From a virus, in the IMG/VR virus record IMGVR_UViG_3300045988_059196: 33,706 nt of DNA; one strand, given 5' to 3'. The position numbers and the translations under genes were made by a program. Positions 1 to 33,706 of the stretch are shown piece by piece (positions within the stretch are counted from its first letter, which is position 1; each line of letters starts with the position of its first letter). Under the pieces are notes generated by a model that saw only the letters and a list, made by a program, of their open reading frames with translations, was not told the origin of the DNA and ran no database searches.

Positions 1-79
1 CTTTTTAAGTGAGTGGTAACATTGGAACATTCTTTCCTAATAGACTTTACACATATGGGCGTTAGGGGCGCGCGCGAAA
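1..79. repeat. Direct terminal repeat, copy A (79 nt, identical to 33628-33706). Indicates a circular or terminally redundant complete genome of 33627 bp.
   Basis: Compared base by base: ctttttaagtgagtggtaacatt...ggggcgcgcgcgaaa occurs at both window ends. Confidence 0.95.
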
Positions 80-175
80 CGCCTATCCGCCTGATCGTGC
101 CCGTCTATACGCGCGCGGGCGCGCGAGAGTTACCAGTGTATGAATTTTACGGTTTGGGAGGGAGGCAAGTAACTG

Positions 176-484
176 ATGTTGGAAAGAAGCGTTGAGCGGA
201 TGCTGCGCGACGGGATTAAGGCGCGCGTTCCAAAGGCCCGCTGTCTGAAATTTGTGACCCCCGGTTTTACAGGAGTGCCCGATAGGATTATTCTGCTTCC
301 CGGTGCGGAAACGGTATTCGTAGAGCTGAAACGTCCGGGACAAGTGGAACGGCAGCGGCAGCTATTCGTACAGGCTGGGCTGCGGAAGCTGGGCTTTAAG
401 GTGTTTTCTGCGGTAGATTCTCCTGAGAAGGTTCAGGAAGTGATTGACTACTGCGGTCGGTGCGAAGGAGGCGGCGGGGCATGA
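176..484 (+). CDS. VRR-NUC domain nuclease
   Basis: 102-aa ORF with the PD-(D/E)xK-type core GVPDRIILLPGAETVFVELKRPG, as in VRR-NUC proteins. It sits next to an SNF2 helicase, a common phage pairing, and its stop overlaps the next start (ATGA). Confidence 0.8.
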   Translation: MLERSVERMLRDGIKARVPKARCLKFVTPGFTGVPDRIILLPGAETVFVELKRPGQVERQRQLFVQAGLRKLGFKVFSAVDSPEKVQEVIDYCGRCEGGGGA

Positions 485-1884
485 AGTTTGTCCCTCATGA
501 TTACCAGCGGTACTGTGAGGAGAAGATCATCGAAACGCCAAACATTGCCCTGTTTCTGGACATGGGACTCGGCAAGACGGTGATTACCCTGACCGCCATT
601 TACAAGCTGAAATACCACCGATTCGCCCTGCGGCGAGCGCTGGTGGTGGCGCCGAAGAAGGTAGCAGAAGCGACATGGAGCAATGAAACCGCAAAATGGG
701 ATCACCTGTCCGCTTTGAGGGTGTCTGTGGTGCTCGGTTCGGCGGCGCGTCGAGAAGCTGCTCTGGCGGCGGAAGCGGATGTGTACGTCATCAACCGAGA
801 TAACGTGGCGTGGCTGGTGGACTATTATTCTGACCCGCGCCACAAGGACAGGACGTGGCCATTTGACTGCGTAGTGCTGGATGAATCGTCGAGCTTTAAG
901 AACCATCAAGCGATACGCTTTAAGAAGCTCAAAGTCATGCGCCCTCGCATTCGCCGCATGATTGAGCTGACCGGTACGCCTACCCCGCATGGGCTAACCG
1001 ACCTGTGGAGTCAAATCTATCTGCTGGACGGCGGCAAGCGGTTAGGGCGCACGGTGTCGGTGTACCGCGATATGTTTTTTCTGCCGGATAAGCGCAACGG
1101 TGCGACGGTGTGGTCTTATAAGCCCCGCGAAGGGGCACAGGAAGCCATTTATGGTCTGCTGAGTGATATATGCGTCAGCATGAAAGCAAGTGACTATCTG
1201 ACCCTACCTGACTGCATCAGCGAAGAAATCCCCGTGAAGCTGGATGAGAAAGCGCAGGCGGCTTACAGCAGGCTGGAGCGGGATATGCTGCTGGAGGTTG
1301 ACCCCGAAACGCTCATCACGGCAAATTCGGCGGGCGTGTTGACCAACAAGCTGTTGCAGTTGTGCGATGGCGCGGTATACGACGAGGCAGGCAATGCGAC
1401 CGTGGTGCATAACTGCAAGATTGAGGCGTTCATGGAAACCGTGGAACAGCTAAACGGGCAGCGGGCGCTTGTGTTCTATAATTTCCAGCACGATAAGGCG
1501 CGGCTGCTGGAGGCGCTGGGAAAGACGAAGCTACACGCGAGGGTGTATGAGGGCGCGGCGGACGAAGCGGATTGGAACGCTGGCAAGATTGATATTCTGC
1601 TGGCGCATCCCGCATCCTGCGCTTACGGCCTGAACCTCCAGCAGGGCGGGCATCATGTGATTTGGTTCGGGCTGACGTGGAGTCTGGAGCTGTACCAACA
1701 GGCCAACAAGCGCCTCCACCGGCAGGGGCAGGAGTATCCCGTAATCATCCACCATTTGATTGTGCAGGGCGGTGTGGATGAGGACGTGATGAAAGCCCTG
1801 TCCGGCAAGGAAAAGACGCAGGAGAGCCTCCTGAACGCCCTGCGGGTGCATTTGGAAAGGGCACGAAAGGAGAGTTGCGTATGA
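481..1884 (+). CDS. SNF2/DEAD-box family helicase
   Basis: Motif I LDMGLGKT, motif II VLDESSSFKN, C-terminal helicase motifs (LLAHPASCAYGLNLQ). RBS GAAGGAGG lies 9 nt upstream of ATG 481; the 460 start in the ORF track is an upstream extension. Confidence 0.9.
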   Translation: MKFVPHDYQRYCEEKIIETPNIALFLDMGLGKTVITLTAIYKLKYHRFALRRALVVAPKKVAEATWSNETAKWDHLSALRVSVVLGSAARREAALAAEADVYVINRDNVAWLVDYYSDPRHKDRTWPFDCVVLDESSSFKNHQAIRFKKLKVMRPRIRRMIELTGTPTPHGLTDLWSQIYLLDGGKRLGRTVSVYRDMFFLPDKRNGATVWSYKPREGAQEAIYGLLSDICVSMKASDYLTLPDCISEEIPVKLDEKAQAAYSRLERDMLLEVDPETLITANSAGVLTNKLLQLCDGAVYDEAGNATVVHNCKIEAFMETVEQLNGQRALVFYNFQHDKARLLEALGKTKLHARVYEGAADEADWNAGKIDILLAHPASCAYGLNLQQGGHHVIWFGLTWSLELYQQANKRLHRQGQEYPVIIHHLIVQGGVDEDVMKALSGKEKTQESLLNALRVHLERARKESCV

Positions 1885-2375
1885 CGGTGAAAGAACTGTC
1901 GAAGCTGTATCACCTGAACCGCGAGGTGGAACTGAATAAGCGGCAGCTTGAGCGGCTGGAAACGGATTGCGCCGAGGATGAAAGACTGCTGGCAGAATTA
2001 CGGTCTGCTATTGGCGACTGTTCGTCCCCTCCCCTGTCGGACATGCCCAAGGCGCACAACGTAAGCAGTCCGGTCGAAAACATGGTTATGCGCATCGGAC
2101 AGCTTGAAAGCAATATTCTGCGCAAGCGCAACGCCATCACAAATATGCGCGTGACCATCAGCACTCGGCAGACCCTTTGTCTGCTGGAGCGTGAGCGGTT
2201 GGAGGCGTACATCGACGGTATAGAGGATTCACTTCTGCGGCAGCTTTTCACCTTGCGCTTTGTCAACGGCCTGCCGTGGGAGCAATCGGCTTTTTCCCTG
2301 TGGGGTGCCAGCGGAAGGGGCGAGACGGCGCGCAAGATGTGCTATCGCTATCTCAAGGACGATAAGAGCACCTGA
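1881..2375 (+). CDS. Sigma-70 region-4-like / DUF1492-type phage transcriptional regulator (putative late activator)
   Basis: N-terminal coiled coil (ELSKLYHLNREVELNKRQLERLE). The C-terminus LRQLFTLRFVNGLPWEQSAFSLWGASGRGETARKMCYRYL resembles a sigma region 4 HTH. ATGA overlap with the helicase stop; RBS GAAAGGAGAG. Confidence 0.6.
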   Translation: MTVKELSKLYHLNREVELNKRQLERLETDCAEDERLLAELRSAIGDCSSPPLSDMPKAHNVSSPVENMVMRIGQLESNILRKRNAITNMRVTISTRQTLCLLERERLEAYIDGIEDSLLRQLFTLRFVNGLPWEQSAFSLWGASGRGETARKMCYRYLKDDKST

Positions 2376-2606
2376 CGTGGAGGTTGTCCCGCTTTGTCCC
2401 GCGACAATTCCTGTCAAGTGTGTTATGTTATATGGGCAGACATCGGCTTCCGCAATGCGCACGTTTCGGTCTTTCCGGCGCTGGCGGGTTCGCCTCCTTC
2501 CCGCATCTATGCGGAGGCCCTTATTCGGGGTGTTTGCAAGGACTCATACGACGTAAGGGCAGCGCCGTGTGAGTCCTTTATTGTGCGCAGAAAGGGGGCG
2601 GATACC

Positions 2607-3263
2607 ATGCCGCAATATCGCGCCGAACGGAACTACGAAAACCTGAACAAGGGCATTTTTCAGGGCACAACGGATTTAGGCATTCCGTATATCGCCCCGG
2701 AGGACTGTGACGTAGAAAACTGGATCAGCTTCAATTACGCCAAAACCGCGAAGGAAGAACAGTCACGGCACGGCGTACACTTCTTTATCGACGATTACCA
2801 GTTTACGCGCTTGTGGACACAGCCGGACACCTATTTGCCGCTGTTGCAGCGCTTTCCCGCCGTCATGACTCCCGACTTTTCAACATACACCGACTTTCCT
2901 GTGGCTATTCAGCTCTACAACCATTACCGCAAGCACTGGCTTGGCGCGTACTGGCAGTACGAGGGAATGCTGGTGATTCCGACCATCAGTTGGAGCGGCC
3001 ACCGTTCCTACGACTGGTGCTTTGACGGTGAACCCGTGGGCGGGTGCGTGGCTGTTTCCGCCGTTGGGACGCAGATGGCGGCGGCGCAAAAACAGTTGTT
3101 CATCGACGGATACCGGGAAATGATGGATAGGCTCAAGCCGTCCAAGATTATCTTTTACGGCGATGTGCCGGATGAATGCTACGGCAACATCGTACAGATA
3201 CAGGCATTTCAGGACGCTATCAAGAAACGCAGGAAGGAGGCGCAGAAGCAGCATGGGAGGTAG
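2607..3263 (+). CDS. DUF4417 domain protein
   Basis: HFFIDDYQFTRLW and the downstream W/Y-rich core match my memory of DUF4417. RBS AAAGGGGGCGG precedes ATG 2607; the ORF-track N-terminal extension from 2394 has no RBS and odd composition. Confidence 0.6.
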   Translation: MPQYRAERNYENLNKGIFQGTTDLGIPYIAPEDCDVENWISFNYAKTAKEEQSRHGVHFFIDDYQFTRLWTQPDTYLPLLQRFPAVMTPDFSTYTDFPVAIQLYNHYRKHWLGAYWQYEGMLVIPTISWSGHRSYDWCFDGEPVGGCVAVSAVGTQMAAAQKQLFIDGYREMMDRLKPSKIIFYGDVPDECYGNIVQIQAFQDAIKKRRKEAQKQHGR

Positions 3264-3990
3264 AGGATCAGGCTCGCGCATCGTGAGCACAAGACCGCCA
3301 CAAGCGCAGACCGGCGCACAGGCACAAACCGCCGCGGCGACCGGCGGCCCTGCGGCGCGTGTGTATGCCGGGCCGTTTGTCCATATGACACAGCAGGACG
3401 CGGACGACATGGCGCAGGCGCAGAACCGCTATGACATCAACACAAGGCTTGCAATCAACCAGTACATCCGTGAGGATGCGCAGTCCAACGGCTTTACGCT
3501 GTCCCAAAATATGAACCACAAGCTGGAGAACGGGCAAACGCTGGACGCCACAGAAACCTATGTTGCACAGCGTCTCGACGCGGCTATGCACGATTTGGGC
3601 AAAAACACGATGCTGTTCCGTGCGGCGCACAAGGATTTTCTGGAGGCACTGGGCGTGCAGAACTACCAGAATATGACCCCGGCGCAGCTTGACGCGGCGG
3701 TGAAGGGCGCGGAGTACAAGGAGAAAAAGTTTGTGTCCACCGCCTTTGACCGCTCCAAGAACCCGTTCATCAGCGGTGCGCAGTCAGGCGGGCGCGAGGT
3801 GTACCTAAACATCAAAGCTCCGGGCGGTACGAAATGCGTACTGGGCAACGCGAAGCAAGCCGAAATCATTCTTTCCCGCGGCACGGTGTTCCGCGCTACG
3901 GGCGCGCACTTTGACGGCACGACGGCCTACCCGCGATTGGGCGGCGCATTGCCGCGTGTCGTGGTAGACATCGAAATTATTACCGAGTAA
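3253..3990 (+). CDS. ADP-ribosyltransferase, C3/exoenzyme-like (R-S-E class)
   Basis: 245 aa. Motifs are at C3-like spacing: AINQYIRED, LFR (R123), FVSTAF (S162-T163), ARTT-like KQAEIILSRG (Q202-x-E204). ATG 3253 follows AGGAAGGAGG and overlaps the DUF4417 stop. Confidence 0.8.
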   Translation: MGGRGSGSRIVSTRPPQAQTGAQAQTAAATGGPAARVYAGPFVHMTQQDADDMAQAQNRYDINTRLAINQYIREDAQSNGFTLSQNMNHKLENGQTLDATETYVAQRLDAAMHDLGKNTMLFRAAHKDFLEALGVQNYQNMTPAQLDAAVKGAEYKEKKFVSTAFDRSKNPFISGAQSGGREVYLNIKAPGGTKCVLGNAKQAEIILSRGTVFRATGAHFDGTTAYPRLGGALPRVVVDIEIITE

Positions 3991-4004
3991 GGGAGGAGCA
4001 TCAC

Positions 4005-4184
4005 ATGGCTACCAGCAAGACGAGCAAGGCTTCCAAGACGGCGGAAAAGAAGGGCGGCAGAAAGACCGCTGAGAACAGCCCTCAGATGGGCGAGGAACGC
4101 TTCATCGCCACGGGCAAGAGTGTTACCCTGCTCAAGCCCGCAAAGGGCGCACGGGGCGTTTCTGGCGGAAAGAAGGGCAAGTAA
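4005..4184 (+). CDS. Small lysine-rich basic protein (59 aa), not in the ORF track
   Basis: RBS GGGAGGAG 6 nt upstream of ATG 4005. Translation MATSKTSKASKTAEKKGGRK...VSGGKKGK. Its stop abuts the next ATG (TAAATG), and it fills the gap between two genes. Confidence 0.6.
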   Translation: MATSKTSKASKTAEKKGGRKTAENSPQMGEERFIATGKSVTLLKPAKGARGVSGGKKGK

Positions 4185-4919
4185 ATGGGCGGACGCGGTG
4201 CAAACTTTCAGCGCACTGTGTCGCCGCCGATACAGACGCAGCAGTTACAGCCTGACCCGTTGAACGGCACACAGCCTCCGACCGGCGTAACACAGGCGGC
4301 TCTTGCGAACATGAGCGACCAAGAGCTTCACGATTTTCTGATTGACGTGAACAAGACCGACATTCCGTCTTTCCTGAGCGACCTCCACCTCCAGCGTATG
4401 CTTTACGCTATGGGCATGAACGGCAAGCCGGAAGTCGTCGATCAAAACACGTTCGATGGGCTGGCGCAGAACTCGCCTGTCCTATACCGCACAGTAAATG
4501 ACACCGTAGTTGATGGTGTCCCCTTTACATCGAGCGACTGTTGTGATATGCTTATAGATGGCGACTTGACCTTTGTCGGTAGGGGCATCCACGGCGACGG
4601 TCTGTACTTCTCTAACTCGCTGACCGGCTCCAAAGCCTACGGCGACCACACGGGGCAGACCGTTGGTGCGGTGCTGAACAGCAAGGCGAGGGTTATTTCC
4701 GAGACTCAGCTCAGGCAGGACTACGACGCCTTTGTGAAGTCCCATCCGCAGGCGCGCAAGGCGCTGGGCTTTGCGAAGTCGCACAGCTCGCACGACAGTT
4801 ACAGCCAATTCGCCCTGATACGCGGCTACAATGTTATCTCGTCAGACCAGTACGACGACGAAACGTACTATACGGTGCTTGATCGAAGCGCCTTGACCAT
4901 GACCAATAAGCGCTATTAA
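4185..4919 (+). CDS. Second ADP-ribosyltransferase-like protein (PARP-like spacing, R-Y/S-E)
   Basis: 244 aa. VLYR (R102), GDGLYFSNSLTGSKAY (Y141; resembles the PARP GxGxYFA...Y motif), DDETYYTVLD (E226). Shares the N-terminal MGGRG with the upstream ART. Confidence 0.5.
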   Translation: MGGRGANFQRTVSPPIQTQQLQPDPLNGTQPPTGVTQAALANMSDQELHDFLIDVNKTDIPSFLSDLHLQRMLYAMGMNGKPEVVDQNTFDGLAQNSPVLYRTVNDTVVDGVPFTSSDCCDMLIDGDLTFVGRGIHGDGLYFSNSLTGSKAYGDHTGQTVGAVLNSKARVISETQLRQDYDAFVKSHPQARKALGFAKSHSSHDSYSQFALIRGYNVISSDQYDDETYYTVLDRSALTMTNKRY

Positions 4920-4937
4920 CAGCAAGGAGGAAGCATC

Positions 4938-5081
4938 ATGGACATCAACGAAAAGCTCCGTAGCTTGACCCCTGAACAGGCGAACAAGCTCGCCGGTCAT
5001 CTTAATTCCTGCTATCCCGACAAGAAGAAGCCCGCCCCCGCGAAGAAGAAACCCGCGGCGAAGGGCGGCAAGAAGAAGTAA
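4938..5081 (+). CDS. Small lysine-rich protein (47 aa), not in the ORF track
   Basis: RBS CAAGGAGGAA precedes ATG 4938. Translation MDINEKLRSLTPEQANKLAGHLNSCYPDKKKPAPAKKKPAAKGGKKK. A terminator follows. Confidence 0.55.
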   Translation: MDINEKLRSLTPEQANKLAGHLNSCYPDKKKPAPAKKKPAAKGGKKK

Positions 5082-5100
5082 TCAGAACCGCATACGCAGA

Positions 5101-5135
5101 GCCGCAGAGGGTGCAAGGCCCCCTGCGGCTTTTTC
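5101..5135 (+). terminator. Rho-independent terminator
   Basis: GC-rich imperfect hairpin gccgcagaggg / ccccctgcggc followed by TTTTT. Confidence 0.6.
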
Positions 5136-5164
5136 CGTGCCAAGCAGACGGGAGGTGACACGCT

Positions 5165-5722
5165 TTGGCAAAGGGAGGAAGTAAGCCGGGCGGGCCACAA
5201 TCCAAAAACCTGATCCCAGTGACGCAGCGTTCGCCCGAAGAAGCGCAGGCCATCCGAAGCAAGGGCGGCAAGGCGCGGGCGAAGCAGCGGCACGAACAAG
5301 CACTGCTTTCGCAGATTATCCGTTCGGTGCTGGCTATGGGCTACCGCAAGGGCGCAGTAGCCGACCCCAACGACATTTACACGCTGGAAGAAGCGAAGAA
5401 AAAGAACGTCCCCATTCAGACGCTCATCGTCATGCAGGAAGTGGAGAAGTATCTGGCGACGGGAAACACCGAGTCCCGCGACTGGCTTTTCAAGTACGCT
5501 TTCGGCGAAAACGCCCCTCTGCCGGATTCCCCGGAGGGTGAAGCGGCGGCGCAGGAAGAGGACGGCATCAGCATCCACCTGATACGGGGGGATAAGCCGC
5601 AGGAGCAGGAAAGCGCAGAGGACAAAGCTACACGGGAAGAGGCGAGAAAGGCGACGGCGGAAGCGCTGAAAGCCATCGGTCAGGCCGCCGAAGAAGCGGG
5701 AGCGGATCAAGATGCACAGTGA
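5165..5722 (+). CDS. terS: Terminase small subunit (TTG start)
   Basis: Lies immediately upstream of and overlapping terL. Basic N-terminus (KGGSKPGG, SKGGKARAK) and acidic C-terminus. GGGAGGTG sits 7 nt upstream of TTG 5165. Confidence 0.65.
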   Translation: MAKGGSKPGGPQSKNLIPVTQRSPEEAQAIRSKGGKARAKQRHEQALLSQIIRSVLAMGYRKGAVADPNDIYTLEEAKKKNVPIQTLIVMQEVEKYLATGNTESRDWLFKYAFGENAPLPDSPEGEAAAQEEDGISIHLIRGDKPQEQESAEDKATREEARKATAEALKAIGQAAEEAGADQDAQ

Positions 5723-6956
5723 TGTTTACATCGAGGACTTGCTCGCCCCCAACTATGACGCGCTGCTGGAGGACGTGCTGGCGCATCGGCATTCGCAGTA
5801 CATGCTCAAGGGTGGGCGTGGTTCGCTGAAATCCTCTTTTACCGGCTTTGTTATTCCGCTGATTATGCTGGAGCATCCCGACGTGAACGCCCTGATTCTG
5901 CGCAAGACGGCGAAAACCCTGCGCGATTCTGTGTTTGGGCAGATGCAATTCGCCATCGACAAGCTGGGCCTGAGCGACGAGTTCACCTGCCGGGTGTCGC
6001 CCATGCAGATTAAGCGCGAGAAAACGGGGCAGGTTATCCTTTTCCGAGGGCTGGACGACCCTATGAAAATCAAGTCCATCAAAGCGCCCCGCGGCTACTT
6101 TGGCGTGACGTGGTTCGAGGAAGCCGACCAATTCTCCGGCATGAAGGAAATCCGTTCCGTGCTGCAATCCGCAAGACGCGGCGGCGACCTGTACTGGAAC
6201 TTCATGACGTTCAACCCGCCTGAAACGCAGTCGAACTTCATGAATGAAGAGGTGCTGAGGCCCACTCGCGATACCCTCGTGCATTCGTCGGACTATCGCA
6301 GCGTACCGCCTGAGTGGCTGGGACAGCAGTTTTTCAACGATGCTCTGGAGCTTGCGCTGATTAACCCCAAGGCGTACCGGCACGAGTATCTGGGCGAGGT
6401 CACAGGCACAGGCGGCGAGGTGTTTGACAACCTTGTTATCCGCGAAATTCCAGACAGCGAAATCGCAACGTTCGGCAGCATCTACTTTGGGCTGGACTTT
6501 GGCTGGTATCCCGACCCCGCCCATTGGGTGAAATGCTGCTACAATCCCGCACAGTTGACCCTTTACATCTTCGACGAACTGCGGGCAATCAAAACCAGTA
6601 ACGCCGAGCTGTGGCGGCGCTTGCAGGACGAAAAGGGCATGACTGAAAACGACCCTATCATAGCTGACAGCGCCGAACCGAAAAGCGTTTCCGACCTGCG
6701 CTCCTATGGCTGCTCCTGCCGGGGCGCTGAAAAGGGCCCGGACAGCGTTCGATACAGCATGAAGTGGCTGCAATCGCTGAAAGCCATCGTCATAGACCCT
6801 GCCCGATGCCCCGAAACGGCGCGGGAGTTCACGCATTACGAGTATGAGCGCACGGCGGACGGCGACGTGGTAAGCGGCTACCCGGATGCAGATAACCACT
6901 CCATCGACGCGGTGCGCTACGCGCTGAACCGCGTATGGAAGCGCAAAGGACAATAA
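5712..6956 (+). CDS. terL: Terminase large subunit (PBSX/Terminase_3-like)
   Basis: Walker A LKGGRGSLKS, Walker B-like VTWFEEAD, C-terminal nuclease motifs (GLDFGW, DADNHSIDAVRYAL). Confidence 0.92.
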   Translation: MHSDVYIEDLLAPNYDALLEDVLAHRHSQYMLKGGRGSLKSSFTGFVIPLIMLEHPDVNALILRKTAKTLRDSVFGQMQFAIDKLGLSDEFTCRVSPMQIKREKTGQVILFRGLDDPMKIKSIKAPRGYFGVTWFEEADQFSGMKEIRSVLQSARRGGDLYWNFMTFNPPETQSNFMNEEVLRPTRDTLVHSSDYRSVPPEWLGQQFFNDALELALINPKAYRHEYLGEVTGTGGEVFDNLVIREIPDSEIATFGSIYFGLDFGWYPDPAHWVKCCYNPAQLTLYIFDELRAIKTSNAELWRRLQDEKGMTENDPIIADSAEPKSVSDLRSYGCSCRGAEKGPDSVRYSMKWLQSLKAIVIDPARCPETAREFTHYEYERTADGDVVSGYPDADNHSIDAVRYALNRVWKRKGQ

Positions 6957-6991
6957 TTTGCCGAAAATTTTGTGCAAGTAACCCAGAACGA

Positions 6992-7020
6992 TTGACAGTC
7001 CTCCCCCGTAAGTGTATAAT
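6992..7020 (+). promoter_or_regulatory. Consensus sigma-70 promoter (TTGACA, 17 nt spacer, TATAAT)
   Basis: TTGACA at 6992-6997 and TATAAT at 7015-7020, exact 17-nt spacer, about 40 nt upstream of ATG 7060. Confidence 0.75.
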
Positions 7021-7059
7021 ATTTTTAACTCCATAACACTTCATAGGGAGGCATTCACC

Positions 7060-7590
7060 ATGAAAAAGTTTCTCACGGTGCTTCTTGCTTTACTGCTTCT
7101 GTGCGGCTCTTGCCTTGCGGAGGGGCTGGATTACGCATCCATGACCGACGCACAGCTTCACGACATCGTGGACGCGGCGCGGAACGAGCTGACCAAACGG
7201 GAGCTCGTGGCCGCAGAAAAGACGGTGCTGTTCGAGCAGGACGGCGTAACGGTGTACATGACCGGCGATTACACGATACGGGAAAGCAGCATCAGCGATG
7301 ATATTTGGCTGAAAATCAACATCGTCGTCGTGAACGATTCCGGGCGTGACGTAGGCATTGATACTGTCAACCCCTCGGTAAACGGCTGGGATGTTTCGGC
7401 AAGCATCCTGTCTACTACCACCAAGGGAAAGAAGAGCAAGCAGGAATTGACGCTGAACGTAAAGGACGCGGAAGTAAAAAGCCTTGAGGAAATCGAGGAG
7501 CTGGAAATTGCGTTCCGCATGTACGACGGCGAGACATACAAGACCTTCGCGGAAATCCCCGCCATCACGCTTCACTTCAACGTGCAGTAA
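7060..7590 (+). CDS. Secreted protein or possible lipoprotein of unknown function
   Basis: Signal peptide MKKFLTVLLALLLLCGSCLA/EG. RBS TAGGGAGG. Has its own promoter. Beta-rich C-terminal domain. The lipobox is non-canonical. Confidence 0.7.
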   Translation: MKKFLTVLLALLLLCGSCLAEGLDYASMTDAQLHDIVDAARNELTKRELVAAEKTVLFEQDGVTVYMTGDYTIRESSISDDIWLKINIVVVNDSGRDVGIDTVNPSVNGWDVSASILSTTTKGKKSKQELTLNVKDAEVKSLEEIEELEIAFRMYDGETYKTFAEIPAITLHFNVQ

Positions 7591-7602
7591 GGAGGACATG
7601 TC

Positions 7603-7764
7603 ATGAAGTTCATTGGCATTGCGTTAATCGTCATCGGCGTTCTGGCGCTGGTCGCCTCCACCATCGGCTTTGGTGACATCGGTCTGTCCTTCGGTGCGAC
7701 CGGCGTTGTGGCTATCCTCTGCGGCATCGGCTTCTTGAAAGTCAATAAGCGGTTGAAGGGATAA
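7603..7764 (+). CDS. Small membrane protein (53 aa, two predicted TM helices), not in the ORF track
   Basis: RBS AAGGAGGA 6 nt upstream. Translation MKFIGIALIVIGVLALVASTIGFGDIGLSFGATGVVAILCGIGFLKVNKRLKG. Confidence 0.6.
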   Translation: MKFIGIALIVIGVLALVASTIGFGDIGLSFGATGVVAILCGIGFLKVNKRLKG

Positions 7765-7786
7765 GCACACAGTCTGATACACCCCC

Positions 7787-7813
7787 AAGGAGCGCACAAC
7801 GCGCTCCTTTTTC
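7787..7813 (+). terminator. Rho-independent terminator
   Basis: aaggagcgc / gcgctcctt 9-bp stem, 5-nt loop, then a T-run. Confidence 0.75.
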
Positions 7814-7834
7814 TATGTCGTCAGCTAAAAATAT

Positions 7835-7863
7835 TTGACTTTAAGGGTAACTTGTGCTAAAAT
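7835..7863 (+). promoter_or_regulatory. Sigma-70 promoter with extended -10 (TTGACT, 17 nt spacer, TGcTAAAAT)
   Basis: TTGACT 7835-7840, TGc 7855-7857, TAAAAT 7858-7863, in an AT-rich stretch. Confidence 0.55.
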
Positions 7864-7893
7864 AATTTAATTACGGATTTTTGCAAAAAGGGC

Positions 7894-7922
7894 TTGACTT
7901 TTTGATTACCGAAAAGTATAAT
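7894..7922 (+). promoter_or_regulatory. Sigma-70 promoter (TTGACT, 17 nt spacer, TATAAT)
   Basis: TTGACT 7894-7899 and TATAAT 7917-7922, 28 nt upstream of ATG 7951. Confidence 0.7.
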
Positions 7923-7950
7923 AACATCGTGGCACAAAGGAGGTGGCACG

Positions 7951-8127
7951 ATGAGCCCACAAATGGGGCGGCCCAAAGCAGAGAATCCAAAGTCTAAGCA
8001 GATAATGGTTAGGCTTGACGCAGAAACAGACCGAAAACTTGAAGAACTCGCTGAGTTTTTCAAGGAGAAAAAAGTCGCTGTTGTGCGCCGAGGGATTGAA
8101 AAGCTGTACGCCGAAATTAAAAAATAG
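7951..8127 (+). CDS. Ribbon-helix-helix (CopG/Arc-like) DNA-binding protein, 58 aa, not in the ORF track
   Basis: RBS AAAGGAGG 7 nt upstream. MSPQMGRPKAENPKSKQIMVRLDAETDRKLEELAEFF... gives a beta-strand then two helices, the typical GRPK..NPK...VRLD RHH N-terminus. Confidence 0.7.
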   Translation: MSPQMGRPKAENPKSKQIMVRLDAETDRKLEELAEFFKEKKVAVVRRGIEKLYAEIKK

Positions 8128-8236
8128 AAGATGCACCAACCTACCACAGCGTTGCATCTTCTACCAAATGAATCCCCACAACCACACCGACTGACGGGAT
8201 GGTGTGAAATTCATTTACATCATACCATCCTGTCAG
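8126..8236 (+). promoter_or_regulatory. Cluster of nested and mutually exclusive inverted repeats (operator or RNA leader candidate)
   Basis: Hairpin A: 8126-8135 / 8153-8162 (10 bp). Hairpin B: outer 8166-8173 / 8209-8216, inner 8183-8188 / 8201-8206. Hairpin C: 8191-8203 / 8224-8236 (13 bp, one G-T), overlapping the 3' half of B. Confidence 0.4.
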
Positions 8237-8282
8237 CCAAAAGTCAATAATATTTAGCTGATAGGAGGAAATTTCAATGTAC

Positions 8283-8429
8283 GAACTCATCCTGCGCGAA
8301 ATCGCCGTCATCGACGAAGCGCTCGCCATCGTGTGTGACCGCATGAACCCTGCCGACCGCATCTCCGATGCCCTCCTCCGTGAAGTTATCGAATGCACGG
8401 AGAACATCCGAAAGGCGGTGGACGAATGA
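8283..8429 (+). CDS. Small hypothetical protein (48 aa), translationally coupled to the antirepressor gene
   Basis: RBS TAGGAGGA 7 nt upstream of ATG 8283. ATGA overlap with the next gene. Not in the ORF track. Confidence 0.5.
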   Translation, partial: ELILREIAVIDEALAIVCDRMNPADRISDALLREVIECTENIRKAVDE

Positions 8430-9148
8430 ACGGATTGCAGACCTTCGCCAATGAAGAGTTCGGCGCTGTCCGTTCTCTGATGATTGAGGACATGCCGTGG
8501 TTTGTTGGACGCGACGTTGCGACTGCGTTAGGGTACGCAAAACCGCAGAATGCGATTAAGTCACATGTCGATGCGGATGATGCCCTAAATCAGGGCATCA
8601 TCGACAGCATGGGGCGCTCTCAGCCGACAATGCTTATCAACGAGTCCGGGCTGTACAGTCTCATCCTGTCCAGCAAGCTCCCCGCCGCCAAAAGGTTCAA
8701 ACGCTGGGTCACGTCCGAAGTGTTACCCGCTATCCGCAGGACGGGAGGGTACGGAACGGCTACACAGGCGGCGGAGCCGGAGACAGCGGCGGCAGAAACG
8801 CTTCCGGCACGGGAGACTACGAACGACGATTACCTCCGCGCCGCGTCCATCGTCGCCTCCTGCAAGAATGAGCGCTTGCCCTATGTGCTGGCGTACCTGA
8901 GCAAGGCAGGGCTTTCCACCGTCTGCCCCGTGCAGACGCAGGAAGAACAGCGAGACCGCTATGAAATCATGCGTCTGCTGGTGAAAGCGTATAACGACTA
9001 CGGCATCAGCGACACGACCATCGGCAAGGCGACGGGACTTAACCGGGCGCAGATCAGGATGTACCGCACAGGCGAGCGCTTCCCCAAAGCGGGACGGGCG
9101 GAATACATCAAAGCTGTGGTTGAGCCTATGCTGGTTGAACAGGAATAA
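8426..9148 (+). CDS. Phage antirepressor, Bro-N domain family
   Basis: N-terminus MNGLQTFANEEFGAVRSLMIEDMPWFVGRDVATALGY...INESGLYSLILSSKLPAAKRFKRWVTSEVLPAIRRTGGY is a textbook Bro-N/AntA domain. Start moved to ATG 8426 because of the ATGA coupling. Confidence 0.85.
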   Translation: MNGLQTFANEEFGAVRSLMIEDMPWFVGRDVATALGYAKPQNAIKSHVDADDALNQGIIDSMGRSQPTMLINESGLYSLILSSKLPAAKRFKRWVTSEVLPAIRRTGGYGTATQAAEPETAAAETLPARETTNDDYLRAASIVASCKNERLPYVLAYLSKAGLSTVCPVQTQEEQRDRYEIMRLLVKAYNDYGISDTTIGKATGLNRAQIRMYRTGERFPKAGRAEYIKAVVEPMLVEQE

Positions 9149-9157
9149 CCCCATTCA

Positions 9158-9189
9158 GCCGCTGCACTGATTCAGTGCGGCGGTTTTTC
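9158..9189 (+). terminator. Rho-independent terminator
   Basis: gccgctgcactga / tcagtgcggcgg stem (one wobble) followed by TTTTT. Confidence 0.75.
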
Positions 9190-9216
9190 TATGCCAATTA
9201 AAGGCGGTGATACCCT

Positions 9217-10698
9217 TTGTTTTCGAGATTATGGCAGTTTATAAGGCAGGTGATACACCGGATGTTCCCCTTTAAGGACGTGGCGGCGGTTGAGCACATC
9301 GACACGCCGCTGTCCAATGAGATGATTGACGCCCTCGACCTGTGGTACAAAATGTACACCGATTCGCCCCCGTGGCTGTCTCCCGGCAAGGTGAAAAGCC
9401 TGAACCTCCCCTCGCTGATTTGCTCTGAGGTAGCCCGTCAGGTGCTTTTGGAGGTTAAGTGGAACATCAGCGGCAAGGCGGACGAGAACGGCAACGCACA
9501 GGACAGCTCCCGCGCCGAGTACCTGAAAGCGGAGTTCGGGAAGCTGATGCAGTCCCTCCGCCCCAAGCTGGAGCAGGCGTGCGCGGCGGGCGGTATGACC
9601 ATCAAGCCCTATCCCAAGGACGGGCATATCTATTTCGACTGTGCCACGGCATGGAGTCTCTACCCTATCGCCTTTGACGATGACGGCAACCTGAAAGATG
9701 TGATTTTCCGCGATTCCTATCAGGACGGCAAAACGACGTACACCCGCCTTGAGCGGCACACGGTGACGGACAAGGGTATTTCCATCACGCAGAGGGCTTT
9801 TCGCTCCAATAACCGGGAGTCCATCGGTGTTGAAATCCCGCTGACCGACGTGCCGCAGTGGGCGGAAGCAGAGCCGGAAGCCCTGCTGACGGACACGGAA
9901 GGGCAAATGTTCGGCTGGTTCAAAACCGCCAACGCGAATAACGTTGACATTGACGCGCCTATGGGCGTGGCGGTGTTCAATAAAGCCGTCAACATCATCA
10001 GGGAGGCGGACATGCAGTATTCCCGCATTCTGTGGGAGTATGAGGGCAGTGAGCTGGCTATCGACGTGGATCCGACCGTGCTGCGCCCGCAGATGAACGG
10101 ACGCGGACGGCAGGAAATGCCCCAACTGAACGAGCGCCTGTTCCGCGGCGTTGACCTCGGCGATGACCATTATCAGGTGTTCTCCCCTGCCATCCGCGAC
10201 TCCGCGCTGTTTAACGGTCTGAATCAGCTTTTTATGCGCGTCGAGGATAGCTGCGGTCTTGCAAGAGGCACGCTGTCCGACGCGAATCAGGAAGCGCGGA
10301 CGGCTACGGAGCTGCGCATCGTCAAGCAGCGCACATACGCCACCATTGCCGACAACCAGCGGGCGCTTGAGCACTGTCTGCGGGACGTGGTGCGGGCAAT
10401 GGACAAGTACGCCACCATGTACGACCTCGCCCCGGCTGGCGACTACGACTTGTCCTTTGAATGGGATGACAGCATCATCACCGACGCATCCCAGCAGCTC
10501 GGCGAACGGCTGGAGCTTATGTCGCAGGGGCTTATGAGCAAGACAGAGTTCCGCATGTGGTATTTCGGTGAAACCGAAGCGCAAGCCGAACGCGCCCTTC
10601 AAAAGGTGCAGCAGGAACAGCTTTCGCAGTCTATGGACGCGCTGCTGACCGCACAGAGTGGCGCTACGGGGGCTTCTGCGCCCGACGACGGCGAATAA
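9217..10698 (+). CDS. Portal protein (SPP1 gp6-like)
   Basis: 493 aa, in the portal position upstream of the Mu-F-like gene. The N-terminal pattern FIRQVIHRMFPFKD...LWYKMY is typical of SPP1-type portals. TTG start. Confidence 0.85.
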   Translation: MFSRLWQFIRQVIHRMFPFKDVAAVEHIDTPLSNEMIDALDLWYKMYTDSPPWLSPGKVKSLNLPSLICSEVARQVLLEVKWNISGKADENGNAQDSSRAEYLKAEFGKLMQSLRPKLEQACAAGGMTIKPYPKDGHIYFDCATAWSLYPIAFDDDGNLKDVIFRDSYQDGKTTYTRLERHTVTDKGISITQRAFRSNNRESIGVEIPLTDVPQWAEAEPEALLTDTEGQMFGWFKTANANNVDIDAPMGVAVFNKAVNIIREADMQYSRILWEYEGSELAIDVDPTVLRPQMNGRGRQEMPQLNERLFRGVDLGDDHYQVFSPAIRDSALFNGLNQLFMRVEDSCGLARGTLSDANQEARTATELRIVKQRTYATIADNQRALEHCLRDVVRAMDKYATMYDLAPAGDYDLSFEWDDSIITDASQQLGERLELMSQGLMSKTEFRMWYFGETEAQAERALQKVQQEQLSQSMDALLTAQSGATGASAPDDGE

Positions 10699-10711
10699 GG
10701 GGTGAAATCCC

Positions 10712-11866
10712 ATGCTATCGAATGAAGCGCTGGAAAGAGTGCTCGGACGCCTGCAATCGCGTTTCGATGAGGTGAACAGCTTCTACATTCGCAAGATTGC
10801 CGAGCAGATCAAGAAGATTGGCAGGCTGAGTCAAGCCAACATCAATCGCCTTGTCATTATGGCCGACATGACTTCCGATGTGCGCGAGATTACCGAGCGG
10901 CTGGTGACCGTCACCCGTCTGAATGCGCAGGACATTCAGGCGGTGTTCAATGCGGCTATGCAGCAGACATACAGTGACCCGCGTTTCACACAGGCGTTCA
11001 CAGCAGGCGCACAGCCCTCCGCCGCCGTGCGGCAGCGGCTTGTGCAGTTCGCGCAGAACGTGTCCCGGCAGACGGCGCAGACGGCGCAAAACCTGTCCAA
11101 CACGACGGCGATTGCAGCGCCGTACCGCAGGGCGGTTGACCGGGGCATATTGGCGGTAAGCACAGGGCTGATGGATTACCAAACAGCTACACGGGAGATT
11201 GTGAGGGAAATCGGGTATAACGGCTTGCAGGTGCAGTACGCAAGCGGTTATCACAGGCGGCTGGATACCGCCGTGCGGCAGAACGTGGTTGACGGCGTAA
11301 AGCAGATCACTCAGCACGGCGCAAATGCCATCGGCGAGGCGCTGGAATACCGCGAGGTGGAAATATCTGCGCACATGCACAGCGCCCCCGACCACGAACC
11401 AGTTCAGGGACGTATTTTCCCCAAAGCTGAGTTTGACAGGATGCAAGCCGGACTTTCCTGCACCGACATCGACGGCAACGTTTACGCGGGCTTTAAGCGC
11501 CCTATCGCTGAGTGGAACTGCGGGCATTTTGCCCTGCCATTCGACTCCCGGTATGCCAAACCCCGCTACGACCCTGCACAGCTCCACGAATGGGCGGAGA
11601 AGAACAACGCGGGGTGCGACATCGACGGCAAGCATTACACCACCTATCAGGCACAGCAGCTTATGCGCAAGATGGAAACGCGGGTGCGGCGGTATAAGGA
11701 CACGGCGAATGCCGCCCGCATTGCCGGGGACGATACCTTGCGGCGCGAGTGCCAAATGCGCATCAACGCAGTCGCCGCAAAGTATGAACAGGTTGCGAAG
11801 CTGTCCGGTCTGCCCATGCGCAAGCAGCGCATGAGCGTAGAGGGCTTCAAAATGGTTAAACTCTAA
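10712..11866 (+). CDS. Minor capsid / head morphogenesis protein (Mu F / SPP1 gp7 family)
   Basis: Position after the portal. Motifs HSAPDHEPVQGRIF and IAEWNCGH are typical of the Phage_Mu_F family. Confidence 0.8.
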   Translation: MLSNEALERVLGRLQSRFDEVNSFYIRKIAEQIKKIGRLSQANINRLVIMADMTSDVREITERLVTVTRLNAQDIQAVFNAAMQQTYSDPRFTQAFTAGAQPSAAVRQRLVQFAQNVSRQTAQTAQNLSNTTAIAAPYRRAVDRGILAVSTGLMDYQTATREIVREIGYNGLQVQYASGYHRRLDTAVRQNVVDGVKQITQHGANAIGEALEYREVEISAHMHSAPDHEPVQGRIFPKAEFDRMQAGLSCTDIDGNVYAGFKRPIAEWNCGHFALPFDSRYAKPRYDPAQLHEWAEKNNAGCDIDGKHYTTYQAQQLMRKMETRVRRYKDTANAARIAGDDTLRRECQMRINAVAAKYEQVAKLSGLPMRKQRMSVEGFKMVKL

Positions 11867-11882
11867 TTTCAAAGCTATTGAA

Positions 11883-11909
11883 AGCTCACCGGGTTTCGGT
11901 GGGCTTTTA
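11883..11909 (+). terminator. Rho-independent terminator (possibly partial)
   Basis: agctcaccg ggtttc ggtgggct hairpin (one wobble) followed by TTTT. Confidence 0.5.
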
Positions 11910-12009
11910 ATATATCACCCTACCATGCCGGGACATAACTGCATGGGCGCCGCGCCCGCGGAGTGGCCGCGGATATATAAGCCAAATCTACGGCGGCAGG
12001 AGGTAACAC

Positions 12010-12678
12010 ATGGAATTTCTCAAGGCTCTTTTCTCCAATGGTCCCTTGACCTTCGAGCAGTTTGAAGCTGCTGTCAGGGAACAGAAAATGAACATCGTCA
12101 ATCTTGCAGATGGCGGGTACGTCTCCAAAAGCAAGTACGACGACACGGTGAACGGCCTCAAGGGGCAGGTAACGGAATTGCAGGGGCAAATCACCTCCCG
12201 CGACGGCGACCTGACCTCCCTTCGTGAACAGCTTACGGCGGCGCAGGCTGACGCGGGCAAGCTCGGCGCCGTTCAGCAGTCCCTCGCCGACCTCCAGACC
12301 AAGTACAACACCGATAAGACCGACTACGAAAACAAGCTGACGCGCCAAGCCTACGAGTACATGGTGCGCGAGCGCGCAAACAGCTTGCAGTTTTCGTCTG
12401 CTTCGGCAAAAAAGGCGTTCTTGCAGGAGGCTATCGGCAAGGACTTCAAGGTAGACGGTGAAAGTCTGCTGGGCTACGAGGATTTCGTAACCAAGTATAA
12501 GGCGGATGACCCCGGCGCGTTTGCGGCGGAGAAAGAGCCGGAAGGAGCACCAAAGGGAAAGCCGACTGTGGTACTGCCCAGCGGCGGCAAGCCCGCTCCC
12601 GGCAAAAAGTATTCCCTGTCGGAGCTCATGATGCGACACAACGAAAACCCCGACGCGCCGATTGCCTTTGATGAGTGA
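12010..12678 (+). CDS. Capsid scaffolding protein
   Basis: Position directly upstream of the major capsid gene. Coiled-coil, charged sequence of DUF4355/GP20 type. RBS GGCAGGAGG. Confidence 0.75.
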   Translation: MEFLKALFSNGPLTFEQFEAAVREQKMNIVNLADGGYVSKSKYDDTVNGLKGQVTELQGQITSRDGDLTSLREQLTAAQADAGKLGAVQQSLADLQTKYNTDKTDYENKLTRQAYEYMVRERANSLQFSSASAKKAFLQEAIGKDFKVDGESLLGYEDFVTKYKADDPGAFAAEKEPEGAPKGKPTVVLPSGGKPAPGKKYSLSELMMRHNENPDAPIAFDE

Positions 12679-12714
12679 CCGGCGCAAACCTGAACGAAGA
12701 AAGGAAGATGAATC

Positions 12715-13908
12715 ATGGCTGGCAAGTTTAACGCCAAGTTTTTCAACGGTGAAGTATTCCAGAAATACATCGACCGCATCCCCAACCCCCGCAAGACGGA
12801 ACTGCTCAAGTCCCGCGCTATCCGCAGTCGCCCTGAGCTGGCCTCCTCCATGCGCGACGAAGTAGGCGGCAACTACATCAGCACGCCCCTCAAGGGTCTG
12901 ATTTCCGGCTCTGTCCCCATGAACTACGACGGCAACACCGACATCACCCCCTCCAGCACGGAGACCTTTATGCAGTCCCGTGTGGTCGTCGGTCGCGCCA
13001 ATGCGTGGGCGGAGCTGGATTTCAGCTACGACATTACGGGTGGCGAGGACTTCATGGAGAACGTCGCTGAGCAAATCAACGACTACTGGAACGAAATCGA
13101 TCAGGATACCCTCGTTGCTATCCTCAAGGGCGTGTTCAGCATGACCGACACGCAGGGCAAGAAGTTCGTGACGACCCATACGCACGACGTGACCGCCCTG
13201 CTGAATGCGGACGGCAAGACCGGCGTCATGGATGCTACGACCATGAACACCGCCATCCAGCGGGCCTCCGGCGACCAGAAGGGCAAGTTTACGCTTGTGC
13301 TGATGCACAGCGTCGTGGCTACCAATCTGGAGAACCTGAAACTGCTGACCTACCTCAAGTACAACGATGCGGACGGTATGCAGCGCGACATCGGCCTTGC
13401 GACCCTGAACGGCCGTCTGGTGCTGGTGGATGACTCCATGCCCGTTGAGCACGGCTACGATGCCGCCACCGCCGCTACTGCGGGTGCGGTCAAGGTGGTT
13501 GCCTCCGGTGCGACCACTGGTCAGATCAACCTCGCGGACGTGAAGAAGGGCGATTTCTACCCTGCCAACGTTGCGGCGGACGCCTATGTGGTCGAGGCCA
13601 CTCACTACATTTCCTATGTACTGGGTGACGGTGCTATCGAGTACACCGACTGCGGCGCTAAGACCCCCTACGAAATGGACCGTAACCCTGCTGTCAAGGG
13701 CGGTCAGGATCTGCTGTACAGCCGTCAGCGCAAGTGCTGGGCGCCCTACGGTATTTCCTTCACCAAGGCTTCTATGGCTTCCGCTTCCCCCACGGACGCG
13801 GAACTGGCGAAGGGCGCGAACTGGGAGCTGGTATCCTCTGCGGGTACTACCAAGACGTACATCGACCCCAAGACCATTCCCATTGCCCGCATTATCTCCC
13901 TCGGCTAA
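12715..13908 (+). CDS. Major capsid protein (HK97-fold expected)
   Basis: 397 aa, directly after the scaffold gene. Size and position are typical. Confidence 0.8.
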   Translation: MAGKFNAKFFNGEVFQKYIDRIPNPRKTELLKSRAIRSRPELASSMRDEVGGNYISTPLKGLISGSVPMNYDGNTDITPSSTETFMQSRVVVGRANAWAELDFSYDITGGEDFMENVAEQINDYWNEIDQDTLVAILKGVFSMTDTQGKKFVTTHTHDVTALLNADGKTGVMDATTMNTAIQRASGDQKGKFTLVLMHSVVATNLENLKLLTYLKYNDADGMQRDIGLATLNGRLVLVDDSMPVEHGYDAATAATAGAVKVVASGATTGQINLADVKKGDFYPANVAADAYVVEATHYISYVLGDGAIEYTDCGAKTPYEMDRNPAVKGGQDLLYSRQRKCWAPYGISFTKASMASASPTDAELAKGANWELVSSAGTTKTYIDPKTIPIARIISLG

Positions 13909-13939
13909 TCGCCGCAGGGATGAAAGGAGGGCGGTCTGA

Positions 13940-14329
13940 ATGGCGCACGCGCAATACCTGACGTATGACGAGTACAAGGCATACGGTGGCGCACTTGCGC
14001 CCGCCGCCTATCCTCCGATGGAGCTGAAAAGCCGCAAACGCATAGACTACTTGACCGACTCCCGCATACAGAACATGCAGACTGTGCCGGATGCGGTCAA
14101 GCTCTGTGCGTTTGCGCTGATTGCTCTGGAGGAAGCCGTGGGCGTGGAAGCGCAAGCCACCAATCCCGCCGTCACCTCTTTTAACACGGACGGCTATTCA
14201 GAATCCTATGGCAATGCTCTGAACACTGATGAAGCACGTCGGCAAATGAACAAGCTGATAGGCGAGTATCTGTACGGCGAACGGGATGACGACGGCGTAC
14301 CGCTTTTGTATCGCGGGGTGAGAGGATGA
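13940..14329 (+). CDS. Head-tail connector/adaptor protein
   Basis: 129 aa, first gene after the capsid gene, RBS AAAGGAGGG. Assigned by position and size. Confidence 0.55.
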   Translation: MAHAQYLTYDEYKAYGGALAPAAYPPMELKSRKRIDYLTDSRIQNMQTVPDAVKLCAFALIALEEAVGVEAQATNPAVTSFNTDGYSESYGNALNTDEARRQMNKLIGEYLYGERDDDGVPLLYRGVRG

Positions 14330-14733
14330 AGCTGTGCAATGATACGATTACCGTTTTCAACGCAAAGCTCGATCAAGCCCTTGATGCGACGGTGTACGTC
14401 CCGACCGTGATTCACGGCGTGTCATGGTACGGCGGCGAAAAATCCACGGTGGATGCGAATGGCCTGAAAGCCGCAAGCCAGTACACTATCCGCATACCAC
14501 TGAAAGCTGATGCCGGGGGTAAGACCTACGTTGACCCGGTGTACTGGCGCAATTCTGCGGACGTGGCGGGGCTGTATACCCTGAATGAGGGCGACCTGAT
14601 GGTAAAGGGAGCGTACACAGACGCACTGACGCTACCCGCACAAATCAAAGCCCTGCACGGTGTAACGATTCTCGCGGTCACGGACAACCGGCGAGCGCCG
14701 AACGCGCCGCACTGGAAGGTGGTGGGGACTTGA
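14326..14733 (+). CDS. Head closure / neck protein
   Basis: 135 aa, ATGA-coupled, in the neck module. Confidence 0.45.
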   Translation: MKLCNDTITVFNAKLDQALDATVYVPTVIHGVSWYGGEKSTVDANGLKAASQYTIRIPLKADAGGKTYVDPVYWRNSADVAGLYTLNEGDLMVKGAYTDALTLPAQIKALHGVTILAVTDNRRAPNAPHWKVVGT

Positions 14734-15188
14734 GCGTAACCATCAAAGCTGCTTTTCAGTGGAACGGTGACGGTGACCTTCTGCGCGCCAAAAACCTTGA
14801 AACGGGTGGGCGGGTGCAGACCGCTATCGACAATGCGGTCATTTCCTACTGTATGCCGTACTGCCCGTGGGAAACAGGCACGCTGGCGCGAAGTCCGTTT
14901 GCGGCTTCTCCTCCGGGCGGAGGGCAGGTCGTATACGCAACGCCGTATGCCAGATACCTGTATTATGGGGAGGTCATGGGACCGAACATCCCCGTGTTTG
15001 AGGATGATACGGGAACGCCTACACGATTCTTTTCACCGCCCGGACAGGAGAAGCACCTGACCGGCAGGGCGTTGACCTTCCGAACGGACTCTAATCCGCT
15101 GGCGGGTGCGTTCTGGTTTGAGCGCATGAAAGCCGACCACATGCAGGACATTTTGGAGGAGGCGAGAAACGTTGCCAACGGTAAATAA
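14730..15188 (+). CDS. Neck / tail-completion protein (minor capsid-type family)
   Basis: 152 aa. Motifs YARYLYYGE and NPLAGAFWFERMKADH recall the minor capsid/neck families of Firmicutes siphophages. TTG start overlaps the upstream stop. Confidence 0.5.
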   Translation: MSVTIKAAFQWNGDGDLLRAKNLETGGRVQTAIDNAVISYCMPYCPWETGTLARSPFAASPPGGGQVVYATPYARYLYYGEVMGPNIPVFEDDTGTPTRFFSPPGQEKHLTGRALTFRTDSNPLAGAFWFERMKADHMQDILEEARNVANGK

Positions 15189-15609
15189 CGTAGAACACCT
15201 CCGCAAGTGGTTTCGCCAATGTCCGGCACTGTCAAAGGCTAACCATTTCAGGGTTGACTATCTGGCCGAAGAAGCGACGGAGTACGCGCTGTATGCGGTT
15301 CCGTCTACCGTGAATTACCATGAAAATGTGCTGGGTGAGCACGTTCCGAACGATATTCAGACCTTGAATTTCATCTTTGCGTCGAAAGAAGCGTTCGGAG
15401 CAGCAGAAGCACAGAACATTGCCAATTATGGCTTCTATCAGGACGTAATTGACTGGATTATCAACCAAAACTCTTCTCGCAATCTCCCTTGCGTGAATGA
15501 GGGGCGCGTACTGTCAGTTGTCCCCACGCTGACGCAGTACGTCTCCGCGCCCGGTGCAAGCAGCGCAAAATACCAGATTCAAATCAAGCTGACTTATCGC
15601 AGACGCTAA
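15172..15609 (+). CDS. Tail terminator / neck protein
   Basis: 145 aa, last gene before the major tail protein. TTG start; assigned by position. Confidence 0.4.
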   Translation: MPTVNNVEHLRKWFRQCPALSKANHFRVDYLAEEATEYALYAVPSTVNYHENVLGEHVPNDIQTLNFIFASKEAFGAAEAQNIANYGFYQDVIDWIINQNSSRNLPCVNEGRVLSVVPTLTQYVSAPGASSAKYQIQIKLTYRRR

Positions 15610-15769
15610 GAACAAGGGAGCTGATTAAGTGTATGCGCGACTAATAAGCAGTTCCCTTTTCTTCTCCTCCGATGCCGGACGAATCAGAAAAGGGACTTTG
15701 TATCTCAATGACGGCGCGTTTTTCAGCGCGTCCGACCTAACAATTATTTCCATGAAAGGGGATAAGAAA

Positions 15770-16522
15770 ATGGCAAAACTTGAACGCAACCGCGGTATGT
15801 ATTTCGGCTCTTGGACGGGGCAAGACATCGGGGAAAAGGCCAGCGTCTCCATCGGCGACAGTTCGGGCGTTACCGCCTGCACGGTTACTGCCGCTACCTT
15901 CGGCACGTCGGTCAGCGACGTATCCGGCGAGTACACCTTCCTCTACGATGGCTCGAACTGGACGCTGAACGGGAACGTTGTCAGCGACATCAGCACCGCC
16001 TACGGTCTGTCCATCACCGGCGACCCCGCGGACGGTGACATTCTCGTTGTCGAGTACACTGCCGCTACGGGGGGCTGGGAAGCGCTGGGCAAGGACAACG
16101 ACGACCTCTCCAAGGAGCTGAACCCCGATACTGAGACCAGCAAGAACGTGCTGGGCGAAACCAGCTTCAAGCACTCCGGCTATGAGCCTGAAATTGGTCT
16201 CGATCCCTACTACATCGACCCCTCCCGTAAGATGTACGACCATCTGCGCGAGGTAGCGCTGGAGGAGCTCTACGGTGAGAACGACCTGATGGGTTACTTT
16301 GCCGAGGCATATTTCCAGACGGCAAACCGAAAGACCCAGAAGATGACCGGCTACTGCTACGTCCGTCAGGCGTGGTTTGTGCCTCAGTCTACTGGCGGCG
16401 ACACGGCGGGTTATGCGATTCCCGTTACGATTACGCCCGTTGGCCCGGCCACGAAGAAGAAGATCGTGTACGATATGAAAACCAACGAGGCCACCATCAC
16501 CAACTTCACTGCCGGTTCCTGA
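15770..16522 (+). CDS. Major tail (tube) protein
   Basis: 250 aa, upstream of the chaperone pair and tape measure. ATG 15770 is preceded by AAAGGGGA; the 15629 start has no RBS. Confidence 0.6.
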   Translation: MAKLERNRGMYFGSWTGQDIGEKASVSIGDSSGVTACTVTAATFGTSVSDVSGEYTFLYDGSNWTLNGNVVSDISTAYGLSITGDPADGDILVVEYTAATGGWEALGKDNDDLSKELNPDTETSKNVLGETSFKHSGYEPEIGLDPYYIDPSRKMYDHLREVALEELYGENDLMGYFAEAYFQTANRKTQKMTGYCYVRQAWFVPQSTGGDTAGYAIPVTITPVGPATKKKIVYDMKTNEATITNFTAGS

Positions 16523-16547
16523 TGAGCGGCGCGTAAAGGGACGAGAG

Positions 16548-16588
16548 CGGCGGGGCGAAGCTACACGCGGAGCCTCGCCGCATTTTGT
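16548..16588 (+). terminator. Candidate attenuating terminator after the major tail gene
   Basis: gcggcgggg / cctcgccgc stem (one mismatch), then ATTTT. Confidence 0.4.
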
Positions 16589-16605
16589 AAGGAGGTAAAT
16601 ACAGA

Positions 16606-17121
16606 ATGGCGAGCAGAACGAAACTCCCGCAGTCGAACCAGAACGTTTTCACGCTGGACGACGGCACGAAAGAGATCACCCTTGTCAACCCCTATGGAAA
16701 GGTCATTTGCAAGCTGCACATTCGTCCCGGTGACGTGTCCATCTATGACCGCTACAAGGCGCTGATGGACGACTTTGATTCCATCATCAAGCCGCTGTCC
16801 GACATGGACATCAAAAACGACGGCACGGCGGAGTTCGACGATAACTGGGAGAAGCTGCAACAGGTCGAAACCATTGTTAAGCAACGCATTAACGCGCTGT
16901 TCGACATGGATGACGCAGACGCGCTGTTTGCAACCCGGCATCCGTTCTCGTCTGTCAATGGCGTTTTCTACGTTGAGAACGTGCTGACCGTTCTCGGTCA
17001 GGTTATCGCTCAGGCCATTGAGACGGAAACGAAGCTGTCGCAGGAGCGTGTCAAAAAGTATCTGGCTGACCTCGAAAAGGATGTGACGCCGGATGCTGGG
17101 GCAACTGCCGACAAGCCTTGA
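16606..17121 (+). CDS. Tail assembly chaperone
   Basis: 171 aa, acidic, between the major tail protein and the Gp15-like gene. RBS TAAGGAGG. Confidence 0.6.
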   Translation: MASRTKLPQSNQNVFTLDDGTKEITLVNPYGKVICKLHIRPGDVSIYDRYKALMDDFDSIIKPLSDMDIKNDGTAEFDDNWEKLQQVETIVKQRINALFDMDDADALFATRHPFSSVNGVFYVENVLTVLGQVIAQAIETETKLSQERVKKYLADLEKDVTPDAGATADKP

Positions 17122-17668
17122 CGTATGCGGCACGGCATACAAAATCCGCACGGACTACCGTAACATCCTGCAAATATTCTCCGCCTATAACGACTCAAAT
17201 CTTTCTGACAGCGAAAAGGTGTACGTCTGTTTGAGACGCCTGTTTACGGATTTTGATAAGATCCCAAGCAAGCACTATGAACAGGCATACGCCGCCGCAA
17301 CCGCGTTTATCGACTGCGGGACGCGAGAGGATACGCCCGCGCCTAAAACAATCAACTGGGACAAGGACGAGCAACTGATTTTTCCCGCCGTCAATAAAGC
17401 AGCAGGAATGGAAGTCCGTTCCCTGCCCTACCTGCATTGGTGGACATTCCTCGGCTACTACCAGTCCGTAGACCACGACGGGCTGTTTGGTTTCGTTCTG
17501 ACCATCCGGCAGAAGAAAGCGCGGGGAAAGAAGCTGGAGAAGTACGAGCAGGAGTTTTATCGTTCCAACATCAATCTTTGCCGTATCGAAGAAAAACCCG
17601 CCCCGCAAAAGACGGAGAACACCCTGCAATCCATGTTTGATTCTCTCCCGGAAGAAGGTGAAACTTAA
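17093..17668 (+). CDS. Phage Gp15-family protein (second tail chaperone)
   Basis: GTAYKIRTDYRNILQIFSAYND matches my memory of the Phage_Gp15 family. Directly precedes the tape measure gene (TAATG junction). Confidence 0.6.
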   Translation: MLGQLPTSLDVCGTAYKIRTDYRNILQIFSAYNDSNLSDSEKVYVCLRRLFTDFDKIPSKHYEQAYAAATAFIDCGTREDTPAPKTINWDKDEQLIFPAVNKAAGMEVRSLPYLHWWTFLGYYQSVDHDGLFGFVLTIRQKKARGKKLEKYEQEFYRSNINLCRIEEKPAPQKTENTLQSMFDSLPEEGET

Positions 17669-20600
17669 TGGCAAACGGCGCAGACGGCTCTATTATCATT
17701 GATACCGGGCTGGACAATACTGGCTTTGAACGCGGCTCCCAAAGGATGCAGCAGGCCATCCGGGGAGTAACGCAGGCGATCAACCAGTCCGGGCGTGCGG
17801 CTGCAAATGGTATGCAGCCGCTTTTTTCTGCCTGTCAGCAGGCAGGAAGCGCGATTAACGCCGCCGCGCAAAGTGCTGAAACAATGAACTCCCGACTGTC
17901 CAGCGCGGTATCTTCGTCCGATTTTGGAAAAAGCATGAGCGCGGCAGAACGCTCCTGTGCGTCGCTGGGCAATCAGCTCCAACGTCTTGCTGACAGCGAA
18001 CGGATGGGCATCAAGACGGATGCTCAGATGATGCGCTTCCAAGTCAACGTGGATAAGGCAAGGGACAGTGCTACACAGCTGGAGGCAGAATTGCAAAGGC
18101 TGGGTAGTCAGCAAGTCACAACGCCTGAGTATGAGCAGCTTGCGGCTTCCGCACAAAAAGCCGAACAGGCGCTTTTTAGGCTGTATGACCGCCGCGACGT
18201 AATGGAGCAGCTGGGAACCAGTAAGACTTCCCGCGAGTGGCAGCGTCTTGAAATCCAGATTCAGAACGCAGAATACGCGCTGGAATCCTATGAACGCTCT
18301 ATGCAGTCCATGCAGGCGAACGGCACAGCTTATGTAAACGGCGCGGATACAACACAGTATCAGGAAATGTCCAGTGCGCTGCGGGATATGCAGGCACAGC
18401 TCGCGGGCTACGAGCAAACTGCCGCAGGGTTTGATGTGATTTCTGACCCTGCTGCAAGCTCCGAAGCCTCCCTCAGACGTGTTGACTCCGAACTTCGGCA
18501 AAAGCCCGAAGATGCAAGCGCCGCAGGTAGTGCTATGCAGAAGTTTGGAAACGTACTGAAAAGCGCGGCTTCTACCGCTCTGCGCATGAATGCGGCACTG
18601 GCGAAAATGGTCTTTAAGGGCGTAGCTACCGGTGCAAAAGCAGCGGTGAACGGGCTGAAAAAGTTTTTCAGCAAGACAAAAGAGGGCGTACTCAGCTCTC
18701 AGGGACTCGTGAGGTCCCTGACAAGTCTGAAAACCATCCTGCTTTCGAGCATCAAGAGCACGTTCATTTCAGGCACCATCCAGTCCATCAAGGCATGTAT
18801 GAGTTCCCTCGCGCAGTATTCCTCGGCATTTAATGCTTCTATGTCGAGCATGAAGAACGCTATGAAAGGGCTGTCCGCCAATTTGGCCGTTACCTTTGGC
18901 AATCTGGTAAACGCCGTCGCACCCGCGATTTCCACAATTATCAGTTGGATTTCAAAGGCAATCTCCTATCTGAATGCTTTCTTCGCTCTGCTGTCCGGCA
19001 AAGGCATGGTCACGGTCGCCAAAAAGCAGACCGATGACTACGCCAAAAGCCTCGGCGGCGCAGCAGGAGCGGCGAAAGAGCTGAAAAATGAGGTCTACGG
19101 CTTTGATGAACTGAACAAGGCTTCCTCCACCGATTCAGGCGGAGGCGGCGGCGGGAGCAGCGCGGGCGACCTGTACGAAGATGTGCCTATTGAAAGTCTG
19201 CTTCCTGAATCCGTGCAGAACTTTTTCACCTCCCTCAAAACTGCCTTTGAAGCGGGTGACTGGGAGGGCATCGGCGAAATCGTCGCTGGCGGCTTGAATA
19301 GCATCGTAACCGCAGTTGATGACTGGATTGTGACGGTACAGCCGCTTGCCGTAGAATGGGCAAACCGAATTGCCCTGATCCTGAACGGCCTTGTGTCCGG
19401 CTTCGACTGGGCAAACCTCGGTAAGCTGATTTCTGATGGCTTGAACCTTGTGTTCAGTACGCTCAACACCTTCCTCAGCACGTTTGACTGGGCTACACTG
19501 GGCGCAGGGCTGGCCGCGGGGCTGAACAGCATCTTTGAAAACACCGACTGGGCGACCATCGGCGCGACGTTCGCCAACAAATGGAACGCGCTGATTAACG
19601 CCATCGAGGGTTTTGTCACGACCGTCAACTGGCAGCAGATGGGCGTGTCGATTGGAACAGGTGTGCAAAGCTGGTTTAACACCATCAACTGGAGCGGCCT
19701 CGTTACCTCCGTCAACGCAAGCATCAAGGGCGTTTTCAACGCAATCACCAGCTTTATGCAGTCCATTCAGTGGGCAGACGTGGGCAAGAAAATCGGCGAT
19801 ATTGTCAACGGCCTCGACGTTGCGGGAATGATTGCAAGCATCACGACATCGCTGAACACGTTCGTATCGAGCGCGTTCACGCTTGCAAATATCATTCTGA
19901 CCTCTGTGAAGTGGGAGGATCTCGGCAAGCAGTTTGCGGGCATTGTGAACGGTCTCGACATCGAACAGTGGCTCACCGACTGGGGCACGTTCATTTCCAA
20001 CTTCACCAAATCCGCAATGGATGCCGCTATCGGATTCATCGAGGGGATTGATTGGACAGAACTCGGCACTGCACTCTACAATGCCGTGACGGGCTATTAC
20101 GAGTCGATTGACTGGGAAGGTCTCGTCTCCCGCATGTTTGAGCTGCTGGGCGCGGCTATCGGCGGTGCTACGGCGCTGATTGCTTCTCTCGCGTCTAATA
20201 TCTGGGACGGCATCAAGCAGGCGTGGGAAGATGTAAAGACGTATTTCGGTGAGTATTTCGATGAGTACGGCGGAAACATCATTGCCGGTCTGCTGGCGGG
20301 TATCCTGAACGCGATTCTCGACATTGGCACATGGATTTACGATAACATCTTCAAGCCCTTTATTGACGGATTCAAGGCCGCGTTTGGCATTGCCTCCCCT
20401 TCCACCGTTATGAAGGAACAGGGTGGCTTCATCATTGAGGGTCTGCTGGGCGGACTGACGGAGGGCTGGAAAGCCATTCTCGAATGGGTTGAGGGAATCG
20501 TCGCAGACTTTGCCGGATTTTTCAGCGGCCTGTGGGAGGACATCAAAGGCGCGGCTTCCACGGCATGGGAGGGCATCAAGGATACCGTCTCCGGCGTTTG

Positions 20601-21816
20601 GGACGGGCTTTCCAAAAGTGCGTCTGAAACATGGGAGAGCATCAAAACTACTGTTTCCGACACATGGGACAACCTGAAAGACGCCGCAAGTGAAAAGTGG
20701 AAAGACGTTAAAAGCACTATTTCCGGCGTATGGGATGACCTGAAAGGAGCCGCGACGGACGTATGGAGCAGTGTTAAAACTACTATTTCTGACACATGGA
20801 ACAATCTGAAAGATGCCGCAACCGAAAAATGGAACGATGTTAAAGCCACTGTTTCTGACGTGTGGACTGGATTGCAGGGGGCAGCATCGGAAATCTGGGA
20901 AAGCATCAAAGGAACAGTTTCCGGCGTATGGGATGACCTTTCCAAAAGTGCAACGGAAACATGGGATAACGTCAAGCAAACCATTTCCGATACATGGGAC
21001 AACATAAAGTCCGGCGCAGAAACCGCATGGACTAATACGACGGAGTTTCTTTCCAACACATGGGACGGCGTGAAGTCTACTGCGGATACCGCATGGCAGA
21101 ACGTCAAAAACACCGTTATCGGTTGGTTTACCGGCACACGCGACGAAGCGAAGCAGGTTGACTGGAGCGGCGTCGGTGAAGGTATCACTAACGGTACAGA
21201 GGGTGGTATCACTGGACTTTGGAGCGACTTCAAGAGCCGCGTCGTCAGCAAGTTCAAGAGTCTCGTGAACAGCGTCAAAAGCGCGCTGGGCATTGCGTCC
21301 CCGTCGAAGGTTTTCAAATCCATTGGCGGCTTCATGATGGAAGGTCTGAATGACGGCATCGTGAACGAAGAAGATGCAGTTTTCAAGACGATGGGCAACC
21401 TTGCGAGCTCTATCGCCGATTCCAGCATCAGCGCCCCGGACGTTGAGATGACAAGCAACGCAGTTGTATCCGGCATGGACAGAGTTGCAAACCGACTTTC
21501 TGACATTGCCGCGACCTTTATGCAGATTGCGTCCATGCTGACCGCCGCTGGCGGCTTCTACGCGCCCGCTGTGGCGGCTGGAACGGTAATCCCGTACAAG
21601 ACAAGGGTAGCCGCTGAAAGCCCGTCTGCGGGCGATTCTGACCCCCTTACGGCGTTCACGACAAACTTTGACGAAACCATGTCCGACCAGCGCGACCTTC
21701 TGCGCGAACTGATTGATGTTCTGCGTGGCAAGAACCTGACGATTGACGGCGAAAGCCTGATGAAAGCTCTGAATTATCTGCAAAGATCGCAGATTAGAAG
21801 TTATGGAGGTGCATAA
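17668..21816 (+). CDS. Tape measure protein (1382 aa)
   Basis: Length, position, and helical low-complexity sequence with periodic Trp and DW..LG repeats. Confidence 0.92.
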   Translation: MANGADGSIIIDTGLDNTGFERGSQRMQQAIRGVTQAINQSGRAAANGMQPLFSACQQAGSAINAAAQSAETMNSRLSSAVSSSDFGKSMSAAERSCASLGNQLQRLADSERMGIKTDAQMMRFQVNVDKARDSATQLEAELQRLGSQQVTTPEYEQLAASAQKAEQALFRLYDRRDVMEQLGTSKTSREWQRLEIQIQNAEYALESYERSMQSMQANGTAYVNGADTTQYQEMSSALRDMQAQLAGYEQTAAGFDVISDPAASSEASLRRVDSELRQKPEDASAAGSAMQKFGNVLKSAASTALRMNAALAKMVFKGVATGAKAAVNGLKKFFSKTKEGVLSSQGLVRSLTSLKTILLSSIKSTFISGTIQSIKACMSSLAQYSSAFNASMSSMKNAMKGLSANLAVTFGNLVNAVAPAISTIISWISKAISYLNAFFALLSGKGMVTVAKKQTDDYAKSLGGAAGAAKELKNEVYGFDELNKASSTDSGGGGGGSSAGDLYEDVPIESLLPESVQNFFTSLKTAFEAGDWEGIGEIVAGGLNSIVTAVDDWIVTVQPLAVEWANRIALILNGLVSGFDWANLGKLISDGLNLVFSTLNTFLSTFDWATLGAGLAAGLNSIFENTDWATIGATFANKWNALINAIEGFVTTVNWQQMGVSIGTGVQSWFNTINWSGLVTSVNASIKGVFNAITSFMQSIQWADVGKKIGDIVNGLDVAGMIASITTSLNTFVSSAFTLANIILTSVKWEDLGKQFAGIVNGLDIEQWLTDWGTFISNFTKSAMDAAIGFIEGIDWTELGTALYNAVTGYYESIDWEGLVSRMFELLGAAIGGATALIASLASNIWDGIKQAWEDVKTYFGEYFDEYGGNIIAGLLAGILNAILDIGTWIYDNIFKPFIDGFKAAFGIASPSTVMKEQGGFIIEGLLGGLTEGWKAILEWVEGIVADFAGFFSGLWEDIKGAASTAWEGIKDTVSGVWDGLSKSASETWESIKTTVSDTWDNLKDAASEKWKDVKSTISGVWDDLKGAATDVWSSVKTTISDTWNNLKDAATEKWNDVKATVSDVWTGLQGAASEIWESIKGTVSGVWDDLSKSATETWDNVKQTISDTWDNIKSGAETAWTNTTEFLSNTWDGVKSTADTAWQNVKNTVIGWFTGTRDEAKQVDWSGVGEGITNGTEGGITGLWSDFKSRVVSKFKSLVNSVKSALGIASPSKVFKSIGGFMMEGLNDGIVNEEDAVFKTMGNLASSIADSSISAPDVEMTSNAVVSGMDRVANRLSDIAATFMQIASMLTAAGGFYAPAVAAGTVIPYKTRVAAESPSAGDSDPLTAFTTNFDETMSDQRDLLRELIDVLRGKNLTIDGESLMKALNYLQRSQIRSYGGA
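20533..21126 (+). repeat. 18 consecutive 11-aa (33-nt) Trp-phased repeats inside the tape measure gene
   Basis: TGG codons at 20533+33k for k=0..17, several verified by hand (WEDIKGAASTA, WEGIKDTVSGV, ... WQNVKNTVIG). A higher-order 44-aa (132-nt) similarity is also visible. Confidence 0.9.
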
Positions 21817-21818
21817 GC

Positions 21819-22214
21819 ATGTCTGCAAAAGGTGTTTTCAAAATCAACGGGCATGACTACGCCCCATATGTCAAAGCTAAAACCGGGCTGGGCTGGGCGC
21901 GTGAGAACACCAACGATGAGGATGCGGGACGTGACGCTGGAGACGTGATGCACCCCAACGTAAAGTCTCATCAGCGTAAGCTGACGCTAAAGCTGGGGCC
22001 TATGCCGTTTGAAACGGCGCAGCAGCTTGAAGCCGACTTGCAAGGCGGTGACGATGGCGTATCGGTGCAATACCCCGACCTTCTGGACGGGGTATGCACC
22101 CGCCTGTTTTACAACACCTCGATCACAGCGGCGATTGAGCGGTTTACTGATGAGGGTATTAAGCTGGACGATATATCCTTCACGCTTATCAGCGTTAAGG
22201 AGGCGACGGTATAA
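21819..22214 (+). CDS. Small tail tip protein (in the distal-tail position)
   Basis: 131 aa, immediately after the tape measure gene, TAATG-coupled to the next gene. Function assigned by position only. Confidence 0.35.
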   Translation: MSAKGVFKINGHDYAPYVKAKTGLGWARENTNDEDAGRDAGDVMHPNVKSHQRKLTLKLGPMPFETAQQLEADLQGGDDGVSVQYPDLLDGVCTRLFYNTSITAAIERFTDEGIKLDDISFTLISVKEATV

Positions 22215-25200
22215 TGCAAAGCCGCCCTGACAACTGGGCGGCGGTATTCGCCGTCCCGCACATCACTGAGTATCGTTTTCTGATTGGCGGCAGTGAGTAT
22301 CGAGAATCCGACATTCAGGGAACGCCTATCATTGAAAAGCCTCTCATGCAAGAACCGTGTATCGGGCGTTGCTGCACGGGTTCTCTGACCCTCGCCGTGC
22401 GTCCGCATGTCGGTGAAACCATCCCAAAAGCGGCTTGCGTACAGGCGTTTTGCAGGCTGAAAAGCCGAAACGGAAATACGGTCACGGACTGGGTAAAGCA
22501 GGGCAAATACTGGGTTTCCCGGCGTTCTACCTCTGGCAGTCTGGTAACGCTGACCTGCCGCGACGGCATGATGCTGGCCGGACGTACCTACCTCGATAAA
22601 ACGCAGTATACCGTCTGGCCCGTGGCTATGGCAGACGTTTTCAACGAGATTGTCAGTCTTATGGGTGCAACCGTTGACTCGCGCACGGTCATCAAAACAG
22701 GCGGGGACTACAAAGTCGCATATCCTAACGAGGATGTGCTTATGTCGGAAATTCTTTCCATGATTGCCGCGGCGCACGGCGGCAGCTTCGTCATGACAGA
22801 AAAGGGCGAACTCAGGCTTGTACAGTACCCAGACACCGATTCACCTATACAGGCACTCGGCACAGCGTACATGCAGTATACCCCTCTTTCAACCGGCAAG
22901 AAAAGCATATCGCGCATTACGCTGACAGATTCAGCGGACAACCAGTTTACCTACGGCAATGACAGTGGTATCGAGCTGGCGGCGGGGTGCGAATATGCTA
23001 CACAGGAAATGACGGAGAGGATAGGCGCGAGCTATTCGCTCAAGAGCGGGGTGCTGTTCGTATCAGACGGTGCTCTTTCAAACGGCGTACTTACACTTTC
23101 CGACGAAAGTGCTCTGCAAGGCAGCGTTATCGTTCTCACTTCCAAAACAGGGCTAATCGGGCGCAGTTTTATCCCCTACGAACTTTCGGGCGCGTATCTC
23201 GACCCGCTGCTCGAAGTAGGAGACACCTTTTCCGTCACGCGAAAGGGCAAAACTGTTCTTCTGATTGCCGCGTCAATCAGCATTCGATGCAATCCTTCTT
23301 TTGTCTGCGACCTGCAAAATGGCGTCGCTGATGACGATGAGGACGAAGTACCGTATGTCAGCGCCGCAGAACTACAAGCAAAGCGCTACGTCAGCACGGG
23401 AAAAAGTTACTTCGGCAACCGCATCAATCGCAAGGAGGGCTTCGTCAGTGAGCTACTGCACGATGGCGCGGTCGCCGCCCGTTTGATTGCCAATGCAACG
23501 ACCTTCTCCATGCAGCGTTACCACGACGGCGCATGGCAAGACTGCATCTACTTCGACGGAATTGAACAAAAGTATCGCCTGACTGGCGATGTCACGGTTG
23601 AGGGCGCAATCACATCGGTTGACCTCGCTACCAGCGGCAAAACGGTCATCAACGGTGATAACATTACGACTGGCACACTGAACGCGCAGCTTGTCAAAAT
23701 CAGCGGGTCACGGGATTTCTACTGGAACAATGACAACATCTACCTCATTGACCCGACCAGTGGCCAGCGGCAGATCCGCATCGGTGCATTCGACGGAACG
23801 AACCTCGGTATCGGCTTCACGAAGGATGGCGGCAAGTCGTGGTCTACCGCCCTTGATTTCGACGGTCTGCACATCAACCAGCAGGACGAATACTCCGGCG
23901 TGACGCTGACTGCCACAAGCATTGCTTTCCCTGCGGCGGCAGACGGAACGGTAACAGGTGAAAAGACGTTCACGAGCAATGTTACGGCATACACGGGCAA
24001 AACCTCCGTCGCGCCGACCGTTGCAAGCGTGACGGGTGCCCCAAATGGTATGACCGTTACCATCGGCACGGCGCTGGAAAGCAAAGAAGTCCCCATCACA
24101 ATCACCGTAGCCGATGGCGTAACGTTGGGCAACGCAGATTCCCTCAACGGAGTACTCAACGTGAACGTTACCTCCCCTGTTGTCATGACTCTTCGCATCA
24201 ACTGGTGCAAGGTCAACACTGGCGCAAAGGGTGCAGACGGAAAACCGGGCAAAGACGGGACAAATGGCAAGGATGGCACAAACGGCAAGGACGGTACAGA
24301 CGGCACAAATGGCTATAATCAGGCGATCATCACGCTCTATCAGCGCCTCGCCTCCACCCCTGAACCTCCCACCGCTGTAACAACATACACCTTTGCAACC
24401 GGCGAACTGGCGGGAGACATGGGCGGCTGGAGCCGAACCGTACCAGATGGCGAAAACGCATGTTACACCACATGCGCCGCCGCCATTTCCACAGAAGCGT
24501 CCATCGCCATTCCCGCCTCTGCATGGACTACCGCTACTAAGCTGGTGGAAAACGGCACAAACGGTGCAGACGGAAAACCGGGCAAAGACGGGACGGACGG
24601 TAAGAACGGTACGGACGGCACGAACGGCTACAATTCCGCCGTCGTTTATCTGTACAAAAGAGCAGAAAGTGCCCCGGACGCACCTGCCAGCGCACTTCTG
24701 TACACCTTCGCCACCGCATCCCTGACAGGTACATTGGACGGCTGGACACAATCTTTGCCCGACGCGGACGGCAATCCGTGCTGGGTCATCCAGTCCCAAG
24801 CCGTGGCGCGAACGGCAACCGTATCCGTCTCCGTCTGGACAGCCCCGATAAAGCTGGTAGAAGACGGCGAGGCAGGTGCAAAAACCTACTATCAAAGCAC
24901 CCCGCCCACCGACGCAAGGGAGCAGGATCTCTGGATTGATACGGATGATAACTGCAAGTTGTATCGCTACGACGGGACAGAATGGCAATCCGTACAGGAC
25001 ATGAACATCCCGCAAATCCTTGAGCGGCTCGTTTCCGTCAACACTACTTTCTCTGTCTTGCAAGACTCCATTGAAAGCAAGGCGGAAAAAACCTACGTCA
25101 CGAACCAATACGATTCACTAATTAAAACCTTCAACAGTACTCTGACCCAGACCGCGCAAGCCCTGCAAGCGGAATTTGAAGCGACTGCGCAGAACGCCGC

Positions 25201-25492
25201 GGGTAGCGTAGATACTAAGTACTCTACGCTAATTCGCGCAAGTGGTGACGGCGTGGAAATCGGCAAGTCCAACAGCGCTTTCCGTACCTTGTTGACAAAC
25301 GAACGGCTCTCATTCATGCAGTACAGCGGCACGGTTGCAACAGAAGTCGCATACATCAGCAACAAAAAGCTGTATATCACCGACGCGCAAATCACAAACA
25401 GCCTCGCTATCGGTGCACAGGGCAAGAACACGTTCGTATGGGCAAAAACATCCAACGGTCTTTCCCTGCGCTATGTAAGCGCGGAAAGCTAA
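22214..25492 (+). CDS. Large tail tip / Tal-like structural protein with collagen-like repeats
   Basis: 1092 aa. Two G-X-Y runs, a duplicated module, and the fibre motif YYQSTPPTDAREQDLWIDTDDNCKLYRYDGTEWQ seen in Gp58-type minor structural proteins. Confidence 0.7.
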   Translation: MQSRPDNWAAVFAVPHITEYRFLIGGSEYRESDIQGTPIIEKPLMQEPCIGRCCTGSLTLAVRPHVGETIPKAACVQAFCRLKSRNGNTVTDWVKQGKYWVSRRSTSGSLVTLTCRDGMMLAGRTYLDKTQYTVWPVAMADVFNEIVSLMGATVDSRTVIKTGGDYKVAYPNEDVLMSEILSMIAAAHGGSFVMTEKGELRLVQYPDTDSPIQALGTAYMQYTPLSTGKKSISRITLTDSADNQFTYGNDSGIELAAGCEYATQEMTERIGASYSLKSGVLFVSDGALSNGVLTLSDESALQGSVIVLTSKTGLIGRSFIPYELSGAYLDPLLEVGDTFSVTRKGKTVLLIAASISIRCNPSFVCDLQNGVADDDEDEVPYVSAAELQAKRYVSTGKSYFGNRINRKEGFVSELLHDGAVAARLIANATTFSMQRYHDGAWQDCIYFDGIEQKYRLTGDVTVEGAITSVDLATSGKTVINGDNITTGTLNAQLVKISGSRDFYWNNDNIYLIDPTSGQRQIRIGAFDGTNLGIGFTKDGGKSWSTALDFDGLHINQQDEYSGVTLTATSIAFPAAADGTVTGEKTFTSNVTAYTGKTSVAPTVASVTGAPNGMTVTIGTALESKEVPITITVADGVTLGNADSLNGVLNVNVTSPVVMTLRINWCKVNTGAKGADGKPGKDGTNGKDGTNGKDGTDGTNGYNQAIITLYQRLASTPEPPTAVTTYTFATGELAGDMGGWSRTVPDGENACYTTCAAAISTEASIAIPASAWTTATKLVENGTNGADGKPGKDGTDGKNGTDGTNGYNSAVVYLYKRAESAPDAPASALLYTFATASLTGTLDGWTQSLPDADGNPCWVIQSQAVARTATVSVSVWTAPIKLVEDGEAGAKTYYQSTPPTDAREQDLWIDTDDNCKLYRYDGTEWQSVQDMNIPQILERLVSVNTTFSVLQDSIESKAEKTYVTNQYDSLIKTFNSTLTQTAQALQAEFEATAQNAAGSVDTKYSTLIRASGDGVEIGKSNSAFRTLLTNERLSFMQYSGTVATEVAYISNKKLYITDAQITNSLAIGAQGKNTFVWAKTSNGLSLRYVSAES
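24221..24862 (+). repeat. Tandem duplicated module: collagen-like G-X-Y run plus a ~75-aa domain, two copies
   Basis: G-X-Y x11 at 24221-24319 and x9 at 24554-24634. gcagacggaaaaccgggcaaagacggga is shared verbatim. Following domains align (LYQRLASTPEPP...WTTATKLVE vs LYKRAESAPDAP...WTAPIKLVE). Confidence 0.9.
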
Positions 25493-25507
25493 GGAGGACA
25501 AAGAACT

Positions 25508-27565
25508 ATGCCGTCAGTGGTCTTTTCATCGAGCAGTATTTCCCCGACCAACTCCTACCGAAAACGCGGAAATACTGTAACCGCTTCTTTTTACCAGAGC
25601 AGCGGCAACCTCCCCGGCGCGGGCAGTTCCATCCAGAGTGTGGTCGTGTCGTTCTCCGACATCACGGTCTATTCACAGACAACAGCCGGATTCTCGACAA
25701 ACTACTTTGAGGTCAGCCTCGACCTTGACAGCGCAGGTTCTCAGACGCAGGTCGCGTACAGCGTCAGTTCCGCACTTCTCAATTTCACGGGCGGCAGTAT
25801 CACCTTTACGGTGTGGGGCGGCGGCAGCAGCACGAGCAACGTCCTAAACGTCCGCACTGGCTGTACAATCACCATCACCATCAACTACTCCGCCGCTTCC
25901 AAGTCTACCGGCTACCTCAGCGCGTCCTCCATCGCGCAGGGCGGCGCAATCGGACTGACTCTGAACGCTTATGAGGACAGCTATTGCCACATCGTGCGCT
26001 GGAGCCGTGACAGCACTCACGCACAAACGCAATATCTGGGCGCGGGAATAAGCTACACGTCGATAAACATACCGACGAGCTGGCCGACCGGCACGGCATA
26101 TGCGCAGCTCGAAACATACACGGATGACAGCTACTCATCCTGCGTGGGCACAGAAGTCTATTCATTCACCATCACGGTTGACCCTGCGAGCGTTGTGCCG
26201 ACCGCGGGTACGCTGTCAGTTGCTCTGGTACAACCCGCAACCGTCCCATCAAACTGGGACGTATATGTAAAAGGGTACAGCACTGCTAAGCTGACACTAA
26301 GCGGCAGTTCTCCGGGCAGCGGCTCGTCCTACAAGGCCATCCTGCTTTCCTGCGGTTCTCAGCAGAAAAGTTCGCAAAGTGAAACAACCTTTACGACGCA
26401 TGCGCTGATGGAAACTGGGATGCTGACGTGTAAGGCAAAAATTACGAATGCCTACGGCAACGCAGCATCAGCAACGGACAAAACGATTACCGTCTACGAC
26501 TACTTTTCCCCGATTTTCGCGTCTCTTGCGGCGTACCGATGCACCGGCAACGGCACACCAAGCGACACAGGCGCATACATCAGCGTAACCGCAAGCGTGA
26601 CAATCGCAAGCGTGAACGGCAAAAACAGCCTTGTCACCCTTCAAGCGCAGTATGCTCCTGCCGGGTCCGATACATGGAGCACCGCGCAAGCTATCACCAA
26701 CGGATCCGCAACCGTCATCGGCGGCAGCATCAGCGGCACGGGCGGCTATCAGGTACGGGTTACGGCAATCGACGGTCTACAAAATCAATCCGGTAGCTAC
26801 TCTCAGACGACCGTTACCGCGCTAACCTCCGACCATGTTATTTTCTGCATGGACGGCGGGCTGAACGTCAGTGTCGGTATGCAAGGTACGAGACAACGCG
26901 CCCTACAAATTAACGGCGATTGGGACATCTATCACGGTACTACCAAGCTCAATGGGATAATCCCCATCAGCCGGGGCGGGACAAACGGAACAACGGCCGC
27001 CACCGCGCTGTACAATCTGATTAACGCGCTATCCGCCGTCACTCCCGTAGCCGCAGACAGAATCCCCTTCATGGATGCGGACGGAAAGACAGCAGGATAT
27101 GTAACACTTACAAACCTGCTGACAGCGCTCGGTTTTTCCAGCGGTATCCTCCCGCTTGCAAAGGGCGGTACGGGGGCGAGTACCGCCGCAGGAGCCAGAA
27201 GCAATCTGGGCATCACACCTGCCAACATAGGCGCGGCGAAAACATCACACTCACACAGCGGCAATGACATCACAGCAGGACAAATTGATTCGGCGCGACT
27301 GCCTTTCAAGTGCGCGTGGGGCACGACATACGTTACAGGCGTTTCATGGGCTACCGTTTCCTACTCAAGCGGCTCAGGCGCATCGAACTTTTCATCAACG
27401 CCAGTCGTAATCGTGTCGTATGGTGACGCGGCTAACGGATCCAGCTCTTACGGCGTAAACTCCCTTAAAACGCAAGCCATCACAAGCAGCAACTTTCAGG
27501 TATGTATGTCGGGTGGTTCGGGTTCGGGCAGCCGCGAGGTACACTGGATTGCAATCGGCACATAA
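25508..27565 (+). CDS. Tail fibre / receptor-binding protein (DUF859-like N-terminal part, fibre C-terminal part)
   Basis: 685 aa, Ser/Thr/Gly-rich. Fibre motifs ISRGGTNGTTAATALYNL, LAKGGTGASTAAGARSNLGI, HSHSGNDITAGQIDSARLP, and C-terminal EVHWIAIGT. Confidence 0.75.
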   Translation: MPSVVFSSSSISPTNSYRKRGNTVTASFYQSSGNLPGAGSSIQSVVVSFSDITVYSQTTAGFSTNYFEVSLDLDSAGSQTQVAYSVSSALLNFTGGSITFTVWGGGSSTSNVLNVRTGCTITITINYSAASKSTGYLSASSIAQGGAIGLTLNAYEDSYCHIVRWSRDSTHAQTQYLGAGISYTSINIPTSWPTGTAYAQLETYTDDSYSSCVGTEVYSFTITVDPASVVPTAGTLSVALVQPATVPSNWDVYVKGYSTAKLTLSGSSPGSGSSYKAILLSCGSQQKSSQSETTFTTHALMETGMLTCKAKITNAYGNAASATDKTITVYDYFSPIFASLAAYRCTGNGTPSDTGAYISVTASVTIASVNGKNSLVTLQAQYAPAGSDTWSTAQAITNGSATVIGGSISGTGGYQVRVTAIDGLQNQSGSYSQTTVTALTSDHVIFCMDGGLNVSVGMQGTRQRALQINGDWDIYHGTTKLNGIIPISRGGTNGTTAATALYNLINALSAVTPVAADRIPFMDADGKTAGYVTLTNLLTALGFSSGILPLAKGGTGASTAAGARSNLGITPANIGAAKTSHSHSGNDITAGQIDSARLPFKCAWGTTYVTGVSWATVSYSSGSGASNFSSTPVVIVSYGDAANGSSSYGVNSLKTQAITSSNFQVCMSGGSGSGSREVHWIAIGT

Positions 27566-27582
27566 AGGAGGCGCGGTGCATC

Positions 27583-27783
27583 ATGGATAAAATCAAGTCT
27601 ACTGCGCAGGCGGCGGCAGTCGTCCGCGCAATTAAAGACGCTCTGAACCAGCTCATTGTGCAGGGGCGTGATAACTGCTATATCGTCGTGGCGTGCGATA
27701 ACGACCTTAACGCCCTTGCCGCGTATTTGCACGATGAGATTGACAAGGAGAATATTGTAAACGGAAAGGAGAACGAGGTATGA
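27583..27783 (+). CDS. Hypothetical protein (66 aa)
   Basis: RBS AAAGGAGG upstream of ATG 27583. Coupled to the next ORF. Confidence 0.5.
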   Translation: MDKIKSTAQAAAVVRAIKDALNQLIVQGRDNCYIVVACDNDLNALAAYLHDEIDKENIVNGKENEV

Positions 27784-28013
27784 AAGCGGTAAGTGTTGAA
27801 CCCGTCGCCAGACGAACAGCGGACGGAAAAACGGTAGTCCGGGCGCTCATTGTGGCAAGCGAAACGCCCGAAACGCTCCCGACGACGGGGCAAGACATCG
27901 AGGGGATGAACGCTGAGCAGGTGTTCGCCCCTTTTTCTATCCTGTACGTTACGGCTGACACGGACGAGAAGGTGTATATCACCAACGAGTCCGGCGTGTT
28001 CGTACCGCAGTAA
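27780..28013 (+). CDS. Hypothetical protein (77 aa)
   Basis: ATGA coupling; fills the gap in the tail module. Confidence 0.5.
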   Translation: MKAVSVEPVARRTADGKTVVRALIVASETPETLPTTGQDIEGMNAEQVFAPFSILYVTADTDEKVYITNESGVFVPQ

Positions 28014-28026
28014 GGAGGCACGCACA

Positions 28027-28236
28027 ATGAGCAAAATTCTGCAACTCGTACTGCCGTTCTGGGTCATGGCCCGGAAATACGCAAAGTCCTACACCGACTC
28101 GCGCATGACCGGGCTGGTGGGGCTTGCCTACGGACTGACCCTTGAAAACGGGGTGATGAAAATGACCGTGTATGACAGTCGTGCCATCACGGCATCCCTC
28201 GCAAACGGCACATTCATCCTGAACAACCAGCAGTAA
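28027..28236 (+). CDS. Hypothetical protein (69 aa)
   Basis: RBS TAAGGAGG upstream of ATG 28027. Confidence 0.5.
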   Translation: MSKILQLVLPFWVMARKYAKSYTDSRMTGLVGLAYGLTLENGVMKMTVYDSRAITASLANGTFILNNQQ

Positions 28237-28255
28237 GAACGGAGGGAAAAGAACT

Positions 28256-29155
28256 ATGGCAAACTACGTTGACCGAATCAGCCTGAACGGCAATACCGCG
28301 GACATCATCGGCATCTCGAACGATGGTTACTACCCCGGTGTTGACCTGACGGTGAAGCACGCGGAAGAAATCGCGAGCTATGACAACGTGTGGGCGTGGA
28401 TTAAGGCGCGCATTACGGCGGGTAACTACTCGCAGATCCATGTGGCAGACTACATCCCCTTCACCACTTCCAACAATCGCGTTTTCAATGCGCAGGTCGC
28501 GGGTATCAACCCGTACACGGGCTATGGTGCAACGGAACTCGGCAACCACATCGACTTCATTACCCGTGAGCTGTGGCCGGAGACGTTCCAGATGAACCTT
28601 GTCAACATCAACAACGGTACGTCTGAAACGCTGAAAGACCCGTGGCGCGCAAGCAACGGCTATCTGTTCGTCAACTCTCTGGCGGGGCAGGTTCCCAACA
28701 GCACGACCAAACCGATTGAAATGGTGGACAAGGACTATACGGCGGACGGTATTTACTACTACCTGCCCGATGCGCTGAAAAGCGTTATCGCGGACAAGTT
28801 GATTTATACGCAGACACGCTATCACGAGAGCAACGTCCTTTCCACCGACAACGAAAAGCTGTGGACGAACGTAGGTAAGCTGTGGCTCCCCGCTGAGTTT
28901 GAAGTCATGGGCGCCAAAATCATGACTACGACGGGATGGACGGCTGGCAACGAAATCCAGTATCCGCTTTTCGCTCACAATATGAACCGCGTCAAGCGCG
29001 TTCAGGGCAGTAACTCGCGGGGCAACTGGTGGTTGGCTTCTGCTTATAGCGGCGCCGCCACCTACTTCGTGTATGTCAGCAACTACGGCTACACGACCAA
29101 CAACAGCGCATCCGGCGCGAATCGCGCCCCCATCTGCTTCCGAATTTCCGGCTAA
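28256..29155 (+). CDS. DGR variable (target) protein; C-type-lectin-fold C-terminus expected; probable receptor-binding protein
   Basis: 299 aa. The C-terminal 43 codons overlap VR (NWWLASAYSGAATYFVYVSNYGYTTNNSASGANRAPICF). Located in the tail fibre module. RBS ACGGAGGG. Confidence 0.88.
   Translation: MANYVDRISLNGNTADIIGISNDGYYPGVDLTVKHAEEIASYDNVWAWIKARITAGNYSQIHVADYIPFTTSNNRVFNAQVAGINPYTGYGATELGNHIDFITRELWPETFQMNLVNINNGTSETLKDPWRASNGYLFVNSLAGQVPNSTTKPIEMVDKDYTADGIYYYLPDALKSVIADKLIYTQTRYHESNVLSTDNEKLWTNVGKLWLPAEFEVMGAKIMTTTGWTAGNEIQYPLFAHNMNRVKRVQGSNSRGNWWLASAYSGAATYFVYVSNYGYTTNNSASGANRAPICFRISG
29016..29143 (+). repeat. DGR variable region (VR)
   Basis: 128-nt match to 29701-29828 (offset 685). 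12 mismatches, all opposite TR adenines. Invariant 3' segment gcgaatcgcgcccccatctg (IMH candidate). Confidence 0.92.
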
Positions 29156-29165
29156 TCCGAAACAA

Positions 29166-29192
29166 TCCCGCCGCCCCTTGTGGGCGGCGGGA
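29166..29192 (+). promoter_or_regulatory. GC-rich hairpin downstream of VR (DGR target-recognition cruciform candidate, or a terminator)
   Basis: tcccgccgccc / gggcggcggga, perfect 11-bp stem with 5-nt loop, 22 nt after the VR homology ends. No T-run follows. Confidence 0.6.
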
Positions 29193-29209
29193 ATACAGGA
29201 GGAAAACCA

Positions 29210-29662
29210 ATGAGTAGTGTGCTTGCCCGCAAGCGCGGCATATCCAGCATGGAGTTTTATCGCGTGTGCGGCGAATTGAGAACCGTTTTAATCGCGGCGC
29301 TGATGAACGAAAACATCACCCCTAAGCGCTGGCGGCCCATCTTCACGTTCCCCATATCGGCTATGCTGGATGATCTTTTCGGGCATCTAATCGCGGCGAA
29401 TGGCATTTACACAAATACGCCGGAGGCCGTGGCGGAACGGCGGCGCTATCAGCGGTACGCACTCAATGACCTTGAGCGTATTGATGATAAACTGCAAGAA
29501 CTTCTGACGCAGCTTTACTTCGGCAAAATTGATGCAGATCATCCTATGCCTCACGCGCTTGAAACAGCCGGGGACTTAATCGACCGCGCTGACATGCTGA
29601 TTAAAGCGTGGCGCCGAAGCACCAAGCTCATCGTGTCAACCTCGAAAACGGAAAACCAGTAA
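29210..29662 (+). CDS. avd: Accessory variability determinant (Avd-like helical bundle protein)
   Basis: 150 aa, basic and helical, located between the target gene and TR as in canonical DGRs. RBS AGGAGGA upstream of ATG 29210. Confidence 0.7.
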   Translation: MSSVLARKRGISSMEFYRVCGELRTVLIAALMNENITPKRWRPIFTFPISAMLDDLFGHLIAANGIYTNTPEAVAERRRYQRYALNDLERIDDKLQELLTQLYFGKIDADHPMPHALETAGDLIDRADMLIKAWRRSTKLIVSTSKTENQ

Positions 29663-29700
29663 ATTCTCACGGGTTATGTCCTGCAAATCGTTTTGTTTCC

Positions 29701-29828
29701 CGCGGAGCAACTGGTGGTTGGCTTCTGCTTATAGCGGCAACGCCACCAACTTCGTGAATGTCAGCAACAACGGCTACACGAACAACAACAACGCATCCAA
29801 CGCGAATCGCGCCCCCATCTGATTCCAA
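29701..29828 (+). repeat. DGR template repeat (TR)
   Basis: Non-coding copy of VR. By hand count, 36 adenines, concentrated in ten AAC/AAT codons in the VR frame. 12 of them differ in VR. Confidence 0.92.
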
Positions 29829-30044
29829 CGGTTCATCCCGGCCAGACCGAGTAAGCCCGCACAGGCCGAAAGCCGCGCCGATGTTTTTGTTTGGAAGGAG
29901 GACTTAACCCTCCCGCGGGAATGCGGGTAAATACATACCAGCGGTATCTCTCTGGCCGATACCGCGACGTTCGACGCGGCTGCCCGGACGCTTCTTGCAT
30001 GGCACGGGATGGTGACATAGGCGAAGGAATCTAAGCCAAGTACC
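29829..30044 (+). ncRNA. Putative spacer segment of the DGR RNA (between TR and the RT ORF)
   Basis: Non-coding and hairpin-rich (for example gcggtatc 29941-29948 / gataccgc 29958-29965). Called by analogy to the BPP-1 TR-Sp RNA. Boundaries unknown. Confidence 0.35.
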
Positions 30045-31280
30045 GTGTTTCATGAGCAGTCCGCTGTGGAGTACACAACGCACCACTATAACAACACTCT
30101 GCGAGGTATCGAAGTGACCAGTATTGAACGACATGAAGCGCGGTATCGTCGCCGCGTGGCAAAACGCACAGCAAAACGCAGAGCCTTTGCCGAAAAGTAC
30201 GATGATTTTGAACGAGTTACAAGCGTTAGCGCCCTCATCAAGGCACATTGGGAATCGAGAAGGGGCGTTATGTGGAAAGCGTCTGTTGTAAGATACGACG
30301 CACATTTCTTCCGCAACGCCAGACGGGCGAGTCACGCCCTGCGCGCTGGAAAAGATGTGCGCATGGGCTTCTACAACTTTTGCGTAGTGGAGCGCGGAAA
30401 GCCGCGGGACATCCACAGTCTGCATTACGCAGAACGGGTAATCCGACGTGCGGTCTGCATTAACGCTCTTGTCCCGCTGCTTTCTCATAACCTGATATAC
30501 GATAACGGCGCAAGCCTGAAAGGCAAAGGAACCGCATTCCATATCAAGCGTTGTGAAGAGCAACTGCGCCGCTACTACCGGCTGACGGGCAGCAATAACG
30601 GCTACGTTCTGATTATCGACTTCCGTAAATTCTTTGACAACATTCAGCACGGACCTGTGTTTGACATCTACGATAAATACATTCAGGATCCGCGCTTGAA
30701 CTACCTGTGCAAGAGCTTTGTTGCGGCGACGGGCTCCAAGAGCCTTTACATCGGCCCGGAGGACAGCCAAATCACCGCCGTTTCTTACCCTAATAACATC
30801 GACCACAAAATCAAGGACGCATGGGGCTGTGAGAATTATAGCCGCTACATGGATGACTCAGAGCTTGTGCTGAACAACAAGGAAGCGCTGAAAAAGCGGC
30901 GCGACCAGCTCTTTGAAGAATTTGCGAAAAAGGGCATTATTCCGAACCCCAAAAAGACGCAGATCATCAAACTAAGCCGGGGATTTACCTTCCTGAAAAC
31001 GCAGTTTTTCCTCACCGACACCGGCAGGGTTGTCAAAAAGCCCTGTCATGGCAGCGTCAACGTAGAGCGCCGGAAGCTAAGAGCCTTTCGGCGCTTTTAC
31101 GATGCCGGAGAAATGACGCTCGATGACATAGAGCGCTCTTACATGTCATGGCGCGGCATTTTCAAGGGAAAAGACGCGCACACCGTCCTGAGATCGGTCG
31201 ATCTGCTTTACTTTGACTTGTTCGCGGTTAAGCCGTGGATTAGTAAAAACCAACGTCGAAAGGAGAATCATCATGTCTGA
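30045..31280 (+). CDS. DGR reverse transcriptase
   Basis: ERGKPRDIHSLHYAERVIRRAV, IIDFRKFFDNI, YIGPEDSQ (the DGR-type [ILV]GxxxSQ motif) and YMDD. Start uncertain: GTG 30045 or GTG 30114; the first in-frame ATG is at 30270. Confidence 0.9.
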   Translation: MFHEQSAVEYTTHHYNNTLRGIEVTSIERHEARYRRRVAKRTAKRRAFAEKYDDFERVTSVSALIKAHWESRRGVMWKASVVRYDAHFFRNARRASHALRAGKDVRMGFYNFCVVERGKPRDIHSLHYAERVIRRAVCINALVPLLSHNLIYDNGASLKGKGTAFHIKRCEEQLRRYYRLTGSNNGYVLIIDFRKFFDNIQHGPVFDIYDKYIQDPRLNYLCKSFVAATGSKSLYIGPEDSQITAVSYPNNIDHKIKDAWGCENYSRYMDDSELVLNNKEALKKRRDQLFEEFAKKGIIPNPKKTQIIKLSRGFTFLKTQFFLTDTGRVVKKPCHGSVNVERRKLRAFRRFYDAGEMTLDDIERSYMSWRGIFKGKDAHTVLRSVDLLYFDLFAVKPWISKNQRRKENHHV

Positions 31281-31539
31281 TACCACAAACAACACTCAGA
31301 ACTCCACCAACGCACTGGGCGAAATCACCGCCCTCAAATCGCTGCTCGCTGACAGCGATTACAGCATCCTCAAAACCCTTGAAGGTCTGCTGTCCTGTAC
31401 CAGCGCCACCGGCATCATTGCCTTTTTGAAGGATGTGACCGCCGACATCAAGGACATTGCGACCAAGCGCGCTGAGTGGCGGGCGCGTATCAACGAGCTC
31501 GAAGAGCAGTTTCCTGACCTCGCCAAGGGCGGCAACTAA
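31273..31539 (+). CDS. Hypothetical protein (88 aa)
   Basis: RBS AAGGAGA upstream of ATG 31273, overlapping the RT stop. No recognisable motif. Confidence 0.55.
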   Translation: MSDTTNNTQNSTNALGEITALKSLLADSDYSILKTLEGLLSCTSATGIIAFLKDVTADIKDIATKRAEWRARINELEEQFPDLAKGGN

Positions 31540-31575
31540 TACGCCAGTCAGCCGCACAAACGGAGGTGATGAACC

Positions 31576-32619
31576 GTGCGGCAACTGATTATCTATCGGC
31601 GCTTCTTCACGAACGCGGATTGCTATACCCGCGGTACGAAGCAGACCTCAGTCGGGGTTCAGGTACACAGTACGGGGGCGAACAACCCGTATCTGAAACG
31701 CTACGTTCAGCCGGACGACGGGCGGCTGGGCAAGAACACCAACGGCAACTCGCACAACCGCAAAGGGCTGAACGTGTGCGCATCCGCATACATCGGCAAG
31801 CTGGCGGACGGTACGGTGGCGGTCTATCAAACTCTCCCGTGGAACTATCGCTGCTGGCTGTCCGGCAGCGGTACGAACGGAAATGCCAACAAGCTCGGCT
31901 ACGTTGGTTTTGAAATCTGCGAGGACAACAAAAAGGATGAAGCGTACTTTCAAGCGGCGGTCATGGGCGCGGCAGTCAATCTGACTGCGCACCTGTGTAC
32001 GCTGTTCGGTACGACCCCGCAAGCCGTCGTTCGCGGCTTTTCGCAAGGCGCGGCGCTGGCAGTCATGGATCACCGAGAGCTGAACAGCCGCAAGCTGGCG
32101 AGCAATCATGGCGACATCCTGCACTGGTCCCGTCTGTACGGCGTGACGATGGACACGTTCCGCGCCGCCGTTGAGGAGGCTATGCGGGAGGGCGTGAGTG
32201 TGACGTACATCGACTGTGACAGCGGCAAAGCTGAAACCGTCGAAGGTCAACCCAACGAGAACGAAAGCGAGGTGAGTCCCTTGTATCAAGCAAAAGTGAC
32301 CTGTCCGGGCAGTTATCTCAACATCCGGGCGGCCAAAGGCAAAAACGCAACCGCACTGGGACGGGTAAACCGCGGTGAGACCGTGGACGTGCTGGACGAT
32401 GCAGACACGGCATGGTGGCGGGTGTGCTACGGCGGCGTGACCGGCTATGCTATGACGGGCGATAACGGCGAAACCTATCTTACCCGCATCAACGCAGAGG
32501 AAGCGCCGGGAAAAACGGAAGAGGACGAAGCTACACGCGGGGACGGAGAAAAAATCGAAATCAGCCGGACGGAGCTTGAAAACCTCTATGCCCGCATCGG
32601 CGAAATTCTGGGGGTGTAA
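31576..32619 (+). CDS. Endolysin: N-acetylmuramoyl-L-alanine amidase (Amidase_2/PGRP-like) plus SH3 domain
   Basis: GVQVHSTG, GFEICED and DHRELN...HGD are zinc-amidase motifs. The SH3-like segment is YLNIRAAKGKNATALGRVNRGETVDVLDDADTAWWRVCYGGVTGYAM. GTG start with CGGAGGTGA. Confidence 0.85.
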   Translation: MRQLIIYRRFFTNADCYTRGTKQTSVGVQVHSTGANNPYLKRYVQPDDGRLGKNTNGNSHNRKGLNVCASAYIGKLADGTVAVYQTLPWNYRCWLSGSGTNGNANKLGYVGFEICEDNKKDEAYFQAAVMGAAVNLTAHLCTLFGTTPQAVVRGFSQGAALAVMDHRELNSRKLASNHGDILHWSRLYGVTMDTFRAAVEEAMREGVSVTYIDCDSGKAETVEGQPNENESEVSPLYQAKVTCPGSYLNIRAAKGKNATALGRVNRGETVDVLDDADTAWWRVCYGGVTGYAMTGDNGETYLTRINAEEAPGKTEEDEATRGDGEKIEISRTELENLYARIGEILGV

Positions 32620-32622
32620 CTG

Positions 32623-32985
32623 ATGGACACAACCATCGTGAACCTGTCCAATTTTGAGACCACCATCCTCTTTGTTCTGGGGGCTTTGGGCGTTCTTGTG
32701 GCAGTAGATAAGGGTGTGGAGGCTTTCCGCCACCTTTTCCTGCGCCGCCGCTCCGGGCAGGAAGCAAGCCAAAACGACCGGCTGAACCATGTGGAGCGCG
32801 TGGAGGCGGCGCATCAAACCCGCCTCGATGCCGGAGACAGGAAGTTTGACAGACTGTCTGCGGATATGGCACAACTGCTCAAAGTGCAGAACGCACTTTT
32901 GATGCACGAGATCACGGGAAACGGCATTGAAAAGCTGAAAACCGTGAAATTGGAACTCGATACCTACCTGACAACCAGAGATTGA
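32623..32985 (+). CDS. Membrane-anchored coiled-coil protein (holin-like or lysis accessory)
   Basis: Single N-terminal TM (TTILFVLGALGVLVAV) followed by a charged helical region. Directly follows the endolysin gene. Confidence 0.45.
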   Translation: MDTTIVNLSNFETTILFVLGALGVLVAVDKGVEAFRHLFLRRRSGQEASQNDRLNHVERVEAAHQTRLDAGDRKFDRLSADMAQLLKVQNALLMHEITGNGIEKLKTVKLELDTYLTTRD

Positions 32986-32999
32986 AAGGAGAATGACTC

Positions 33000-33389
33000 A
33001 TGAAGATCATGAAGAAGCTGTTTACCCTGCTGATGCTGACCCTGTTTCTGGTGCTGGCTGCTGTCCCCGTCATGGCTCTGGCGGAGGGCGAAACCGCCGC
33101 CGCAACTCCGACCGAACCGCTGACGTGGGCATACCTTGCCACCATCGCGGGCGCGGCCACCTTCACACTGCTTGTCGTGCAGCTTTTCAAGGTTCCGCTG
33201 GACAAGGTTTGGAAGATTCCTACCAGAGTATTTGTGTATATCGTTTGCCTCGCTACCATGCTGCTTGCGACAGCCTTTACCACCGGTCTGACCGTCGAAA
33301 AGGCCGCGCTGGCAGCCCTGAACGCTGTGCTTGCCACCTTTACCGCTATGGGAGAGTATGAAATCACCTTTGCCAAACTGAACAAGTAA
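33000..33389 (+). CDS. Putative holin (multi-TM membrane protein)
   Basis: Three hydrophobic segments (LFTLLMLTLFLVLAAVPVMALA, YLATIAGAATFTLLVVQLF, VFVYIVCLATMLLATAF). RBS AAAGGAGA. Located in the lysis cassette. Confidence 0.55.
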   Translation: MKIMKKLFTLLMLTLFLVLAAVPVMALAEGETAAATPTEPLTWAYLATIAGAATFTLLVVQLFKVPLDKVWKIPTRVFVYIVCLATMLLATAFTTGLTVEKAALAALNAVLATFTAMGEYEITFAKLNK

Positions 33390-33398
33390 TGCTTATGA

Positions 33399-33434
33399 GC
33401 GCCCCGTCGAAATTGGCGGGGCGCGTTTTTTTTT
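33399..33434 (+). terminator. Strong rho-independent terminator ending the long + strand gene series
   Basis: gcgccccg / cggggcgc stem followed by a run of nine T. Confidence 0.85.
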
Positions 33435-33447
33435 GTGCCGTGAAAAT

Positions 33448-33660
33448 GGTAACATTCTCCCCCAAAAAGCGGGAACATTCTCGGAAAAGTGGTAACAATC
33501 TATGGGAACAATCTTTTTTATGTTACCAGCGAGTGGGAACATTCAATTTTTTCCAATTTGAGAATGTTCCCGCGAATGTTACCAAGAATGTTACCAGAAA
33601 AAATCCCAAAACCCTTGAAAAATAAGACTTTTTAAGTGAGTGGTAACATTGGAACATTCT
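33448..33660. repeat. Iteron-like array: 11 copies of GG(T/G)AACA(T/A)TCT in both orientations (the last two lie within the terminal repeat, also at 15-33)
   Basis: Forward copies at 33448, 33471, 33491, 33504, 33535, 33642, 33651. Inverted copies at 33520, 33560, 33574, 33586. 33535-33544 and 33562-33571 form a 10-bp palindrome pair around a 17-nt AT-rich core. Confidence 0.85.
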
Positions 33661-33706
33661 TTCCTAATAGACTTTACACATATGGGCGTTAGGGGCGCGC
33701 GCGAAA
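33628..33706. repeat. Direct terminal repeat, copy B
   Basis: Exact 79-nt match to positions 1-79. Confidence 0.95.

What the first reader, a model, noticed from the sequence alone, without database searches (positions are those of the whole stretch)
33435..33706. Dense bidirectional GG(T/G)AACA(T/A)TCT repeat array in the only large non-coding region
Eleven copies of a 10-12-nt motif in both orientations fill about 215 nt. They lie between the final terminator and the first gene; across the circular junction the non-coding tract continues to position 175. The forward copies alternate GGTAAC and GGGAAC variants (starts 33448, 33471, 33491, 33504). A 10-bp palindrome pair (33535-33544 / 33562-33571) flanks a 17-nt AT-rich core. 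Past the junction come alternating CG tracts (about 66-77 and 110-126). This resembles a replication origin or a multi-site operator, but no initiator or repressor gene is recognisable in the genome.
Basis: seen in the sequence. Interest (0 to 1): 0.62.

Follow-up and report, generated by a model that had tools for sequence, protein, structure and literature searches.

The report
Iteron replication origin of a prophage
The repeat array is most likely the binding-site cluster of a replication origin for a primase-helicase that the full gut prophage encodes just upstream; that gene is missing here because the 33.7-kb 'circular genome' is only the stretch between two copies of the origin cassette.

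Summary
Eleven GG(T/G)AACA(T/A)TCT-type sites lie at 33448-33660, and a degenerate twelfth at 125-134. Exact matches to the 9-nt core occur nowhere else in the window (10 found, 0.8 expected).

The context is wrong. The window is not a complete genome. The array belongs to a ~316-bp cassette R (33446-33627 plus 1-134) that occurs twice in a larger prophage integrated beside the tmRNA gene.
- R1 starts 2 nt after the stop codon of an 804-aa VapE-type primase-helicase. Residues 369-802 of that protein match SaPI1 Rep1 (PDB 7PDS), E 2e-82.
- R2 follows the holin terminator and precedes a ~4-kb accessory module.
- The window is the R1-to-R2 late region closed on the repeat.

About 60 of 74 scorable homologues of this helicase (56-100% identity), and the cultured Paenibacillus phage Pd_22F, carry an analogous array that begins near the stop codon. 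The motif varies and tracks the helicase C-terminal domain.

This matches the described SaPI Rep/ori layout: about 300 bp, 6-12 iterons facing each other across A+T-rich DNA, directly after rep. Second and third co-evolving copies recur in relatives, as with SPP1 oriL/oriR.

Verdict: a new member of a known kind. Binding and origin firing are inferred, not shown.

The parts
33399..33433 (+). Intrinsic terminator of the lysis operon. It lies just left of the cassette and is not part of the repeat R.
   Evidence: 11-bp stem with 9 G-C pairs, followed by a T run. Homology between the holin-flanked and VapE-flanked copies starts only at about 33446.
33446..33706 (+). Left and middle of origin cassette R (about 316 bp in all). 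It continues at 80-134. Positions 33628-33706 are the same DNA as 1-79.
   Evidence: The blastn match to the VapE-flanked copy in a 37-kb IMG/VR contig starts exactly at 33446. The overlap identity was checked.
33448..33514 (+). Four forward iterons: GGTAACATTCT at 33448, GGGAACATTCT at 33471, GGTAACAATCT at 33491, GGGAACAATCT at 33504.
33520..33528 (-). Partial reverse iteron (ATGTTACCA).
   Evidence: D6, I16.
33535..33545 (+). Forward iteron GGGAACATTCA, the left arm of the 10-bp inverted pair.
   Evidence: I9.
33545..33561 (.). 17-nt A+T-rich spacer between facing iterons. It is a candidate melting site.
   Evidence: I9; A+T 0.70-0.80 in 20-nt windows.
33561..33595 (-). Three reverse iterons spaced 12 nt apart (33561-33571, 33573-33583, 33585-33595).
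   Evidence: D5.
33504..33571 (.). 68-bp central segment bounded by inverted iterons. It is found flipped in some relatives.
   Evidence: the reverse complement matches L029 at 61 of 68 positions (score 54, against 21 in forward orientation). The same form occurs in L002, L028 and L035.
33596..33641 (.). A+T-rich spacer (65-80% A+T).
33642..33660 (+). Tandem overlapping iteron pair GGTAACATT / TGGAACATTCT (the same DNA as 15-33).
   Evidence: A tandem pair at this place is conserved in about 20 lineages, each using its own motif.
37..128 (+). Conserved non-iteron core: CTAATAGAC (37-45), TTAGGGG (62-68), ACGCCTATCCGCCT (79-92), TATACGCGCGCGGGCGCGCGAGA (106-128). Positions 37-79 equal 33664-33706.
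   Evidence: The blocks are conserved across lineages whose iterons differ, and in Paenibacillus phage Pd_22F. Their function is not established.
125..134 (-). Degenerate terminal iteron (GAGAGTTACC). It marks the right edge of R.
   Evidence: homology with the X-flanked copies ends here. Relatives carry a full inverted iteron at this place.
176..1884 (+). VRR-NUC nuclease (176-484) and SNF2 helicase (460-1884), the first genes after the cassette.

Best explanation
The array is the iteron set of a replication origin of the SaPI Rep/ori type. The proposed binder is the C-terminal winged-helix domain of a VapE-type primase-helicase, a self-loading SF3 helicase.

In the complete prophage, that gene ends 2 nt before the first iteron. 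Hexamers would load on the facing iteron sets and melt the A+T-rich DNA between them.

The cassette R (array plus a conserved core) is present twice. R1 follows the helicase gene. R2 follows the lysis genes. The window is the R1-to-R2 late region joined on the repeat, so its copy is an R2-left/R1-right composite and its initiator lies outside the window.

R2 is probably a second origin or a helicase-bound fork barrier, as proposed for SPP1 oriR.

Shown here: the anatomy, the linkage to the helicase gene, the copy number, and the conservation with a changing motif. Inferred: binding, melting, origin firing and the role of R2.
For: 1. Statistics and anatomy. There are 10 exact core sites against 0.8 expected, all in one 215-nt tract. 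The sites face each other across A+T-rich DNA.

2. Linkage to the helicase gene.
- In a 37-kb IMG/VR relative, the 804-aa ORF's stop codon abuts the first iteron.
- The same holds in all 10 longest contigs with the window's exact VRR-NUC.

3. Identity of the helicase. The ORF matches PF05272 (E 1.8e-75) and phrog_256. Residues 369-802 match SaPI1 Rep1 over chain residues 15-465 of 477, E 2e-82. PDB 7PDS is the Rep1-DNA complex.

4. The published paradigm. PMC9371898 and bioRxiv 10.64898/2026.10.17.759575 describe the SaPI ori as immediately downstream of rep, about 300 bp, with 6-12 iterons oppositely disposed around an A+T-rich region and bound by the winged helix of the C-terminal domain.

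5. Conservation with a changing motif.
- Of 80 homologues at 56-100% identity, 74 could be scored. About 60 of them have an 8-mer present at least 4 times in the stretch that starts at the stop codon. The close start was read directly in the window's lineage, in L013 and L014 and in Pd_22F.
- The motif varies: GTTACA, GTCAACA, ATCACAAA, TGTAAGA.
- It tracks the C-terminal wing sequence.
- Partial Spearman correlation of iteron sharing with C-terminal-domain identity is 0.47 with core identity controlled. The reverse (core identity, C-terminal domain controlled) is 0.29.

6. A cultured phage. Paenibacillus phage Pd_22F has the same layout.

7. Two copies in one molecule.
- A 77-kb contig holds both junctions.
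- In G010, the 139 nt of R2 held before the contig ends are 97.8% identical to its own R1, although its iterons differ from the window's.
- In the complete 61.5-kb G014, all 18 exact motif copies lie in two syntenic arrays.
Against:
- The motif-to-domain correlation is confounded by shared ancestry. Its p-values come from non-independent pairs.
- Three copies in G012, one of them between terL and portal, is unusual for an origin.
- The cassette's conserved core suggests a second, unidentified factor or function.
- Every copy has the same orientation as the downstream genes, which would also suit a transcriptional element.
- The window itself encodes no initiator, so in this molecule, if it exists as such, the site would work only in trans.
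Confidence: 0.78

Rival explanations
1. R is a regulatory cassette. The repeats would be operators for a phage regulator (for example the ArpU/RinA-like protein at 1875-2375, the RHH protein or the Bro-N protein). The conserved core would be a promoter or leader placed in front of several rightward operons.
For: - All copies point the same way as the downstream genes.
- Each copy precedes a gene block: VRR-NUC and the late genes, the X module, or portal in G012.
- The core is conserved independently of the iterons.
Against: - No sigma-70-type promoter is found in R, and none recurs at a fixed place across lineages.
- The X module has its own TTGACA-N17-TATTAT promoter downstream of R2.
- There is no Rfam match, no consensus RNA fold and no arm covariation.
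- In most homologues the repeats lie in the stretch that starts at the helicase stop codon. That is the defining position of a Rep origin.
Confidence: 0.1
2. R is a recombination site. The 33.6-kb late region would be an excisable element bounded by direct repeats, and the window would be its real circular form.
For: All four junction types exist: VapE-R-VRR-NUC, holin-R-X, holin-R-VRR-NUC (the window, L003, L006, L028, L037) and VapE-R-X (L033).
Against: - The 'circle' junction appears only in contigs of 33.7 kb or less, and the 'empty' junction only once, in a 3.6-kb contig.
- All long contigs show the integrated order.
- Many contigs break inside or at the edge of R, as a collapsed repeat would cause.
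- The window has no recombinase.
- The prophage has a serine integrase and ends at the tmRNA gene.
- Copies in G012 and G014 are only 79-83% alike.
Confidence: 0.07
3. R is a packaging site: cos or pac with small-terminase binding repeats. Physical DNA ends would lie near the GC tract.
For: Three IMG/VR contigs start at window positions 80, 83 and 87, and the window ends at 79.
Against: - Those ends lie about 50-55 nt inside the right edge of R (position 134). That is where a de Bruijn assembler stops at a repeat.
- Other contigs stop at other places in R.
- The putative terS gene is 5 kb away.
- The array is tied to the helicase gene, not to the terminase, across many phages.
Confidence: 0.03

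Closest known systems
SaPI replication origins with Rep1 / PriRep5 self-loading SF3 helicases (PMC9371898; bioRxiv 10.64898/2026.10.17.759575)
   Same: - The initiator is homologous: E 2e-82 to Rep1, PDB 7PDS, including the C-terminal domain.
- The primase-helicase fusion resembles PriRep5.
- The origin lies directly after the gene and spans about 300 bp.
- There are 11-12 short iterons facing each other across A+T-rich DNA.
   Different: - This is a full temperate siphovirus-like phage of a human-gut metagenome host that no tool named, not a satellite island.
- The iterons are 10-11 nt rather than 5-6 nt.
- The cassette carries an extra conserved core.
- It is present in two, and in a relative three, co-evolving copies.
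Bacillus phage SPP1 oriL / oriR bound by gp38 (PMC6316719, PMC3485210)
   Same: - Two similarly built clusters of initiator-binding repeats with A+T-rich DNA.
- One is at the initiator gene. The other is in a non-coding, moron-bearing gap of the late region.
- A nuclease, an exonuclease, an annealing-type ssDNA-binding protein and a helicase are encoded nearby, as in the proposed theta-to-sigma switch.
   Different: - The initiator is unrelated: an SF3 VapE-type protein rather than gp38 with a DnaB-type helicase and its loader.
- SPP1 oriL lies inside gene 38, whereas R1 lies after the gene.
- No evidence here shows that R2 stalls forks.
Satellite phage P4 ori and crr bound by the alpha primase-helicase
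   Same: A multifunctional primase-helicase with a C-terminal DNA-binding domain recognises short iterons in both orientations at two separated loci.
   Different: Homology to P4 alpha was not tested. P4 ori and crr are 4.5 kb apart, and crr is an enhancer. Here the copies are about 33 kb apart.
Paenibacillus phage Pd_22F (MZ092003.1), region 62585-62868
   Same: It has a VapE gene (52% identity), then CGTCAAC iterons in both orientations, a tandem pair, the TAATAGAG / TTAGAGAG / CATATACG core and a final inverted iteron, then the nuclease and helicase genes.
   Different: The iteron sequence differs. It also carries a DnaA-box-like TGTGGATAA that the window lacks. The region is not annotated as an origin in the record.

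Membership tests
Rep/iteron origin of the SaPI type (self-loading SF3 helicase) | A cognate Rep or PriRep gene with an SF3 ATPase and a C-terminal winged-helix domain | tested here: met
   The 804-aa ORF in full-length relatives matches PF05272 (E 1.8e-75) and Rep1 (7PDS) at E 2e-82 over residues 369-802. The gene is absent from the window itself.
Rep/iteron origin of the SaPI type (self-loading SF3 helicase) | The origin lies immediately downstream of the rep ORF | tested here: met
   The stop codon is 2 nt before the first iteron. The same arrangement holds in the 10 of 10 longest contigs, and most of 74 scorable homologues have repeats in that stretch.
Rep/iteron origin of the SaPI type (self-loading SF3 helicase) | 6-12 short iterons on both sides of an A+T-rich region, pointing in opposite directions, over about 300 bp | tested here: met
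   11-12 sites. Forward sites lie at 33448-33545 and reverse sites at 33561-33595, around a 17-nt A+T-rich spacer. The cassette is about 316 bp.
Rep/iteron origin of the SaPI type (self-loading SF3 helicase) | Iteron sequence is specific to the cognate C-terminal domain | tested here: inconclusive
   Motif classes track the wing sequences. The partial correlation is 0.47, against 0.29 for the reverse. Shared ancestry is not excluded.
Rep/iteron origin of the SaPI type (self-loading SF3 helicase) | Rep binds the iterons and drives replication of DNA that carries the ori | not testable with these tools
   This needs EMSA and an ori-plasmid assay.
Dual origins of the SPP1 type (oriL/oriR) | Two similarly organised clusters of initiator-binding repeats in one genome | tested here: met
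   The 77-kb contig holds both junctions. G010 R1 and R2 are 97.8% alike over 139 nt. G014 has two arrays, and its motif occurs nowhere else in 61.5 kb.
Dual origins of the SPP1 type (oriL/oriR) | A gp38-type initiator with a gp39 loader and a DnaB-type gp40 helicase | tested here: not met
   The one initiator candidate identified is an SF3 VapE-type primase-helicase. The other genes annotated in the early region are a PolA-type polymerase, an exonuclease and a Gp2.5-like ssDNA-binding protein. Only 10 of its ORFs were annotated, so the absence of a DnaB-type helicase or a loader was not checked.
cos/pac packaging site with small-terminase binding repeats | Adjacent to the terminase genes, with defined DNA ends at the site | tested here: not met
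   terS and terL lie at 5165-6956. Contig ends scatter within R in the way expected for a collapsed repeat.
Operator array of a phage repressor | The sites overlap a promoter, and a cognate repressor gene lies nearby | tested here: not met
   No promoter-like site is found in R. No repressor is adjacent in either context.

The most novel reading that the evidence does not exclude
The duplicated or triplicated origin cassettes may be a functional system rather than spare copies. Helicase bound at R2 (and at the terL-portal copy in G012) would act as a programmed fork barrier or second origin that switches replication to concatemer synthesis. Recombination between R1 and R2 would release an origin-bearing 33.6-kb late-gene circle in vivo. 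In that case the window would be a real subgenomic replicon, amplified in trans by the prophage's helicase.
Probability: 0.1. Interest if true: 0.65.

Novelty: new member of a known kind. Interest (0 to 1): 0.36.

Why it matters
1. It corrects the reading of this window. The apparent 'complete phage without integrase, repressor or replication genes' is the stretch between two copies of a repeat, closed on that repeat. The real prophage carries a serine integrase, a DNA polymerase, an exonuclease, an ssDNA-binding protein and the initiator-helicase. DTR or 'circular' calls for such contigs, and completeness estimates built on them, should be distrusted.

2. It extends the experimentally defined SaPI Rep/ori design to a large group of gut and soil temperate phages. 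That gives a simple rule for locating their origins: the repeat tract after the VapE-type gene.

3. The recurring second and third cassette copies, which co-evolve with the first, and the conserved non-iteron core are not explained by the SaPI model. They offer a testable handle on how these phages organise replication.

Tried and rejected
- Cumulative GC skew: no informative turn.
- blastn of the region against 50,697 phage records: no match.
- Exact-pattern scan of species-representative genomes: no match, so no tool named the host.
- Physical ends (cos) inferred from contigs starting at 80, 83 and 87: rejected. These positions are about one k-mer inside the repeat's right edge, and other contigs break elsewhere in R.
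- Structured RNA in the conserved core: only sub-threshold Rfam matches, no RNAalifold consensus, and no excess complementarity of a lineage's own arms over other lineages' arms (1.82 against 2.0 mismatches).
- Sigma-70 promoter in R: none in the window, and none recurs at a fixed position in 23 lineages.
- Metagenome contigs could not be opened through the genome search. As a result the R1-R2 distance inside the 77-kb contig was not measured.
- A P4 ori/crr paper could not be found in the library.

Full report
**1. Observation**

The tract 33435-33706 was read together with 1-600. GGKAACAWT occurs 10 times in the window, against 0.82 expected and never more than 3 in 100 shuffles. Every match lies in the tract. 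Allowing one mismatch in the 11-mer adds TGGAACATTCT at 33650.

The repeat finder recovers the following:
- the forward copies at 33448, 33471, 33491, 33504 and 33535;
- the reverse copies at 33561, 33573 and 33585, spaced 12 nt apart;
- a partial reverse copy at 33520-33528;
- the perfect 10-bp inverted pair 33535-33544 / 33562-33571, with 17 nt between the arms.

That spacer and the stretch 33596-33641 are 65-80% A+T. The window as a whole is about 55% G+C. A strong terminator lies at 33399-33433. Positions 33628-33706 are identical to 1-79, so this stretch is a single piece of DNA written twice.

**2. The window is not a complete genome**

The window's genes are as follows:
- VRR-NUC nuclease, SNF2 helicase, an ArpU/RinA-like regulator and a DUF4417 protein;
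- ADP-ribosyltransferase-like proteins;
- a putative small terminase and the large terminase;
- a stretch of ORFs not annotated here, where tblastn finds homologues of the window ORFs I took as portal, major capsid and tape measure;
- a diversity-generating retroelement reverse transcriptase;
- an endolysin and two small ORFs with no family match, taken here as the holins.

Close relatives fall into classes that differ only to the left or right of a ~316-bp cassette R (33446-33627 plus 1-134).
- On the left, R is preceded either by the holin and its terminator, or by an 804-aa ORF whose stop codon lies 2 nt before the first repeat.
- On the right, R is followed either by VRR-NUC or by a module X.
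- Homology to a 37-kb relative starts exactly at 33446.

For the window's exact VRR-NUC protein, all ten longest contigs (53-810 kb) have the 804-aa gene upstream. For its exact holin, the two long contigs (91 and 96 kb) continue into X. The remaining contigs stop 100-270 nt after the holin, inside R.

X consists of a 119-aa protein, a DUF3846 protein, an N6-methyltransferase-like protein and a Macro-domain protein. Three reverse-strand genes follow, one of them with a Bro-N domain. Then come a tmRNA gene, smpB and host genes. This context is seen in contigs of up to 3.29 Mb.

One 77-kb contig contains both VapE-R-VRR-NUC and holin-R-X.

The region left of R1 encodes a large serine integrase, an exonuclease, a Gp2.5-like ssDNA-binding protein, a family-A-like DNA polymerase, thymidylate synthase and methyltransferases.

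The prophage order is therefore: integrase, early genes, VapE, R1, late genes, holin, R2, X, tmRNA. The window is the R1-to-R2 segment closed on the repeat.

Contigs that start at window positions 80, 83 and 87 lie about one k-mer inside R's right edge. I read these as repeat breaks, not DNA ends.

The holin-R-VRR-NUC junction occurs only in contigs of 33.7 kb or less (the window, L003, L006, L028, L037). The reciprocal VapE-R-X junction occurs once, in a 3.6-kb contig (L033). I judge assembly closure on a collapsed repeat more likely than a real circle.

**3. What the array is**

The 804-aa protein matches PF05272 (VapE-like, E 1.8e-75) and phrog_256. Its residues 369-802 align to residues 15-465 of the 477-residue chain of PDB 7PDS at E 2e-82. 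7PDS is the SaPI1 Rep1-DNA complex.

The papers on these proteins state the following:
- SaPI Reps are self-loading SF3 initiator-helicases.
- A winged helix in the C-terminal domain binds iterons.
- The ori lies immediately downstream of rep and spans about 300 bp.
- It holds 6-12 iterons arranged in opposite orientations around an A+T-rich region.
- SaPI5 fuses primase and Rep into one protein.

R1 meets each anatomical point.

The linkage is general. Of 80 IMG/VR homologues at 56-100% identity, 74 could be scored. About 60 have an 8-mer present at least four times in the stretch that starts at the stop codon. The motif changes between lineages: ATGTTACA, GGTGTTACA, AATGTAACA, TGTCAACA, TATCACAAA and GAATGTAAGA are examples. 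Motif classes go with distinct C-terminal 'wing' sequences:
- RCGPYG with TGTCAACA;
- FY.G..Y.TQRG with ATCACAAA / ATTACAAA;
- PQ(Y/H)G with TGTAAGA;
- GRFGKAYGDKQRGF with the window's motif.

Iteron sharing correlates with C-terminal-domain identity after controlling for core identity (partial rho 0.47). The reverse correlation is weaker (0.29). Pairs are not independent, so this is supportive only.

More distant relatives show the same layout with other motifs. So does the cultured Paenibacillus phage Pd_22F, where VapE is followed by CGTCAAC iterons in both orientations and then by the nuclease and helicase genes.

**4. Copy number and cassette structure**

G010 (VapE 83% identical, different iteron arrangement) carries an R2 after its holin. 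The 139 nt of it that the contig holds are 97.8% identical to its own R1.

G014 is a 61.5-kb contig with direct terminal repeats. All 18 exact copies of its motif lie in two arrays. One follows VapE. The other lies upstream of the homologues of the first two X genes and of the serine integrase, downstream of the tape-measure homologue. That is the position equivalent to R2.

G012 has three arrays: after VapE, between terL and portal, and a third downstream of the late genes, about 2.3 kb before the Macro-domain gene of X. G007, G008 and G013 have one array each.

Extra copies are therefore recurrent, syntenic, and co-evolve with the first. This argues that the same protein reads them.

The closest precedent is SPP1. 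There gp38 binds oriL, at its own gene, and oriR, in a moron-bearing non-coding gap of the late region. oriR-bound gp38 is proposed to stall forks and trigger the switch to concatemer synthesis, with a Holliday-junction resolvase, an exonuclease, an annealase and an SSB. P4 ori/crr is a further analogue, cited from memory only.

The right half of R carries a tandem iteron pair and then blocks conserved across lineages whose iterons differ: CTAATAGAC, TTAGGG, ACGCCTAAAACGCCT and TATACGCGCGCGAGA. A final inverted iteron closes the cassette. I found no support for an RNA structure or a promoter in this core. Its role is open.

The central 68 bp (33504-33571), bounded by inverted iterons, is flipped in L002, L028, L029 and L035.

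**5. Verdict**

The array is best read as an iteron origin of a known type whose initiator lies outside this truncated, repeat-closed window. My confidence is about 0.78. Rivals, in descending order, are a regulatory cassette, a recombination site producing a real late-gene circle, and a packaging site.

Novelty: a new member of a known kind. The multi-copy cassette and its conserved core are the parts worth following up.

Noticed in passing
window 1-33706 (whole contig): The 'circular' 33.6-kb contig with a 79-nt overlap is the segment between two copies of a ~316-bp repeat in a larger prophage. IMG/VR completeness estimates of about 33 kb for relatives (G001, G005) may inherit the same error.
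   Followed up: yes
window 33504-33571; L002, L028, L029, L035: The 68-bp centre of the array, bounded by inverted iterons, occurs in both orientations among otherwise near-identical relatives (61 of 68 matches to the reverse complement). A smaller nested flip of the AGCGAGT spacer is seen in L022 and L034.
   Followed up: partly
window 37-128 (37-79 equal 33664-33706); L160 5060-5175: A non-iteron core (CTAATAGAC, TTAGGG, ACGCCTAAAACGCCT, TATACGCGCGCGAGA) is conserved at the DNA level across phages whose helicases are only 52-68% identical. TTAGGsG and CsCCTAA units form inverted sets that change together in some lineages (GGGAG/CTCCC, GGCGT/ACGCC, AGAGAG/CTCTCT), but a simple covariation test was negative.
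   Followed up: partly
L046 9400-14970; L036 3216-6500: The prophage's right arm is a ~4-kb accessory module behind its own TTGACA-N17-TATTAT promoter. It encodes a 119-aa protein, a DUF3846 protein, an N6-methyltransferase-like protein and a Macro-domain protein, followed by a reverse-strand Bro-N gene. The element ends at a tmRNA gene (tag DNNQYAFAA) next to smpB. Some copies carry an IS (DDE_Tnp_1) insertion.
   Followed up: partly
L036 3180-3275; L030 (R2): R2 copies carry short tandem duplications of core pieces. GTCTATACGCGCGCGGGCGCGCGAGAGTTACC is doubled in L036, and ATAGACTTTACAAATATGGGCGTTAGGG is doubled in L030.
   Followed up: no
G012 29551-29803 (L148): A third origin-cassette copy sits between terL and portal in a relative. 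In the window, the same gap holds a 2.2-kb insert with RHH and Bro-N genes. In SPP1, oriR also interrupts the head-gene order alongside morons.
   Followed up: partly
L160 4998-5006 (Paenibacillus phage Pd_22F): A perfect DnaA-box-like TGTGGATAA lies between the iteron sets of this phage's cassette. The window has no such box at the equivalent place.
   Followed up: no
L032, L036, L037, L028 against window 29203-31101: Several relatives lack the 1.9-kb stretch carrying the template repeat and the reverse transcriptase of the diversity-generating retroelement, which the window has. The element is therefore polymorphic in this phage population.
   Followed up: no
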